Positions 1-64,000 of a stretch of DNA of 64,000 bases are shown here, in pieces. The notes beneath the pieces are model-generated. The model saw only the letters and a program-made list of their open reading frames with translations. It did not search any database and was not told where the DNA came from. The stretch covers positions 6,598 to 70,597 of the forward strand of contig CALALX010000003.1 in the NCBI GenBank assembly GCA_937925635.1. Direction: 5' to 3'. Made by a program: the position numbers and the translations under genes. Every line of letters starts with the position of its first letter. Position 1 is the first letter of the stretch. The stretch comes from an uncultured Caulobacter sp. (GTDB taxonomy: Bacteria > Pseudomonadota > Alphaproteobacteria > Caulobacterales > Caulobacteraceae).

Positions 1-606
1 ACCCGGGAGATCGATCGCGCCGTCCTGCTGTCGCTTCGGGCTGCGCACAATCCGTCGCTGCCGCTGGCTCCCGGCTGGCTAACCACGGCGGCGACGGACA
101 TCACCGCCCTGGGCTCGGTCACGGTTCTTACCCTGCTGGTGCTGTTTGTCGCCGGTCTGTTCGCGGCGCTGCGGCGCTGGCGAGAGGCGGCCGTTCTGGT
201 GGCGGCCTCCGGCGGCGGCGTCGCGCTGAGCCAGGGTCTGAAGGTCCTGTTCGGCCGCGACCGGCCCGAGGCGGCCTGGCGGCTCGTCGAAGCCGTCAAC
301 CCGAGCTTCCCGAGCGGTCACGCCATGCTGTCGGCGGTGGTCTACCTTACGCTGGGCGCCCTTGTGGCCAGGTTCGCCGACAAGCGACGGGTCAAGGCGT
401 TCGCGCTGGGGGGCGCGGTCGCGGTGGCGCTGACGGTGGGGCTGAGCCGCGTCTACCTCGGCGTCCACTGGCCATCCGACGTCCTGGCCGGCTGGTGCCT
501 GGGCGCGGCCTGGGCCATGGGCTGGTGGCTGGCGGTGCAGGGCTGGGACCGCTTCAGCCCGCTGCATCGGTCGCCAGGGGCGAGCTCGCGGGCGGAGTTG
601 CGGTGA
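1..606 (+). CDS. PAP2-family membrane phosphatase (5'-truncated by window edge)
   Basis: Frame +1 is open from base 1; PAP2 motifs RDRP, SFPSGH and SRVYLGVHWPSDV; hydrophobic helices. Confidence 0.9.
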   Translation, partial: TREIDRAVLLSLRAAHNPSLPLAPGWLTTAATDITALGSVTVLTLLVLFVAGLFAALRRWREAAVLVAASGGGVALSQGLKVLFGRDRPEAAWRLVEAVNPSFPSGHAMLSAVVYLTLGALVARFADKRRVKAFALGGAVAVALTVGLSRVYLGVHWPSDVLAGWCLGAAWAMGWWLAVQGWDRFSPLHRSPGASSRAELR

Positions 607-612
607 GGCATT

Positions 613-728
613 GCGTGGTTCGTGACGCTCGCTTGAAGCTCGCTCCTCACCATGACGATGTTTGGTGAAGCGTCTCTGAGCTCGTCATCCTGAGGAGCGA
701 TCCCTCAGGATCGCGTCGCGAAGGACGC
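613..728. repeat. Pair of CGTCAT-tagged REP-like palindromic units in inverted (back-to-back) orientation
   Basis: The reverse complement of 613-657 (cgtcatggtgaggagcg...cgtcacgaaccacgc) aligns with 683-728 (cgtcatcctgaggagcg...cgtcgcgaaggacgc); lies between convergent genes. Confidence 0.75.
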
Positions 729-733
729 AAATC

Positions 734-1387
734 CTAAGCCAGGCCCGCCTTCTTCAGCGTCTTCCAGGCCTTCAGCACCCGCTGCAGCTTGACCACCGCG
801 CCGTGGTCGCCGCCGTTGCTGTCCGGGTGGCACTTCTTGACCAGCTCGGTGTAGCGCACGCGGATCTCGGCCCGCTCGGCCGTCTCCGGCAGGTCCAGGT
901 CGGCCAGGGCGTTGCGCTCCAGCTTGCCCAGCACGCGGCCGTCGGCGCGTTGCGCCGGCTGCTCGACGCCGGAGCGATCGGCGCGGCCGAAACCGAACAG
1001 ACTGAACGGATCAGCCCACCCCATCGGCCCCTGGGCCTGGGCGGCGGCTTCCCGCGAGCGGTTGGAGGCCTTGAAGCTCCAGGTCGGCCGCTCGCCGGTG
1101 ATCCGCTCGGCCTGAGCCTGGGCGATGGCCTCTTCGGTCATGCCGGCGAAGAAATTCCAGCCCTTGTTGTACTCCGCGGCGTGCGCCTGGCAGAACCAGT
1201 AGAACTGACCGGGCATATTGCGGGCCTTGGGAGCACGGGCGGTCGCCACCGACAGGCAGTCGGAATGCTCACAGCGCCGCTCGCCGGGCTTCAGGCGCGT
1301 GACGTCCTCCGCCGCCTCATCCTCGGGCTTCGGGGGGCGAACGCGGATGTCCACGAACTTGGGGCGGTATTGAAAGGCGCCGGCCAT
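734..1387 (-). CDS. DnaJ-domain protein (C-terminal J domain, N-terminal Cys/His cluster)
   Basis: C-terminal HPD motif (KCHPDSNGGD); N-terminal CEHSDC...FCQAHAAEYNKGWNFF typical of alphaproteobacterial J-domain proteins. Confidence 0.85.
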   Translation of the reverse strand: MAGAFQYRPKFVDIRVRPPKPEDEAAEDVTRLKPGERRCEHSDCLSVATARAPKARNMPGQFYWFCQAHAAEYNKGWNFFAGMTEEAIAQAQAERITGERPTWSFKASNRSREAAAQAQGPMGWADPFSLFGFGRADRSGVEQPAQRADGRVLGKLERNALADLDLPETAERAEIRVRYTELVKKCHPDSNGGDHGAVVKLQRVLKAWKTLKKAGLA

Positions 1388-1439
1388 GCGCCGAAGTATG
1401 GCCCTCAGCCTTTCTCATTCAAGAATTGACCTGCGGAAA

Positions 1440-1712
1440 ATGGCCCCCATATCTGAATCGATCGCACAAAAGCTCACCGATGCGTTCCAGCCGACACGGC
1501 TGGAGGTCGTGGACGACTCCGATCGCCATGCCGGGCACGCCGGCCATCGCGAGGGCGGCGGCAGCCACTTCAACGTCATGATCGAGTCGGGAGCCTTCGC
1601 GGGCGTTCCGCGTGTGATGCGCCAGCGGCAGGTCTACGCCGTGCTCGCCGATGAACTCGCCGGCCCGGTGCACGCCTTGTCGTTGAGGCTGTTCGCGCCC
1701 GGGGAAGGTTAG
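1440..1712 (+). CDS. bolA: BolA family protein
   Basis: LEVVDDSDRHAGH...SHFNV...RQRQVY...VHALSL; ATG at 1440 in the 1386..1712 frame. Confidence 0.9.
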   Translation: MAPISESIAQKLTDAFQPTRLEVVDDSDRHAGHAGHREGGGSHFNVMIESGAFAGVPRVMRQRQVYAVLADELAGPVHALSLRLFAPGEG

Positions 1713-2077
1713 CTGGTCACCAGCCCTGTCAGGGCCCGCTCCAGGTCGCTCTGCCGGAACGGCTTCTGCAAGACCGGGGCGTCGGTGTGGTCGCCCTCGA
1801 CACCGGCCGCGCCGTACCCGCTGGCGAAGGCGAACGGCACGCCACGCGCCTTCAGGGCGTCGGCGACCGGGAAGATCGGGCGGCCGGCCACATTTACGTC
1901 GAGCAGGGCCGCGTCGATCTCGGCCGTGCTGGCGAGCATCATGGCCTCGTCGAAATCCGGGGCGGGACCGACCACCGAGCATCCGAAATCGGCCAACATG
2001 TCCTCGACGAGCATCGAGACCAGCATCTCGTCCTCGACAACGAGCACGCGTAGGCCGGAAAGAGCTTCGCTCGCCAC
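1709..2077 (-). CDS. Single-domain response regulator (receiver only)
   Basis: VLVVEDE, LLDVN phosphoacceptor, FASGY and QKPF; directly downstream of the HWE kinase. Confidence 0.9.
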   Translation of the reverse strand: MASEALSGLRVLVVEDEMLVSMLVEDMLADFGCSVVGPAPDFDEAMMLASTAEIDAALLDVNVAGRPIFPVADALKARGVPFAFASGYGAAGVEGDHTDAPVLQKPFRQSDLERALTGLVTS

Positions 2078-2080
2078 GCC

Positions 2081-3703
2081 TCAGTCCTTTTCAACGAGCG
2101 CCGACATCGGCAGGCGGATGAAGCAGGCCACGCCCTGTTCACGGTAGTCCAGTGTCACGCTGCCGCCGAGCTCGGCGGCGAGGCCATGTTCGAGAAGGCG
2201 CGAGCCGAATCCGCGCCGTACGGGTGGCGAAACGGGCGGTCCGTTTGCTTCCCGCCAGTCGAGTTCCAGGTTCCCGTCCCGCACGCTCCAGGCGATCGTC
2301 AGGATGCCCCTCGCCACGGAAAGAGCGCCATACTTGACCGCGTTGGTCGCCAGCTCGTGGATCGCCAGACTCACCGCCACGGCGGCCTTGGGGCTCAGCT
2401 GGATGTCGGGCCCCCCTTCGAGGATCGTCTGGCCGTCGCCGCCCAAGGCGCCGAGTTCATTGTGGATCACCTCGCGCAGGCGGGCGCCCTGCCAGTTCTC
2501 CCGGGTCAGGAGGTTGTGGGTTTCCGACAAGGCCAGCAGGCGGGCTTCGAACGCTTCCTTGAACTCGGCGGGCGTGCGGGCGCTGCGGAGGGTTTGGTGT
2601 GCGATCGATTGGACGGCCGCGAGCGTGTTCTTGACCCGATGATTCAGCTCGTTGAGCATCAGGCGTTGACGGTCCTCGGCCTGTCGGCGCTCGGTGATGT
2701 CCAGCGAAACGCCCGCCATGCGCTTGGCCGGACCGCCCGGGACAATGGCGTCCGCCCGGCCCCGGGCGTGAACCCAGCGAACCTGCCCGTCGGGCCAGAT
2801 CACCCGGTACTCGATGTCGTAGTCCGAGCCGTCACGGATCGCCGCTTCCATGGCCGCTTGCATCCTGGCGCGGTCGTCAGGATGGATCGACATGACGAGG
2901 TCGTCGAAGCCGAAACTCTCGTCCACGCGGCGCCCGTAGTTCGCCTTGCAGAGATCGGACGCCTCGTAGGCGCGGCTGTCGACGTCCAGGGCCCAGGACC
3001 CCATCCGGCCAGCGTTCAGGGCGAACGTCAGCCGCTCCGCCAGCCGGGACTCGGCGGTATGGCGCGCCTTGCCGTCGTCGTCCGTGTCGTCCCGCGCCCG
3101 CATGGCGTCCATGGCCGCGGCGCCCAAGCCGGCGACGCCCAGAACCAGCCGTTCGTGATCGCCCGTGAAGCGCCCCGGCTCCCCATGGCCGAAGAACAGG
3201 CCTCCGAGGACCCTGCCGGAACGGGACTTCACGGGAACCGCCAGGTAGCTGCGCACCGGCAGATGGCCGGCGGGCATGCCGTGATCGGGCGGCAAACGAC
3301 CATAGCGCGGATCGGCGAGGATATCGTCGGAACGGACCACGCTCTCGCCGGTGAAGGTGGGGGCGAAAACGGCGGTGTTGCGCGGCATCGGGAAGCCTTC
3401 GAACGCCGATCGTGGGGCCCCGGAGAGGCTGAAAAGCATGTAGCCTTCGCCGCGGTCGTCCACGACGTTGTAGAAGAACGCCCCAAACGCCGCGCCGGTC
3501 AGTTCGACGCCGCCATCGACGACCGCCTGGACGATGGCGCCGATATCGTGGCCCGCGGCGATGGCCTCGCCTATCCGGAGCAGGGCGTGCGTTCGCCGGG
3601 TTTCCTCCGCCAGCGCGGCTTCAAGCGCGACGACGCGACCAGCTAAGCTCTCTCCCGCTCCGCGGTCTCTAACGGCTGCAGACACCACGCCCCCCGAACG
3701 CAA
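2081..3703 (-). CDS. GAF-PAS HWE/HisKA_2 sensor histidine kinase
   Basis: ELNHRVKNTL H-box, HELATNAVKYGAL, WRE and GFGSRL; N-terminal GAF and PAS/PAC; start could be TTG 3703 or GTG 3688/3685. Confidence 0.92.
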   Translation of the reverse strand: MRSGGVVSAAVRDRGAGESLAGRVVALEAALAEETRRTHALLRIGEAIAAGHDIGAIVQAVVDGGVELTGAAFGAFFYNVVDDRGEGYMLFSLSGAPRSAFEGFPMPRNTAVFAPTFTGESVVRSDDILADPRYGRLPPDHGMPAGHLPVRSYLAVPVKSRSGRVLGGLFFGHGEPGRFTGDHERLVLGVAGLGAAAMDAMRARDDTDDDGKARHTAESRLAERLTFALNAGRMGSWALDVDSRAYEASDLCKANYGRRVDESFGFDDLVMSIHPDDRARMQAAMEAAIRDGSDYDIEYRVIWPDGQVRWVHARGRADAIVPGGPAKRMAGVSLDITERRQAEDRQRLMLNELNHRVKNTLAAVQSIAHQTLRSARTPAEFKEAFEARLLALSETHNLLTRENWQGARLREVIHNELGALGGDGQTILEGGPDIQLSPKAAVAVSLAIHELATNAVKYGALSVARGILTIAWSVRDGNLELDWREANGPPVSPPVRRGFGSRLLEHGLAAELGGSVTLDYREQGVACFIRLPMSALVEKD

Positions 3704-3725
3704 AAGACACTACGCGTTATCGCCG

Positions 3726-3751
3726 AACGCCTGACGACGCGGCCGAGTTCC
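3726..3751 (-). promoter_or_regulatory. EcfG/sigmaT general-stress promoter (GGAAC-N17-CGTT)
   Basis: Minus strand reads GGAAC tcggccgcgtcgtcagg CGTT, a consensus match just upstream of the HWE kinase start. Confidence 0.7.
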
Positions 3752-3756
3752 CGTCG

Positions 3757-5067
3757 TTAACCCGAATGGTCCTCCAGCCAGGCGCCCTCGGGGTTCAGCC
3801 GGGGGCTGATGCGCAGGCCGGTGATCTGGTTCCGTCGACGTTTGACGACCTGGAACCGGTGGTGATGGAAGATAAAGGTCTGTCCCTCGTCGGGGATCGT
3901 CTGGGCCTCGTGGATCACCAGGCCGGCGATGGTGACCGCCTGGTCGTCCGGCAGGTCCCAGTCCAGCGCTCGGTTCAGGTCGCGGACGGTCACCGAGCCG
4001 TCGACCTCGACCCAGCCATCATCCTGCGGCTTCACGCCCTCGACGGCGGTGTCGTGCTCGTCGTCGATTTCGCCGACGATCTCTTCCAGGATGTCCTCCA
4101 GAGTGACGACGCCCTGCAGGACGCCGTACTCGTCGACAACCAGCGCGAAGTGGTAGCGGCGCTTCAGGAAGGCGTTGAGCTGGTCCTTGAGCTTGGTGGT
4201 GTCGGGCGTGAACCACGGCTTGCGGGCCAGATCCGCGACATCGATCTCATCGAGGCCGACGTCGCGGTCGGACATCTCCTTGATCACGTCCTTCACATGC
4301 AGGACGCCGATGATGTTGTCGGGATCGTGGCGCCACAGCGGCACCCGACTGTGGCCGGAGTCGAGGGCCAGCTTCACCAGCATCTTGGCCGGTTGTTCGG
4401 CGTCAAGCATGAACACCGACTTGCGGTGGACCATGACTTCGCTGACGTCCATTTCGCTGAGGTCAAGCACGCCGCCGAGCATGCGGCGATCGCCGCTTTC
4501 GACCACGCCCTCGGAGTGGTGGTATTCGACCGCGCCGCGGATTTCCTCGTGGGCGGCGAGGACGTCGGTCTCCATCGACAGCTTGATCCCGAACGGCCGC
4601 AGGGTCTGGCGCACGATCCACTGCGCGCCGTTGGCCAGCGGCCCGAAGACCCGCACGGTCCAGTAGGTCGGGATCGACAGGGCGCGCGAGACAGCTTCCG
4701 GGCGGGTGATGGCCAGGGTCTTGGGCAGGATCTCACCGAAGACCACGACCAGGACGGTCATGACCACGGTCGACATCAGCACCCCTATCGCGCCCGGGAA
4801 GGCCGCGCCCAGCACGCTGGTGGTCAGGGCCGAGGCGCCGATGTTGACGACATTGTTCGACAGCAGGATGGCGCCGATCATCGTCTCCTGGTTGCCCATC
4901 AGCCGGTTGATCCGGCCGGCGGCGCGGTCCCCTTCGCGCTCGAGCTGGTGCATCCGGCCGCGGCTGGCGGCCGTCATCGAGGTTTCCGCGGCGGAGATCA
5001 GAGCGCCGATGGCGAGCAGGAAGACCAGCGACGGGGCGAGACCCAGGACCAGGGCCCAGATGTTCAC
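3757..5067 (-). CDS. HlyC/CorC (CNNM-CBS-CorC) family transporter
   Basis: N-terminal CNNM TM region (SAAETS, GEILPK), CBS pair ([25 protein letters not shown]) and C-terminal CorC domain. Confidence 0.92.
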
Positions 5068-6179
5068 GACAGAGCTCCTTCGGAGATCAGGAAGTCGCGC
5101 AATGGCGCCGGGTCGACGCCCTTGGCGGTGAGCGCCTCGCCGATACGTCGGGCGAGGACGAAGGTCAGCTTGCCGCCCTCGGCCTTCTTGTCCTGTCCCA
5201 TGTGGGCGATCAGGCGGTCGGCGTGGAAGCTGGCGCCTTGCGGCAGCGCGTCGAGACGGGTTGGCAGGCCCGCGGCCTTCAGCGCCCCCTCGACGCGGGC
5301 GGCGTCGATGTCGGGGCAGAGGCCCAGCCTGGCCGAAAACCGGAAAGCCATGGCGCAGCCGGCGCCGACGGCCTCGCCATGCTTGAGCGCTTCGCCGAAG
5401 CCGGTCTCGGCCTCCAGGGCGTGGCCGAAGGTGTGGCCCAGATTCAGCAGGGCCCTGCGTCCCTGCTCCCGTTCGTCTTCGGTGACGATCTCGGCCTTCA
5501 TCTCCACCGAGCGGGCGACGGCGTGGGCCAGCGCCTCGACGTCGCCAGCCAGCACCGCTTCGCCGTTACCCTCAAGCCAAGCGAAGAAGGCCGGGTCGCC
5601 CAGCATGCCGTACTTGATGACCTCGGCGTAGCCGCAGGCCATCTCGCGCGCCGGCAGGGTGGCCAGGATGTCGAGGTCGGCCAGCACCAGCCGGGGCTGA
5701 TGGAAGGCGCCGATCAGATTTTTGCCACGCGGCGTGTCGATGGCGGTCTTGCCCCCGACCGAACTGTCGACCTGCGCGAGCAGGCTGGTCGGGATCTGGA
5801 TGAAGTCGATGCCGCGCTTGTAGATCGCGGCCGCGAATCCGGCGAGGTCGCCGACAACGCCGCCGCCGAACGCGACGATCAGGTCGCCGCGATCAAGCTC
5901 CAGGGCCAGGAGTCTGTCGGACAGGTCCGCCAGGCCCTCGAAACTCTTGCTCGCCTCGCCGGCCGGGACCGTGATGACGTCGACCGCCACGCCGGCCCGT
6001 TCCAGCGCCGCCGACAGGCGCTCGCCATGGTGCTCGCCGACGTTGCTGTCGGTGACGATCACGGTGCGACGGTTCTTCAGCAGCGGGACGATATGCTCGC
6101 CCGCGCGATCGATCAGGCCGGGGCCGACGAGAACGTCATAGGCCCGATCTCCCAGGCCCACTGGAATGGTGCGGATCAC
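5064..6179 (-). CDS. aroB: 3-dehydroquinate synthase
   Basis: [44 protein letters not shown]. Confidence 0.97.
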
Positions 6180-6730
6180 GCCTCGGCCCCCGCCAGGTGC
6201 TGCGTCAGCGCCGCCACGATGGCCTCGACGGCCTCGTGGTGCGGCGTGTCGCCGGTTTCCACCCGGACGTCCGCCTGGGCGTAGATCGGATAGCGGACCT
6301 CAGCCAATTCCCGCAGGACCTCCAACGGATCCTTGCCGCGCACCAACGGCCGGGTGTCCTTGCGCGAGATGCGGCGCGCGAGCAGCTCCAGGTCCGCCTT
6401 CAGCCAGACCGAAATCGCGCGGCCCTTGATCAGGGCGCGGGTCTCGTCGTTGATGAAGGCCCCGCCGCCGGTGGCTAGCACGTGCGGTCCCTCGTCCATG
6501 AGCCGCGCGATCACCTTGCGCTCACCCTCGCGAAACGCCTGTTCGCCGAAGGTCTCGAATATGTCGCTGATCGTGCGGCCGGCCGCGGCCTCGACCTCGC
6601 TGTCGGCGTCGCGAAACGGCAGGTCGAGCGCCAGCGCCAGGCGGCGTCCGATGCTGCTCTTTCCCACGCCCATGAGGCCGACGAGGGCGATGGTCTTTCG
6701 GCGAAGTCTCGGGTCCGGGGTCATGGCCAT
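6176..6730 (-). CDS. aroK: Shikimate kinase
   Basis: Walker [16 protein letters not shown] and ATGGG; 4-bp overlap with aroB. Confidence 0.95.
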
Positions 6731-6830
6731 CCCCCGCTTACACGACGCAGGCCTTTCCGGCCAAGGTTCATCCCTCCCGCCCGGGGAGAAGGTCTCCCGT
6801 CCGGCGACCGTCCGGTGCTAGGGTCGCGGC

Positions 6831-7922
6831 ATGCGCCTGTCCGCCCTCGCTCTGACCGCCGCTCTTTTCGCCTGGCCCGCGCTTGCGCAGGTCGAGGTCC
6901 AGCCGCTCGCCGCGCCGGATTACTTTTCGCAGGGATCGCGCGACACGGGCCTGCCCGCCGACCTGTGGCGCGGAACCTCGCCGACGGTGGCGGCCGACCT
7001 CATCCCGACCATCGGCGACAAGCCCTTGACCCCGGCGGCGCGTGACCTTGCCTGGAGGCTGATGGCGACCGCAGCGGTCGGGCCCGAGGGCGTCGGCCGC
7101 GAGCCCGCCATGGCCGCCGCCCGCATCCGGGCCCTGCTGGCGCTGGGCCGCCCGCGTGAGGCATGGGCCGCCGCCGATCGCGCCGCCAACCTGCCGACCA
7201 ATCCCGCTCTGGCCGAGGCGGTCGCCGAGACCGCGCTGATCCTGGGCGAAGACGAGCGCGCCTGCCGCGTCGCCGACGAGCTGTCGATCGGCCGGGGGGA
7301 GGTCTACTGGCTGCGGTTGCGCGCCTTCTGCCAGGCTCGCGCCGGCCAGACGGACGCCGCCCAGCTGACGCTGACGTTGGCCAGCGAGAGACAGCGCGAC
7401 CCCGTCGTCTCCCGGCTCATCGGGGCGGTGATCGCCGGCGCGGGCGATCCGGGCGCGGCCTCGGTGCGCAACGGCCTGGAGTATGCGCTGTCGCGCCGCC
7501 TGGCCCTCGACGTCGCGGCCGCCAAAGGCGCTCCGGCCGCCGTCGCGGCCATGATCGGCGGTCCCGACCCCGTGGCGGAGCCCGCCGATACTGGCGTCGC
7601 CGGACGCCACCAGGCCGCCGTCCTGATCGCCCTGGCTCTGGGCGCGACGCCGACGGCCGAGCAACGCGGAGTCATCGCCCGCCTCGCCGCGCAGCCTAGC
7701 CTGGCGTCTCCGGCTCGCCTCGCCGCGCTCGATCTCGCCGCCGACGCCGGCGCCCAGGGCGAGGTCGCGCTGCTGGTCCTGGCCGTCGTGGGCGAGGCCG
7801 ACGGCAAGGCGCTGCGCGCCGCCGATCAAGCGCGTCTGGTCTCCGCCCTCCGCCGGGTCGGACTGACCGACGCCGCGACGGCTTTCGCCGGGGAGGCCTT
7901 TGCGGCGCTCCAGGTCGAATGA
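6831..7922 (+). CDS. Conserved hypothetical exported Ala-rich helical protein
   Basis: Signal-peptide-like N-terminus (MRLSALALTAALFAWPALAQ); TGLPADLWRGTS and YWLRLRAFC motifs; ATGA overlap with xerD. Confidence 0.75.
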   Translation: MRLSALALTAALFAWPALAQVEVQPLAAPDYFSQGSRDTGLPADLWRGTSPTVAADLIPTIGDKPLTPAARDLAWRLMATAAVGPEGVGREPAMAAARIRALLALGRPREAWAAADRAANLPTNPALAEAVAETALILGEDERACRVADELSIGRGEVYWLRLRAFCQARAGQTDAAQLTLTLASERQRDPVVSRLIGAVIAGAGDPGAASVRNGLEYALSRRLALDVAAAKGAPAAVAAMIGGPDPVAEPADTGVAGRHQAAVLIALALGATPTAEQRGVIARLAAQPSLASPARLAALDLAADAGAQGEVALLVLAVVGEADGKALRAADQARLVSALRRVGLTDAATAFAGEAFAALQVE

Positions 7923-8827
7923 GCGAAGGCTGGACCGACGCGTTCCTGGAGATGATGGCCGTTGAACGCGCCGCGGCCCGCAATACCCTGACGGCTTACG
8001 GCAAGGACCTCGCCGACGCCTCGGCCTGGCTCGCGGCCAGGGGACGGGACCTGTCGACCGCATCGACCGAGGACGTCGAGGCCTACTTCGCCAACCTCGG
8101 CGCCATCGGACTGTCGCCCGCCACCGCCGCCCGCCGCCGCGCCGCCGTGCGCCAGTTCTACCGCTTCGTGCTGGGCGAGGGCTGGCGCCAGGACGATCCG
8201 TCCCGTCGAGTCGAGGCGCCCAGGAAGGGCCGGCCATTGCCCAAGGTGCTGTCGCGCGATGAGGTCGAGCGTCTAATCGCGGCGGCGGCGGCGAAAGACG
8301 GCGGACAGGGTCTGCGGCTGGCGGCCCTGATCGAGCTGACCTATGCCTCCGGCATGCGGGTGTCGGAGGTCATGGGACTGCCGCTGGCCGCCGTCGCCCG
8401 CGATCCGGCCTACCTGATCGTCAAGGGCAAGGGCGGCAAGGAGCGCCTCGCCCCGCTCAACACGGCCGCGCGCGCAGCCGTGAAGCGCTGGCTGGACGTT
8501 CGCAACGCCTTCGTTCCCAAGGGCGCCGCGGCCAATCCCTGGCTGTTTCCGTCTCGCGGCGCGGGCGGTCGGCTGACCCCGCGCCGGTTCTCGCAACTGC
8601 TTGAGGCGGCCGCCCTGGCCGCCGGCATCGACCGCGAGAAGGTCAGCCCGCACGTCCTGCGCCACGCCTTCGCGACGCACCTGCTGGAAGGCGGCGCCGA
8701 CCTGCGCGTCGTCCAGACCCTGCTAGGCCATGCCGACATCGCGACCACCCAGATCTACACTCACGTCGCGGGCGACCGGCTGGCGGAGGTGGTGAAGACA
8801 AAGCACCCGCTGGCGCGTAAGGACTAG
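7919..8827 (+). CDS. xerD: Site-specific tyrosine recombinase XerD
   Basis: GMRVSE and HVLRHAFATHLLEGGADLRVVQTLLGHADIATTQIYTH catalytic motifs; aroK/accA neighbourhood typical of alphaproteobacterial xerD. Confidence 0.9.
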   Translation: MSEGWTDAFLEMMAVERAAARNTLTAYGKDLADASAWLAARGRDLSTASTEDVEAYFANLGAIGLSPATAARRRAAVRQFYRFVLGEGWRQDDPSRRVEAPRKGRPLPKVLSRDEVERLIAAAAAKDGGQGLRLAALIELTYASGMRVSEVMGLPLAAVARDPAYLIVKGKGGKERLAPLNTAARAAVKRWLDVRNAFVPKGAAANPWLFPSRGAGGRLTPRRFSQLLEAAALAAGIDREKVSPHVLRHAFATHLLEGGADLRVVQTLLGHADIATTQIYTHVAGDRLAEVVKTKHPLARKD

Positions 8828-8830
8828 GCG

Positions 8831-9253
8831 TTGCACGGAGTCGTCGCATTGAACCTACGTCAGGTCCTGATCTCCGCCGTCGCGGCGCTCGCCGTCGGGC
8901 CCGCGTTCTCGCAGGAGAGCGCCCCGCGCGCGGCTGACCCGATCTTCGCGCCGCGCGAGGATTCGTTCATCGGACGACTGGGACCGGCCGGGCGCTTCTA
9001 TCCGGATATCGCGGCCCGCGACCGGATCATCCCCGGCGAAGCCGTCATCGAATGCATCCTCCACGCCGATGCGACCCTGCACGAATGCCGGGTGATTTCG
9101 GAGACGCCGCGGCGTCACGGTTTCGGCGAGGCCGCCCAGCGTATGGCGAGGGCGAAGATTCTGCTCGCGGCCCCCCGCCTGGTCAACGGTCAGCGTGTCG
9201 ACCGCGAACCGGTCCGCATGACCGTGCCGTTCTCCCCGCCGACGGCGCACTAG
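8831..9253 (+). CDS. Small exported TonB C-terminal-like domain protein
   Basis: Signal-like N-terminus; FYP..A....GEAVIEC......C.V.SETP..GFGEAA pattern of Caulobacteraceae TonB_C-only proteins. Confidence 0.6.
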   Translation: MHGVVALNLRQVLISAVAALAVGPAFSQESAPRAADPIFAPREDSFIGRLGPAGRFYPDIAARDRIIPGEAVIECILHADATLHECRVISETPRRHGFGEAAQRMARAKILLAAPRLVNGQRVDREPVRMTVPFSPPTAH

Positions 9254-9275
9254 TCTCTGAAGGAGCGACTTACCA

Positions 9276-9497
9276 ATGTCCGATGAAACCCGCGACAGCA
9301 ACGGCACGGTCCTCGCCGACGGCGACAGTGTCACCCTGATCAAGGACCTGAAGGTCAAGGGTTCGGGCGGCGTGACGCTGAAGCGCGGGACGCTGGTGAA
9401 GAAGATCCGGCTGACCGGCGACCCCGACGAGATCGAGGCGAACGTCGAGAAGGTGAGGGGCCTCGTGCTCAGGACCGAGTTCGTGAAGAAGGCCTAG
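9276..9497 (+). CDS. PhnA/YjdM family protein (C-terminal domain only)
   Basis: DSNGTVLADGDSVTLIKDLKVKG...LKRGT.VK.IRL; lacks the N-terminal Zn ribbon. Confidence 0.85.
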   Translation: MSDETRDSNGTVLADGDSVTLIKDLKVKGSGGVTLKRGTLVKKIRLTGDPDEIEANVEKVRGLVLRTEFVKKA

Positions 9498-9509
9498 GGC
9501 CGCTCTCCG

Positions 9510-10523
9510 ATGCAGCAGGAAATCAAACAGCTCGAACAGCTTGAGGAGATCGTTCTCTTCACCGTCGGCAAGACGCCGGTGACGGCGGGCGGTTTGATCG
9601 CGGCGTTGATCACCGTGGTCGTCGCGCTGATCGCGGCGCGGCTCATCGGCATGGCGATGTCCCGCCTGCGCGGGCGGGTCAGCCGCGGCGGCCCGGCACT
9701 CTACATCGTCGAGAAGCTGTCGGCCTACGGGCTGATCGTGTTTGGCGTCATCGCCGGGGTCTCGACGCTCGGGGTCGACCTGTCCTCGCTGGCGGTGTTC
9801 GGCGGCGCGCTCGGCGTCGGCGTCGGTCTGGGCCTGCAGGGCGTGGTCAAGGAGTTTGTCTCCGGCATCGTGCTGATCTTCGACGAGGAGCTGCGCGTCG
9901 GCGACTACATCGAACTGGAGAGCGGCCAGCGCGGCGTGGTTCATGAAATCGGCGCGCGGGCGACCCGTATCCGCAACAACGACAGCGTCGACATCCTGAT
10001 CCCCAACAGCCAGCTGATCCAGGGGACGGTGACCAACTGGACCCTGCGCGGCCACACCCGCCGGATCCGCATCCCTTTCCGCGTCGCCTACAGCGTCGAC
10101 AAGGAGAAGGTGCGTGACGCGGTGCTGGAGGCAGCCAAGGCGGTGCCGTTCACCCTGCCGGACAGCGCCACCTACAGGACCCAGGTCTGGCTGGTCGGAT
10201 TTGGCGAGTCCGGTCTGAACTACGAACTGGTGGTCTGGCCCCGATTGGAGGCGGTCAAGCGGCCCAACGCCATCCAGGCCGCCTACACTTGGGCTATCGA
10301 CGACGCCCTGCGCAACGCCGGCATTGAGATGCCCTTCCCACAACGCGATCTGCACATCCGTTCGGTGTTCGGGGAACAGGGCGACGACGCCCGCCGCACG
10401 CTGAAGCTGCAGAGCGGCGGGTCCACCGCCAGGGGGCGCCGCCGCCGGGCCTCGACCAACGACGCCATCGAGGACACCCTGAGCGTCGGGCACGACGAGC
10501 CGGAGGCTCCGCGCAAGCCTTGA
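9510..10523 (+). CDS. Small-conductance mechanosensitive channel (MscS family)
   Basis: [12 protein letters not shown] pore helix, RVGDYIE, IPNS, VTNWT and PFPQRDL. Confidence 0.92.
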
Positions 10524-10584
10524 CGCCTTCGCCGCACCGCCGCAAAGCTTCTCGCAATTGCGAAAAGAAACGACGGGGAACGCC

Positions 10585-11634
10585 ATGAAGACGCCGCGCG
10601 GGTTTTTCAAACCTCTCGCCATCGGAGCGCCGCTGCCGCTGCGCGAGCTGCCCGTGCGGGTCGAGCGCATGATCCACTTCGTGCCGGCGCATCTGGAGAA
10701 GGTCCGCGCCAAGGTCCCCGAGATCGCCCCGTCCGTCGACGTCATCCTGGGCAACCTCGAGGACGCCATCCCCGCCGACGCCAAGGACGCCGCTCGCGCC
10801 GGCTTCATTGAAATGGCCAACGCCACTGACTTCGCCGCCCTCGGCGTCGGCCTTTGGACCCGCATCAACTGCCTGAACTCCCCCTGGCACCTGCAGGACG
10901 TGACCGACATCGTCGCCGGCGTCGGCGACCGGCTCGACGTGATGATGATCCCCAAGGTCGAGGGACCGTGGGACATCCACTACATGGACCAGCTCCTGGC
11001 GCTGCTGGAGGCGAAGCATGGCTTGAAGAAGCCGATCCTGTTGCACGCCATCCTCGAAACGGCCGAGGGCGTGAACAACGTCGAGGCTATCGCCGCCGCA
11101 TCGCCGCGGATGCAGGGCATCAGCCTCGGCCCGGCCGACCTGGCAGCCAGCCGCCGCATGAAGACCACCCGCGTCGGCGGCGGTCACCCGTTCTATAAGG
11201 TCATCGAGGACCCCCGGGACGACGCCGCCCCGCGCGCCGCCGCCCAGCAGGACATCTGGCACTACACCTTCGCCAAGATGGTCGACGCCTGCGCCGCCGC
11301 GGGGATCAACGCCTTCTACGGCCCGTTCGGGGACATCTCGGACGCGGAGGCCTGCGAGCAGCAGTTCCGCAACGCCTTCCTGCTCGGCTGCGTCGGCGCC
11401 TGGAGCCTGCACCCCGGCCAGATCGCCATCGCCAAGAAGGTGTTCAGCCCTGACCCCGGCGAAGTCGCCTTCGCCCGCCGAATTCTGGAAGCCATGCCGG
11501 ACGGCACCGGGGTGGTGATGCTGGACGGGAAGATGCAGGACGACGCCACCTGGAAACAGGCCAAGGTGATGGTCGATTGCGCCCGCCAGATCGCCGCCAA
11601 GGATCCTGAGTACGCGGCGCTGTACGGGTTCTGA
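10585..11634 (+). CDS. CoA-ester lyase, malyl-CoA/beta-methylmalyl-CoA/citramalyl-CoA lyase type (HpcH/CitE superfamily)
   Basis: [44 protein letters not shown] and [14 protein letters not shown] match the Chloroflexus-type Mcl as recalled; ATG 10585. Confidence 0.85.
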
Positions 11635-11643
11635 CCAACACCG

Positions 11644-11677
11644 CTGTCATCCCGGACAGCCCGCAGGGACGATCCGG
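11644..11677. repeat. Degenerate half copy of the GTCATCCCGG REP family
   Basis: ctgtcatcccggacagcccgcagggacgatccgg resembles the left arm of the element at 16876. Confidence 0.45.
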
Positions 11678-11779
11678 CCGGGCGGACAAGGACCTGGCGG
11701 TTTCCGGACGAGGTCATGAGCTGGGCGATAGATTCGGCTTGGCTATCCGCTACGGTGCGACCGCCATCCGGAGGTGACC

Positions 11780-12235
11780 ATGGCTGAGCGCGAGCCGCAC
11801 TCGACCCTCGCCGACTTCGTCTTCACCACGCCGCTGCGGGTGCGGTGGGCGGAGGTCGACATGCAGGGCATCGTCTTCAATCCGCACTACCTGACCTACG
11901 CCGACGTCGCGATGACCGAGTACATGCGGGCCGTGGGGTTTCCCTATCCGGAGGCTCTGCTGCCGTTCGGCGCGGACATCTTCGCGGTCAACGCCAATGT
12001 CGATTTCCGGTCCTCGGCCCGCTTCGACGACGCCCTGACCCTCGCCGTGCGGACCCAGCGGATCGGCCGCACCAGCATGCTGTTCCGCATCGCCGTCTTC
12101 CGGGGCGAGGACCTGCTCTGCGACGTCCGCAACACCTACGTCTGCGCCACGCCCCAGGCGCAGAAGCCCGTGCCTGTGCCACAGGTCTTCATCGACGCCG
12201 TGCTGGCCTACGAGCGGACGCCGCCGGAGCGGTAG
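11780..12235 (+). CDS. Acyl-CoA thioesterase, 4HBT/YbgC/FadM hotdog family
   Basis: VRWAEVDMQGIVFNPHYLTY motif; GGAGG RBS at 11770-11774. Confidence 0.9.
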   Translation: MAEREPHSTLADFVFTTPLRVRWAEVDMQGIVFNPHYLTYADVAMTEYMRAVGFPYPEALLPFGADIFAVNANVDFRSSARFDDALTLAVRTQRIGRTSMLFRIAVFRGEDLLCDVRNTYVCATPQAQKPVPVPQVFIDAVLAYERTPPER

Positions 12236-12388
12236 CGACCTCGCCAGCCCCTCTCCACGGGTTGAGCGACGAAGACGTTTGCCGCCTGTCATCGCTGCCC
12301 CCTGCTGACACAGGGTGTCACCAGCCGCCCTTCAAGTCCCGGAATCCGCAAGACGCTGTTCTGTCGGAGCCCTATCGTCGCCCGAACG

Positions 12389-13669
12389 TTGAGCCCGGAG
12401 ACCGGGATGGGCGAGAGCACGCTGATGGCTTGGGACGTGAGCGACAGGGACGGCTGGGCCGCCGCCATCTCGGCGACGCGCTGTCGCTCGACCAAGCTGG
12501 CCGCGCCGCTGACTGCAGAGGACGCGCAGGTCCAGGCGATGTCGGACGCCAGCCCGACGAAGTGGCATCTGGCGCACACGACCTGGTTCTTCGATGAATT
12601 CCTGCTGGCTCCGGCCGGTGTGGCGCCTGAGCGTCCGGCGTCCGCGCAGTATCTGTTCAACAGCTATTACGAGGCGGTCGGCGAGCGGCATCCGCGACCG
12701 GAGCGAGGGCTCCTGACGCGCCCGGCCCTGGCCGAGATCCAGGCCTGGCGCGCCCGCGTCGACGAGGCCCTGGACCGGTTCGTGGGCGAGACGGACGCCG
12801 ACGCCTTCCGCGTCGCCGCGCCGATCCTCGAACTCGGCCTGGCGCATGAGGAGCAGCATCAGGAGCTGATCCTGATGGACATCCTGGCGCTGTTCGGCCG
12901 TCACCCGGACGCCCCCGCCTATCGCACCGACCTCAAGTCCGCGACGGGACCCGCCCAGCGCCCCGCCGTGTGGGTCGAACATGGGGGCGGGCTTGTGGAG
13001 ATTGGCGCCGGTCCGGACGGCTTCGCCTTCGACTGCGAGCGGCCGCGCCACAAGGTCTGGTTGGAGCCTTTCGCGCTGGCCGACCGGCTGGTGACCAACG
13101 GCGAGTGGGCGGACTTCGTCACCGACGGCGGCTACGCCAACGTCTCATTGTGGCTGTCCGAGGGCTGGGACACGGTCCGCCGCGAGGGCTGGACCGCCCC
13201 GGCGTACTGGCGCGGCGACGGTCAGGTCACGCTCGCCGGCCTCGAACCGCTCGATCCCGCCGCGCCCGTGCAGCACGTCAGTTTCTGGGAGGCGGACGCC
13301 TTCGCCACCTGGGCCGGCGCCCGCCTGCCGACCGAGGCGGAATGGGAGACCATCGCCGCCGACCGCCCGGTGCGGGGCAACTTCCTGGACGCCGACATCC
13401 TGCGCCCGACGCCGGCCGGCGGCCGGGACCAGCTGTTCGGCGACCTGTGGGAATGGACCGCCAGCGCCTTCTCGCCCTACCCGGGCTTTCAGCCCGCGGC
13501 CGGGGCGCTGGGCGAGTACAACGGCAAGTTCATGGCCCGCCAGTTCGTGCTGCGCGGCGGCGGCTGCGCCACCCCGCCCGGCCACACGCGGGCCAGCTAC
13601 CGCAACTTCTTCCACCCCCACCAGCGCTGGATGTTCTCCGGCGTCAGGCTCGCGAAGGACCTCGCATGA
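12389..13669 (+). CDS. egtB: Ergothioneine sulfoxide synthase EgtB (DinB_2 + FGE-sulfatase)
   Basis: SPTKWHLAHTTWFF, FNSYY, HEEQHQELI, WEWT, YNGKFM and RNFF; true start uncertain. Confidence 0.9.
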   Translation: MSPETGMGESTLMAWDVSDRDGWAAAISATRCRSTKLAAPLTAEDAQVQAMSDASPTKWHLAHTTWFFDEFLLAPAGVAPERPASAQYLFNSYYEAVGERHPRPERGLLTRPALAEIQAWRARVDEALDRFVGETDADAFRVAAPILELGLAHEEQHQELILMDILALFGRHPDAPAYRTDLKSATGPAQRPAVWVEHGGGLVEIGAGPDGFAFDCERPRHKVWLEPFALADRLVTNGEWADFVTDGGYANVSLWLSEGWDTVRREGWTAPAYWRGDGQVTLAGLEPLDPAAPVQHVSFWEADAFATWAGARLPTEAEWETIAADRPVRGNFLDADILRPTPAGGRDQLFGDLWEWTASAFSPYPGFQPAAGALGEYNGKFMARQFVLRGGGCATPPGHTRASYRNFFHPHQRWMFSGVRLAKDLA

Positions 13670-14619
13670 ACAAGCCCGTCGCCCTGACCGCCGATCTGCA
13701 GCGGGCCCTGTTCGCCGAGGACCTGATCGAGGGGCTGTCGGCGAACCCAAAGGCCACGCCGCCAAAGTGGTTCTACGACGCCGAGGGGTCGGCCCTGTTC
13801 GGCGAGATCACCCGGCTGCCGGAATACTATCCGACCCGCACGGAACAGGGCCTGCTGTCGTCGATCCGCGAGGACATCGGTCGCCACGTCGGCCCCGGCC
13901 GCGCCGTGGTCGAGTACGGCGCCGGCTCGGCGGACAAGGCCATCCTGCTGCTTCAGGGACTGGATCGGCCGCGGTCCTACGTCTGCGTCGAGATCGACCC
14001 CGACGCGGCGCGCCGCACGGCCGACGCGGTCGGCGAACGCTTTCCCGAATTGCCGACGAAGGGTGTCGCTGGCGACTTCACCGCGCTTGACGGCATGACC
14101 CCGGCCGGTCCGGAAGGCGCGCGCCTGGGCTTTTTCCCTGGGTCGACGATCGGGAACTTCGATCCGGGCGAGGCGGCGGTCCTGCTGGCCGACATGCGCG
14201 AACACCTGGGTCAGGGCGCGCAGCTGCTGATCGGCGCCGACCTGGTCAAGGACCGCGATGTGCTGGTCCCCGCCTACGACGACGCGGCCGGCGTGACGGC
14301 GGCCTTCAATCGCAACCTGCTCGTCCGGGCCAACCGTGAGTTGGGCGCCGATTTCGACGTCAAGGCCTTCGCCCACGAGGCCCGCTGGAACCTCGGCGCT
14401 TCGCGCATTGAGATGCACCTGCGCGCCACGCGGCCGATGACGGTCCATATCCACGACCGCGCCATCGCCTTCGCCGAGGGCGAGACCCTCCACACCGAGA
14501 GCTCGTACAAATACACGCGCGAATCCCTCGCCGCCCTGGCGCAGGCCGGCGGCTGGTCGCTGGAGACGGTCTGGACAGACCCCAAGGGCTGGTTCGCGCT
14601 GGCGCTGCTGGAGAGCTAA
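13666..14619 (+). CDS. egtD: L-histidine N-alpha-trimethyltransferase EgtD
   Basis: PKWFYD.EGS.LF..IT.LPEYYPTRTE, GSTIGNF, AFNRNLL and HTESSYKY; ATGA overlap with egtB (the track ORF 12970..14619 is over-extended). Confidence 0.93.
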   Translation: MNKPVALTADLQRALFAEDLIEGLSANPKATPPKWFYDAEGSALFGEITRLPEYYPTRTEQGLLSSIREDIGRHVGPGRAVVEYGAGSADKAILLLQGLDRPRSYVCVEIDPDAARRTADAVGERFPELPTKGVAGDFTALDGMTPAGPEGARLGFFPGSTIGNFDPGEAAVLLADMREHLGQGAQLLIGADLVKDRDVLVPAYDDAAGVTAAFNRNLLVRANRELGADFDVKAFAHEARWNLGASRIEMHLRATRPMTVHIHDRAIAFAEGETLHTESSYKYTRESLAALAQAGGWSLETVWTDPKGWFALALLES

Positions 14620-15434
14620 CCCCGCGGCGGCGTGTGGATCATATGGCCGCCGCCGCTGGCGAGCAGGCGCCCGTCCTCGCTCCAGACCCGGCCGAGGCCG
14701 TGGATCAGGCCGTTGTGCGATTCCTCGGACCGGGCGTCGCTGAGCAGCCAGTCGACGCCGCCGGGGGCGTGATGGAACCAGACCGCCAGGTCCAGGCTCG
14801 GGGCGATGTAGTTGGCTTCCGGCGGCTGGGCGCGGCGGTGGGCCGGCCACAGCGGCGTGTCGATCAGCACCAGCATGCGGGCGCAGTCGGCGAACAGGTC
14901 GGCGGCTTCGAAGTCCTTGAACCGTTGCCACTGCAGCAGCGGCTCGCCCGCCTCGATCCGCTGGCCCCAGGGGGTCCACTTGACCGGCCGGGTCTCGAAG
15001 TTCTGCCAGAAGCGGTGCTTCGGCGCGTCCGGCGGCAGGTAGTGCTCCATCGGATGCAGCTCGGCGGGCAGAGGCGACGCCGGCATGACGGTCGCCGCCA
15101 TGGCCGGGCCGTCGTCCTTGTTGGTGGTCCAGACCTGGGCGGTGAGGAACACCTTGCCGCCCTGCGAGAGCTCGACGGCCAGGCACATGGCCGACCGCCC
15201 GGCCTTGAGCACCTTCACCTCGGCCTGTGCCGGGCCGAAGGCGCCGACCGACAGGTACTGGCAACTGAAGCTGGCCGGACGATGCCCTTCGGGCGCGCGC
15301 ATGCCGGCCGCCCGCAGCGCGATCGCCGCGACGTAGCCGCCGTTCGGCCCCCAGATCTCCCAGTCCTGCGAGAGATCGGCGGTTAGGACGCCGTCGGTTT
15401 CGACGACGGCGGTGTCTTCGTGGAATCGTCCCAT
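14616..15434 (-). CDS. Double-hotdog (TesB-like) acyl-CoA thioesterase
   Basis: WEIWGPNGGYVAA, SFSCQYL, SLDLAVWFH and GRVWSEDGRLLA. Confidence 0.85.
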   Translation of the reverse strand: MGRFHEDTAVVETDGVLTADLSQDWEIWGPNGGYVAAIALRAAGMRAPEGHRPASFSCQYLSVGAFGPAQAEVKVLKAGRSAMCLAVELSQGGKVFLTAQVWTTNKDDGPAMAATVMPASPLPAELHPMEHYLPPDAPKHRFWQNFETRPVKWTPWGQRIEAGEPLLQWQRFKDFEAADLFADCARMLVLIDTPLWPAHRRAQPPEANYIAPSLDLAVWFHHAPGGVDWLLSDARSEESHNGLIHGLGRVWSEDGRLLASGGGHMIHTPPRG

Positions 15435-15476
15435 GGCGCCTTCATTGCGCCGATTCCCGCTGGGGAAAGGAAGGCC

Positions 15477-16844
15477 TCAGGGGACCGGGGCGATCCGGAA
15501 CCAGGGCTCGACGCTCGGAGCGGTGGTCACGCCGCCGACCGGCACCACGGTGCGCGTGTCGTCCAGCGCGAACTCGAAGCGGCTGAGCAGGGTGGCCATA
15601 ACGATCGACGCCTCGGCCATGGCGAAACTGGCGCCGATGCAGATGCGCGGGCCGGCGCCGAAGGGCAGGAAGGCCGGCTCGCTGACCCAGGGCTGGGCCT
15701 TGCCGGCGAAACGATCGGGGATGAAGGCGGTTGGCTGGTCCCAGAACTTGCGGTGGCGGTGGATCACCCAAGGGCTGATCCAGACCAGCATGCCCTTGCC
15801 GAAGGTCTCGCCGCAGACCGTGTCCGGCCCCACCGCCTGTCGGATGATCAGGGTCACCGGCGGATAGAGCCGCATGGCCTCGAGCAGCGCCTGGCGCAGG
15901 CGGGGCCAGTGCTGGATGTCGTCGAGCGTCGTCACCCGCGCCGGATCGAAGGCGGCGATCTCCTGCCGCAGCCGCGTCTGTTCGGCTCCGTCGAGCGCCA
16001 GCAGGTAGCTGGTCCAGAACAGCACCCGCGAGGTCGTCTCGAACCCGGCCAGCAGCAGGGTCGCGCACTGGTCGCGGACCTCGGCGTCGGAGAGGGGCTG
16101 GCCGGTCTCGGGGTCACGGGCGGCCAGCAGCAGGTCGAGGAGGTCGCGGTGACCCTGATGCTCGCCCGCCGCCCGGCGGTCGGCGACGATGCGGTCGACC
16201 TCCGCGAACCAGGCGCGCTGGAACCGCCGCCGGGCCCCCAGCGCGAAGCCGAAGTCGTCCTCGGTGCGGGCGTAGCCGTCGAAGATCGTCGGCCGGCCCG
16301 GTCCGGCCAGGTAGTCGCGCACCCGCTGCGCCAGCTCGCGCCGGCCGTCGACGGACAGCGAGAACAGAGCCCGCAACACCGCGTCCAGCGCGGCCTCGTG
16401 GAACGCTTCCGACAGATTGACCCGCGACTGGCCCTCAAGCCGCCCCACGAGCCCCTCCGCGGCAGCCTTGAAGTGGGGCAGCAGGCCGCCGACGCTGCCG
16501 GGCGTGAAGGCCGGGGCCAGCATCCGCCGCTGCCGCCGCCACTCTGTCCCCTCCGACAGCAGCACGCCCGCGCCGGCCAGAGGCTTGACCGGCCGCACCG
16601 ACGCCATCGGCCGCACGTAGTTGGCCATGTTGGTCTGCAGGATGTGGCGGATGGCGGCGGGGTCGTTGACCATCATGCTGTCGACGCCCAGCACCTTGCG
16701 GCGGCCCGACAGCTCGGTGAACGCGAACTCCGACCAGTTGCCCAGCGTGTTCTTCAGCGTCTCGACGACCAGCCGCGGCGTCGACAGTTCCCCCTTGTGC
16801 ACGGGCGGCGCGGGCGGAACGATCGGGCGGGCGAGGGCGTCCAT
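15477..16844 (-). CDS. Cytochrome P450
   Basis: AGFETT I-helix, EAMR K-helix, FIPDRF, and heme motif FGAGPRICIG. Confidence 0.96.
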   Translation of the reverse strand: MDALARPIVPPAPPVHKGELSTPRLVVETLKNTLGNWSEFAFTELSGRRKVLGVDSMMVNDPAAIRHILQTNMANYVRPMASVRPVKPLAGAGVLLSEGTEWRRQRRMLAPAFTPGSVGGLLPHFKAAAEGLVGRLEGQSRVNLSEAFHEAALDAVLRALFSLSVDGRRELAQRVRDYLAGPGRPTIFDGYARTEDDFGFALGARRRFQRAWFAEVDRIVADRRAAGEHQGHRDLLDLLLAARDPETGQPLSDAEVRDQCATLLLAGFETTSRVLFWTSYLLALDGAEQTRLRQEIAAFDPARVTTLDDIQHWPRLRQALLEAMRLYPPVTLIIRQAVGPDTVCGETFGKGMLVWISPWVIHRHRKFWDQPTAFIPDRFAGKAQPWVSEPAFLPFGAGPRICIGASFAMAEASIVMATLLSRFEFALDDTRTVVPVGGVTTAPSVEPWFRIAPVP

Positions 16845-16875
16845 GGGCTCTCCGGAGCGGCTGTCGCCACTCTAC

Positions 16876-16976
16876 ACTGTCATCCCGGCCGCAGCGAAGC
16901 GGAGAGCCGGGACCCAGAAAGGCCTCGCGCGGCATCGGCTGGGTCCCGGATCGCCTGCGGCGTCCGGGATGACAGT
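16876..16976. repeat. 101-bp dimeric REP/MITE-like element
   Basis: Perfect 13-bp terminal inverted repeat actgtcatcccgg/ccgggatgacagt plus inner 11-bp IR ccgggacccag (16907-16917)/ctgggtcccgg (16939-16949). Confidence 0.85.
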
Positions 16977-17009
16977 TCTTTTTCGTCGGGCCTTCGCTAT
17001 GAAGGCCCC

Positions 17010-17816
17010 ATGTCCAAGCCGTTCTTCGACCTGCGCGGGTCGCACAATCCGCACCGCTGGCACATGCCGCTGACGCCGCCGATCTGCGTCGGACCGCCCG
17101 AGCACCTGTTCATGTACGGCAGCATCGGCCTGGCGGCCTCGATCTCGGCGCTGGAGCAGACCTGCGGCCGACCGGTGGTCTGGGCCACGGCGCAGTACCT
17201 TTCCTACGCCCGGCCGCCGTCGGTGGTCGACTTCGATGTCTGGATCGCCAACGCCGGCAAATACACGACCCAGGCCAGCGTGAAGGTCCACGTCGGCGAG
17301 ACCGAGGTCGTCACCGTCAACGCCGCCCTCGGGGCGCGGCCCGATCCGCACGACCACCAGTGGCCGCGCATGCCCGTCCTGCCGCCGCCGGAGGACTGCG
17401 ACCCGATCATGCTCTGGCCGGACGACGGCGATAACCTGAACCGCCGCATCGAGCGGCGCGCGCCCGGCGGCATGTACGACCTCGCCAAACGCACCGGCCA
17501 AATCAGCCCTGACGGCCGCATGCAGATGTGGATGCGCACGGTCGAGGACGTGCCGGTCGACGCCGCCATGCTGGCCGTGTTCGCCGACTATGTGCCGTCG
17601 GGCTTCGGCCATTCGCTCGGCGTCTGGGCCGGCGGCAACAGCCTCGACAACACCCTGCGCGTGCTGAAGATCGTGCCGACGCGCTGGGTGCTGGCCGAGA
17701 TCACCATCGCCGGCGTCCATGCCGGCGTCGGCCACGGCTCGATGAACATCTTCGCCGAGACCGGCGAGCTGATGGCCGTCGCCAGCCAGACCGTGATCCT
17801 GCGGGTAAGGAGCTAG
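17010..17816 (+). CDS. Double-hotdog (TesB-like) thioesterase family protein
   Basis: ATG 17010 within track ORF 15420..17816; FMYGSIGLAA, ATAQYL, DYVP and SLDNTLRV. Confidence 0.8.
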   Translation: MSKPFFDLRGSHNPHRWHMPLTPPICVGPPEHLFMYGSIGLAASISALEQTCGRPVVWATAQYLSYARPPSVVDFDVWIANAGKYTTQASVKVHVGETEVVTVNAALGARPDPHDHQWPRMPVLPPPEDCDPIMLWPDDGDNLNRRIERRAPGGMYDLAKRTGQISPDGRMQMWMRTVEDVPVDAAMLAVFADYVPSGFGHSLGVWAGGNSLDNTLRVLKIVPTRWVLAEITIAGVHAGVGHGSMNIFAETGELMAVASQTVILRVRS

Positions 17817-18691
17817 AGGCCCGCAATCACGGCCTCGAGCCGCGCCCTCAGCTCGCCCTCCAGCGGCAGGACCGGCAGCGGCGGCTGGGCCAAGGTCAGG
17901 CCGAGCGCGTTGGCCGCCGCGTAGATCGCGCGCATGCCGCCGGTCAACTTGAACACCTCCCACAGCGGGCCGAACTCGGCGTCCAGGCGGTCGGCCTCCG
18001 CGCGGTCGCCGCGTCGGGCGGCGGCGGTCAGGGCGGCGGCGCGCTGCGTGAACATCCCGCCCGCGACGCTGAACCAGGCGTCGGCGCCGGCCAGCAGGCC
18101 GTCCTTGCAGCCCCAGTCGCCGCTGTAGCCGATCGTCAGCCTCGGCGCGGCTTCGCGGTAGAGCTTCAGGTCGGCGGCGATGTCGCCCTTCGGCAGCGGC
18201 AGCTTGATCGCCGCGATGCTCGGGATCGCATCGGCCAGCCGGGCGACCAGCGCCGGCCTGAAGGTGAAGTTGGTCGTCGACGGGTTGTTGTAGATGAAGA
18301 TCGGCGTGTCGGTCGCCTCGGCCACGGCCGCGAAGTGGCGGAACACCTCCTCCTCGGTCAGCGGCGTGTAGCTGACCGGGGCCAGCAACAGGCCCGCCGC
18401 GCCCTCGGCCGCCGCGTCCCTGGCCAGGGCGCGGGCTTCGTCGGTGCGCAGCGCGCCGACGCCGGCGATGATCGGCGTGGAAGTCAGGGTCTCCGCCGCG
18501 ATGGCCACCGCGCGCCGCCGCTCGTCGCGGTCGAGGAACATGTAGGTCCCAGTGCTGCCGAGCAGGCCGACCGTATCCGCCCTGCCGTCCGCGATGCGCT
18601 GCAGGATGGCGCGCAGGTCGGCCTCGATCACCCGGCCGTCCGGGGTCGCGGGCGTGATGGGAAAGGCCGACAGACCGGCGAAGCGGGTCAT
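17813..18691 (-). CDS. Dihydrodipicolinate synthase (DapA)-family lyase
   Basis: GSTG, PVSY, IYNNP and Schiff-base Lys (IKLP); substrate unknown. Confidence 0.85.
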   Translation of the reverse strand: MTRFAGLSAFPITPATPDGRVIEADLRAILQRIADGRADTVGLLGSTGTYMFLDRDERRRAVAIAAETLTSTPIIAGVGALRTDEARALARDAAAEGAAGLLLAPVSYTPLTEEEVFRHFAAVAEATDTPIFIYNNPSTTNFTFRPALVARLADAIPSIAAIKLPLPKGDIAADLKLYREAAPRLTIGYSGDWGCKDGLLAGADAWFSVAGGMFTQRAAALTAAARRGDRAEADRLDAEFGPLWEVFKLTGGMRAIYAAANALGLTLAQPPLPVLPLEGELRARLEAVIAGL

Positions 18692-18786
18692 GCTTAGTCC
18701 TCCGACGAGCGGCGCATACAGCCCCGCGCCGCCCGGCGGCTCAAGTCATGTCTTGCTTCGGATTGTGTCCGCGACCCGTGCAGACC

Positions 18787-19572
18787 CTACGCCATCTTCC
18801 CCGGCACCACTGGGTGGCTGCTCGACAGGCCGCCGTCGACCGCGATGGCCTGGCCGTTGACGTAGCTGGCGTCGTCCGAGGCCAGGAACAGCGCCACCTG
18901 GGCGATCTCTTCCGGCACGGCCCCGCGGCGCAGGGGGTTCAGCTGGCCGATCTTGCCCTCGGTGCCGCGCTCGCGGGCGCGGTCGAAGACGTACTGGGTC
19001 ATGCCGGTCTCGGTCAGGCCGGGGCAGACGGCGTTGATACGCACGCCGGTGCCGGCCAGCTGGTTGGCCGCCGTCTGGACGATGCTGATCACGCCGGCCT
19101 TGGACGCGCTGTAGGGCATGCCGCCGGCGCCCGAGCGGATGCCGGCCACGCTGGCGGTGCAGATGATCGAGCCCTTGCCGTTGGCGACCATCAGCCGCGC
19201 CGCCGCCTGGACGGCCAGGAAGACGCCGACGGTGTTGATGCGCAGCACCTCGTGCCAGTGCTCGGGCGTCAGGTCGAACAGGCCCGGCAGGCCGCCGGAG
19301 ACTCCGGCGTTGGCGAACATCACGTCGACGCCGCCGAGCATCTCGGCCGCCTCGATGGCCTTGTTGATCACCTCAGGGGTGGCGACGTCGCCGACGATGG
19401 CCACGCCCCGGCCGCCGGCCGCGGTGACCATGTCCAGCGTCTCGTTCACCTTGTCGGACACGTCGGCCAGCACGACGGTCGCGCCGGCGGCGCTGAACAG
19501 CTTCGCGGCGGCGCGGCCGATGCCGCTGGCCGCGCCGGTGATGATCGCTGTCTTGCCTTCGAGACTGGCCAT
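18787..19572 (-). CDS. SDR family NAD(P)-dependent oxidoreductase
   Basis: TGAASGIG, FANAG, YSASK and NAVCPG. Confidence 0.93.
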   Translation of the reverse strand: MASLEGKTAIITGAASGIGRAAAKLFSAAGATVVLADVSDKVNETLDMVTAAGGRGVAIVGDVATPEVINKAIEAAEMLGGVDVMFANAGVSGGLPGLFDLTPEHWHEVLRINTVGVFLAVQAAARLMVANGKGSIICTASVAGIRSGAGGMPYSASKAGVISIVQTAANQLAGTGVRINAVCPGLTETGMTQYVFDRARERGTEGKIGQLNPLRRGAVPEEIAQVALFLASDDASYVNGQAIAVDGGLSSSHPVVPGKMA

Positions 19573-19596
19573 GGTTCACTTCCCTTGGGTTACTTT

Positions 19597-19610
19597 TAAA
19601 CGGATGTTTG
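19597..19610. promoter_or_regulatory. Putative AAAC-N4-GTTT operator upstream of the SDR gene
   Basis: taaac ggat gtttg, 25 bp from the SDR start; same core as 22767-22782. Confidence 0.45.
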
Positions 19611-19706
19611 ACACGCGAGCGGCCCGGCGCCTAGCCGCGCCTTGTGCGGAAACCGCCCGCGCTCTAGGTTCGCGACCTTTCCGGGGCGGCCGGCGTTAGG
19701 CGATTC

Positions 19707-20669
19707 ATGGTCCACCACTATCTCGAGTTCGAACGGCCGATCGCCGAACTGGAAGGCAAGATCGAGGAGCTTTCGCGCCTCTCGGAGACCGCCGGGGCAG
19801 GGTCGTTCGACAGCGAGATCGACGCCCTGCGCACGCGCCTGGGCCAGCTGCGCCGCGAGTCCTACGCCGCCCTGACGCCCTGGCAGAAAGCCCAGGTGGC
19901 CCGCCATCCCGAGCGCCCGCACTTCGTGAACTACCTGGACGGGCTGATCGAAGAGTTCGTCGAGCTGCGCGGCGACCGCAAGTTCGCCGACGACCAGGCG
20001 ATCATGGGCGGCCTCGGCCGCTTCCGCGGCATGCCCGTGATGGTGATCGGCCAGGAGAAGGGGCACGACACCACCACCCGCCTGAAGCACAACTTCGGCA
20101 TGGCCAGGCCTGAAGGATACCGGAAGGCCGTGCGTCTGATGGACATGGCCGAGCAGTTCAACCTGCCGGTGCTGACCTTCGTCGACACCGCCGGCGCCTA
20201 TCCGGGTCTCGGCGCCGAGGAGCGCGGCCAGGCCGAGGCGATCGCCCGCGGCACCGAACGGTGCCTGACCCTCAAGACCCCCATGATCGCCACGGTCACC
20301 GGCGAGGGCATGAGCGGCGGCGCCATCGGCATCGCGGCCGGCAACAAGGTTCTGATCCTCGAGCACGGCATCTATTCGGTGATCAGCCCCGAGGGCGCAG
20401 CCTCGATCCTGTGGCGCGACGGCGCGCGGGCCAAGGACGCGGCCGAGCAGATGCACATCACCGCCCAGGACCTGATCAAGACCGGCGTCGTGGATCGGAT
20501 CATCGACGAGCCGGCCGGCGGCGCCCATTCGGACCCCGAGACCACGGTCCAGGCCGTCGGCGACGCGATCGAGGAGGAGCTGCGGGCCCTCTCCGAGCTG
20601 ACCCCGGACCAGCTGCTGAAGCAGCGCGCCGACCGTTACTACGCCATCGGTCGCCAGGGCCTGTCCTGA
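19707..20669 (+). CDS. accA: Acetyl-CoA carboxylase carboxyltransferase alpha subunit
   Basis: YLEFERPIAEL, ARHPERP, NFGMARPEGYRKA, DTAGAYPG and SGGAIG. Confidence 0.97.
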   Translation: MVHHYLEFERPIAELEGKIEELSRLSETAGAGSFDSEIDALRTRLGQLRRESYAALTPWQKAQVARHPERPHFVNYLDGLIEEFVELRGDRKFADDQAIMGGLGRFRGMPVMVIGQEKGHDTTTRLKHNFGMARPEGYRKAVRLMDMAEQFNLPVLTFVDTAGAYPGLGAEERGQAEAIARGTERCLTLKTPMIATVTGEGMSGGAIGIAAGNKVLILEHGIYSVISPEGAASILWRDGARAKDAAEQMHITAQDLIKTGVVDRIIDEPAGGAHSDPETTVQAVGDAIEEELRALSELTPDQLLKQRADRYYAIGRQGLS

Positions 20670-20673
20670 CGTC

Positions 20674-21492
20674 TCAAGCGAAGAGCTCGGCCAGCTTCTC
20701 GCGGCTCCGCTCGAAGGCCTTCTGACGGAAAGAGACATAGGGGGCCGCCGCGGCGGCTCCGAACGCCAGCGCGGCGGTGCTGATGACCACGCCCGCGGCG
20801 AGGCCGGAAAGCAAGAACACGGCAACGAACGCCGGTGTCGCTGCCTCCGCGATTCCGCCGCCGTCCTTGAAGGGCGCCGCGACGACTCCGATCAGCGCCA
20901 TCAGGAGGGAGTAGAGGATGAAGGCTCCCGCCAAGATCGCGATGCGGCTCAGGAGCAGAAAGCCGAACAGACCGAAGCGATAGTTCTCGCTGATCCCGGC
21001 GCTGCGCCCGAAGGCGCCGAAGCCGGCCTTGTCGATCACCAAGGCAGGCACCGTCATGCAGAAGAACACCGCCACGAGAATGCCCGGGAAGATGAAAAAG
21101 AGGGTGCCGATGTAGGTGGCGATGAGGGTCAGAATGACGATGAAACCAGACGGGAAGGCGTACCGCCAGCCGGCGGACCAGGCGTCCTTGAGGCCGGCCT
21201 TTCGCCCTTCCAGGCGGCAGAGGCCGCCGTAGGCGCCTAGCGCCTGGCTCAGGCCGATCCAGAAGACCCCGGCGATGATCGCGAATATGACTCCGGCGAC
21301 GGTCAGCGCCGTGGCAGGCTGGCCTTCGGCGAACGCGCCGCCCAGGTAGGCGAGCAGCTGCACCGCGCCGAGCGCGATCCATGCGGCCATCTGGATGACC
21401 GTGAAGACGACGAAGTTGTGGGCGATGATGCCGAACGCGTGCGCGAACGCGCCGCCGACCGTGAACGATCGGCTCGTACTCTGCAGATCCAT
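20674..21492 (-). CDS. Hypothetical polytopic membrane protein
   Basis: 272 aa with about six hydrophobic segments; pattern FFIFPGI...ALVIDKAG.GAFGRS. Confidence 0.7.
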   Translation of the reverse strand: MDLQSTSRSFTVGGAFAHAFGIIAHNFVVFTVIQMAAWIALGAVQLLAYLGGAFAEGQPATALTVAGVIFAIIAGVFWIGLSQALGAYGGLCRLEGRKAGLKDAWSAGWRYAFPSGFIVILTLIATYIGTLFFIFPGILVAVFFCMTVPALVIDKAGFGAFGRSAGISENYRFGLFGFLLLSRIAILAGAFILYSLLMALIGVVAAPFKDGGGIAEAATPAFVAVFLLSGLAAGVVISTAALAFGAAAAAPYVSFRQKAFERSREKLAELFA

Positions 21493-21651
21493 GAACGCCC
21501 CCTACTGCCCGGCACGACTCTAGGGCGAGCAGTCGCCGGCGCCAAGCACCGGTCGTGACGCCGGGCCCGGGCGCCAGATTGTCGCAGGCCCTGAGCCTAC
21601 CCGTTGCATTAACCACCCGCCGATAGCCTGCGACAGGGGCAGGAGCGCGGC

Positions 21652-22245
21652 GTGCCGGAATCCATCGAACCGGGGGAGAGGAAGGCGGGGCCGAGCCTCA
21701 ACCCGAGCGCCGTGTTCAATCTGTCCAAGGCCGTGGTCATGGTCGTGGACGACGAGTCGTTCTCCCTGCGCCTCACCACCCAGATGCTGCTCGGGTTCGG
21801 CGTGCGCACCCGCTACTCGTGCGAGTCCGCCGACGAGGCGATGACGACGCTGAAGGCGCATCCTGTCGATCTTGTGATCGTCGACGCCGAGATGCCGGGC
21901 AAGGACGGCTACGATCTGGTCCGCTGGCTGCGTCGCTCCGGCCTCGACAACGCCTGGTCGCCAGCCCTGATGGTCAGCGGCCACACGCCCGAGTCCAAGG
22001 TCGCCAAGGCCCGCGACTGCGGCGCCAACTTCATCGTCGCCCGCCCGCTGACGGCCGCCTTGTTACTGGATCGGATTCTGTGGGTCGCCAAGGACGTCCG
22101 CGGCATGCTGGAAACGAGCACCTACTCCGGCCCTGACCGCCGATTCAGGGAGCTGGGCCCGCCAGAGGGCGTCGCCGAGCGCCGGGCGGACATTCTGAGC
22201 CAGGGGGGGCTCGAAAGCCTCGAAGATGGAAGGTTGAAGGCATGA
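21652..22245 (+). CDS. Cle-type CheY-like response regulator with C-terminal c-di-GMP-binding arginine-rich region
   Basis: Receiver (VVDDE, IVDAEMP, VSGH) followed by YSGPDRR, which fits the Cle [YF]xGPx[RK]R motif. Confidence 0.8.
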   Translation: MPESIEPGERKAGPSLNPSAVFNLSKAVVMVVDDESFSLRLTTQMLLGFGVRTRYSCESADEAMTTLKAHPVDLVIVDAEMPGKDGYDLVRWLRRSGLDNAWSPALMVSGHTPESKVAKARDCGANFIVARPLTAALLLDRILWVAKDVRGMLETSTYSGPDRRFRELGPPEGVAERRADILSQGGLESLEDGRLKA

Positions 22246-22715
22246 GCGGCGTCACCTGGGTCATGCGCCGCTCGAAGCTGTCGCGGCTGGTCAATCAGCC
22301 CGGCGGGACGACGGTCGGCGCGGCGCTCGAGGCGGCCGCCTTCGAGACACGGGAGTTCCGCGCCGAAGCGATGACGATCGTGACCGCCGCGCTCGACGAG
22401 CTGGACGCGGTGCTGGCGTCGCCGCCGGCCGATGAGGCCGTCCAGGCGTGGCTTGAGACAGTCTACTTCCTGGCCACCCGCATTTCCGACACCGCCGGTC
22501 CCTTCGGCTTCGAGGATATGTGCGCCGCCGCCTTCAGCCTCTGCGAGCTGTCCGACCGCCAGAAGCGGTCCGGGACCCTGGAGCTGCCGCCGCTCAAGGT
22601 GCATGCCGCCTCGCTGCGGCTGCTGTTCGCCGAGGATCAACCGCCGGCCGCCCGCAAGGCGGTGCTCGATGGCCTGGCTCAGGTCGTCGAACGGACACGA
22701 AAGCCGGCTGCCTGA
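22242..22715 (+). CDS. CheE-like helical protein (degenerate Hpt-like)
   Basis: ATRISDTAGPFG aligns with the Hpt pattern AHxLKGxAGxFG with His replaced by Thr; ATGA overlap with the Cle gene. Confidence 0.6.
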   Translation: MSGVTWVMRRSKLSRLVNQPGGTTVGAALEAAAFETREFRAEAMTIVTAALDELDAVLASPPADEAVQAWLETVYFLATRISDTAGPFGFEDMCAAAFSLCELSDRQKRSGTLELPPLKVHAASLRLLFAEDQPPAARKAVLDGLAQVVERTRKPAA

Positions 22716-22759
22716 GCGCCCGCCACGGCCTATTGCCTGACGTCGGGTGACGTGTCTGA

Positions 22760-23794
<1,035 letters not shown>

Positions 23795-23878
23795 GGGCCG
23801 GCCGCCTCCCGCATGACCAAGGCTTAACTTCAAACTGTCGCGAGCGGGTCATAGGCTCTCCGGAAAACGGAGGCTCCG

Positions 23879-24730
23879 ATGGCCCGCTCGTTTCGCCTGT
23901 CCGCACCCTTGGCGCTGTCGGTTCTGATCGCCGGCTGCACGGTCAGCGCGGAGCGGTTCCCGACATCGGGCGACTATCCGCCCACGACCATGCAGCGCTA
24001 CGCCTTCCAGGCCGGCGGCCATCCCTGGACGCTGTCGGCGTTGCGCACGCCACGCGACGCGCCGTGGAAGGTCGTCATCGTCACCGGCACGCCGTCCTGG
24101 TCGGAGTATTGGGCTCCGACGCTGGCGGCCTTGCCGAAGGACTACACCATGGTCGTCGCAGACCGACCGGGGTTCGCCATGAGCCAGCCGGACGGCGTGG
24201 TGGGATCAATCGTCGACCAGGCGGACGCGCTCAGCCCGCTGCTAGAGGCGGCGCCAGGCCAGAAGGTGATCCTGGTCGGTCAGTCCTACGGCGCGCCGAT
24301 CGCCGCCCTGATGGCCCAGCGCCATCCCGGCAAGGTGCAGGCGTTGGTGCTGGTCAGCCCCTTCTTCGGCGAGCGCGGCGAGACGGCGCAGCGGCTTACC
24401 GGCCTCGGCGGCTTGGTGCGGCCGATGTTGCCGCGTGATCTGAAGAACTCGATCGCCGAGGTGAGGGGGCAGGCCGCGCAGCTGCCCGCAGCCCGCGCGG
24501 CGCTGAAGGGACTGACCGTCCCGGTGCTGGTCGTCCACGGCGACGCTGACGACTTCGTACCGGTCGCCTCGGCGCGTACGATCGCAAGGGATGGAGGACC
24601 GGCCGGCCGCACGCAGCTGGTCGAGGTGCCGGGCGGCGACCACTTCCTCAACGCCTGCTGCGTGCCGGCATTGCTATCCGCCTTCGAGAAGGCTGCGGCC
24701 CTGGCGTCGTCGCCGCCTCAGCCTCGCTAG
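23879..24730 (+). CDS. Alpha/beta hydrolase lipoprotein
   Basis: Lipobox LIAGC, nucleophile GQSYG, HGDADD and GGDHFL. Confidence 0.85.
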   Translation: MARSFRLSAPLALSVLIAGCTVSAERFPTSGDYPPTTMQRYAFQAGGHPWTLSALRTPRDAPWKVVIVTGTPSWSEYWAPTLAALPKDYTMVVADRPGFAMSQPDGVVGSIVDQADALSPLLEAAPGQKVILVGQSYGAPIAALMAQRHPGKVQALVLVSPFFGERGETAQRLTGLGGLVRPMLPRDLKNSIAEVRGQAAQLPAARAALKGLTVPVLVVHGDADDFVPVASARTIARDGGPAGRTQLVEVPGGDHFLNACCVPALLSAFEKAAALASSPPQPR

Positions 24731-24736
24731 CCCGTC

Positions 24737-25630
24737 TCAGGCTTCCTCGGTCTCGGCCGGCGCGCCTTCGCCGCCCTCGAAGCTGCGCGGCGCACGCCGA
24801 CGGCGCGGCTTTTTAGGTTCGCTCGTCTCTTCGGCTTGGGCGGGGCGGCCCAGGAAGGCCGGCAGCTCGCTCACGGCGCCGTCCTGACCGCGCAGGCGCG
24901 GTGACTCTTCCGAGGACGGTTCGGCGGGCAGCGGCGCGGCTTGCGGCTCGATCACGGCCAGGGGATCGCGCGGCGCCTCGGCGGCGCGCTCCTGGCGATC
25001 ACGGTCGCGGTCGCGCCACCGATCCCGGCGGCCGCCGCCTTCGCCGCGATCCTCCCGCGGACGGTCGTCGCGCGGGCGCTCGTCGCGAGGACGGTCATCG
25101 CGAGGACGATCGTCCCGGTCCCGGTCCCGGTCACGGTCGCGGGGCCGGTCGTCCCGGTCGCGCCGGTTCTCGAAGCGGTCCCGATCGCGACGGCCCTCGA
25201 AACGCTGGCTGTCGCGGCCTTCACGCTGGCTGCCCTCGCCGCCCTCGCCCTCGGCGGCTTCAGCCGCCTCGGCCGGGGCTTCCGGCAGTTCTTCCGGCTC
25301 GGCCTCGAAGTCGATGTCGAAGCCCGAGGCGAACTGCTCGCGGCCGACGATGTCGGCGACCGGACGGTGGGGCTGCATCGCGCGCAGCGTGCGGAAATAG
25401 TGTTCGGCGTGCTGCAGGTAGTTTTCGGCCAGCACCCGGTCGCCGGCCGACGACGCGTCGCGCGCGAGCTGCTGGTATTTCTCGAAGACGCCCTGGGCCG
25501 CGCCGCGGACCTTCACGCCCTCGGGGCCGTTGGACTCGAACGCCCGATTGGCGTTCTGCTGGGGCTTGTTGCCGCCGCCACCGCCGCGATTGCGACCGCG
25601 CTGACGCTTCATACCCTTGAAATCTCTCAT
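24737..25630 (-). CDS. DUF4167 domain protein with long R/D/E low-complexity tail
   Basis: FESNGPEG.KVRG......EKYQQLARDA...GDRVLAENYLQHAEHYFR. Confidence 0.9.
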   Translation of the reverse strand: MRDFKGMKRQRGRNRGGGGGNKPQQNANRAFESNGPEGVKVRGAAQGVFEKYQQLARDASSAGDRVLAENYLQHAEHYFRTLRAMQPHRPVADIVGREQFASGFDIDFEAEPEELPEAPAEAAEAAEGEGGEGSQREGRDSQRFEGRRDRDRFENRRDRDDRPRDRDRDRDRDDRPRDDRPRDERPRDDRPREDRGEGGGRRDRWRDRDRDRQERAAEAPRDPLAVIEPQAAPLPAEPSSEESPRLRGQDGAVSELPAFLGRPAQAEETSEPKKPRRRRAPRSFEGGEGAPAETEEA

Positions 25631-25865
25631 CTTACCCTTCGACCTGCACTGCGGCGGACCCCGTGGAACGGACCTCGCCGGCTGGTTCTGGAGACCTATG
25701 CGGGCGCATTGGCCCGGTTTGTTGTTCTCGAAGACGCTGTTCTGATGTTCCCGCCCGGCTTTCCAGCGCTGCGATCCGGCCTGGCAAGGCTTCGCGCGTC
25801 CGTCGTCGAGACTTTCGATCTACGGCGATCTGGATGGGAACGAGTCGAGATGTAGCGCTTCGGTC

Positions 25866-26726
25866 CTATGTTTCCAAGGGGTTTTTCGCGCCCGCGACAA
25901 CCCGGTCCCGCAGGGCGAGGTCCTTGATGGTCCGGACGCCGCTGGCTCCGGCCGCGCGAAAGAGAGCCTCGACCTGCGCCGACTGGGTATGGCCGATCTC
26001 CACGGCGAACAGGCCGCCGGGCTTGAGCACGCGCAGGATCTCCGGCGCCAGCACGCGGTACGGATCAAGACCGTCCGGTCCGCCGTCGAGGGCCAGCCGC
26101 GGCTCGTGGTCGCGCACCTCCGGGTCGAGGGTCTCGATCTCGTCGGTGGCGATGTAGGGCGGGTTGGAGACCACCAGGTCGAAGGTCGCGTCGCCCAATC
26201 CGGCCGTCCAGTCTCCTCGCAGCAGCGCCAGGCGATTGTTCAGATCCAGGTTGGCGGCGTTCTCGCGCGCCACGGCCAACGCCTCTTCGGAAATGTCGAT
26301 GCCGAGACCCTTGGCGGCGGGCCGTTCGGCCAGGATGGCCAGCAGGATGGCGCCGGAGCCGACGCCCAGGTCCAGCACATTAAAGGCCATGTGCTCGGGA
26401 AAGGCCTTCAGGGCCTCGTCGACGATCACTTCGGTATCGGGACGCGGCGTGAGGACGTCCTTCGTCACGCCCAGCATGATCTTCCAGAAGCCCTTGCGCC
26501 CCAGGATATGGCTGACCGGCTCGCGGCGCAGGCGGCGTGCGATGTAGCCGTCGTAGGTCTCCATCTGTTCGGCGGTCAGCATCCGGTGCGGATCGGTGAT
26601 GATCTCCACCCGAGTCACCCCCGCCGCGGCCTCGAGCAGCAGGCGAGCGTCGATCACCGGCTGGTCGATGCCGCCGGTCTCCAGCGTCTCACGGCCGGCC
26701 TTCCAGGTCTTGACCAGGGTCGACAT
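25866..26726 (-). CDS. prmC: Release factor glutamine methyltransferase
   Basis: ATG at 26726 (MSTLVKTW); EPVSHILG, PRPDTE, LDLGVGSGAI, NPPY and EPRLALDGG. Confidence 0.95.
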   Translation of the reverse strand: MSTLVKTWKAGRETLETGGIDQPVIDARLLLEAAAGVTRVEIITDPHRMLTAEQMETYDGYIARRLRREPVSHILGRKGFWKIMLGVTKDVLTPRPDTEVIVDEALKAFPEHMAFNVLDLGVGSGAILLAILAERPAAKGLGIDISEEALAVARENAANLDLNNRLALLRGDWTAGLGDATFDLVVSNPPYIATDEIETLDPEVRDHEPRLALDGGPDGLDPYRVLAPEILRVLKPGGLFAVEIGHTQSAQVEALFRAAGASGVRTIKDLALRDRVVAGAKNPLET

Positions 26727-27487
26727 CAGATCAGCTCCAGGGCGTCGCCCTCGACGATCCGTCCGGCGGCGGTCGTCTGGACATAGATTCCGCACAGGGC
26801 GTGGCCGTAGTTGTCGAACAGCGCCTTGACCACGTCGATGTCGCGCGCGGCGGTGACCGGATCGACATGGGTGGCGACGCAGCGGACGATCGGTTTGAAG
26901 ACCGTGGTCGTCGCGCCGCCGATGCGCAGCGCCTTGCCTTGCCAATGGTTCTCGACCCAGGGCTCCCAGCCCTCGACGTAGAGGTTGGCGCGGAAACGCA
27001 GCGGGTCGAGCGGCCGCCCGATCCGCTGCTCGAGGTCGCGGACGCTGGCCAGGTTGATGATCGAAACGTGGCCCAGCGGGTGGTCGGTGAAGCGCCACGA
27101 CCCCGGCGCGACCACAACCTTCAGCGGAGCGTCGGCCTCTTCGCCGAGCAGGGTCGTCAACCAGTTGGCGAAGGCCTCGCGCCCGGCCGAGGTCGTCAGC
27201 GGCGCGGCAATGTCCGGCAGGCCGTCGGCGCGGGCGGAGAAAACGCCTGTGACGTCGTCATAGGTCGTGCGCGCCTTGGCCACATCCGCGATCCGCGCCA
27301 ACACCGCGAACTTCATCTTGGAGACGAACGCCGGGGTCTCCGGATCGAATCCGCTCGGCCCTACCTCGACGGCGTAAAGCCGGTCGCCCGGAAAACCTTC
27401 GCCCACGGCCAGATCGGCGCTGGCCAGCCGTTCCGGCGTGAAGCCCTTCACGGGATGGCGATAGAGGGCGGTGATGCGGGCGGCCAT
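26726..27487 (-). CDS. MOSC domain protein (MOSC_N + MOSC)
   Basis: LYRHPVKG, GDRLYA, RFRANL and RCVATHVDP; stop codon overlaps the prmC start (TGATG). Confidence 0.9.
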   Translation of the reverse strand: MAARITALYRHPVKGFTPERLASADLAVGEGFPGDRLYAVEVGPSGFDPETPAFVSKMKFAVLARIADVAKARTTYDDVTGVFSARADGLPDIAAPLTTSAGREAFANWLTTLLGEEADAPLKVVVAPGSWRFTDHPLGHVSIINLASVRDLEQRIGRPLDPLRFRANLYVEGWEPWVENHWQGKALRIGGATTTVFKPIVRCVATHVDPVTAARDIDVVKALFDNYGHALCGIYVQTTAAGRIVEGDALELI

Positions 27488-27706
27488 GATCCGTCACTGC
27501 CCCAGCGACGCCGTCGCGGCAACCCCGGAACGCGGGAGCTTTCGGCGGCACTCATCCGCGATGGGCGACACCGTCGGCAGGCCGCTGCACCCGCGCGAGA
27601 CGATCCGGGCGAGCGCCGGCGCCGGCCGCCCCGTCCGCGAGAACCCCAGGACGGCGCGGGTGGAGCCCCCGCCAGGCCTCCCGTTGATGATCTGCCATCC
27701 CCCGGC

Positions 27707-28918
27707 TCAGGTCTCCGACGCCAGCGCGTGGAATCGGGCGATGGCGCCGTAGACGCCGAGGCCGACGCCCATCGCCGCCTTGTCGAAGTCGATCGCGTTC
27801 TGGGCCAGGAAGACCATGACCGAGCCGTCCGTCGGGTCCGCCTGCCACCAGCCGCCATACGCGCCAGGCCAGGCCACGGCGCCCACGCCGCCCTTGCCGC
27901 GCTGGACGTCCGCCCTCGCCGGATCGGTCACCACCGCCAGTCCAAGGCCGAAGCCCTGGCCCGAGAAGACCGGCAGGCCGAGCAGTGTCGCGCTCTCGAC
28001 CTGCTCCGGCGTCAGATGGTTGGTGGTCATTCGCCGCACGGTCTCGACCTTCAGCAGCCGCACGCCGTCGACGGCCCCATCTCCGACGAACATCCGCGCG
28101 AACTTCAGGTAGTCGTCGACCGTGGACCAGAGGCCGGCGCCGCCGGACTCGAACGTCAGGCCAACGGGACGCTCAGCCAGGAAGGCCGGGCCTTCCGGCG
28201 GGTGCACCGGCCGGTGCTCAAGCCGACCCTCGTCGTCGAAGCCGTAGAGCCTTGCGCGGCGGTGATGCTTTCCCTGCGGTACGATGAAGCCCGTGTCGGC
28301 CATGCCCAGCGGCCGAAAGATGCGCTCGGCCAGCAGCTCGCCGAGGCTCTGGCCGGCGATCCGGGCGATGAGCAGTCCCAGCAACTCGCTTGAGAAGCCG
28401 TAGTGGAAGTTGGCGCCCGGCTGGTCGATCAGCGGCAGGCCGGCCATGGCCGCGATCCAGTCGTCCGGCGATCGCGGGCTGTCGATGTCCATACCGAAGG
28501 CGCCGGCATAGGCCGCCGCGATCGGCCCGCTGTGGAAGCCGCCGACGGTGATCCCGGACCGATGGGTCAGCAGGTCCAGCATGGTGATCGACCGCTCGGC
28601 CGGAACGGTGTCGTCCAGCGCGCCCTCCGGCGAGCGCAGCACACGCATGTCGGCGAACTCGGGCGCCCAACGGGTGATCGGGTCATCGAGCGCGAATCGG
28701 CCTTCGTCATACAGCGACAGCGCGGCCGTCGCGGTGATCGGTTTGCTCATCGAGGCGATGCGGAAGATCGTGTCCCGCTGCATGGGCAGGCCCGCCTCGC
28801 GGTCGCGCAGCCCGACGGCCGCCGCATGGACCACACGGTCTCGCCAGACCAGCGCGGCGGCGCCGGCGATCTGGCCCCCGTCGACAAAGGCCCGCAGTTG
28901 CGTCTCGATGGCGTCCAT
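27707..28918 (-). CDS. Serine hydrolase, beta-lactamase/esterase family
   Basis: FRIASMSK (SxxK), LLTHRSG, FHYG and WPGAYG. Confidence 0.92.
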   Translation of the reverse strand: MDAIETQLRAFVDGGQIAGAAALVWRDRVVHAAAVGLRDREAGLPMQRDTIFRIASMSKPITATAALSLYDEGRFALDDPITRWAPEFADMRVLRSPEGALDDTVPAERSITMLDLLTHRSGITVGGFHSGPIAAAYAGAFGMDIDSPRSPDDWIAAMAGLPLIDQPGANFHYGFSSELLGLLIARIAGQSLGELLAERIFRPLGMADTGFIVPQGKHHRRARLYGFDDEGRLEHRPVHPPEGPAFLAERPVGLTFESGGAGLWSTVDDYLKFARMFVGDGAVDGVRLLKVETVRRMTTNHLTPEQVESATLLGLPVFSGQGFGLGLAVVTDPARADVQRGKGGVGAVAWPGAYGGWWQADPTDGSVMVFLAQNAIDFDKAAMGVGLGVYGAIARFHALASET

Positions 28919-28939
28919 GACCGCTCCCCGAAAGTGGCC

Positions 28940-28956
28940 CTATTATAAAATAATAG
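28940..28956. promoter_or_regulatory. AT-rich palindromic operator between the divergent serine hydrolase and TetR genes
   Basis: ctattat-aaa-ataatag with perfect 7-bp arms. Confidence 0.6.
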
Positions 28957-28986
28957 AATTACAAAATTCCGGACTATGGTCGCGTC

Positions 28987-29598
28987 ATGACCGCAGAAGC
29001 GTTGGAATCGTCGCCTCGCCGCCGGCCGAAGGGCGACAAGCGGGCGCGAACCCGCGCGGCGCTGCTGGACGCCGCGCTGGAACTGACGCGCCGCGACGGC
29101 TTCGAGGCGACCACGCTGCAGGCGATCGCCGAGCAGGCGGGCATGACCACCGGCGCCATCTACGGCAACTTCCGCAATCGGGATGAACTGTTCATGGCCC
29201 TGGCGGAGCGCCAGTGGACGCAGATCCGACCCGTCTTCCGCCCGGGCTGCAGCTTCGCGGAGATGATGGACGCTGTCGCGGACGCGGTGATCGCGGCCGC
29301 CCGCGAGCGGCGGGAGAGCGCGGTCGGGGCCCTGACGTTCCGCGCCTACGCCCTGCGCCACGAGGAGGTGCGCGAGCGGTTCCGCGACGCCGTGGCGCCC
29401 GGCTACGACGCCGGCGCCGCCTGGTTCAGGGCCAACTGGCGCGAGGACCAGTTGCCGATGCCGGCGGAGACGCTGGTGCGGGTGATCAACGCCATGATCG
29501 AGGGCCTGCTGTTCCAGCGCTTCCTGACGCCGGAACTGACGCCCGACAGCGTCATCCGTTCAGCCTTCGCCGTGCTGGCGGCGCGGCGGGCGGCTTAG
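28987..29598 (+). CDS. TetR/AcrR family transcriptional regulator
   Basis: [10 protein letters not shown]...[25 protein letters not shown]. Confidence 0.93.
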
Positions 29599-30671
29599 TT
29601 GAACTCGTCTTCCAGCGCCGCCAGCCGCGCGGCCTGGTCCTCGGCGATCAGCGGGTTGATCACGTCATCCAGCGCGCCGCCCTCCATCACCTTGTCCAGG
29701 TTGTAGAGGGTCAGGTTGATGCGGTGATCGGTGACCCGGCCCTGGGGGAAGTTGTAGGTGCGGATGCGCTCGGAGCGGTCGCCGCTGCCGACCTGGCTCT
29801 TGCGGGCGTCGGAGCGGGCGTCATCCAGCGCCTGGCGCTGCAGGTCATAGAGCCGGGCCTTGAGGTTGGCCATCGCCTTGCGGCGGTTCTCGTGCTGGCT
29901 CTTTTCGGAGCTGGTCACCACCACGCCCGTCGGCAGGTGGGTGATGCGCACGGCGGAGTCGGTCTTGTTGACGTGCTGGCCGCCGGCCCCGCTGGATCGG
30001 TAGGTGTCGATGCGCAGGTCGGCGTCGTTGATGACGATGTCGACGTCCTCGGCCTCGGGCAGCACCGCGACCGTGGCCGCCGAGGTGTGGATACGACCCT
30101 GGGCCTCGGTCTCCGGCACGCGCTGCACGCGGTGCACGCCGCTCTCGAACTTCAGCCGGCCGAACACGCCGTCGCCGGTGATCGAGGCGATGATCTCCTT
30201 GTAGCCGCCCATTTCGCTCTCGGAGACGCTGTCGACCTCCACGCGCCAGCCTTTGGTGGCGGCGTAGCGCTGGTACATGCGGAACAGGTCGCCGGCGAAC
30301 AGGGCGGCCTCGTCGCCGCCGGTGCCGGCGCGGACCTCGAGAATGGCCGACGCGTTCTCGTCCTTGTCGCGGGGCGCCAGCAGCAGGGCCACAGCCCGTT
30401 CCATCTCGGGCAGGCGCTCGTCCAGCCGCTCAAGCTCGTCGCGGGCCAGTTCCGAGATGTCCGGGTCCGGGTCGGCCGCCATGGCCTCGAGCTCGGGCCG
30501 TTCGGACTGCGCCTTCTGCACCGCCATCACCGCCTCGGCGACCGGCTTCAGCTCGGCGTGCTCCTTGGACAGCTTAACGATCTCGCTTCCCTCCGTGGCC
30601 GCGCCCATGCGCGCCTCGATCTCGCGAAAGCGGTCGAGCACCTGGTCGAGACGGGCCTGGGGGAGTCGCAA
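29595..30671 (-). CDS. prfA: Peptide chain release factor 1
   Basis: GGQ motif ([15 protein letters not shown]), RF1 PxT (VPETE) and SERIRTYNF. Confidence 0.97.
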
Positions 30672-30751
30672 GGGACGGGAACCTGGGAAGAGGAACGGAG
30701 GGCGGTCTCTCTAGCGCCCCGGGGGCGTCGCGTCACGCCCCACCTCCATCC

Positions 30752-30875
30752 CGTCATGGCCCGATTTGTTCGGGCCACCCAAGAACACCGTGCGTGCAAG
30801 AAGGGCGCGGATCGCTCCGCGCCCTCTCGCTTCTGTCATCAGGCATGGGTGGCCCGGACGAGCCGGGCCATGACG
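30752..30875. repeat. 124-bp CGTCATGG-tagged REP/MITE-like element
   Basis: Perfect 12-bp TIR cgtcatggcccg/cgggccatgacg, inner 11-bp IR cgggccaccca/tgggtggcccg and central 10-bp hairpin at 30802-30825. Confidence 0.85.
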
Positions 30876-30887
30876 CCCGTTTGGTTG

Positions 30888-32285
30888 CTACCCCGCGCGC
30901 GGGCGCAGAGCCGGGGCGGCGGCCTTGAAATCGGCCTTGGCCAGCTTCTTGCCGGCCGCGGTCGCGCCGTCGGTCGCCGGCGCGCCGATCGCGGCGCGGC
31001 GCGGCGCCAGCAGGGTGTCGAGGCGAGCCTTGGACGCCTTGAAGGCGGCCACGTCGCGCGGATCCTGCGAGACGCCGATGGCGAACTTCTGGCCCATCGG
31101 GTTCACGCGCACGCCCCGGCGCCAGATTTCATAGTGCAGGTGCGGGCCGGTCGAAGCGCCGGTGGAGCCGACGTAGGCGATGACCTGGCCCTGGCTGACG
31201 CGATGGCCGGCCTTCAGGCCCTTGGCGTAGCGCGACAGGTGCGCATAGCCGGTCTCCCAGCCGTCGGCGTGCCGGATTCGCACCCAGTTGCCGTAGCCGC
31301 CCCAGCGTCGGGCCTCGATGACCACGCCGTCGCCGGCGGCCAGGACGGGCGTGCCCGTGCCGGCCCCGAAGTCGATGCCCTGGTGCATCTTGGTATAGCC
31401 CAGGATCGGGTGGCGGCGGATGCCGAAGCGCGAGGTGATGCGGGCGCCGTCGACCGGCGTGCGCAGCAGCATGCTCTTGATGGTCTTGCCGACGCTGTCG
31501 AGGAAGGTCTTCTTCCCGGCGACGTTGGTGAACCCATAGAACCGCTGGCCCTTGATCTCGGCGTACTGCAGGCCGCTGGCTTCGACGGTGCGGCCGCTCT
31601 CGGTGACCTTGCGATCGAACACCAGGCAGAACGGATCGCCGGCCTTGATGTCGCGCGAGAAGTCGATCTTGTGGGCGAACAGCTTGGACGCCTCGGCGAC
31701 GATGGCCGAATTGGCGCCGATCGCGGCGGCGCTCTCGTGGAACGAGCCGTCCATCTTGCCGCAGGCGACCGTGGTCTCGGCCCGGACCTTCTCTTCCAGT
31801 TCGCGCAGGCGCAGCGCGCCGTCGAAGGTGCGCGAGACAGTGATGGTCTTGGCCGCGTCGGTGCGCATCGACAGGCCGATCAGGCGAGCAGGCCCACGAC
31901 GGTCCAGCGGACGTGCGACCGAGGCCACGAAGTCCATGCCGGCCTTGATGTTGACGGTGTCGATCGACTGGCTGAGCACGCCGACGACATCGCGAGCCTC
32001 CGCGTCAGCCACGCCGCTGCGGGCGACGGCGGCGGTCAGGGTCTCGCCCGGCCGGACTTCGACGTTGACGTTCTGGCCATGACCGAATCCGGGTTGGGCC
32101 TCGGCTTCGGCGAAGGCGGCGTGCTGCAGAGCCGCCATGGCGGCCGGGTCGAGCGGCTGGCTGACGGCGATCTGCGGACCCGCGGTCAACTTCCAGCCGA
32201 GGCCGAGGGCGGCGAACCCCACGACAGCCACAAGGATCTTCGGCGCGAAGCGAAGCGTCGGGCGCCTGGGATCAAACTCCTGCAT
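30888..32285 (-). CDS. M23 family peptidoglycan DD-endopeptidase with N-terminal membrane anchor
   Basis: HQGIDF and GPHLHYE Zn motifs; probable start ATG 32285 (MQEFDPR). Confidence 0.9.
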   Translation of the reverse strand: MQEFDPRRPTLRFAPKILVAVVGFAALGLGWKLTAGPQIAVSQPLDPAAMAALQHAAFAEAEAQPGFGHGQNVNVEVRPGETLTAAVARSGVADAEARDVVGVLSQSIDTVNIKAGMDFVASVARPLDRRGPARLIGLSMRTDAAKTITVSRTFDGALRLRELEEKVRAETTVACGKMDGSFHESAAAIGANSAIVAEASKLFAHKIDFSRDIKAGDPFCLVFDRKVTESGRTVEASGLQYAEIKGQRFYGFTNVAGKKTFLDSVGKTIKSMLLRTPVDGARITSRFGIRRHPILGYTKMHQGIDFGAGTGTPVLAAGDGVVIEARRWGGYGNWVRIRHADGWETGYAHLSRYAKGLKAGHRVSQGQVIAYVGSTGASTGPHLHYEIWRRGVRVNPMGQKFAIGVSQDPRDVAAFKASKARLDTLLAPRRAAIGAPATDGATAAGKKLAKADFKAAAPALRPRAG

Positions 32286-32428
32286 CGGTCCCCCGTCGTT
32301 GACGATGCCGCAAGCGTCAGAATGACACGGCTGGGTAGCCCCCCAGCAACTGTCGGGCCGGTTCATGCCGGACCCCGGACGTTAAGCGCAAGCAATATTC
32401 GGTGCTTCGGCCGATTTGTCACGTCGGC

Positions 32429-32845
32429 TCACCCCTGGGGCGCATTCCCGGGGACGACTCGCTCGCCGTCCTCCTTGACGAACGCTGCGGGAGGCGTGTC
32501 GAGGATGGCGAAGACGGCCTCCGAAGGCCGCGACAGCACCGCGCCCCGGGGGCTGGTCACGATGGGGCGTTCGACCAGGATCGGATGGGCGACCATGGCT
32601 TCCAGGATCGCCGCGTCGCTTGTCGCCGGATCGGTCAGCCCGAGTTCGGCGGCCGGCGTGCCCTTCACGCGAAGGATATCTCGCGGGCCCTTCCCCAGCT
32701 TGGCCAGCAGATCCTCGAGCTGCGGCCGGGTCCAACCGGTCTTCAGGTATTCGACGACGGTCGGCTCGACGCCGGATTGCCGGATGGCGGCCAGCGTATT
32801 GCGCGAGGTGCCGCAGGCGGGATTGTGGAAGATGGTGACGGTCAT
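32429..32845 (-). CDS. arsC: Arsenate reductase, glutaredoxin-dependent type
   Basis: IFHNPACGTSRN, HPILVERPIV and RPSE; ATGA overlap with acr3. Confidence 0.93.
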   Translation of the reverse strand: MTVTIFHNPACGTSRNTLAAIRQSGVEPTVVEYLKTGWTRPQLEDLLAKLGKGPRDILRVKGTPAAELGLTDPATSDAAILEAMVAHPILVERPIVTSPRGAVLSRPSEAVFAILDTPPAAFVKEDGERVVPGNAPQG

Positions 32846-33888
32846 GGCGCGGCCTTTTCCTTCAAGCGGGCGGGGCGCTCGTACCAGTCCTTGCTCCGGT
32901 TGACGATGGCGACCACCGTCAGCATGACCGGCACCTCGACCAGGACCCCGACCACGGTGGCCAACGCGGCCCCGGACTTGAAGCCGAAGAGGCTGATCGC
33001 CGCCGCCACCGCCAGTTCGAAGAAGTTGCTGGCCCCGATCAGGGCCGAGGGGCCGGCCACGCAATGCGCCTCGCCGGTCGCCCGGTTCAGCAGGTAGGCG
33101 ATGCCCGCGTTGAAATAGACCTGGATCAGGATCGGGACCGCGAGCAGGGCGATGATCAGCGGCTGGGCGATGATCTGTTCACCCTGGAAGGCGAACAGCA
33201 GCACCAAGGTCGCGAGCAGGGCCATGATCGACACCGGCCCCAGCTTCGCCAGCGCGGACTGCATGGCTGCCTCTCCCCTCGCCAGGAGCAGCTTGCGCAG
33301 GACCTGGGCGATGATGACGGGCGCCACGATATAGAGCCCGACCGACAGCAGCAGGGTCTCCCAGGGGACGGTGATCGCGGAGAGGCCCAGCAGGAGGGCG
33401 ACGATCGGGGCGAAGGCCACCACCATGATGGCGTCGTTCAGCGCCACCTGGCTCAGCGTGAAGTTGGGCTCTCCCCGGGTCAGGTTGCTCCAGACGAACA
33501 CCATGGCGGTGCAGGGCGCCGCCGCCAGGATGATCAGGCCGGCGATGTAGCTGTCGATCTGCCCGGCCGGCAGCCAAGGCCGGAAGAGCACGCCGATGAA
33601 CAGCCAGGCCAACAGCGCCATCGAGAACGGCTTGACCGCCCAGTTGATGAACAGGGTGACGCCGATGCCGCGCCAGTGGCGGCCGACCTCGCGCATCGCG
33701 GCGAAGTCGATCTTCATCAGCATCGGAATGATCATGAGCCAGATCAGGCCGGCCACTGGAAGGTTGACCTGGGCCATCTCGAGCCCCCCGACAGCCTGGA
33801 AGGCGGCCGGGAAGACGTGGCCGAGCGTGATGCCCGCCACGATGCAGAGCGCGACCCACAGGGTCAGGAAGCGTTCGAAGATCGACAT
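32842..33888 (-). CDS. acr3: ACR3 family arsenite efflux transporter
   Basis: FERFLTLWV, AAPCTAMVFVW, ALIGASNFFELAVA and GVLVEVPVML. Confidence 0.96.
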   Translation of the reverse strand: MSIFERFLTLWVALCIVAGITLGHVFPAAFQAVGGLEMAQVNLPVAGLIWLMIIPMLMKIDFAAMREVGRHWRGIGVTLFINWAVKPFSMALLAWLFIGVLFRPWLPAGQIDSYIAGLIILAAAPCTAMVFVWSNLTRGEPNFTLSQVALNDAIMVVAFAPIVALLLGLSAITVPWETLLLSVGLYIVAPVIIAQVLRKLLLARGEAAMQSALAKLGPVSIMALLATLVLLFAFQGEQIIAQPLIIALLAVPILIQVYFNAGIAYLLNRATGEAHCVAGPSALIGASNFFELAVAAAISLFGFKSGAALATVVGVLVEVPVMLTVVAIVNRSKDWYERPARLKEKAAP

Positions 33889-33890
33889 GG

Positions 33891-34385
33891 TCAGTTCTCG
33901 CCGATGCGGTCGAGCCGGGCCTGGAGCGTCAGCCGGTCGAGGCTGGCCATCGGCAGGTTGGTGAACAGCTCAAGCCGGTTGTGCAGCCGGCCGTAAGTGT
34001 CGGCGAAGGCCGCCGCGATTTCCGCTTCGCTGCCCTGGACGGCCGCGGGATCGGGCGCCCCCCAGTGGGCCGTCATGGGCTGTCCCGGCCAGATCGGACA
34101 GACCTCGCCGGCGGCGTTGTCACAGACGGTGAACACGAAGTGCAGCTCGGGCGCGTCCGGATTATGGGACCGGTCGAACTCTTCCCACGACTTGGAGCGC
34201 AGATGCCCGACAGGGTAGTTGAAACGCTGCAGCAGGCTCAGGGCGTGGGGATTGACCTTTCCGGTCGGCATCGATCCCGCCGAAAAGGCCATGAACCGTC
34301 CGGCGCCCAGTCGGTTGAGGATCGACTCGGCCAGGATCGACCGGGCCGAGTTGCCGGTGCAGAGGAAGAGCACGTTGTGGCTCAC
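33891..34385 (-). CDS. arsC: Arsenate reductase, LMW-PTP/thioredoxin type
   Basis: GTG start; LFLCTGNSARS, TVCDNAAGEVCP and HWGAPDP. Confidence 0.92.
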   Translation of the reverse strand: MSHNVLFLCTGNSARSILAESILNRLGAGRFMAFSAGSMPTGKVNPHALSLLQRFNYPVGHLRSKSWEEFDRSHNPDAPELHFVFTVCDNAAGEVCPIWPGQPMTAHWGAPDPAAVQGSEAEIAAAFADTYGRLHNRLELFTNLPMASLDRLTLQARLDRIGEN

Positions 34386-34735
34386 GCGCAACCCTCCGCG
34401 CCGCAGCCGGTTGCCCTGGCGATCTCTGCCAGCGGCGCGCAGATGGCCGGCTCGCCGGAACAGCAATCCTCCATCAGGAAGGTCAGCAGACCGCTCATCG
34501 CGCCGTAGTCGGCGCTGTAGATGACTGATCGACCCTCGCGCCGCGACCGGATCAGGCCCGCGTGGCTGAGGATGGTCAGGCCGGACGACAGGGTGTTGGG
34601 CAGGGTGCCGGTGGCCTCGGCGATCTTGCCGGCGGCGAGCCCCTCGGGGCCGGCCTTCACCAGCAGTCGGAAGACCTCCAGCCGGCCAGCGTGGGCGAGC
34701 GCGGAAAGGGCGGTGACGGCGTCAATCTGTTCCAT
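34382..34735 (-). CDS. arsR: ArsR family As(III)-responsive repressor (C-terminal CC-x-C type)
   Basis: ALAHAGRLEVFRLL...REGRSVIY...EDCCSGEPAIC. Confidence 0.92.
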   Translation of the reverse strand: MEQIDAVTALSALAHAGRLEVFRLLVKAGPEGLAAGKIAEATGTLPNTLSSGLTILSHAGLIRSRREGRSVIYSADYGAMSGLLTFLMEDCCSGEPAICAPLAEIARATGCGAEGCA

Positions 34736-34736
34736 G

Positions 34737-34754
34737 ATTCCAGAATATCGGAAT
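34737..34754. promoter_or_regulatory. Putative ArsR operator upstream of arsR
   Basis: attcc-agaatatc-ggaat palindrome; 12/18 identical to 35241-35258. Confidence 0.55.
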
Positions 34755-34775
34755 TCAATGACGCCGTCGTGACCC

Positions 34776-35219
34776 TTAACCGCAGCAGGCGGCGCGAGGG
34801 GCTTCGGCCTGACCGGCCGCCGCGAGCAGGGCGGCGGGCTCGCCTTCGCCGTAGGTCGTGGCCTCGCCGGTGGTGTGGAAGGTCTCCCAGCGCACGCCCG
34901 AGGGGTCGACGACCCAGCTCTTGTCCGACTTGGCGTAACAGCAGGTGGTCGCCTCCTGATCGAAGGTCGTCTCGCCGGCGGCCTTCAGGCGCGTGGCGAT
35001 CTCGGCGAGTTCCGGGCCGGTGTCGGCCTGGACACCGACGTGGTCGATGCCGGCCGCCCGCCCGCGCCGCGAGATGGCGAGGTTCACGCGCGGGTCCTCG
35101 AGCATCCACTTGGCGTAGTCGTCCTTCACCACGCTCGGCTCGGCGCCGAACAGGGTGGAGTAGAAGCCGATCGAACGGTCGAGGTCCTCGACGGCGATAT
35201 GCAGGTGCAGGCGCTTCAT
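34776..35219 (-). CDS. arsI: ArsI/CadI family VOC metalloenzyme (C-As lyase-like)
   Basis: HLHIAV, HVG, TTCCYAKSDK.WV.DP and WETF; ATG 35219 with GGAG RBS. Confidence 0.85.
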   Translation of the reverse strand: MKRLHLHIAVEDLDRSIGFYSTLFGAEPSVVKDDYAKWMLEDPRVNLAISRRGRAAGIDHVGVQADTGPELAEIATRLKAAGETTFDQEATTCCYAKSDKSWVVDPSGVRWETFHTTGEATTYGEGEPAALLAAAGQAEAPRAACCG

Positions 35220-35240
35220 GGCGGTCTCCAAAAATCGATA

Positions 35241-35258
35241 ATTCGAGAAATAAGGAAA
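35241..35258. promoter_or_regulatory. Putative ArsR operator upstream of arsI
   Basis: attcgagaaataaggaaa, similar to the 34737 box and overlapping a TTGACG-type promoter on the minus strand. Confidence 0.5.
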
Positions 35259-35294
35259 TATATGCGGCCGTCAAGGGCCGGCTTGACGGCGCCC

Positions 35295-35315
35295 CTTGAT
35301 TGATCATTCAATCAA
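35295..35315. promoter_or_regulatory. Palindromic operator TTGATTGA-N4-TCAATCAA
   Basis: Perfect 8-bp arms at 35296-35303 and 35308-35315; shares CTTGATTGA-N4-TCAA with 59264 and 59294. Confidence 0.7.
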
Positions 35316-35335
35316 CGCATAACGGAGATACGCCG

Positions 35336-35896
35336 ATGGCCAGCCTCGACGACGCGACGCGCACCATGATCCGCAATCTCGAGGAGAAGACAGGGCGCAA
35401 TCTGGGCGACTGGGCGGACCTCGCGAACACCTCGGGACACGAGAAGCACGGTCAGATCGTCGCCTGGCTGAAGAGCGAGCACGGCCTGGGCCACGGCTAC
35501 GCCAATCTGGTCGCGCTGGAGTCTCGCGGCGGCCTGACCCGCGAGGCTTCGGAAGAAGACGCCGTCGCGGCCGTCTTCGCTGGCGAAAAGGCGGCGCTGC
35601 GACCGCTCTACGACGTGATCGAGGCCTGGGTGAAGGGCCTGGGCGGTGATGTCGAGATCGCGCCGAAGAAGGCCAACGTCTCGGTGCGGCGCTCCAAGCA
35701 GTTCGCGCTGATCCAGCCCTCCAGGAAGACCCGCATGGACCTGGGCCTCCAACTCAAGGGCGTCACGCCGTCCGGCCGGCTGGAAGCCTCCGGCTCCTGG
35801 AACGCCATGGTCAGCCATCGCGTCCGGCTCGAGGACGCGGCGGCCTTCGACAGCGAGGTGAGAGGCTGGCTGAAGGCGGCCTACGACGCGGCCTGA
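35336..35896 (+). CDS. DUF4287-DUF5655 fusion protein
   Basis: NLEEKTG...W...KHGQIVAWLKSEHGLGHGYAN (DUF4287) and PKKANVS.RR.KQFA...SHRVRL...EV..WLKAAYD (DUF5655). Confidence 0.85.
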   Translation: MASLDDATRTMIRNLEEKTGRNLGDWADLANTSGHEKHGQIVAWLKSEHGLGHGYANLVALESRGGLTREASEEDAVAAVFAGEKAALRPLYDVIEAWVKGLGGDVEIAPKKANVSVRRSKQFALIQPSRKTRMDLGLQLKGVTPSGRLEASGSWNAMVSHRVRLEDAAAFDSEVRGWLKAAYDAA

Positions 35897-35899
35897 TTG

Positions 35900-38299
35900 T
35901 CAGGGCAGGGCGATCGCTCCGAACACGGCTCCCGAGTCGGATACGTCGAAGGGCATGACGTTGGCCGGACGCGGCGGCAGCGGCTTCGCCCCCGCCGGCC
36001 AACCCTCCGACACGACGGCCCAGTCGACCTTCGCCGGTCCGCGGCCGACCGCAAGCACCAGCTTGATCGGGCCGGGGTCGGATTGCCACCGCAGGCGCGT
36101 CCGCGATCGTCCCGAGGGTGTCGCGTCCTGGTTCTCCGGGTCATCCCGTGAGACGGCGACCGGCCGACCGTTGACGGCGGCGGCCATGACCGGATCGCTC
36201 TCGACCTCGATCATGACCAGCCGTCCGTCGGCCACGCCCTCGACGACGATCTCGCCTGCTGGCGTTCGAGACACCGACAGGCCCGTCGTCGGCGCGCCGG
36301 CGCCGGCGGGAGCCCGCCAGGCCTTGCCCCGCGCGAAGGGCGGGAACGCCGCCTGCTCGACCTTGCCGCCGTCGGCCGTGATCGCCGCGCGAGACCAGTC
36401 GTCGAGGTCGGGCGTCGTCGAGACGCGCCACGCCTTGCCGGTCGCGGCTTCGGTGACATGGAAGACGCTGGTCGCCATCGGATGTCGCTCGGTCCAGGGA
36501 TCCCGGAAGCGCACGGCGCCGACCAGCGCCGCGCCGATGGCGAGCACCACCAGGGCCGGGACCAGAGCTCCGCGACCGTCGCGGGCCGCCAGCGGCCAGG
36601 CCGCGATCGAGGCGAGAAAGACCAGGAGTCCGAGGATCGCCGGCAGGTCCAGACCCTGGGCGACCCCGTGAAAGTAGACGGCTAGCCAGCCGCCCGCCAG
36701 GATCGCGAGGAGGGCAAGGGCGGCCAGACGCAGGCGATCGAGACGCGTGCCGAAGTCGGTCGCCAGCGCCGCCAGCGCGGCCAGGGCCAGCGGCCAGGCG
36801 ACGATCACGGCCACGGTGGGCTGGGCGATCTGCAGGCCCAGCGCCAGCACGAAGCCCACGGCCAGCACGCCCGGCCAGGCGTGCTCGATCTTCTCCGGTT
36901 TGCCGAAGACCGCCGCCGCCAGCCCCGCCGAGGCCATGGCGAGAACGCCCCCGACGAGATCCCAACCGCCGAGCAGTTGGCAGAACACGCCCCCGAGCAG
37001 GGCCGAGACGACGGGAGGCCAGCGCCGCTCGCCGCGTCCGAGCATGGCCGGGATCAGAAGCAGCATGCCGATCGCGATGATCGCCAGGGTCGTCTCCCAT
37101 AGCGCCCATTGGGCCAGCAACGGCCGCTGGCCCATGAAGCCGAAGTCGACGCCGGTGGCGCGACGCGCCAGGTGCAGGGCCAGGGCCGTTCCCGTGAGGA
37201 CCAGCACCGCCGCGCCCGCGCCGCGCAGCACGCCGCGCCAGTCGCCGCGGCCAAGGCCGCCGCGCCGCGCCGCCCAGGCCAGGGCGCCGGCGATGGCTGC
37301 GATCAGGATCCAGCCGCCCCACGCCGGATAGGCCAGCACATGGTCGCCGAAGGTCTGGCTGTAGACCGCGTCCGGGGCCTTGCCGGGCAGGGACTTGGCG
37401 AAGGCGAAACCAGACGCGGCGGCGAGGGTCTGGTCGCCGATATGCTGCACGGAGCCCTTGTCGAGGTTGGCCACGGTGGCGGTGGCGGCATGATAGTCGA
37501 ACTGCCGGCCGATGAAGGCGAAGTTCAGCCCGGGGACGCCCGCTTCCTTGGAGATGGAGAAGTCAGTGTCGTTGGGCATGTTCTCATAAAGGAAGACGGC
37601 CAGCGAGTTGCTCACCGGCGCGCTGGCGGTCCTGGCGAAGGCGGTGACGACGGCGCCATTGTCCGGACCGGTCTGGAACATGTTGGCCCGGCCGCCGTTG
37701 CCGCGGGCCTCGAGATTGATCAGCAGGCCGATCCGCTCGCGAAGCGGATGCTCTGAAAAGAAGGCGCGGGCGCCGAGCAGGCCCGCCTCCTCGCCGTCGG
37801 TGATCAGCACGATGACGTCGCGCTCGGGCGTTCCCCGGGCCTTGAGGGCGCGGATGGTTTCCAGGATGGCGGCGACGCCGGTCGCGTCGTCGGCGGCCCC
37901 GGGCGAGCCGGGCACGCTGTCGTAGTGCGCCATCAGCGCCAGAGCGGGCAGGGTGCGGTCCCGGCCCGGCAGGACCCCGACGATGTTCTCGACGGCGCCG
38001 CCGACGATCCACAGGTCCTCGCCCCAGGCCCGCCGCTCGACCGCCTGCCCGGACTGCACCGTCGGCGAAAGGCCGAGCGAGGTCATCCGCGCCCTGACAT
38101 AGTCACGGACGCGATCGTGGTCGGCCGACCCGAGCGGATGGGGGCGTTGGGCGATCGTCTCGATGTCGACGAGGGCTCGCCCAGCCGAGAAGCCCGCCGC
38201 CGGCGCATTGACGGCCCGCGGGACGGGCGTCCGTGTTCCCAGCCAAGCCAGCACCAGGGCGCCGACCAGTGTCACCGCGAGCGCGATGGTCCGCATCAT
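35900..38299 (-). CDS. Membrane-embedded M28 family metallopeptidase (ERMP1/Pff1-like architecture)
   Basis: AHYDS, GAADD, DGEEAGLLG, NLEARG and YH, followed by about nine TM helices; ATG 38299. Confidence 0.88.
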   Translation of the reverse strand: MMRTIALAVTLVGALVLAWLGTRTPVPRAVNAPAAGFSAGRALVDIETIAQRPHPLGSADHDRVRDYVRARMTSLGLSPTVQSGQAVERRAWGEDLWIVGGAVENIVGVLPGRDRTLPALALMAHYDSVPGSPGAADDATGVAAILETIRALKARGTPERDVIVLITDGEEAGLLGARAFFSEHPLRERIGLLINLEARGNGGRANMFQTGPDNGAVVTAFARTASAPVSNSLAVFLYENMPNDTDFSISKEAGVPGLNFAFIGRQFDYHAATATVANLDKGSVQHIGDQTLAAASGFAFAKSLPGKAPDAVYSQTFGDHVLAYPAWGGWILIAAIAGALAWAARRGGLGRGDWRGVLRGAGAAVLVLTGTALALHLARRATGVDFGFMGQRPLLAQWALWETTLAIIAIGMLLLIPAMLGRGERRWPPVVSALLGGVFCQLLGGWDLVGGVLAMASAGLAAAVFGKPEKIEHAWPGVLAVGFVLALGLQIAQPTVAVIVAWPLALAALAALATDFGTRLDRLRLAALALLAILAGGWLAVYFHGVAQGLDLPAILGLLVFLASIAAWPLAARDGRGALVPALVVLAIGAALVGAVRFRDPWTERHPMATSVFHVTEAATGKAWRVSTTPDLDDWSRAAITADGGKVEQAAFPPFARGKAWRAPAGAGAPTTGLSVSRTPAGEIVVEGVADGRLVMIEVESDPVMAAAVNGRPVAVSRDDPENQDATPSGRSRTRLRWQSDPGPIKLVLAVGRGPAKVDWAVVSEGWPAGAKPLPPRPANVMPFDVSDSGAVFGAIALP

Positions 38300-38451
38300 C
38301 GTCGTGTCCCCCGTTCGGCGCGAGGATGCACGCCCGCGCCGGTCCGGCAATGGGAACCGATGTCGCGGATCACGGTTCTTTGTCACGGGGCCGCGAGATC
38401 GCAATGCTAGCGTCGCCGCGCGCGAGGGAAGCAACAGGGAAAAGACATATC

Positions 38452-39555
38452 ATGAGCAAGCCAATCCTGGCCGGTCTCGCAGCTGCGGCGGCTACCATCG
38501 TCTGCGCCGTGGCGGCCCTGGCCCAGTCCTCGTCTCTGCCTCTGCCGCCTGGAAGCTGGCGCGACAGCTGTGGCGACGCCCGCGCCTACTCCCAGAACGG
38601 CGGCAAGGTCTTGACGGCACGCTGCACCAAGGCCGGCGGCGGCACGGAGATCAGCTCGCTCCGCTACGATCAGTGCCGCGGCGACATCGCCAACAGGAAT
38701 GGCCGTCTCGTCTGCGGCAATCCCGGACCGCTTCCGCCCCGTCCGCCCGTCGCCACGCCGGATGGCAGCTACCGGCAGTCGTGCCGCAACGCCGTCATGA
38801 TCAGCGGCCGGCTTCACGCCGAATGTCGCGACCGCGGCGGCGCCTGGAACCACACCTCCATCGACCCGGCCCAGTGTCGAGGCCGCGATATCGCCAACGA
38901 TGACGGCCGGCTGACCTGCGCGGGCGGCGGCGGCGGCGCCCTTCCCGAAGGCAGCTACCGCCAGTCTTGCCGCGACGCGCGACTCGTCAACGGCACGCTC
39001 TTCGCCGACTGCCGCGACAGCCGTGGCTACTGGCAGCGCGCCTCGATCGATCCGCGCAGCTGCTCGGGTCGTGACATCGCCAACCGGAACGGGCGTCTCG
39101 TCTGCGCCGGCGGCGACAGCCAACTCCCGCCGGGCAGTTGGCGCGCCTCGTGCGACCAGGCCTATATGTCGGGCTGGACGCTCAACGCCGTCTGTCGCGA
39201 CAGCCGCGGCCAGCGCGTTCGCACGTCCATCAACACCCGCACCTGCAATGGCCGCGACATCGCCAACGTCAACGGTCGGCTGACCTGCGGCGGCGGCGGG
39301 GGAGGCGGCGCCTCGATCACGCTCTGCACTCAGCCGAACTTCGGCGGACGTTGCGCGACCATCAATCGCGCGGCGCCGAGCCTGGGTCAGTGGGAGATGG
39401 CCAACCGCGCCGCGTCGGCGAGGGTCAACGGCCGCTGGCTGATCTGTGACCAGCAGGACTACCGCGGCCGCTGTGTCACGCTGGACCGGGACGAGCGCGA
39501 TCTGAACCGCGTCAGCTTCTCCCGCCGCATATCGTCGGTCCGCCCGACGCGCTGA
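38452..39555 (+). CDS. Secreted protein with four cyanovirin-N-like (CVNH half-domain) repeats and a C-terminal beta/gamma-crystallin domain
   Basis: Signal peptide ending AALAQ; 4x GS[WY]RxSC...C...S[IL]...C.G.DIAN.[ND]GRL.C; C-terminal ITLC.QPNFGGRC...RWLICDQQDYRGRC...ISSVRP. Confidence 0.8.
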   Translation: MSKPILAGLAAAAATIVCAVAALAQSSSLPLPPGSWRDSCGDARAYSQNGGKVLTARCTKAGGGTEISSLRYDQCRGDIANRNGRLVCGNPGPLPPRPPVATPDGSYRQSCRNAVMISGRLHAECRDRGGAWNHTSIDPAQCRGRDIANDDGRLTCAGGGGGALPEGSYRQSCRDARLVNGTLFADCRDSRGYWQRASIDPRSCSGRDIANRNGRLVCAGGDSQLPPGSWRASCDQAYMSGWTLNAVCRDSRGQRVRTSINTRTCNGRDIANVNGRLTCGGGGGGGASITLCTQPNFGGRCATINRAAPSLGQWEMANRAASARVNGRWLICDQQDYRGRCVTLDRDERDLNRVSFSRRISSVRPTR

Positions 39556-39593
39556 CTGGAAAGGGCGCGCGTCGCCGCGTCCTGCCGCCATGC

Positions 39594-39625
39594 AAAACGC
39601 CCGCCGGTTCCCCGGCGGGCGTCTT
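39594..39625 (-). terminator. Intrinsic terminator of ctrA (possibly bidirectional)
   Basis: acgcccgccgg-ttcc-ccggcgggcgt; GGAA loop and T-tract on the minus strand. Confidence 0.8.
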
Positions 39626-39653
39626 GTCGTCCGGAGGAGGGCTCCGGGGTCGA

Positions 39654-40349
39654 TCAGGCGGCGCTGACGCCTTCCTGCGGGTCGCGCAGCACATAGCCGC
39701 GGCCCCAGACCGTCTCGATGTAGTGGTTGCCGCCCGACGCCGTCGCCAGCTTCTTGCGCAGCTTGCAGATGAACACGTCGATGATCTTCAGCTCGGGCTC
39801 GTCCATGCCGCCGTACAGGTGGTTCAGGAACATTTCCTTGGTCAGGGTCGTGCCCTTCCGGAGCGAGAGGAGTTCCAGCATCTGGTACTCCTTGCCGGTC
39901 AGGTGGACCCGCATGCCGTTCACCTCGACGGTCTTGGCGTCGAGGTTCACGCCGATCTCGCCGGTCTGGATCACCGCCTGGGCGTGGCCCTTCGAGCGGC
40001 GCACCACGGCGTGGATGCGGGCGACCATCTCGTCCTTGTGGAACGGCTTGGTCATGTAGTCGTCGGCGCCGCCGCCCAGGGTTTTCACCTTGGTGTCGAT
40101 CTCCGACGAGCCGGACAGGATCATGATCGGGGTGTTGATCTTGCCGTTCCGCAGCGTGCGCAGAACGTCCATGCCGCTCATGTCGGGCAGGTTCAGGTCC
40201 AGCAGGATCAGGTCGTAGTCGTAGATCTTGCCCAGATCCACGCCCTCTTCGCCCAGGTCCGTCGTGTAGACGTTGAAGCCCTCGGACTTCAGCATCAACT
40301 CGATGGTCTGAGCCGTGGCGCTGTCATCCTCAATCAACAGTACGCGCAT
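39654..40349 (-). CDS. ctrA: Cell-cycle master regulator CtrA
   Basis: [28 protein letters not shown]...[16 protein letters not shown]; 231 aa from ATG 40349. Confidence 0.98.
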
Positions 40350-40391
40350 CGATCCCCTCCCCGCGGCCCTCCCGCGGCAACAGATGTGTGA

Positions 40392-40591
40392 AGGCGGAAT
40401 CCGCCTCCGGCGCTCACCGGCCACACTGCCGACGGGCTGCTTTAAGACTGGTTAATGGTGAACGACCCTCTGGAAAGAATCGTTAAGGCGATTTGCGAAT
40501 CGCGGGCAAGCGGCAAGTTCGGGCCATGGAGTCACAGGCCGGATGACTCTTTCGTGATCGCCGAATCCCCAGTGAATCCCGAGGGATTCAC
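40392..40591 (-). promoter_or_regulatory. ctrA promoter region: TTAA-N6-TTAA site and eight GANTC (CcrM) sites
   Basis: TTAA at 40442-45, 40452-55 and 40483-86; GANTC at 40397, 40477, 40497, 40529, 40545, 40563, 40574 and 40585. Confidence 0.8.
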
Positions 40592-40745
40592 AAACCCTTT
40601 GAGGCGTTGGAGTAGCCGTGGGCACGCCAGCCGCCGGGACGCCGCGAGGCAGCGTTCGACAACCGCCGTTCGACCGAAATTTTCAGGGTTCTGGAAGACA
40701 TCGCCCACCGCGACGGATTGCCTCGGACCGTCCCGCGGTAAACGA

Positions 40746-41921
40746 TCAGTCGGCTCGGACCGCCGTCTCGATGAAACCGCCGCCGAGGACGCGGCTCGGC
40801 GCTTCCGGCGCATAGAGGACGCAGGCCTGGCCCGGGGCGACGCCTTCTTCCGGCGTGTCGAGGGCGACGGCGATCCGCCCGTCGACGGTGGTCAGGCGGC
40901 CGGGGACCGGTTCGCGGGTCGAGCGGACGCGGGCCAGCACGGCGCGACCGCTGGCGGCCGCTTCGCCGATCGTCGCCTCGTCGCCCAGCCAGTTGTCTTC
41001 CTTCAGCGTCAGGGCGCGGGTCAGCAGCGCCTCGCGCGGGCCGACGATCACCTGGCGGGCGTCGGCGTCGATGCGGGTCACGAACAGCGGATCGCCGGTG
41101 CCGCCGCCGACGTTCAGGCCCTTGCGCTGGCCGATGGTGTAGCGGGTCACGCCCTCGTGCCGGCCCAGCACCCGGCCGTCCAGGTGCACGATGTCGCCAG
41201 GCTCGGCGCCGTGCGGGCGCAGGCGGTCGATCACCGTGTGGTACTTGCCCTCGGGCACGAAGCAAATGTCCTGGCTGTCCGGCTTGTCGGCCACCGACAG
41301 GCCGATGTCGGACGCCACGCCGCGCACCGCCGGCTTGGGCAGTCCGCCGAGCGGAAAGCGCAGGTAGTCGAGCTGTTCGCGCGTGGTGGCGAACAGGAAG
41401 TAGCTCTGGTCCCGATTGGCGTCGGCGGCGCGATGCAGCTGCGGGCCGCTCGCCGTGTCCTCGCGGCGCACATAGTGGCCGGTCGCCATGGCCGCGGCGC
41501 CCAGGTCGCGGGCGACATCCAGCAGGTCGCGGAACTTCACCGTCTGATTGCAGCGCACGCAGGGGATCGGCGTCTCGCCACGCAGGTAGGCGTCGGCGAA
41601 GTCCTCGATGACCTGCTGCTTGAAGCGACTTTCGTAGTCGAGGACGTAGTGCGGGATGCCGATGGCCTCGGCCGCCTGGCGGGCGTCGAGGATGTCCTGC
41701 CCCGCGCAGCAGGCGCCCTTCTTCTGGATCGCCGCCCCGTGGTCGTAGAGCTGCAGCGTCACGCCCACCACGTCATAGCCGGCCTTGGCCAGCAGCGCGG
41801 CGGTGACGGTCGAGTCCACACCGCCCGACATGGCCGCGACCACCCTCGTCCCCGTCGGAAGACCGACGGCGGCTCGCACGACGTCGTCGGCGATGTCCAG
41901 GGTGGAGGGCAGGGCGTTCAT
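40746..41921 (-). CDS. mnmA: tRNA 2-thiouridine(34) synthase
   Basis: [37 protein letters not shown] and PGQACV. Confidence 0.97.
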
Positions 41922-41967
41922 AGGCCGCGATATAGAGGGTCGGGGCGAAGATTGCGACCGCCGGGGC

Positions 41968-42366
41968 TCAGGAGAGGAGGAGCGCGGGTTCGCCGATAGC
42001 CTTCAGCCGGCTGACCGCCCGCTTGTCGAATGAAACGAACTTTTCGGAGCCCAGTCGCTTCCCTTCGTAAGCGATGACGCCGTCGGCGAAGTCACCGCCT
42101 GCCTCCAGCATCGCCAGTCCGGCTTCGACCGCTGTCGCGTCCGCCGAGGCGTTGTCGCTTGCAAGGAGGCCGCGGATGGCCTTCGCCACGTCGGGACGGG
42201 GCGTCCGATAGCTGTAGGCCAGCACCCAGGCCAACTCACACAACGCCGGCAGGGTCAGCAGCACGACGTCCGCATCCTCCAGCGTTTTCAGCGCCGTTTC
42301 GTGCTGACCCTGATCGTCCGCCGTAAGCAGGCGCACGAGAACGTTGGTGTCAGGCGTGACCTTCAC
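41968..42366 (-). CDS. vapC: VapC family PIN-domain toxin
   Basis: DTNVLVR, CEL, DFAD and SFD acidic tetrad; GTGA overlap with the antitoxin. Confidence 0.9.
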
Positions 42367-42623
42367 CGATCGTCCAACTCGCCGGCCCAGCCTTTGGCGA
42401 TGGCCTCGTTGATCTCGTCGATCGTTAGTCGCGGCCCGTCAGCGCGATAAAGCATGCCGGCCACGTCAGAGATCTTGCCGGTCTTGCGCGCGGCGCTGAC
42501 CTCGATCCGGCCGTCGGGCCGGGCAACGACGTTGATCTTGTCGCCCGGGCCGACGCCGAGATGGCGCAACAACTCCTTGCGGAGCGTGACCTGCCCCTTG
42601 GCGGTGATGGTGAGCGTCGTCAT
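42363..42623 (-). CDS. vapB: AbrB/MazE/SpoVT family antitoxin
   Basis: MTTLTITAKGQVTLRKELLRHLGV.PGD. Confidence 0.9.
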   Translation of the reverse strand: MTTLTITAKGQVTLRKELLRHLGVGPGDKINVVARPDGRIEVSAARKTGKISDVAGMLYRADGPRLTIDEINEAIAKGWAGELDDR

Positions 42624-42628
42624 GGGCG

Positions 42629-42658
42629 GAATGTAAGGCAATATTGCCTTACATTCAA
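42629..42658 (-). promoter_or_regulatory. TA promoter (TTGAAT-N17-TACATT) overlapped by a perfect 28-bp palindromic operator
   Basis: gaatgtaaggcaatattgccttacattc (42629-42656) equals its own reverse complement. Confidence 0.85.
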
Positions 42659-42663
42659 CGCCG

Positions 42664-43425
42664 TCACCCCAGCACCAGCAGGTCGCCCTGGATGCTGAGC
42701 GGATCGGTCCCGGCCTGGCCGGCGGCGAGCCAGGCGTCGAGGCGGGCGAAGCCCTCTTCAAGCTCGGCCTCGCTCATGTGTTCGAACACCGAGATGGCGC
42801 GCAGCTTCAGCTTCTCGGCCGCCTCGGTCTCGTTGGCCGCATAGGTCTCGGTGACGGGCTCAAGGGTCAGCAGGTTCAGCCCGGCGGCGGCGAAGGCGTC
42901 GGTCACCTCGGCCAGGCTCGGGAACATCGCCAGCTCGATCTCGCGGGCGCGGTCGAAGAACCGGTGCCACCAGATCTCGCCGAGGCGGTCGCTGAGGCCG
43001 GTCCGGATCAGCAGGCGACCGCCCGGCTTCAGCACCCGCGCGATCTCGCGGGCGGCGGCGGCCTTGTCCGGCACGTGGTGCAGCGACAGGAACATCAGCA
43101 CCGCGTCGGCTGTCTGGTCGGGCAGCGGCATCGCCTCCGCTTCACCTCGGACGTACTGGACGGCGGGATGCGCGGCGCTCGCTTCGGCGACGGCCCGCAT
43201 CCGGTCGGCCGGTTCGACGCCGAAGACCGGCCCGCCGAAGGCCTCGGCCAGCGCGGGCGTCAGGCGGCCGACGCCCGAGCCAAGGTCGACGATCGCCAGC
43301 GGCCGCGCGACCGGCAGGTGTGCCGCGAACCGCGCCATCCAGCGCGCCAGCGCCTCGGCCGACATGCGGCGGCCCTCGGCGTAGGTCCGGTGCTGGTTGT
43401 CGTCGTAGTCGACCCGCTTGAGCAT
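42664..43425 (-). CDS. Class I SAM-dependent methyltransferase
   Basis: VDLGSGVG, GVEP, GEAE.MPL and LHH...RVLKPGG. Confidence 0.9.
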   Translation of the reverse strand: MLKRVDYDDNQHRTYAEGRRMSAEALARWMARFAAHLPVARPLAIVDLGSGVGRLTPALAEAFGGPVFGVEPADRMRAVAEASAAHPAVQYVRGEAEAMPLPDQTADAVLMFLSLHHVPDKAAAAREIARVLKPGGRLLIRTGLSDRLGEIWWHRFFDRAREIELAMFPSLAEVTDAFAAAGLNLLTLEPVTETYAANETEAAEKLKLRAISVFEHMSEAELEEGFARLDAWLAAGQAGTDPLSIQGDLLVLG

Positions 43426-43487
43426 TTTCAGCGCCTCCCGACCGGCAGTCGATCACCTGCGGATGGCGATGAAAAGGCGAAGCACCC

Positions 43488-44411
43488 CTACTTCAGAAGT
43501 CCCAGCAGCGAGCTCTGGCTCAGCATGTTGAACACCTGAGCCGAGGCCTGCACGGCCACCTGGGCCTGTTCCAACCTCGTGATCGCCAGCGGCATGTCGG
43601 CGTCGGTGATCGAGCCGACCATGCCTTCCAGCATCGCCTTGCGGTCCTCCTGCGCGGCCAGCACCTTGTCGACGCGGTTCTGGACCAGACCGTTGCGGGC
43701 GGCGTAGTCGGTGGCGGTCGAGCGGGCGACGTCGAAGTCGTCGAGCATGCCCTGCAGGAAGGTCTCCTGGGCCGGCGTGAGGTTGCCGGTGAAGTCGCCA
43801 TTGGCCTCGACGTAGGCCTGCATCTGCTGGAAGGCCGAGAACACGCTGGTTCCGATGTCCGAGGCCAGGAAGCCGGTCTGGATGGTGGTCGACTCGTCCA
43901 GCTGACTCACCGGGGTGAGGCCGTCATTCTGGAACATCGAGGCGATCGGCGGGCCCGCCGTCAGGTCGGTGATCTTGGTGGCCGTGGTCGCCGCGGAATC
44001 GACCTGGCCGCCGGAGAACAGGTAGCGACCGGCGTACTTGGCGTTGATCGAGTCCGCGGCCGATGAGAACCAGGAGGCGATCTCGCCCATCAACGCCTCG
44101 CCGCGCCCGGTGGCGAGAGCCTCCGCGATCGCCTGCCGGGCGCTCTGGGTAGAGTCGGCGACCTGGGTCAGCGCCAGGTTCTGGGCCTCCAGTCGCGAGG
44201 TCAGCTGGTCGCCCTGGGCGAGATAGCCGTCGACCTTGGTCTGCAGGCTGCGCGTGGCCAGCAGCGTCTCCGCCTGCTTGGCGTAGCCCTTCAGGTCCGA
44301 CGCGTTCTTCTGGCTCGACACCTGGGCGTTGGCCGCCTGCTGGCGCACCTGCGCCTGCATCAGGTTGTTGAGGACCGAGCTGTAGTTGTTGGCGGTGGCG
44401 ACGCGGTTCAT
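43488..44411 (-). CDS. flgL: Flagellar hook-associated protein 3
   Basis: MNRVAT...GRYLFSG...flagellin-like C-terminus; follows flgK. Confidence 0.9.
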   Translation of the reverse strand: MNRVATANNYSSVLNNLMQAQVRQQAANAQVSSQKNASDLKGYAKQAETLLATRSLQTKVDGYLAQGDQLTSRLEAQNLALTQVADSTQSARQAIAEALATGRGEALMGEIASWFSSAADSINAKYAGRYLFSGGQVDSAATTATKITDLTAGPPIASMFQNDGLTPVSQLDESTTIQTGFLASDIGTSVFSAFQQMQAYVEANGDFTGNLTPAQETFLQGMLDDFDVARSTATDYAARNGLVQNRVDKVLAAQEDRKAMLEGMVGSITDADMPLAITRLEQAQVAVQASAQVFNMLSQSSLLGLLK

Positions 44412-44415
44412 GGTT

Positions 44416-46533
44416 CTAGCCCACCATGTTGAGCAGGACGTCGTAGAGGTCCTTGCCGGCCTGGACGAGCCTGGCCGAGGCGCTGAACGCCTGCTGATAG
44501 GTCGTCATGCTGATCAGCTCCTGATCGAGGTTCACGCCCTCGGCCGAACTGCGCCGGGTATCGGCCTCGGAGGCCACGGCGTCGGCGATCTCCTGGCGCG
44601 AGGCGGCGCTGTCGGCCTTGCGGCCGATCGAGCCGGCGAACTCCGAGGCGTAACGCGAGACGCTCATCGAACTGGAGGCCGCGCCGCCGACCGCGTCGAA
44701 TCGCGTGGTCACCTCGCCGGCTCTGGCGAGCAGCGCCGCGCCGCGGCCGTCGCCGATGGCCAGTGCAGGCTTGTTCAGCGCCGCCTGGGCCAGGTCGAGG
44801 GTGGCGAGGGCCAGCTTCGCCGGGTTCGCCGCGATATCGGCGCGGACCGAGAAGGTGCTGACGCGCGAGGCGCGCTGGGCCTGGCCGATGCCGAACAGTT
44901 CCGACACGGACGGGCCGCCGACGCCGCGCGAGGTGTTGTCGTTCACCACCGAGACGACCTGGCCGGCCGAACCCGTGAAGCTCATCGCCCCGTCGGCGTC
45001 GAGCGAGAACTGGCCGTAAAGCCCGACGCCGCCCACGTTGGCGTTCAGGGCGTTGAGCAGGTCGTTCATCGCCCCCCCGGCTGGGATGGCCACGGTGACG
45101 TCGCGGATCCGCGAGCCGTCCTTGTCCGCCAGGCGCAGGGTCAGGGTGTCGCCGGCCGTGAAGCCGTGCGGATCGGTCGTCGCCAGGCCGGTCTCGTAAT
45201 AGGGATGTCCGCTCGAGGCGACGAGGTCGTTCATCCCGAAGAAGTGGGAGAAGCCCTTGCCGGCGCGGTTCGACGGCGTCGTCGCGTCGTCGGTGATGGC
45301 CACGCCGGCGGTCCCGGCCGCCGTCAGCGTCAGCGCGCCGTTGGCGAAGCTCGCCGCGCCTTGGCCTCCCAGCTGGCCGTTCAGGGTGGCCATGAAGGTC
45401 GCGGGGGTGAAGCCCGTGGTCGTGACGCCGCCGTCAATGCTCATCGTGCCGGCGCTGAAGTCGATATCAACCTTGCGCGTGATCAGGCCCGCGGCGTCGA
45501 CGATGGCCACCGTCGTCTTGCCGCTGAACCCGCCGATCGCGGTGGAGAGGTCCATGCCCGTGTCGCGGCCGGTCAGGGTCGTCGGCGCCGGCACGGCCGA
45601 GGCGGCGTTGTGCGCGCGGTTCATCTCATCGACCGCGCGGGTCACGAATTCCGACAGCTGGTCGCTCAGCGCCGGCAGCTCCTTATCGCGCAAGTCCAGC
45701 AAGCCGCGGATCTCGCCGGCGGTGATGCGCGCCCGCAGCGACGGCTCGCCGTTGGCGCCGGGCAGGGAGACGGTGATCTCGCCCGAGGCGCCGTCGGTGC
45801 GCACATACTTCAGCTCGGCCGCGCCGCCTCCGCCCGCGAGGGCGTTGCCGTCAGAGGCGCGGATCACAACCCCGCCGTTGGCGCGCGGGGTGACGCTGAC
45901 GTCCATCAGCTTCGACAGCTCGTCGATCAGGCCGCCCTGGATGTTCTCAGAACCCGTCGAGTCGTTGCCCTGGATCTGAGCCCGACTGATGTCGGCGTTG
46001 AGGTCATCGATCTGTTTGAGCAGCTGGTTCACGCGGTCGATGGCCGCGCCGATCTTGCTATCCGCCTCCGTGCCCATCGCCTGCAGCGAAGTGGAGATCC
46101 GCGTGGCCTCGGCCAGGAAGTCGGTGACGCCATCGATCGCCTGGCTGCGGCGGATGTTCGAGGCGGCGTCGCCCGAGGCGGCGGTGAAGGTCGCGTAGAT
46201 CTCGTCCAGGCGCGTGAAGAACGAGTTGTCGCCGCCCGGATCGCCGAACAGGGCCTGCGCGCGGTCCATGGCCTCGGAGATCACGCCGGCTTCGACCGAG
46301 GCGGCGCGCGCCGTCATCGAAGCGCGTTGCAGGAACTGGTCGGCGGCGCGGCGCACCGCGGTGACATCCACGCCCACGCCCATGCCGGCCGAAACCATCG
46401 GGGCCTGGTCGACCACCTTGCGGACATAGCCAGGGGTGTTGATGTTGGCGATATTGTCCGAGACCGTCCGCAGACCGGTCTGAGCCGCCAACAGTCCGCT
46501 GTTGGCGGACGCCAGGATCCCGCCCAGGCTCAT
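44416..46533 (-). CDS. flgK: Flagellar hook-associated protein 1 (FlaN)
   Basis: SGL.AAQ..L.TVSDNIANINTPGYVRK...GVNLDQEL...YQQAFSASAR; ATG 46533. Confidence 0.95.
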   Translation of the reverse strand: MSLGGILASANSGLLAAQTGLRTVSDNIANINTPGYVRKVVDQAPMVSAGMGVGVDVTAVRRAADQFLQRASMTARAASVEAGVISEAMDRAQALFGDPGGDNSFFTRLDEIYATFTAASGDAASNIRRSQAIDGVTDFLAEATRISTSLQAMGTEADSKIGAAIDRVNQLLKQIDDLNADISRAQIQGNDSTGSENIQGGLIDELSKLMDVSVTPRANGGVVIRASDGNALAGGGGAAELKYVRTDGASGEITVSLPGANGEPSLRARITAGEIRGLLDLRDKELPALSDQLSEFVTRAVDEMNRAHNAASAVPAPTTLTGRDTGMDLSTAIGGFSGKTTVAIVDAAGLITRKVDIDFSAGTMSIDGGVTTTGFTPATFMATLNGQLGGQGAASFANGALTLTAAGTAGVAITDDATTPSNRAGKGFSHFFGMNDLVASSGHPYYETGLATTDPHGFTAGDTLTLRLADKDGSRIRDVTVAIPAGGAMNDLLNALNANVGGVGLYGQFSLDADGAMSFTGSAGQVVSVVNDNTSRGVGGPSVSELFGIGQAQRASRVSTFSVRADIAANPAKLALATLDLAQAALNKPALAIGDGRGAALLARAGEVTTRFDAVGGAASSSMSVSRYASEFAGSIGRKADSAASRQEIADAVASEADTRRSSAEGVNLDQELISMTTYQQAFSASARLVQAGKDLYDVLLNMVG

Positions 46534-46550
46534 GGCAGCCTCGACCGGAG

Positions 46551-46591
46551 CCCGGCAAAGCCTGACGCGCGCTTCGGCGGAATTTGCCGGG
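46551..46591. promoter_or_regulatory. Two ftr (FlbD-binding) elements downstream of the flgK promoter
   Basis: cccggcaaagcctgacg (46551-46567) and, on the minus strand, cccggcaaattccgccg (46575-46591); about +120 and +86 from the predicted TSS. Confidence 0.7.
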
Positions 46592-46682
46592 CGTTCTGGG
46601 GCGCTTGCCTGTGCATCGATGCTAAGCGATTGAAAAACATAGACTTCGATTCCGCGGGCGTGAAGACCCGCTAAACGACAGC

Positions 46683-46697
46683 GCAAGAGCGGCGCCA
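46683..46697 (-). promoter_or_regulatory. sigma54 promoter of flgK
   Basis: TGGCGC-CGCTC-TTGC on the minus strand. Confidence 0.8.
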
Positions 46698-46740
46698 GAC
46701 GCAATCAGGCGGCATTTCGCGCCCTGTCGCACCTCATCGG

Positions 46741-46757
46741 CCCGGCAAAAAGCGCAC
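46741..46757. promoter_or_regulatory. ftr1-like FlbD enhancer upstream of fliK
   Basis: cccggcaaaaagcgcac, about 100 bp upstream of the fliK sigma54 TSS. Confidence 0.65.
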
Positions 46758-46835
46758 CGACCCGGTGACGGGGCATGGGCGACGTCGCCGCAGATAGATG
46801 AGATAAAACAATACGATAGAGGTTCTGTGGCAAGT

Positions 46836-46850
46836 TGGCCCAAGCGTTGC
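46836..46850 (+). promoter_or_regulatory. sigma54 promoter of the fliK-flgD-flgE operon
   Basis: TGGCCC-AAGCG-TTGC. Confidence 0.8.
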
Positions 46851-46910
46851 TCTTACCCTGTCGAATGATCCGGGCGCAGCAGGCGCCGAGCTTCCAGACA
46901 CCGCTCAGGG

Positions 46911-48572
46911 GTGATCCCGCCTGCCATGACCGCGTTCGCGTCCAACCTTCTTTCCGGCCTGACGGGCCTCGGAGCCAAGCCCGGAGCCGGGATGTCCGAC
47001 GTCAAGACCGGCGGCCGGGTCGCGGGCGCCTTCGAGGCCCTGCTGGCCGGTATGACGGCGGGCGATCAGGTCGAACAGGCCGCGACCGGCGCGAAGATTC
47101 CGGATGGGGCCGCGCCGGTTCAATCGGCCGCGGCGCCGACCGCTGACCGCCTCGTCGCAGGGGACGGTGTTCCGGCAGCCGGGGATGCGGCCCAGGAGTC
47201 CGCGCCGCTCGACGCGGCGCTGGCCGGCGCCGAAGCGGTCCTCCTGCCGCAGGCGCCAGCCGCTGATCCGACCCTTGCCGCGCCCCCTGTCGACAACGCC
47301 GCCGTCCGGGTCGTCGCGACCGCCGTAGGGGCCGCAGCGGCGGCGTCGCTTGATCAGCCTGGCGAGGGCGCCGCGGCCGTCCCTGACGGAGCCCCAGACT
47401 CCGCCCTCGTCGCGGAGGCGGGCGTCGCCGCGCCCCAGCCGCAAGCCAAGGTCGCCGATCCGGTAGCGCCGACAACGGCCGTCCGGGAGCGGGCCCCGAT
47501 CCTGGAAGCGGCGACGGCGAGCGTCGCGCCCGCGATCGCGCCGGAGGCCGAGGACAGCGCCAGCGCGCACGCGGCTTCGCCGGCGCCCGCTGTTCAGGCC
47601 TCCGCGGCCGCTCCCGTCAGTCGTGCCCTGCCGGAAGCGATCAAGGCGCCCGAGGTGGTCAGCCTGGCCGCCCGCGTCGTTGAACCGGCCCGGCCGTCCG
47701 CCGCCGAGGCCGCCGCCCCATCGGCGATGCCCGCGGCGCCGGCCGAGACCGCCGTCGTCGACGCCGTGGCGGCCGAGACGATCGTCGAACAGCCCGTCGA
47801 GACGGCCCTGGTCGTCGAGGCGTCGGGCGTCGCTGAACCGGCGCCGGCGCCGCAGCAGCCCCGCAGGGCCTCGCGCGCCGAAGGGCGGGCCGAAGCCGCC
47901 CGCGCCTCGGTCGAGGCACTGGAGCCTGGCCTGAAGGCCGTGGCCAGCGCCGAACAGACGGCGACCGATACGCCGACCGTCGACGTCCTCGACGCCGAGC
48001 CCGCGGGCGCGCAGCCCGTCGTTCACGAGGCCGCGCAGGTCGAGGACGCCCCGGCCCACCAGCCGCTGACGACCGCCCAGGGCGCAGCGCCACAGACCCA
48101 CGCCTCCGCCGCCGATGCCTCGACCGTCGTGCGCGGCTCGCCCGAGACCGTGGCCAAACTGGCGTCCGACATCGTGCGCAAGCTCGAGGGCAGGAGCACC
48201 CGGTTCGACGTCCAGCTCGATCCGCTCGGTCTGGGCAAGGTCGACGTCAGTATCGAGATCAACGCCGATGGCCGGCTGAGCGCCGCGCTGTCGTTCGACT
48301 CCGCCCAGGCCGCCGCCGACCTGCGCGGCCGGGCCTCGGAGCTTCGCCAGGCGCTGGAGAAGGCCGGGTTCGACCTGACCGAAGCCAGCCTGTCCTTCGA
48401 CACCGGCGCGCAGAGCGGCGGCTTCGGCGGTCGCGAGCCGGGCGAACAGGCCTCCGTCTGGTCCAGCCGCGCCTTCGCGTCCGCGCGGGCCGGCCTCGAA
48501 CAGGCCGACGCCCAACTCGCCGCCGCCGCCTACGCCCGCTCGCCGTCCGGCGGCGTCGACATCCGCATCTGA
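46911..48572 (+). CDS. fliK: Flagellar hook-length control protein (FlbG/FliK)
   Basis: Long Ala/Pro-rich region plus C-terminal domain FDVQLDPLGLGKVDV...ELRQALEKAGF; start GTG 46911 or ATG 46926. Confidence 0.9.
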   Translation: MIPPAMTAFASNLLSGLTGLGAKPGAGMSDVKTGGRVAGAFEALLAGMTAGDQVEQAATGAKIPDGAAPVQSAAAPTADRLVAGDGVPAAGDAAQESAPLDAALAGAEAVLLPQAPAADPTLAAPPVDNAAVRVVATAVGAAAAASLDQPGEGAAAVPDGAPDSALVAEAGVAAPQPQAKVADPVAPTTAVRERAPILEAATASVAPAIAPEAEDSASAHAASPAPAVQASAAAPVSRALPEAIKAPEVVSLAARVVEPARPSAAEAAAPSAMPAAPAETAVVDAVAAETIVEQPVETALVVEASGVAEPAPAPQQPRRASRAEGRAEAARASVEALEPGLKAVASAEQTATDTPTVDVLDAEPAGAQPVVHEAAQVEDAPAHQPLTTAQGAAPQTHASAADASTVVRGSPETVAKLASDIVRKLEGRSTRFDVQLDPLGLGKVDVSIEINADGRLSAALSFDSAQAAADLRGRASELRQALEKAGFDLTEASLSFDTGAQSGGFGGREPGEQASVWSSRAFASARAGLEQADAQLAAAAYARSPSGGVDIRI

Positions 48573-48579
48573 GGCCCTC

Positions 48580-49248
48580 ATGACCGACGCCGTCAGCAAC
48601 AGCAGCGCCGCATCGCTCCTCGACAAGCAAGCCAGCTCCCGCAACCGGCTGGCTGACAGCGAGGAGACGTTCCTGGCCCTGCTGACCACCCAGCTGAAGA
48701 ACCAGGATCCCCTCTCGCCGCTCGATTCCAACGAGTTCACGGCGCAGATCGTCCAGATGACGGGTGTGGAGCAGCAGCTGCTCACCAACGATCTGCTGAC
48801 CATGCTCGTCGGGATGAATGACGGCGGCCTCGCTGGATCGGTCGATCTGATCGGAAAGACCGTCACCGCGGCCACCGATGAGGCGACGCTGCAGGACGGC
48901 AAATCGACCTGGACCTACGATCTCGACCGCAACGCCACGAGCGTGAAGTACGAAGTCGTCAATTCGGCCGGCCAGACCGTCTACAGCGAGACGAAGGACA
49001 GCGTCGCCGCGGGCGACCAAGCCTTCGAATGGAACGGCAAGACCACCCAGGGCACGCAGCTGTCCGACGGCGGGACCTACAGCCTGAAGATCACCGCCAC
49101 CGGCTCGGGCGGCGAGACCATCAACACCAGCATCTTCACCTCCGGCGTCGCCTCCGGCGTGGAAACCCTCAACGGCGAGACGGTCGTGACCGTCGGGAAG
49201 CTCAAGATCCCGGTCAGTTCGATCACCAGCGTCCAGCAGACCGTCTAG
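48580..49248 (+). CDS. flgD: Flagellar hook capping protein
   Basis: FLALLTTQLKNQDPLSPLDSNEFTAQIVQM. Confidence 0.96.
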   Translation: MTDAVSNSSAASLLDKQASSRNRLADSEETFLALLTTQLKNQDPLSPLDSNEFTAQIVQMTGVEQQLLTNDLLTMLVGMNDGGLAGSVDLIGKTVTAATDEATLQDGKSTWTYDLDRNATSVKYEVVNSAGQTVYSETKDSVAAGDQAFEWNGKTTQGTQLSDGGTYSLKITATGSGGETINTSIFTSGVASGVETLNGETVVTVGKLKIPVSSITSVQQTV

Positions 49249-49284
49249 GCCATCTGAACCTCAGTGCAGGAAGGATAACCCTCC

Positions 49285-50715
49285 ATGAGCATCAACAGCG
49301 CAATGCTTGCCGGCGTCACCGGCCTCCTCTCGAACTCGCAGTCACTGGCCGCGATTTCGGACAACATCGCGAACGTCAACACGGTCGGCTACAAGCGCTC
49401 GCAGGCTAATTTCCAGACGCTGGTCAGCGGCCGGAACACTGGGTCCTCCTACGCGGCCGGCGGGGTCACCGCCACGACCCGCCGCTTCGTCACCACCCAG
49501 GGCCTGCCCACCCAGTCCACCCGCAACACCGACCTTTCGATCAGCGGCAATGGCTTCTTCGTGGTCACCGAGAAGTCCGAGAACCTGACGGCCGCGGACG
49601 CCCGCTCGTTCACCCGCGCCGGCTCCTTCGCCCTGGACAGCCTCGGCTACCTCCGGAACGACGCCGGGCTGTATCTGCAGGGTTGGCCGACCGACGCCAA
49701 CGGCGTCATCACCACCGATCCGTCGGATATCACCCGCCTGCAGTCGATCAACGTCGCTTCGGTGGGCGGCGCGGCCGAACAGACGACGCGCGTGACGGTC
49801 AACGCCAACCTCGACGCCAGCCAGGCCATCTCGGCCGAAGTCACGGCGGGCACCTACGACCCGGCCACCAACTCGATGGCCATGTACGATCCGGATCTGG
49901 GCGTCGGCGTGAAGCCGGACTTCTGGATCCAGGTGCCGGTCTCCGACTCCAAGGGCGGCAAGCGCACCGTGCAGATCGACTTCCTGCGCAGCGCCACGCC
50001 GAACCAGTGGTACGCCGAAGTGCGCGCCGTCCCGGCCACCGACGTCGAGACCGGCGCCGGCCTGTCCAACGGCCAGCTGGCCGTGGGCATGGTGGCCTTC
50101 ACCGAGGATGGTCGTCTCGATCCGACCGCCACCTTCACCGCGCCGCTGCAGCCGCTGTTCGCTGACTGGGACAATCCGGTGATCGCGTTCGGCGCGTCGT
50201 CCGACGCGGCGCCAGGGGCCGGAGCGGTGAAGTGGGCCTCGGGCCTGGGCATCGGCGACCAGGACATTCGCCTTGAGCTCGGCGGGGCCGCCGGCGGCGT
50301 GACCAGCTTCGACAGCGAGAGCATCCTGCAGTCGGTCAACACCAACGGCACCGCCTTCGGCAACCTGTCCGACATCGAGATCGACGATCAGGGCTTCGTC
50401 ACGGCCATCTTCGACAACGGCATCTCGCGTCAGATCGCTCAGGTCGCCATCGCCACCTTCCCGAACGCCGACGGGCTGATCCCGACCAACGGAAACGCCT
50501 ATCGGGTCAGCAAGGACAGCGGCACCTACAACTTCAAGACGCCGGGGAGCGGCGGGGCCGGCTACATCGCGCCCTCGACCCTCGAAGCCTCGACAGTTGA
50601 TCTGTCCAGTGAGTTTACCGGGCTGATCACGACGCAACGCGCCTATTCGGCGTCGTCGAAAATCATCACCACCGCGGATCAGATGCTGGAAGAGCTTCTG
50701 AATATCAAGCGCTAA
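49285..50715 (+). CDS. flgE: Flagellar hook protein
   Basis: ISDNIANVNTVGYK, DLSISGNGFFVV, LEASTVDLSSEF...QRAYSASSK. Confidence 0.96.
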   Translation: MSINSAMLAGVTGLLSNSQSLAAISDNIANVNTVGYKRSQANFQTLVSGRNTGSSYAAGGVTATTRRFVTTQGLPTQSTRNTDLSISGNGFFVVTEKSENLTAADARSFTRAGSFALDSLGYLRNDAGLYLQGWPTDANGVITTDPSDITRLQSINVASVGGAAEQTTRVTVNANLDASQAISAEVTAGTYDPATNSMAMYDPDLGVGVKPDFWIQVPVSDSKGGKRTVQIDFLRSATPNQWYAEVRAVPATDVETGAGLSNGQLAVGMVAFTEDGRLDPTATFTAPLQPLFADWDNPVIAFGASSDAAPGAGAVKWASGLGIGDQDIRLELGGAAGGVTSFDSESILQSVNTNGTAFGNLSDIEIDDQGFVTAIFDNGISRQIAQVAIATFPNADGLIPTNGNAYRVSKDSGTYNFKTPGSGGAGYIAPSTLEASTVDLSSEFTGLITTQRAYSASSKIITTADQMLEELLNIKR

Positions 50716-50734
50716 TCTTGATGTTTAGGGGGCT

Positions 50735-50801
50735 TTAATTCAGATGTCTCACAATGAAACAGGGCTGTTAACTTGCGTTAGACGGTGGTTAATCTACTTA
50801 A
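50735..50801. promoter_or_regulatory. CtrA half-site array in the sciP promoter
   Basis: TTAA at 50735, 50768, 50789 and 50798, plus TTAG-N7-TTAA at 50778-50792. Confidence 0.65.
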
Positions 50802-50879
50802 ACCATCGCGCTTTACGGCATGTTATTTCCAATGGCGCATCTTTCACGCCAACAGTCCTGGTGAGAGAGGCGTAGAACG

Positions 50880-51161
50880 ATGCTTCAGCAGCAGCGCGTG
50901 AACAGCAGAGGCGAGAAGTACGTGATCGGTCCGACCGGCGCGCCGCTGACGCTGTCCGATCTGCCGCCCGCCAATACCGAGCGTTGGGTTATCCGGCGCA
51001 AGGCGGAGGTGGTTGCGGCCGTGCGGGGCGGGCTCCTGTCGCTGGATGAGGCTTGCGAACGCTACAGCCTCACCAACGAGGAGTTCCTGACCTGGCAGAA
51101 GTCGATTGACCGTCATGGTCTCGCGGGTCTGCGAACGACCCGACTGCAACAATATCGCTGA
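50880..51161 (+). CDS. sciP: CtrA inhibitor SciP (DUF1153)
   Basis: YVIGPTGAPLTLSDLPP.NT.RWVIRRKAEVVAAVRGGLLSLDEACERY; 93 aa. Confidence 0.96.
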   Translation: MLQQQRVNSRGEKYVIGPTGAPLTLSDLPPANTERWVIRRKAEVVAAVRGGLLSLDEACERYSLTNEEFLTWQKSIDRHGLAGLRTTRLQQYR

Positions 51162-51198
51162 GCCGCTCCGCCCCCCAAGCAAGGCTCGGCGAGACCGC

Positions 51199-51226
51199 GC
51201 GGCCGCGTTCCCCGGAACGCGGCCGC
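51199..51226 (+). terminator. GC-rich hairpin downstream of sciP
   Basis: gcggccgcgttcc-cc-ggaacgcggccgc, a perfect 13-bp IR with a weak T-tract. Confidence 0.55.
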
Positions 51227-51262
51227 TGCATTTCGACCGACAGGCTCCGTCGTCGGCGCCCC

Positions 51263-51278
51263 TTAAGAGGGCGTTTAC
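51263..51278 (+). promoter_or_regulatory. CtrA site of the class II fliF promoter
   Basis: TTAA-gagggcg-TTTAC. Confidence 0.7.
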
Positions 51279-51360
51279 CCTGCACCCGGTAATTCCTGCC
51301 TAGCGAGCCGCGCCGGGGAGGCGCGTCGCGCCTTTGTTGTTGGGTTAGGGGCAGTCCCGA

Positions 51361-53028
51361 GTGGAAAGGTTCATGAACGGCGTTCGCGCCTTCGGGGTCG
51401 CCCGGCTCGCCGCCTTGCTCGGCATCGGGGCGGCGCTGATCGCCGGCCTGATCTGGCTGGCCGCGACCCTCGGCGCCGAACCCAAGGCGCTGCTCTATTC
51501 CAACCTCGACCTCAAGGAGGCCTCCACCGTCGTCCAGGCGCTCGACCAGGCGGGCATCGACTATGAGGTGAAGGGCGACGGGTCCACCATCATGGTGCCG
51601 CGCGACAAGGTCGCCTCGACGCGCCTGATGATCTCCGGCAAGGGCCTGGTGACCTCCGGCTCGGTCGGCTACGAAATCTTCGACCAGGGCGCGACCCTGG
51701 GGCAGACGGACTTCGTGCAGCAGCTCAACCGCCAGCGCGCGCTCGAAGGCGAGCTTGCCCGCACCATCCGGTCGCTCGACGGCGTCACCTTCGCACGGGT
51801 CCACCTGAACCTGCCGCGTCGGCAGTTGTTCGAGGAGGAGGCCGAACCGCCCTCCGGTTCGGTGACCATCGGCGTCGGCGGCCGCAAACCGACCGACGAC
51901 CAGGTCCAGGCCGTTCAGAACCTGGTCGCCGGCGCCGTGCCCGGCCTGAAGGCCGAGCAGGTCTCGGTCATCGACCAGCATGGCAAGACCCTGTCGGTCG
52001 GCGGCTCGTCGATGACCAGCAAACTGGCCGACGATCGCAAGAGCGAGGTCGAGCGCAAGTTGGCCGCGCGGATCAAGGAACTGGTCGAGGGCGTCGTCGG
52101 CGTCGGCCGCTCCCGTGTCGAAGTCAGCGCCGACATCGACATGGCTCGCGTCACTGAGCAGGAAACCACCTACGACCCCGATGGTCAGGTGATCCGCTCG
52201 GAGCAGACGGGCGAGGAAAACGCGCGCGAGAACGACCCGGCCGGCGCGGACGGCGTCTCGGCCGGCGGCAACATCCCCGGCGTCACTGGCGTTGGCGCGG
52301 CGGGCGGCAACAGCTCGACGAGCGGCAGCACCCAGAGCACGACCAACTACGAGATCAGCAATAAGACCCGGACCGAGGTCCGCGAGCCCGGCGCGATCAA
52401 GAAGATCTCAGTCGCCGTCGCCGTCGACGGCGTCACCGCGCCCGGCGCCAACGGCAAGCCCGGCGCCTACACCCCCCGCTCGGCCGAGGAACTCGCGCGC
52501 CTCGACGAACTGGTGAAGGCCGCGGTCGGCTTCGATACGGCCCGGGGCGACACCGTGAAGGTGACCAACGTCCGCTTCGCCCGCGAGGCCGTGGACACCA
52601 GCGCGCCCGAAGGCGGTCTGCTGTCCAGCTTCGACAAGAACGACATCATGCGGGTGGTCGAACTGGCGGTGCTCGGCATCGTCGCCGTGCTGATCATGAT
52701 CTTCGGCGTTCGGCCGCTTCTCAAGAGCCTCGTCAACGGGGGCGGCGCTCGCTCCAATCTTCCGGCGCTGGCCGGCTCCGGCGGCGGTCCGCTGACCTCG
52801 ACCCGCCTGGTGACCACGCCCGACGGCGCGCAGTATCAGATTCCGGTCGACCCCTCGACGGGCGAGCCCCTGGCCCTGCCGAGCCCCGATCTCGACCAGC
52901 GCATCGACATCGCCCGCATCGAGGGCCAGGTCCGCGCGTCGTCTGTAAAGCGCGTCGCGGACTTCGTGGACAAGCATCCGGAGGAATCCGTCTCGATCCT
53001 CCGCACCTGGCTGCACGAAACGACATGA
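51361..53028 (+). CDS. fliF: Flagellar MS-ring protein
   Basis: [23 protein letters not shown] and ISVAVAVDG. Confidence 0.96.
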
Positions 53029-53088
53029 GCCTCCTTCGCCAAGGCTTCGGAGGCCAGGACCTCCCCCGTGTGATGCAAGCCCGTCCGG

Positions 53089-53132
53089 GACTCATCCTGC
53101 GTAGCGCCGGGAGGCGCCAAGCAGGATGAGTC
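53089..53132 (+). promoter_or_regulatory. Hairpin sequestering the fliG RBS and start codon
   Basis: gactcatcctgc (53089-53100) pairs perfectly with gcaggATGagtc (53121-53132); inner gcgcc-ggga-ggcgc. Confidence 0.6.
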
Positions 53133-54151
53133 GGAAAGCCAAGGCCATCCTCGATCCGAGCAAGCTGAGCGGTCCGGAGAAGGCGGCCGTGGTCCTGCTC
53201 GCCCTCGGCGAGGACCACACCGCCATCTGGGAGGCGCTCGACGACGAGGAGATCAAGGAAGTCTCCCAGGCCATGGCGTCGCTGGGCACGGTGGCGTCGA
53301 CGGCGGTCGAGGAACTGCTCGTGGAGTTCGTGTCGGGCATGTCCGCGAGCGGCGCGATCATGGGCAGCTTCGAACAGACCCAGCGCCTGCTGCACAGCTT
53401 CCTGCCGCCGGAAAAGGTCGACGCCCTCATGGAGGAGATCCGCGGTCCGGCGGGTCGCACCATGTGGGACAAGCTGGGCAACGTGAACGAGGCGGTGCTC
53501 GCCAACTACCTGAAGAACGAGTACCCGCAGACCGTCGCGGTGGTGCTGAGCAAGATCAAGGGCGACCACGCCTCGCGGGTGCTGGCGGCCCTGCCGGAGG
53601 ATTTCGCGCTCGAATGCGTGCAGCGGATGCTGCGCATGGAGCCGGTCCAGCGCGAGATCCTCGACAAGATCGAGCAGACGCTGCGCACCGAGTTCATGTC
53701 GAACCTGGCGCGCACGTCCAAGCGCGACAGCCACGAGATGATGGCCGAGATCTTCAACAACTTCGACCGCCAGACCGAGGCGCGCTTCATCGCCGCGTTG
53801 GAAGAGCGCAATCGCGAGAGCGCCGAGCGCATCCGGGCGCTGATGTTCGTCTTCGAGGACCTCGGCAAGCTCGATCCAGGAGGCGTCCAGACCCTGCTCC
53901 GCGCCGTCGAGAAGGACCAGCTTGCCCTGGCGCTCAAGGGCGCCTCGGACGCCCTGCGCGAGATGTTCTTCTCCAACATGTCCGAGCGCGCGTCGAAGAT
54001 CATGCGCGAGGACATGGAGAGCATGGGGCCGGTCCGCCTGCGCGACGTCGACCAGGCTCAGATGGCCATGGTCCAGGCCGCCAAGGACCTGGCCGCCAAG
54101 GGCGAGATCATGTTGGCCGGATCCGGCGGCGAAGACGAGTTGATCTACTGA
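53126..54151 (+). CDS. fliG: Flagellar motor switch protein FliG
   Basis: [33 protein letters not shown] and NMSERA. Confidence 0.97.
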
Positions 54152-54810
54152 TGACCAGCTCGACGCCTCGACCCTTCTCCTTCGACACCGTGTTCGACGA
54201 CACTGGCGCTGTCGCCTGGCAACCGCCCGTGCGCCGCAAGCACTACTCGGCCGAGGAGGTCGAGGGCGCCCGCGCGGCGGGGTTCGCCGAGGGCGAGCGC
54301 TCGGCGGTGGCCCAGGCGGAAACCCGCGCCGCCGACGCGCTGGCCGACATCGCGCGCGCCGCCCGCGCCGCGCTCTCGGCCCTGCAGGGCGTGGCTCATG
54401 AGCATCGGATCGGATCCGCGCAGCTGGCGATGGCGGCCGCGCGCCGCATCGCGGACGCCGCCCTGGACCGCTTTCCGGAGTCCCCGGCCGCGGCCGCGCT
54501 CGAAGCGCTGGCGCGGGAGATCGAGGCCCAGCCCCGCCTGATGGTGCGGGTGGCGCCAGAACTGCGCGACCGCATTCAGTCGACGCTGGATCACACCGCC
54601 GAGGCGATCGGTTTCGAGGGCCAGATCCTCGTCAGGGATGAGCCCGGCATGCCGCCCGCCGCCTTCGTCCTCGACTGGGGCGACGGCAAGGCCGCCTTTG
54701 ACCCGCGGGAGGCCGCCGTCCGCGTCGCCGAGGCGCTCGACGCCGCCCTGGCCGCCGAGGGCCTTCACGCCGAACCCCTGATTTCCGACTGCGAGGCCGA
54801 TGATGTCTGA
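54151..54810 (+). CDS. fliH: Flagellar assembly protein FliH (FlbE)
   Basis: ATG overlapping the fliG stop; FSFDTVF...AGFAEG...LDWGDG. Confidence 0.88.
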
Positions 54811-55144
54811 CGAGACCAATTTCGCGCTCGACGAGTTCGCGCCCGAAGAGACCCTGGCCACTGAACTGGCCGTCGCCATGGACGACAAGACCGCCGCCGA
54901 CCTTGCGCCGGTGTTCGACGTGCCCGTGCACATTTCGGCGGTGCTCGGCCGCGCCAGTCTTTCGGTGGCCCAGCTGCTGCACCTCGGCCAGGGCAGCGTG
55001 CTCGAACTCGACCGCAAGGTCGGCGAGGCCATCGACATCTACGTGAACAACCGCCTGGTCGCGCGCGGCGAGGTCGTCGTCGTCGACGAGCGCCTGGGCG
55101 TGACCATGACCGAAATCATCAAGGACGGCGACACGACGGGCTGA
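54800..55144 (+). CDS. fliN: Flagellar motor switch protein FliN
   Basis: [11 protein letters not shown]...[28 protein letters not shown]. Confidence 0.96.
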
Positions 55145-55173
55145 ACGTCCGTCGCGTAGCAAGGAGATTACCG

Positions 55174-56541
<1,368 letters not shown>

Positions 56542-56575
56542 CGCTTCCTGCCGCTAGCGGATCAGTGATCAGAGC

Positions 56576-58669
56576 ATGAGCGACCAGTCCGTCACCTCGC
56601 TACCCAACCGCCCCGGCGCCCGCGAGATGCTGGGCTGGGTGGCGCGTGGCGAGGTCGGCCTGGCGGTCGGCATCGTCGGCATCGTCGTCCTGCTGATCCT
56701 GCCGATCCCGCCCTTCCTGCTGGATCTGCTGCTGACCCTGTCGATCGGCAGCTCGATCCTGATCCTGATGACGGCGCTGCTGATCAAGAAGCCGCTGGAG
56801 TTCACTGCCTTCCCGACGGTTCTGCTGGTCACGACCCTCTACCGTCTGGGTTTGAACCTGGCCTCGACGCGGCTGATCCTCGGCCACGGCCATGAGGGGC
56901 CGCACGGCGCCGGCCAGGTCATCCGGGCGTTCGGTGAGCTGATGATGGGGGGCAACTTCATCATCGGCCTGATCGTGTTCGCGATCCTCGTGCTGGTGAA
57001 CTTCGTGGTCGTCACCAAGGGCTCGGGACGGATCGCGGAAGTCTCCGCCCGCTTCACCCTGGACGCCATGCCCGGCAAGCAGATGGCCATCGACGCCGAT
57101 CTGTCGTCCGGCCTCATCGACCAGGAGCAGGCCAAGGCCCGGCGCAAGGAGCTGGAGCAGGAGTCGACCTTCTTCGGGGCCATGGACGGCGCCAGCAAGT
57201 TCGTGAAGGGCGACGCCATCGCCGGCCTGGTGATCGTCGGCATCAACGTCATCGGCGGCATGCTGATCGGCATCCTCCAGCACAAGATTCCAGCCGCCCA
57301 GGCTGCTTCGACCTACACCCTGATGACGGTCGGCGACGGCCTCGTCAGCCAGATTCCGGCGCTGATCATCTCGATCGCCGCCGGCCTGCTGGTCTCCAAG
57401 GCCGGCGTCGAGGGCGCGGCTGACAAGGCCCTGGTCACGCAGCTGGCCATGAACCCGGTCAGCCTGGGCATGGTCTCGGCGACCTCCGGCGTGCTGGCCT
57501 TCATTCCGGGCATGCCGGTGATCCCGTTCCTGATCGTGGCGGTGGCCGCCGGCGCGCTCGCCTGGCGACGATCACACGCGCCGGAGGAAGTCGCGCCCCT
57601 GGCCGACCTCGACGTGGCGCCGGCCGAGCAGGAAGAGGAGCCGATCGCCGCCTCCCTGGCCATCGACGAGATCAAGATCGAACTGGGCTACGGCCTGCTG
57701 GCGCTGATCAACGACCTCGACGGCCGCAAGTTGACCGACCAGATCCGCGCCCTGCGCAAGACCCTGGCGGCGGACTACGGCTTCGTCATGCCGCCGGTCC
57801 GCATCCTCGACAACATGCGCCTGCCGACCCAGGGCTACGCCATCCGCATCAAGGAAATGGAGTGCGGGGCCGGCGAGGTGCGCATCGGCGGCCTGATGGC
57901 GATGGATCCGCGCGGCGGCCAGGTCGAGCTGCCTGGCGACCACGTTCGCGAACCCGCCTTCGGCCTGCCGGCCACCTGGATCGACGACGGCCTGAAGGAG
58001 GAGGCGACCTTCCGCGGCTACACCATCGTCGACCCGGCCACCGTGCTGACCACGCACCTGACCGAGATCCTCAAGGACAACATGGCCGACCTCCTCAGCT
58101 ACGCCGAGGTGCAGAAGCTCATCAAGGACCTTGCCCCCGATCAGAAGAAGCTCGCCGACGACGTCATCCCGGCCATCGTCACCGGCACGACCTTCCAGCG
58201 CGTGCTGCAGGCCCTGCTGCGGGAGCGGGTCTCGATACGCGACCTGCAGGCCATCCTCGAGGGGGTCGCCGAGGCCGCGCCGCACACCACCTCGATCACC
58301 TCGCTGGTCGAGTCGGTGCGCGCCAAGCTCGGCCGCCAGCTCTGCTGGGCCCACCGCGGCGACGACGGCGCCCTGCCGATCGTCACCCTGTCGCCGGACT
58401 GGGAGGTCGCCTTCTCGGAGTCGCTGGTCGGCGCGGGCGAGGACAAGCAGCTGGCCATGGCCCCGAGCAAGCTGCAGGAGTTCATCCGCGGGGTCCGCGA
58501 GGCCTTCGAGCGCGCCGCCCTCGCCGGCGACGCTCCGGTGCTGCTGACCAGCCCGCTGGCCCGTCCCTACGTTCGCCAGATCATCGAACGCTTCCGCGGC
58601 CAGACGGTGGTGATGAGCCAGAACGAGATCCACCCGAAGGCCAGGCTGCGGACGGTGGGCCAGGTCTGA
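56576..58669 (+). CDS. flhA: Flagellar export gate protein FlhA (FlbF)
   Basis: RFTLDAMPGKQMAIDADL, FFGAMDGASKFVKGDA and VRILDN. Confidence 0.98.
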   Translation: MSDQSVTSLPNRPGAREMLGWVARGEVGLAVGIVGIVVLLILPIPPFLLDLLLTLSIGSSILILMTALLIKKPLEFTAFPTVLLVTTLYRLGLNLASTRLILGHGHEGPHGAGQVIRAFGELMMGGNFIIGLIVFAILVLVNFVVVTKGSGRIAEVSARFTLDAMPGKQMAIDADLSSGLIDQEQAKARRKELEQESTFFGAMDGASKFVKGDAIAGLVIVGINVIGGMLIGILQHKIPAAQAASTYTLMTVGDGLVSQIPALIISIAAGLLVSKAGVEGAADKALVTQLAMNPVSLGMVSATSGVLAFIPGMPVIPFLIVAVAAGALAWRRSHAPEEVAPLADLDVAPAEQEEEPIAASLAIDEIKIELGYGLLALINDLDGRKLTDQIRALRKTLAADYGFVMPPVRILDNMRLPTQGYAIRIKEMECGAGEVRIGGLMAMDPRGGQVELPGDHVREPAFGLPATWIDDGLKEEATFRGYTIVDPATVLTTHLTEILKDNMADLLSYAEVQKLIKDLAPDQKKLADDVIPAIVTGTTFQRVLQALLRERVSIRDLQAILEGVAEAAPHTTSITSLVESVRAKLGRQLCWAHRGDDGALPIVTLSPDWEVAFSESLVGAGEDKQLAMAPSKLQEFIRGVREAFERAALAGDAPVLLTSPLARPYVRQIIERFRGQTVVMSQNEIHPKARLRTVGQV

Positions 58670-58742
58670 CGTTCGGGCGCTCGGTGGCACGGGAGTTCGG
58701 TGAGTTCGGGGAACTGGCCCCACGCTCCGACCGACGGCGAGT

Positions 58743-58767
58743 GGAACATTCTCGCTGTCGAAGCATT
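58743..58767 (+). promoter_or_regulatory. Putative EcfG/sigmaT promoter (GGAAC-N16-CATT)
   Basis: GGAAC attctcgctgtcgaag CATT, 41 bp upstream of the ATG at 58809. Confidence 0.5.
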
Positions 58768-58808
58768 TCTGCCCCGCGGCTGGGGAGCCAACAAGGACAC
58801 CCATCCGC

Positions 58809-59192
58809 ATGCGTATCCGCACACTCGCCTTCGCCCTCACCGCCGCGACAGCGGCCTTCGGCTTCGCCGCCCAGGCCCAGGAATCGGCGCCGACGCCGAA
58901 GCCGACCCCCGACGCCATGCCGCCGGCCGTGACGCCCCCGCCGGCCGCCGAGAGCGCGGCCCAGCCGAGCTCCGTCACGGTCGGCGCCAAACTGGAGGCC
59001 GGCGCGAAGGTGTCTGACGCCGCCGGCGGCGAGATCGGCATGATCTCCGGCGTCAGCGGCTCGAACGTCACGCTCAGCATCGACGGCAAGAGCTACAGCG
59101 TGCCCGCCTCCAGCCTCAGCACCACCAGCGGCGTGATCGTCAGCAGCAGCACCAAGGCGCAGATCACCGGCGCCGACAAGCCGACGAAATAG
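58809..59192 (+). CDS. Small secreted protein with Pro-rich linker and PRC-barrel-like C-terminus
   Basis: Signal peptide ending AAQAQ; GAKVSDAAGGEIG.I..V.G..V.L pattern. Confidence 0.65.
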   Translation: MRIRTLAFALTAATAAFGFAAQAQESAPTPKPTPDAMPPAVTPPPAAESAAQPSSVTVGAKLEAGAKVSDAAGGEIGMISGVSGSNVTLSIDGKSYSVPASSLSTTSGVIVSSSTKAQITGADKPTK

Positions 59193-59263
59193 GCCGGAAG
59201 ACGGCGCGGTCACCCTCGCGCCCCCCAAGCGTGGCCGCGCCTTTCTACCTTCATCGCGCGCGA

Positions 59264-59312
59264 CTTGATTGAATGCTCAAGGTCTGCCAGTCTCTTGATT
59301 GACTGATCAAGG
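59264..59312. promoter_or_regulatory. Tandem TetR-type operators
   Basis: cttgattgaatgctcaagg (59264-59282) and cttgattgactgatcaagg (59294-59312), exactly 30 bp apart. Confidence 0.75.
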
Positions 59313-59321
59313 GGCAAGCCC

Positions 59322-59951
59322 GTGGAAGCGACCACCCGCGAGCGCATTCTGTTCGCCGCGATGACCCTCTTCTCCGAGAAGGGGTATCTGTCGACCTCGG
59401 TGGCGGACATCCTGAAGGAGGCCGGGGCCAATTCCGGCAGCCTCTACCACTTCTATCCGACAAAGCAGGACGTGCTGCTGGCGGTGCTCGAGATGTACCG
59501 CGACGGCATCTATCCGATGCTCTTGGCTCCGGCCTGGGAGGGCGTCGACGATCCCATCGAACGGATCTTCGCCCTTCTCGGCGCCTATCGCGAGGCGCTG
59601 CGCACGACCGACTGTCTTTACGGCTGCCCGATCGGTTCGATCGCCCTGGAGCTCCACGAGCCGGACCCGCCGGTGCGCGAGCTGCTGTCTGTCAACTTCG
59701 ACGGCTGGGTGAAGCACGTGAAAGGCTGCCTGGACCAGGCGAGGGATCGCCTGCCGCAGGGCACGGACACCCGGGCCCTCGCGGTCTTCGTCCTGACCAC
59801 GATGGAGGGCGGGGTGATGCAGTCGCGCACCCATCGCACCCTGGAGGCGTTCGACGCCTCGGTCGCGAGCCTGCGATCCTACATCACGCTGCTGGAGGCC
59901 GCCGCCGGCGGTGCGACGGTGCGGGCCGCCAGAGCGGAGACTGGCACATGA
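59322..59951 (+). CDS. TetR family regulator (LmrA/YxaF-like C-terminus)
   Basis: TRERILFAAMTLF..KGY..TSV.DI...GSLYHFYPTKQD; GCPIGSIALE. Confidence 0.92.
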   Translation: MEATTRERILFAAMTLFSEKGYLSTSVADILKEAGANSGSLYHFYPTKQDVLLAVLEMYRDGIYPMLLAPAWEGVDDPIERIFALLGAYREALRTTDCLYGCPIGSIALELHEPDPPVRELLSVNFDGWVKHVKGCLDQARDRLPQGTDTRALAVFVLTTMEGGVMQSRTHRTLEAFDASVASLRSYITLLEAAAGGATVRAARAETGT

Positions 59952-60613
59952 AGCGCGTCCTGCCGGCGGCCGTCGCCGCCCTGAGTCTGACCCTTGCCGG
60001 CGCGGCCACGGCCGCCGAGCCGACCTTCCCGGACTGGCGTCAGTACCGCGATGTCGCCAACAGCTCCTATGTCGAGCCGGACGGCGACAAGGTCCTGCAG
60101 CTGTCAATCGTCGTGAAGGCTACGCCAGCCCAGGTCTGGCGCGCCTTCACCACCGGGGAAGGCTATCGCGAATGGGTCGCGCCGGTGGCGCGGATCGACC
60201 TCGCCGTCGATGGGATCATCGAGGCCAGCTACGACGCGAACGCGCAGATCGGCGACCCCGACAACATCAAGAACCGCATCGTCGCCTTTGTGCCCGAGCG
60301 GATGCTGTCCATTCGCAACGTCCAGGCGCCCAAGGCCCTGCCGCATCGCGACCTGTTCCCGCGGATCTCGACGACGATAGAGTTTGAGGACCTCGGCCTG
60401 GGCCGCACGCGCGTGGTGCTGACCGCGGTCGGTTACGGGCCCGGGGCCGGCTTCGATACGCTCTACCGCCACTTCGAGTGGGGCAACGCCTATACGCTCA
60501 ATGAACTGAAGAAGCGCTTCGACACGGGACCCGTCGACTGGGCCGCCGTCGCAGAGCGCCGCAAGGCCGCGGCCGCCTCGGCGGTCGTTACAGGGGGAGG
60601 AACAACGAAATGA
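59948..60613 (+). CDS. Exported SRPBCC (START-like, AHSA1) domain protein
   Basis: Signal peptide; ATPAQVWRAFTT.EG..EW, IVAFVPERMLS and TRVVL; ATGA overlap with the TetR gene. Confidence 0.8.
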   Translation: MKRVLPAAVAALSLTLAGAATAAEPTFPDWRQYRDVANSSYVEPDGDKVLQLSIVVKATPAQVWRAFTTGEGYREWVAPVARIDLAVDGIIEASYDANAQIGDPDNIKNRIVAFVPERMLSIRNVQAPKALPHRDLFPRISTTIEFEDLGLGRTRVVLTAVGYGPGAGFDTLYRHFEWGNAYTLNELKKRFDTGPVDWAAVAERRKAAAASAVVTGGGTTK

Positions 60614-60951
60614 ACCGGAACGCGCTGATCGTCGCCACCGTCATCGGGACGGGGCTTCAGATGGCCATGGTGATCGCAGGACACTTCGTCCCGGCGGTGG
60701 CCAATCTCTTCGCTATCGTCGGCATTCTGATCTCGCTGGTCGCCGGCCTGCTCTACGCCCGCGCGGCGAAGAGCGGCTGGGGCGACAGCCTGCTGGGCGG
60801 CGTGATCGCCGGCGCGCTCTGCGCCCTGATCGGCATCGCCATGTCCTGGGCGCTCGGCGACGTCGAGGCTCTCATCCTCGTCATCGGCACGCTCAGCTCC
60901 GCCGTCGGCGGCCTGATCGGCGGCGCGATCGGCAAGCTGATCGCGAAGTAG
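60610..60951 (+). CDS. Small Gly/Ala-rich four-TM membrane protein
   Basis: 113 aa, hydrophobic; ATGA overlap with the SRPBCC gene. Confidence 0.75.
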   Translation: MNRNALIVATVIGTGLQMAMVIAGHFVPAVANLFAIVGILISLVAGLLYARAAKSGWGDSLLGGVIAGALCALIGIAMSWALGDVEALILVIGTLSSAVGGLIGGAIGKLIAK

Positions 60952-60961
60952 CGCGCCTTCT

Positions 60962-61112
60962 CCCTTCCTCCTCGATGGAGGAAGGGTCGGGGATGGTGGT
61001 GGAGGCCATGCTTATCCGGAAGGGTGAGTGAGGCGCTGAGCCACCCGTCGCCATCCTTCGAAGCAGCGGCCACACCCCGCACCCCTGCCCCTCCCCCATC
61101 GAGGGGGAGGGG
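60962..61112. repeat. ~150-bp CCCTCCCCC/GGGGGAGGG-type palindromic intergenic repeat
   Basis: Terminal hairpins cccttcctcctcgatggaggaaggg (60962-60986) and cccctcccccatcgagggggagggg (61088-61112) are inverted homologues; between convergent genes. Confidence 0.75.
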
Positions 61113-61123
61113 TTCAAGGATCC

Positions 61124-61939
61124 CTAGTCCGCGAAGACCGGCGCGCGTTTCTGCATGTTGGCCATGACGGCCTCGATCTGGTTCGGCGAGCCGATGAGTG
61201 CGGTCTGCTCGACCGACTCGGCCAGCAGCACCTCATGCTGACTTCCCGCCGCCGCCACTTCGAACAGCCGCTTGTCGGCGCGGATGGCGTGCGGGTTCTT
61301 GCCCGCGATCTCTGCGGCCAGGGCCAGGGCGTCGGCGCGCGGATTGGCGCAGACGCGGGTGGCGAAGCCGAGCTGGACGGCCTCCTCGCCGGTGAACTGG
61401 CGGCCGGTGTAGGTCAGTTCGCGGATGATGTCGTCGCGGGCCAGATGGCGCATCAGCACCAGTCCGGCCATGTCGGGCACCAGGCCCCACTTGATCTCCA
61501 TGACCGACATCCGCGTGTCGGCCGTCACGTAGCGGATGTCCGCCCCGAGAGTCAGCTGGAAGCCGCCGCCGAAGGCCACGCCATGGATCGCCGCGATCAC
61601 CGGGACCGGGATCTCGCGCCAGACCATGACCGCGTGCTGGGCCCTGTTGCTGCCGCCCGGCGTGCGGTCGGCGGTGACCAGAGCGTCGGCGTTCCCGCCC
61701 TTGCGCTCGCCCGAGGCCATCTTGCCGAAGTTGCCCATGTCGAGCCCGGCGCAGAAGGCGCGGCCTTCGCCCGACAGCACCACGACCCTGACCGACGGAT
61801 CGGCCTTGAGCCGTTCGCCGGTCTCGATCAGCGCCGAGAACATGGCGTCGTCCAGGGCGTTCATCTTGTCGACGCGGACCAGACGGACGTCGGCGACGCC
61901 GCCCTCGATGCTAACGGAAATGCGGTCTTCGGCGCTCAT
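61124..61939 (-). CDS. Enoyl-CoA hydratase/isomerase (crotonase) family
   Basis: AFCAGLD, PVIAAIHGVAFGGGFQL and MEIKWGLVPD. Confidence 0.93.
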   Translation of the reverse strand: MSAEDRISVSIEGGVADVRLVRVDKMNALDDAMFSALIETGERLKADPSVRVVVLSGEGRAFCAGLDMGNFGKMASGERKGGNADALVTADRTPGGSNRAQHAVMVWREIPVPVIAAIHGVAFGGGFQLTLGADIRYVTADTRMSVMEIKWGLVPDMAGLVLMRHLARDDIIRELTYTGRQFTGEEAVQLGFATRVCANPRADALALAAEIAGKNPHAIRADKRLFEVAAAGSQHEVLLAESVEQTALIGSPNQIEAVMANMQKRAPVFAD

Positions 61940-62126
61940 GGCGGGCGGTTCCCTCGGCGTGGTCTGGGCGTTTCGCGACAGCTAACGACCCTCGCGCGCC
62001 CTTCGCAAGCGTGCCCCGAGGGAACCTCGCCGTCGCGGCGGAACCGTCACGGTTGCCGCAGCCCCCTCGCGCCGATAGAGATGCGACGACAGAGGCGGCG
62101 TCCGCGCCGTCCGGAGAACGGTGACG

Positions 62127-62507
62127 ATGGCGTCCAAAGCGAAATCCAACAAGGCGGCCGGCGGACTGATCTGGGATCTGCTCACCTTCGAGCGCCTGAT
62201 GACCGGCCCGGTGGTGCACCTGATCTACTGGGCCGGCCTGGGGGTGATCATCCTGGGCGCCTTCGGGGCGATCGGCGCGGCGGTCGGCGTGGCGCTGAAT
62301 GACGACAACCTGATCGGCAAGCTGTTGGCCCTGCCGGTGACCGTGGCCGGTCTGCTGGTCTGCGTGGCGCTGGCCCTGCTGTGGCGGTCTTTCTGCGAGC
62401 TGTACGTCGCCGTCTTCCGCATCGCCGACGACCTGCGCGCGCTGCGCCACGCCAGCGACGCCGATCACGTCCTCAAGCGCCAAGTCCCGCCGCCGGACGC
62501 GCTGTAA
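62127..62507 (+). CDS. DUF4282-like membrane protein
   Basis: LLTFERLMT..VVHLIYW...WRSFCEL.VAVFRIADDL. Confidence 0.75.
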   Translation: MASKAKSNKAAGGLIWDLLTFERLMTGPVVHLIYWAGLGVIILGAFGAIGAAVGVALNDDNLIGKLLALPVTVAGLLVCVALALLWRSFCELYVAVFRIADDLRALRHASDADHVLKRQVPPPDAL

Positions 62508-62531
62508 GGCTTCCAACGTCTCAAATTCCCT

Positions 62532-62563
62532 CGTCATGGTCCCGGACAAGCCGGGCCATGACG
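62532..62563. repeat. Collapsed CGTCATGG-family REP hairpin between convergent genes
   Basis: cgtcatggtcccggacaagccgggccatgacg; right half matches the right arm of 30752-30875. Confidence 0.7.
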
Positions 62564-62576
62564 GTGGAAAGGGAAG

Positions 62577-63683
62577 CTAGCGCTTGAGAGCGCTGACCAC
62601 CGCCTCGAACGCCGGCTTCGGTCGGCCGGCGTTGTCGAACAGCAGCGGCGTGTCCGTCGCGTTCTCACGTTTCAACCAGCTGTCGCCGTCACGCAGGCCC
62701 CAGACCGTGAACGCGAACTGTTGCCGCGCGGGCAAGGCGGCGAACGCTTCCATGGCCTCGCCGTAGAGCGCCGCCTGCCGCCGATCGTTCTCGGCGCGAT
62801 TGCCCAGCAGGGCGCCCTGCACGACCGACACATCCATCTCCGAAAGATGGATGGGCAGGCCGAAGCCAGCGAGCGCCTTCAGCGTCCGCGTGATGGCGCC
62901 GGCCGGCAGGCTCGAGTCGAGGTGCGTCTGGCAGCCGATGCCGCCCAGGGGCACGCCTTCCCGCAGAAGTTGCTCGATCAGCCGCATATAGCTGGCCAGC
63001 TTCGCGGGCTTGCTCTCCAGGTGATAGTCGTTGGTGAACAGCACCGCGTCCGGGTCGGCCGCCCGGGCGGCCTCGAAGGCGACGCGGAAGTGGCCCGTCT
63101 GGCCCAGGCGCCGGCTCCACAGGCTGTCGCGCGGGCCGCCGCCGTCGTCCCGGATCGGCTCGTTGACGACATCCCAGCCGGCGGCGATCCCGCGGTAACG
63201 GCCGACCATGGCGGTCACATAGTTGCGCAGGGCGCCCTCGAAGCTCTGGCGGCGCTCGTCGAGCCTCAGGAAGGCCTCGGGCTCGTTGGCGTACCAGACC
63301 AGCGTATGGCCGAAGAGGCGCAGGCCCCGGCCGCGGGCGAAGGCCGCGATGGCGTCGGACCGGTCGAACCGGAACGAACCGTCCGCCTGGACCACGTACT
63401 CCATCTTCATCTCCCACTCGGCGGTGAGCTGGGAGAAATGGGTCGCGGCGAGGTGGGTCCAGGCCGGATCCTGAAGCTGGCCCGCCTGGACGGCGACGCC
63501 GACCGGGAAGGGCGCGATGGACTTCAGCGGCGGGGCGTCAGCGGGCTGGGCGGCGGCGGGCTCGCGGACGCAGGCCGCCAGGGCGAGGGCCGAGGCCATC
63601 ACGGTGCGGCGGGAGAGCGTCGGGCACAGGTCAAGACGTCCCTCGGGACGCCTCGAACGGTCCCCGATGGAGCGCCTGGTCAC
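62577..63683 (-). CDS. GH10 endo-1,4-beta-xylanase-like protein, Tat/lipoprotein signal
   Basis: EWEMK, GHTLVW, WDVVNEP (acid/base Glu), LSEMD (nucleophile Glu) and VWG; SRRTVM...LAAC; GTG overlaps the fliJ stop. Confidence 0.9.
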   Translation of the reverse strand: MTRRSIGDRSRRPEGRLDLCPTLSRRTVMASALALAACVREPAAAQPADAPPLKSIAPFPVGVAVQAGQLQDPAWTHLAATHFSQLTAEWEMKMEYVVQADGSFRFDRSDAIAAFARGRGLRLFGHTLVWYANEPEAFLRLDERRQSFEGALRNYVTAMVGRYRGIAAGWDVVNEPIRDDGGGPRDSLWSRRLGQTGHFRVAFEAARAADPDAVLFTNDYHLESKPAKLASYMRLIEQLLREGVPLGGIGCQTHLDSSLPAGAITRTLKALAGFGLPIHLSEMDVSVVQGALLGNRAENDRRQAALYGEAMEAFAALPARQQFAFTVWGLRDGDSWLKRENATDTPLLFDNAGRPKPAFEAVVSALKR

Positions 63684-64000
63684 CGGCCGGCCAGCCGTCG
63701 AAGCCCCAGTTCGTCCAGGGCGGCGGTGTCGCGGCGCACCTGCTCCTTGCGGGCGGCCGTCGCGTGGGCGTCGTTGACGTGTTCGTACTTCTTCAGCGCC
63801 TCGAAGGCCTCGCTCAAGGCGTCGCGGGCGCCGGCCTCCTCGAGCGCGATGGCGTCGATGTCCGTCTGCACGGCCGCCTTGCGCTGCTTGAGGCCTTCGC
63901 GAAACCCGGCCAGGTACCAGCCGGCCTCGGCGTCGTTGCGCGCGCGCAAAAGCTCCGCCTCGCCCTCGGCTTCGAGCACGACGAGGCGCAGCTCGGCGGC
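63680..64000 (-). CDS. fliJ: Flagellar export chaperone FliJ (5'-truncated by window edge)
   Basis: Frame open to the window end; coiled coil with LSEAFEALKKYE...LDELG pattern of alphaproteobacterial FliJ. Confidence 0.8.
   Translation of the reverse strand, partial: AAELRLVVLEAEGEAELLRARNDAEAGWYLAGFREGLKQRKAAVQTDIDAIALEEAGARDALSEAFEALKKYEHVNDAHATAARKEQVRRDTAALDELGLRRLAGR

Follow-up and report, generated by a model that had tools for sequence, protein, structure and literature searches.

A Caulobacter protein with a predicted array of four unswapped half-cyanovirin modules and a beta/gamma-crystallin domain: a putative multivalent glycan binder

Cyanovirin-type lectins are studied as antivirals and serve as a classic example of domain swapping and strand exchange. 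To our knowledge, all solved structures of the cyanovirin-N homology (CVNH) fold are two-repeat domains. In canonical CVNH proteins each half-repeat contains one disulfide (PMC11952781). The beta/gamma-crystallins of Caulobacter, the caulollins, are described in PMC13171946 as Ca2+-binding and presumably periplasmic. Here, we describe a protein (P0001) with CVNH-type repeats and a crystallin domain in one chain. Its gene lies in the window, i.e. the whole 64,000-nucleotide stretch of DNA from an uncultured Caulobacter sp. that was analysed.

The coding sequence occupies positions 38452..39555 of the plus strand (367 aa plus stop) as a stop-free reading frame, and homologues share its start Met. 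The frame is supported by the G+C fraction, which is 0.86 at codon position 3 but 0.64 and 0.63 at the first and second. Two other open reading frames were discarded: one of 440 aa from a GTG at 38233, because homologues begin with the signal-peptide Met, and an antisense frame of 394 aa (38407..39591), which is a high-GC artefact since the third-position G+C content favours the plus frame. The four-repeat gene was recovered from three public metagenome runs that are separate from one another (bioreactor and activated sludge), in whose contigs it shows 0–2 base differences. An assembly artefact can therefore be dismissed. The gene was found in no RNA run. Apparent joints in metagenome contigs that skip about 348 bases do not represent repeat-number variants. 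They are cross-matches from other organisms, which match on one side over 20–22 letters only and sit in GGC-rich linker DNA.

At its N-terminus, MSKPILAGLAAAAATIVCAVAALA followed by QSS, the protein has a signal of the Sec type and an A-x-A site. The signal peptide comprises residues 1–24 (38452..38523, plus strand, as are all features of the protein) with predicted cleavage between ALA and Q, and this site is kept as AWAQ or ASAQ in the homologues of alignment A1. Residues 1–25 have a pLDDT below 50 in AlphaFold2. Cys18 was ruled out as a lipobox Cys, because it is preceded by T-I-V and homologues have no conserved Cys at this position. The mature part begins with four repeats of 52–55 aa, each with four Cys: repeat 1 (residues 34–88, 38551..38715), a "first-repeat" type with a 3-residue insert, repeat 2 (residues 105–156, 38764..38919; pLDDT about 90), repeat 3 (residues 167–218, 38950..39105), which was also folded alone with AlphaFold2, and repeat 4 (residues 228–279, 39133..39288). 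The linkers between the repeats are, in order, GNPGPLPPRPPVATPD, AGGGGGALPE and AGGDSQLPP. A Gly run after repeat 4 leads into an 80-residue domain with four further Cys, a single beta/gamma-crystallin domain with two Greek keys (39313..39549) that was assigned by Pfam PF00030 and Foldseek. An earlier note on this DNA had described a signal peptide, four repeats that each contain four Cys and are joined by Pro/Gly linkers, and a C-terminal crystallin domain, and each of these elements was recovered.

Judged by its sequence, the repeat array belongs to the CVNH superfamily. Its pattern is well outside chance expectation: Pfam CVNH (PF08881) matches P0001 in four stretches with 94.7 bits (cut-off 24.5, E 6.5e-27), and one repeat alone reaches 27.5 bits over profile positions 1–49. 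With the NCBIfam model NF052356 "mannose-binding lectin", a total of 120.6 bits is reached over four stretches of the repeat array. This model is an equivalog of about 103 aa with a whole-protein threshold of 80 bits; since P0001 is 367 aa long and carries an additional domain, functional equivalence does not follow. In the PDB, P0001 is closest in sequence to an engineered tandem cyanovirin-N (CV-N; 3s3z, E 1.2e-8), and lens crystallins come next. All four repeats align with the half-repeat of CV-N, as the earlier note had claimed, and share with it the initial G-x-[FYW]-x-x-[ST]-C motif as well as the I-A-N-x-[DN]-G-x-L hairpin. Cys1 and Cys2, which are present in 993/993 aligned repeats, correspond to C8/C22 and C58/C73 of CV-N. 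The two additional Cys are located on a 3–4-residue insert in the connector ahead of the hairpin (Cys3) and at the position of CV-N W49/Y100 (Cys4). The protein is a variant of a known lectin family and not a novel kind of protein. The domain combination already exists in databases, and the identity of the domains can be read from standard annotation: homologues from Caulobacter sp. and C. mirabilis are named "CVNH domain-containing protein" by NCBI, and a JGI label on a homologue reads "Beta/Gamma crystallin/CVNH domain". In a literature search of incomplete coverage no study of bacterial half-CVNH arrays, CVNH-crystallin fusions or native Caulobacter CVNH proteins was found, nothing relevant appeared for single-repeat cyanovirins, and no experimental characterisation of any family member was retrieved.

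The crystallin assignment rests on a match of Pfam Crystall (PF00030) to residues 289–365 with 42.9 bits (cut-off 25, E 5e-11), and the domain shares 35–42% identity with crystallin-domain ORFs in genus relatives. Its model superimposes on 2bv2, 3hz2 and 1a7h in Foldseek with target-normalised TM scores of 0.83–0.89 and rmsd values of 1.2–1.9 Å over 82–84 residues. The two motifs at the putative Ca2+ sites are ANRAAS and SRRISS, neither of which fits N/D-N/D-x-x-S/T-S, in agreement with the earlier description of these motifs as degenerate. A canonical motif at either site was found in 0/25 crystallin-bearing multi-repeat members of alignment A1. In single-repeat paralogues the motifs are canonical or nearly so (NDRASS and NDRISS in L013, EDQITS and NDRVTS in L012). 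In P0001, the canonical Ca2+ motifs have been lost from the crystallin domain.

The building block of the array is the half-repeat rather than the classical two-repeat CVNH domain. A census of 246 proteins with 998 repeats was compiled from about 120 relatives, obtained in a search of 5.8 billion proteins and many with CVNH and Crystall, together with the best 150 of the repeat-profile matches. The number of repeats per protein was 1, 2, 3, 4, 5, 6, 7, 8, 10, 12 or 16 in this set, odd in 136 proteins and even in 110, and up to 17 stretches were counted by HMMER in a single protein. Exactly four Cys are present in 971 of the 998 repeats. From Cys4 to the following Cys1 there are always at least 10 residues (median 18) in the 246 proteins, compared to 8 at the equivalent place in CV-N. 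In the repeat tree the first repeats form their own clade (support 100/99), and repeat 4 clusters with the final repeat of P0002 and of P0003, both close homologues (support 90/86, not starred). The tree shows positional orthology in close homologues, and duplications and losses of single repeats elsewhere. Orthologues at the corresponding locus of an uncultured Caulobacter MAG (L017) and of the genus relative G006 (L015) have 3 repeats compared to 4 in the window. In a paralogue on another contig of the same genome (G000 contig 130, 220 aa), a single repeat is connected to a crystallin domain by a Gly-rich linker, and many such single-repeat proteins of 200–230 aa occur in genus relatives. 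They score 17.6–18.9 bits over half of the Pfam CVNH model, below the cut-off of 24.5, and are consequently annotated as crystallin only.

Alternatively, the repeats could pair as canonical strand-exchanged CVNH domains, either 1+2 and 3+4, or 2+3 with repeats 1 and 4 left unpaired, and the protein would be an ordinary tandem lectin with a crystallin domain. Such pairing would conform to the solved CVNH structures and to the top PDB sequence match, the engineered tandem CV-N, and the 102-position Pfam model does span repeat pairs end to end, with its best stretch at residues 107–216. The same model fits P0001 equally well in three overlapping registers (1+2, 2+3 and 3+4), and these matches can be read in favour of pairing as well as of the half-repeat as the unit. 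Odd-numbered and single-repeat proteins are common, and the Pro/Gly linkers between repeats have 9–16 residues, compared to 2 in CV-N. Together with the structure prediction and the coupling analysis described below, both of which speak against pairing, this makes the alternative unlikely in our view.

The full-length AlphaFold2 model, calculated from an alignment of 27 sequences, has a pLDDT of about 90 in every repeat and in the crystallin domain. All linkers are below 50, and the pTM is 0.29. When two adjacent repeats were compared with CV-N in Foldseek (about 125 columns), the target-normalised TM scores were only 0.33–0.35 with rmsd values of 15–20 Å, so a compact two-repeat CVNH domain is not formed in the model. 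Repeat 3 alone (alignment of 69 repeat sequences) was predicted with a pLDDT of 93.8 and a pTM of 0.74, although an isolated repeat in a monomer prediction is bound to close on itself. Its model matches a contiguous CV-N half with query-normalised TM scores of 0.57–0.59 (rmsd 9.3–9.7 Å) and whole monomeric CVNH proteins (3hnx, 2kjl, 2jzk) with 0.70–0.76 (rmsd 4.5–5.8 Å), the latter alignments extending over 102–108 columns, i.e. with a gap of about 50 residues. The better fit to the whole domain would be expected if the sheet matches strands 1–3 and the hairpin matches the C-terminal hairpin. According to the model, the arrangement known as domain A of CV-N would then be built from a single repeat.

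As a check that is independent of AlphaFold, mean-field direct-coupling analysis was applied to 712 adjacent repeat pairs, using variable columns only. Couplings between sheet and hairpin were found within the repeat only, in both halves of the pair (columns 35–45, 5–45, 5–44, 26–49 and 24–49, scores 0.84–1.74), where common descent of each repeat inflates the within-repeat values. No cross-repeat coupling between sheet and hairpin exceeded 0.8 in the 712 pairs. Columns 5 and 45 show size compensation, with Trp accompanied by Val or Leu and Tyr by Ile. As a positive control, the analysis ranked the extra Cys pair at columns 12/21 as the top contact. The ranking from a first run on single repeats was set aside, because its top consisted mostly of near-invariant Cys and Gly columns. 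We take columns 5/45 and 24–26/49 to be equivalent to F4/I91 and E23–T25/D95 of CV-N. In CV-N the partners of each pair belong to different repeats and are brought together in domain A.

From the Foldseek scores and the couplings, each hairpin is predicted to pack onto the sheet of its own repeat, i.e. to be unswapped. A second disulfide, presumably between Cys3 and Cys4, probably fixes this fold. By prediction, the array departs from the strand-exchanged two-repeat domain that defines the CVNH family. The earlier proposal of a disulfide-reinforced tetravalent lectin fits these results and gains strength from the evidence that the repeats are separate units; the predicted topology differs from that of the canonical strand-exchanged CVNH domain. 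In our estimation the chances are about even that the two-disulfide repeat of 52–55 residues is a free-standing, unswapped "half-cyanovirin", which would be the smallest natural CVNH fold, a plausible precursor of this fold and a bead with one sugar site, of which thousands of secreted proteins from bacteria would each contain 1 to about 17 copies.

Several contact positions of CV-N are retained. The Ser/Thr ahead of Cys1 at the position of T7 is conserved in the repeats, and so is the hairpin Asn at N42/N93, which is also invariant in the unbiased alignment A1. Asn or Asp occupies the position of D44/D95 in 87% of the repeats, where the search pattern that collected the repeats partly imposes some of these conservation figures. 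The contact residues E23, T25, E41 and E101 are not conserved, and for this reason the sugar may differ from Man-alpha-1,2-Man. On the basis of sequence, the function is most likely that of a multivalent glycan binder acting by avidity.

We suggest the following mechanism. After Sec export the protein would undergo oxidative folding in the periplasm, where up to ten disulfides are predicted to form, giving four half-CVNH modules on flexible Pro/Gly linkers followed by one caulollin-type beta/gamma-crystallin domain. Each module would represent one CV-N pseudo-domain, whose hairpin folds onto its own three-stranded sheet without exchange with a neighbour, and the 3–4-residue insert in the connector between sheet and hairpin would permit this unswapped fold. 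The array would thereby offer four cyanovirin-type sugar sites, each independent of the others and strung out like beads, and, as homology suggests, its target would be a repetitive, most likely mannose-containing glycan that is bound through avidity. The crystallin domain may serve as a stable, disulfide-braced terminus, probably for anchoring or association and not for Ca2+ sensing. Taken as a whole, we favour this picture of a Sec-exported array of four unswapped half-CVNH beads with a crystallin domain, binding glycans by avidity, as a reasonably probable one.

The repeat is widespread. The number of representative proteins matched by the repeat profile was 4,438 at E ≤ 1e-3, 1,905 at ≤ 1e-10 and 437 at ≤ 1e-30, and the weaker matches will include ordinary CVNH proteins. 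Domains that accompany the repeats comprise tyrosinase, PAN, a fucose lectin with a C70 peptidase, an M10 peptidase and PT repeats. By analogy, this range of partners resembles that of carbohydrate-binding modules.

The gene is flanked by ctrA (39654..40349, minus strand), which is 90–100% identical in genus relatives and convergent with it, as already noted earlier, and by the divergent gene of a membrane M28-type peptidase (35900..38299, minus strand), which is syntenic in L017 and L015. The lectin gene adjoins an M28 peptidase gene in three genomes, and this neighbourhood raises another explanation, namely that the protein is not a lectin. It could instead be a metalloprotease inhibitor of the I36 type (SMPI-like) or a structural periplasmic partner of the M28 peptidase, with the repeats as spacers. 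Inhibitor_I36 (PF03995) matches P0001 weakly (19.3 bits, cut-off 21.1), and paralogues exceed the cut-off. These matches overlap the stronger Crystall match, however, which is the usual cross-match within a fold, and in G021 the M28 gene lies beside ctrA with the lectin gene missing. Moreover, the repeats occur with many unrelated partners, as is typical of carbohydrate-binding modules, and their best-conserved positions are those aligned to the sugar site of CV-N. We consider an inhibitor or peptidase partner to be quite improbable.

In G021 ctrA directly abuts the M28 gene, whose product is 76% identical to that of the window, higher than the 70% of L017. The lectin gene is dispensable, because it is absent in this nearest relative with such a locus layout. 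A search of genome contigs with the single protein returned one Caulobacter MAG and one crystallin-only match. In Caulobacter, the gene is variable and dispensable and would encode an envelope or surface factor. Upstream of it no CtrA box (TTAA-N7-TTAA, at most 1 mismatch) was found, the nearest being located at 40441 upstream of ctrA itself, and scans of 38200–39750 for sigma-70 promoters and intrinsic terminators yielded none.

Some single-domain proteins of the beta/gamma-crystallin fold are antifungal, the models being the yeast killer toxin WmKT and a killer-toxin-like protein from Streptomyces. Accordingly, the glycan-binding repeats might deliver a crystallin-fold effector to a foreign cell wall, and the role of the protein would be antifungal or directed against competitors rather than adhesive. 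The patchy presence and the variable repeat number among relatives, as often seen in interaction genes, would suit such a role. The C-terminal domain, however, has its best structural matches among ordinary crystallin domains, and neither a secretion system nor an immunity gene was found near the lectin gene, so that we regard an effector function as highly improbable.

If the avidity binder built from unswapped half-modules is the correct reading, a cyanovirin sugar site would be available from about 52 contiguous residues with two disulfides and in any copy number, i.e. as a minimal scaffold for lectin engineering. The half-module would furthermore show a possible origin of the two-repeat CVNH fold and account for a large group of secreted bacterial proteins that lack annotation, whose single-repeat members fall under the Pfam cut-off and are missed by standard annotation.

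Compared to cyanovirin-N and its CVNH relatives (PF08881; 3EZM, 2KJL, 2JZK, Cyt-CVNH 5K79 and Dm-CVNH, PMC11952781), the start motif, the Cys1–Cys2 pair and the hairpin are common to both, and the three-stranded sheet with its hairpin is predicted here as well. In contrast to these proteins, the half-repeats of P0001 carry four Cys instead of two, a 3–4-residue insert in the connector and Cys4 in place of W49/Y100. Long flexible linkers part the half-repeats, and their number in the family ranges from 1 to about 17, odd numbers included. The predicted unswapped topology, the signal peptide and the C-terminal crystallin fusion are further differences.

The engineered tandem CV-N proteins (CVN2L0 and CVN2L10; 3S3Y, 3S3Z) and the "nested" CV-N dimers (PMC4926178) resemble our protein in having four half-repeats per chain and in their multivalency. 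They are man-made, however, and consist of whole two-repeat domains that still exchange strands, whereas a linker follows every half-repeat in P0001. Fungal MoCVNH-LysM (2L9Y, 5C8O) is likewise a secreted CVNH-type lectin with a second domain; there, the canonical two-repeat CVNH domain is interrupted by LysM, whereas here the partner is appended after separate half-modules. The single domain of two Greek keys is shared with the caulollins, with microbial beta/gamma-crystallins (M-crystallin 3HZ2) and with the Ciona crystallin 2BV2. Caulollins are described as gaining structure when they bind Ca2+ (Jobby and Sharma 2007, cited in PMC13171946). The crystallin domain of P0001, with both motifs degenerate, differs from them also by its two Cys pairs.

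Among the half-CVNH repeats encoded by relatives of the lectin gene, twelve have a third pair of Cys, located at columns 12 and 21 of the family-wide repeat alignment, where 0.2 such repeats would be expected. Since these two columns also give the top direct coupling in the mean-field analysis of the family repeats, the additional pair probably represents an extra disulfide that would join strands 1 and 2.

Two symmetric Cys pairs are present in the crystallin domain of the window's lectin (39313-39549). In each Greek key the first aromatic residue of the Y/F-x-x-x-x-Y/F-x-G signature is replaced by Cys, so that the signatures read C-TQPN-F-G-G-R-C and C-DQQD-Y-R-G-R-C. Of the two pairs, only the second is kept family-wide; conservation of the first is limited to close homologues. 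The same genome encodes a single-repeat paralogue of 220 aa (contig C130, locus L012, 1495..2157, minus strand), in which a signal peptide precedes one half-CVNH repeat with four Cys. A GGGYGPGGG linker connects this repeat to a crystallin domain whose Ca2+ motifs, EDQITS and NDRVTS, are near-canonical. This paralogue scores only 17.6 bits against Pfam CVNH, below the cut-off of 24.5 bits.

A syntenic orthologue with three repeats was found in the genus relative G006 (contig C12, locus L015, 1455..2575, minus strand). An in-frame TAG within the crystallin domain interrupts it, and the ORF ends in ...CSDADYRG. An intact, near-identical counterpart of its protein, P0015, is present in metagenomes. 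Either the L015 orthologue is a pseudogene or its stop codon results from an error in the assembly. In a second relative, G021 (contig C1, locus L022, 1..2614), about 140 bases separate ctrA from the M28 peptidase gene that follows it, and the lectin gene is missing from this interval; the proteins are 100% (ctrA) and 76% (M28) identical to those of the window. Consequently, the lectin gene is an insertion or deletion at the ctrA-M28 locus.

Upstream of ctrA, the window contains a CtrA-box-like site with one mismatch (TTTAAGACTGGTTAA, 40441-40455), and three further such sites lie near flagellar genes (50724-51277); these are 4 matches compared with 0.26 expected by chance.

Crystallin domains also occur without CVNH repeats, in clusters of two or three ORFs each in the genus relatives G018 (contig C1, 1291932-1293231) and G021 (contig C3, 285416-286282). 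These crystallin-only ORFs are probably caulollin genes.

Follow-up and report, generated by a model that had tools for sequence, protein, structure and literature searches.

The closest described system is the ctrA promoter region of Caulobacter crescentus, with its P1, P3, and P2 promoters. P1 carries a GANTC site at −29/−28 and a TTAA half-site for CtrA at −14, a full CtrA box lies at −39 relative to P2, which is −14 relative to P3, and a SciP half-site is present at −78 of P1 (PMC4287350). P1 has one GAnTC, and a second one is found past the P2 start (PMC3667746). GcrA, which travels with the sigma70 holoenzyme, stimulates promoters with a high-ranked YGAKTCK near −20 or at +2 to +30, and almost no GcrA-linked sites fall in the zone near −10 in C. 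crescentus (PMC4647560). The GcrA/CcrM-dependent promoters of mipZ, podJ, cckA, and CCNA_00697 have juxtaposed GANTC sites, two or three of them near the start site, and mutation of GANTC cripples mipZ, podJ, flaY, and pleC reporters by 60-80% (PMC3667746, PMC4647560). GcrA of B. subvibrioides shows no extended-motif preference (PMC7987155).

The weight of CcrM methylation in ctrA timing is still a matter of debate, C. crescentus included. There, a strain in which the promoter of the sole ctrA copy cannot be methylated looks normal (PMC3973325), and hemimethylation as a trigger has itself been questioned (PMC4647560). Ardissone et al. 2016 (PMC5172544) describe hypomethylated GANTC loci in C. 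crescentus that are shielded by MucR or CtrA. Finally, Tomasch et al. 2021 (PMC8116508) report one to five or six GANTC sites in the 300 bp upstream of ctrA in Sphingomonadales and Caulobacterales. Already published are this type of promoter and its P1 site, as well as autoregulation by CtrA and the abundance of GANTC upstream of ctrA in general. What is new at the locus presented here is a site count beyond the published range with the top rank in its own genome, a stepwise gain of sites within one genus, a conserved 27-bp module with three sites, and statistical evidence that the motif letters are under selection.

The locus lies in a 64,000-nucleotide stretch of contig CALALX010000003.1 (assembly GCA_937925635.1), referred to here as the window and used for all coordinates given without a contig. 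Its source is a Caulobacter species of activated-sludge-type habitats. The only carriers of the cluster sequence found are metagenome contigs, and the sequence is identical in three metagenomes.

Position and density of the GANTC cluster

The ctrA gene (39654-40349, minus strand, ATG at 40349) encodes a protein of 231 amino acids that scores 411 bits with the NCBIfam CtrA equivalog NF045991, against a cut-off of 350, and is 85-95% identical to CtrA in named Caulobacter, Phenylobacterium, and Brevundimonas genomes. The equivalog match supports the placement of the cluster upstream of ctrA proposed in the earlier note. The upstream neighbor is mnmA, which encodes a tRNA 2-thiouridine synthase (40746-41921, minus strand; NCBIfam NF001138, 422 bits), and the cluster lies inside the 396-bp spacer between the two genes (40350-40745), 52-240 nt before the ctrA ATG. 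An intrinsic-terminator scan of 40300-40800 gave no terminator-like site between mnmA and ctrA, and Rfam has no match in 40250-40850 at E≤1. A sigma-70 consensus scan of 40300-40800 gave no promoter match with the E. coli consensus, which Caulobacter promoters do not follow, so that this negative carries little information. Upstream of the cluster, at 40653-40674, the spacer also contains an exact direct repeat, CGTTCGAC-N6-CGTTCGAC, which is not kept in relatives. The alphaproteobacterial SOS box is GTTC-N7-GTTC, and the GTTC-N10-GTTC spacing of this repeat does not match it.

A pattern search places GANTC at 40397, 40477, 40497, 40529, 40545, 40563, 40574, and 40585, which amounts to eight sites in 193 bp and reproduces every coordinate of the earlier note. 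That note had expected about 0.5 sites in such a length, and recomputation gives about 0.3-0.56. Its four inverted repeats and its TTAA-N6-TTAA motif (40442-40455) are likewise present as described.

The genome as a whole (3.76 Mb) contains 5704 GANTC sites, or 1.52 per kb versus 2.88 per kb expected from base composition, consistent with the two-fold depletion of GANTC in CcrM-bearing Alphaproteobacteria (PMC3973325). Against this background the cluster is the top 200-bp segment genome-wide, with eight sites where the runner-up has six. Dinucleotide shuffles of the 200-bp cluster (59% GC) give a mean of 1.3 sites and a maximum of six, so that 0 of 5000 reach eight; shuffles of the whole 396-bp intergenic region give a mean of 2.1, and 3 of 5000 reach eight. 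For non-coding-like DNA, with 1.99 sites per kb, at least eight sites in 200 bp have a Poisson probability of about 1e-8. The intergenic region has 62% GC versus 69% for the genome.

Other GANTC-rich places in the genome are of several kinds. A repeated element of about 116 bp, with at least 22 copies at 88-100% identity, four GANTC per copy, and internal inverted symmetry, looks MITE- or REP-like from its sequence. Its copies (C129:44906-45030, C51:13720-13838, C72:8888-9005, C103:62851-62966, and others), none of them in the window, account for most other genome segments with 4-5 GANTC per 200 bp. The second-densest unique cluster, six sites in 132 bp at C121:35318-35449, contains TTAAC motifs and is flanked by a PAS_5-domain gene at 34818-35312 and a Ros/MucR gene at 35524-35961, both on the minus strand. 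Four sites in 38 bp lie directly upstream of ccrM beside TTAA motifs (C84:32415-32452, equivalent to L082:2266-2303); a ccrM gene carrying its own target sites is described for C. crescentus. Finally, a crude coding mask flagged a stretch of about 34 kb with low third-position GC and 68 GANTC sites (C27:6328-40200), which may be a horizontally acquired island.

The cell-cycle proteins expected for such a system are encoded in this genome. The ccrM gene product (C84:31314-32393, minus strand, 359 aa) matches PDB 6PBD, the structure of C. crescentus CcrM, with an E value of 2.9e-210 over residues 1-357. The NCBIfam CcrM equivalog is its best match at 633 bits, yet this score is under the strict cut-off of 830. 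GcrA is encoded as well (NCBIfam equivalog, 297 bits vs a cut-off of 280), as is a Ros/MucR protein (PF05443, 177 bits). The earlier note had made its proposal depend on a ccrM gene in the genome, and the 6PBD match supplies an orthologue, accompanied by gcrA.

Anatomy of the ctrA promoter and leader

The comparison covered 103 ctrA loci, from 80 named genomes and 23 members of the same genus, giving a genus set of 24 with the window included. In ctrA sense, the aligned core reads cTTGcccgc-GATTC-gcaaatcgcc-TTAAC-GATTC ... ca-TTAACCAGTCTTAA-a ... GGCGG-ATT-CCGCC ... GGAGG-ATG, and 74 bp of promoter core are kept in 23 of the 24 genus genomes. Read through this alignment, the cluster region is the ctrA promoter and leader, colinear with the P1/P3/P2 layout of C. 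crescentus. By homology, we infer transcription starts near 40472 for P1, near 40441 for P3, and near 40416 for P2.

The predicted P1 core (40497-40509, minus strand) combines a GANTC site at −29 (40497-40501, in the 7-mer CGATTCG) with a −35-like TTGCCC (40504-40509). The arrangement cTTGc..GATTCGCAAATC is found in 23 of the 24 genus members, as is the P1 GANTC itself. Within cTTGcccgcGATTCgcaaatcgccTTAAC, the distance from the G of GATTC to the first T of TTAAC is exactly 15 nt, the spacing that the published −29 and −14 positions imply. This TTAAC, a putative CtrA half-site at −14 of predicted P1 (40482-40486), is fused to a further GANTC site at −9 to −5 (40477-40481, in the 7-mer CGATTCT; the pair spans 40477-40486, minus strand). 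The fused form, TTAACGATTC, is kept by the window's clade as well as by Phenylobacterium-like relatives, while C. crescentus-like species have TTAACCATT, without GANTC. Farther downstream lies a putative CtrA box, TTAACCAGTCTTAA (40442-40455, minus strand), which can be read as TTAA-N6-TTAA or, with an N7 spacer, as TTAA-N7-TAAA. This motif corresponds by homology to the box that activates P2 and represses P3, and it is nearly invariant in 24 of 24 genus members and in most Caulobacteraceae loci. A 417-nt metatranscriptome contig (X23) from a 96%-identical relative, which could contain DNA, runs from inside ctrA to 40460 and so ends 12 nt inside the predicted P1 start, to which it lends weak support. 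Among public metatranscriptome contigs of relatives, none reaches further upstream than 40460.

Two hairpins are predicted in the leader. The 5'-UTR hairpin AGGCGG-AUU-CCGCCU (40392-40406, minus strand) holds in its loop the 40397-40401 GANTC, 52 nt before the ATG and at about +17 of the predicted P2 start. RNAalifold recovers this GGCGG-loop-CCGCC hairpin across the 24 genus members, and the loop is GANTC in only 9 of 24; the site at 40397 may therefore be an incidental by-product of the hairpin. The second hairpin, CCGCGG-GAGGG-CCGCGG (40361-40377, minus strand), comes from a single-sequence RNA fold and lies directly upstream of the Shine-Dalgarno sequence GGAGGGG (40354-40360). RNAalifold makes no call for this stem in the 24 genus members, and it folds in the window only; compared by eye, relatives have GCCGCC/GGCGG, GCCACC/GUGGCG, and CGCCAG/UUGGCG at this place, with differing sequence and complementary arms. 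Either hairpin could bear on the translational control of ctrA.

For the four inverted repeats in which six of the sites are embedded, the earlier note had considered cruciform formation. Their sequences stand, and their standing differs from one to the next. The repeat at 40392-40406 is the genus-wide 5'-UTR hairpin, and GAGTCA-N9-TGACTC (40529-40549) folds no better than shuffles (45/200) and is not kept as a palindrome in sister species; its symmetry arises largely because GANTC is self-complementary. GCGATT-TGCG-AATCGC (40488-40503) is the P1 spacer, with GATTCGCAAATC all but universal in the genus, in which the outer pair is G..C in the window versus C..G in three relatives (L088-L090), still complementary. 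The 20-bp perfect palindrome (40572-40591) does fold better than shuffles as single-stranded DNA (z = −4.65), with arms of 9 bp in the window, of which only 7 bp are conserved in three sister species. Hairpin energies of the inverted repeats as single-stranded DNA are −4 to −6.8 kcal/mol. With arms this short, cruciform extrusion is unlikely, and these energies together with the unconserved outer arm bases of the 20-bp palindrome speak against the cruciform idea.

Upstream sites and their gain within the genus

Beyond the P1 core, five more sites extend upstream, at about −59, −75, −93, −104, and −115 of predicted P1. The site at −59 (40529-40533, 184 nt before the ATG) occupies the same aligned position in the window, in five relatives (L087-L091), and in most Phenylobacterium-like loci. 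Its central base varies between GACTC and GAGTC across species, with G, A, T, and C fixed. The site at −75 (40545-40549, 200 nt before the ATG) lies in the block ATCACGAAAGAGTCA (40544-40558, minus strand), which follows the pattern ATCAC(G/A)AAAGA(G/T)TCA in 12 of 14 Caulobacteraceae loci and is single-copy in the genome at up to two mismatches. The position of this site, and its position only, matches that of the C. crescentus SciP half-site. The three remaining sites form a 27-bp distal module, GAATCCC-TC-GGGATTC-ACTG-GGGATTC in ctrA sense (40563-40589, minus strand), in which they are spaced 11 bp apart. Its core is a 16-bp palindrome, extended to the 20-bp palindrome in the window.

The distribution of these sites traces a gradient. 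In its general form, GAATCCC-NC-GGGATTC-ACTG-GGGATTC, the distal triple is found only in the window and in three sisters (L087, L088, L089, which are 95%, 81%, and 78% identical to the window over the spacer), with diverging flanks, and it is missing from the 20 other genus members. Two other relatives, L090 and L091, have a five-site core at −200, −184, −152, −132, and −52 from the ATG that is common to Phenylobacterium-like genomes. C. crescentus-like genus members have one to four sites, and two of them (L098, L104) have the published two-site layout. Site counts thus climb stepwise within the genus. Counted in the 300 bp upstream of ctrA, the 103 loci have a median of four GANTC sites in Caulobacteraceae-like genomes and two elsewhere, and the only loci with at least eight are the window (8) and its three sisters (9, 9, 10). 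Multi-site ctrA promoters are therefore widespread among the sampled loci and not limited to this genome. The description of the region as expanded holds against both the two sites of C. crescentus and the published maximum of five or six.

The pattern of substitution points to the motif itself. Over the distal region of four species, all 20 of the 20 specified letters of the five sites are invariant versus 38 of 71 other columns (Fisher p=2.8e-5), and for the five core sites in five species 20 of 20 GANTC letters are invariant versus 89 of 190 other columns (p=8e-7). Invariant GANTC letters around a variable central base are as predicted for selection on the methylation motif. The earlier note had suggested aligning ctrA upstream regions as a check on conservation, and the sites are indeed kept in relatives. 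In the high-count subclade, the GANTC letters are under clear purifying selection. A strain variant (X4) differs at 40505, 40528, 40534, and 40538, with 0 of 4 changes within GANTC, too few for significance alone.

Two further ideas about the cluster were examined and rejected. A repeat or mobile element is not indicated, as the distal piece, the 20-bp palindrome, GGGATTC-N4-GGGATTC, and ATCACGAAAGAGTCA are each without a second copy in the genome. A motif shared with the ccrM promoter, GGATTCAC, is present in both regions but occurs 54 times genome-wide and is uninformative. At the promoter positions where the window's clade has GANTC, five C. crescentus-like relatives (L094, L095, L100, L101, L105) carry TCCACA DnaA-box-like and tandem GCGAC (SciP-type) motifs, as defined in PMC4287350. 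This suggests that regulator sites are swapped at equal ctrA promoter positions between relatives.

Proposed function, rival readings, and known systems

Taken together, the sequence comparisons make the region quite probably an expanded variant of the CcrM/GcrA/CtrA-controlled ctrA promoter, in which the upstream sites would most likely raise the occupancy of a methyl-GANTC reader. Passage of the replication fork would leave the GANTC sites hemimethylated until CcrM returns late in S phase. At P1, the methylated CGATTCG at −29 would stimulate RNA polymerase-sigma70 that carries GcrA, with a probable extra contribution in this clade from the second YGAKTCK-type site, CGATTCT at −9 to −5. Rising CtrA~P would then turn P1 off via the TTAAC half-site at −14 and P2 on via the TTAACCAGTCTTAA box. 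The five upstream sites are stepwise additions within the genus, kept as GANTC. Most likely they cause more of a methyl-GANTC reader to be bound locally, and GcrA is the leading candidate for this reader. Higher reader occupancy would in turn render ctrA transcription more methylation-dependent. Since all eight sites lie within 193 bp, the fork would hemimethylate them essentially together; the extra sites could therefore make the response stronger or sharper but would leave the time of hemimethylation as it is.

The individual steps of this model differ in how far they can be carried. The interpretation in the earlier note is supported in part, and its cooperativity and slow remethylation draw no support from the sequences compared here. 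The P1 site alone is the one that we commit to working as in the model organism. Only CGATTCG (40497) and CGATTCT (40477) fit YGAKTCK, and the other six sites misfit in either orientation. CGATTCT itself sits near the −10 zone, which counts against GcrA action there. The five upstream sites, which are off YGAKTCK, low-ranked for C. crescentus GcrA, and remote from its zones near −20 and at +2 to +30, may not be read by GcrA at all, although the lack of an extended preference in B. subvibrioides GcrA means that the misfit may not exclude it. Furthermore, the normal-looking strain with an unmethylatable promoter and the questioned hemimethylation trigger imply that the physiological weight of the sites may be small. 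A bolder form of the model is quite unlikely: the 27-bp module, with three GANTC on one helix face, and the −59 and −75 sites would make up a cooperative platform for a methyl-GANTC reader, which could be a GcrA oligomer or a protein that has yet to be described. Such a platform would turn the weak P1 methylation dependence of C. crescentus into a strong, switch-like one, and would constitute a natural gain-of-function experiment on the epigenetic control of a cell-cycle master regulator.

The misfit of the upstream sites to YGAKTCK (0 of 5) and their location at −59 to −115, outside the GcrA zones, also give room to a different reading, in which they are a docking platform for a protein other than GcrA: SciP, MucR, CtrA-associated factors, or an unknown dimeric or tandem binder of GAATCCC-N2-GGGATTC-N4-GGGATTC. 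Adenine methylation would modulate this binding, or the bound protein would keep CcrM off the sites, so that a patch of local hypomethylation remains. The inverted pair followed by a 7-bp direct repeat at an 11-bp period has, in our reading, the geometry that dimeric or OmpR-type binders typically use, the CCC/GGG bases beside the sites are kept along with the GANTC letters, and the −75 site occupies the SciP half-site position. In C. crescentus, GANTC can be made inaccessible to CcrM by MucR and CtrA (PMC5172544), and mucR is present here. This reading is nonetheless fairly unlikely. With a single copy each of the module and of the ATCACGAAAGAGTCA block in the genome, a regulon signature is missing; the variable central base of the −59 site between fixed G, A, T, and C favors selection on a methylation motif over a protein-contact sequence; and GcrA of B. 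subvibrioides, which has no extended preference (PMC7987155), weakens the argument from the misfit.

A structural role, in which the region would form cruciforms or sequester hemimethylated DNA in a SeqA-like manner during replication or segregation rather than act in transcription, is very improbable. It could draw on the 20-bp palindrome that outfolds its shuffles and on the 11-bp phasing of three sites, but the hairpins reach just −4 to −6.8 kcal/mol, the 9-bp arms shrink to 7 bp in the three sisters, and, of the other palindromes, one is a transcribed UTR hairpin and another is no better than chance. A SeqA-like reader of GANTC was not found described in the literature searched. That the cluster is a compositional by-product, with unselected sites in a lower-GC intergenic region, has virtually no chance of being correct. 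The lower GC raises the expectation to about two sites, but the cluster ranks first among all 200-bp genome segments, none of its 5000 shuffles reaches eight, the Poisson probability is about 1e-8, and ctrA upstream regions are GANTC-rich across Alphaproteobacteria (PMC8116508 and the 103-locus sample). The conservation of position across species with invariant GANTC letters effectively refutes chance. The expanded CcrM/GcrA/CtrA-controlled promoter remains the preferred reading. Since this promoter is orthologous to a well-known one, it refines known biology and overturns nothing. Its value lies in the genus as a whole, where ctrA promoters with one to ten sites form a graded natural series that could show whether site number and position tune methylation dependence.

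A comparison with the described systems delimits what is shared and what is added. Like the MucR- and CtrA-shielded loci of Ardissone et al. (PMC5172544), this promoter has a group of GANTC sites overlapping sites of cell-cycle regulators in a genome with mucR, a likeness that here is one of sequence; a term search of that paper gave no passage on ctrA. As in the juxtaposed-GANTC promoters of mipZ, podJ, and others, several close sites lie in a cell-cycle promoter; unlike in those promoters, five of them are 59-115 nt upstream and off the GcrA consensus. The survey of Tomasch et al. (PMC8116508) and the 103-locus sample give the same picture of ctrA upstream regions, with the difference that the window's eight sites and its sisters' 9, 9, and 10 exceed the published maximum.

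The closest likeness is to the C. crescentus ctrA region itself. The gene is the same, and so is the order of elements: a −35 TTG, GATTC with TTAAC at a distance of 15 nt, the TTAACCAGTCTTAA box, a hairpin in the leader that carries GANTC, and the Shine-Dalgarno sequence. The P1 site CGATTCG fits YGAKTCK, and ccrM, gcrA, and mucR are all present. In contrast, the window has eight sites where C. crescentus has two. Of the additional sites, one near −10 of P1 is fused directly to the half-site for CtrA, two lie at about −59 and −75, and the 27-bp triple-site module at −93 to −115 has no counterpart in the C. crescentus-like members of the genus.
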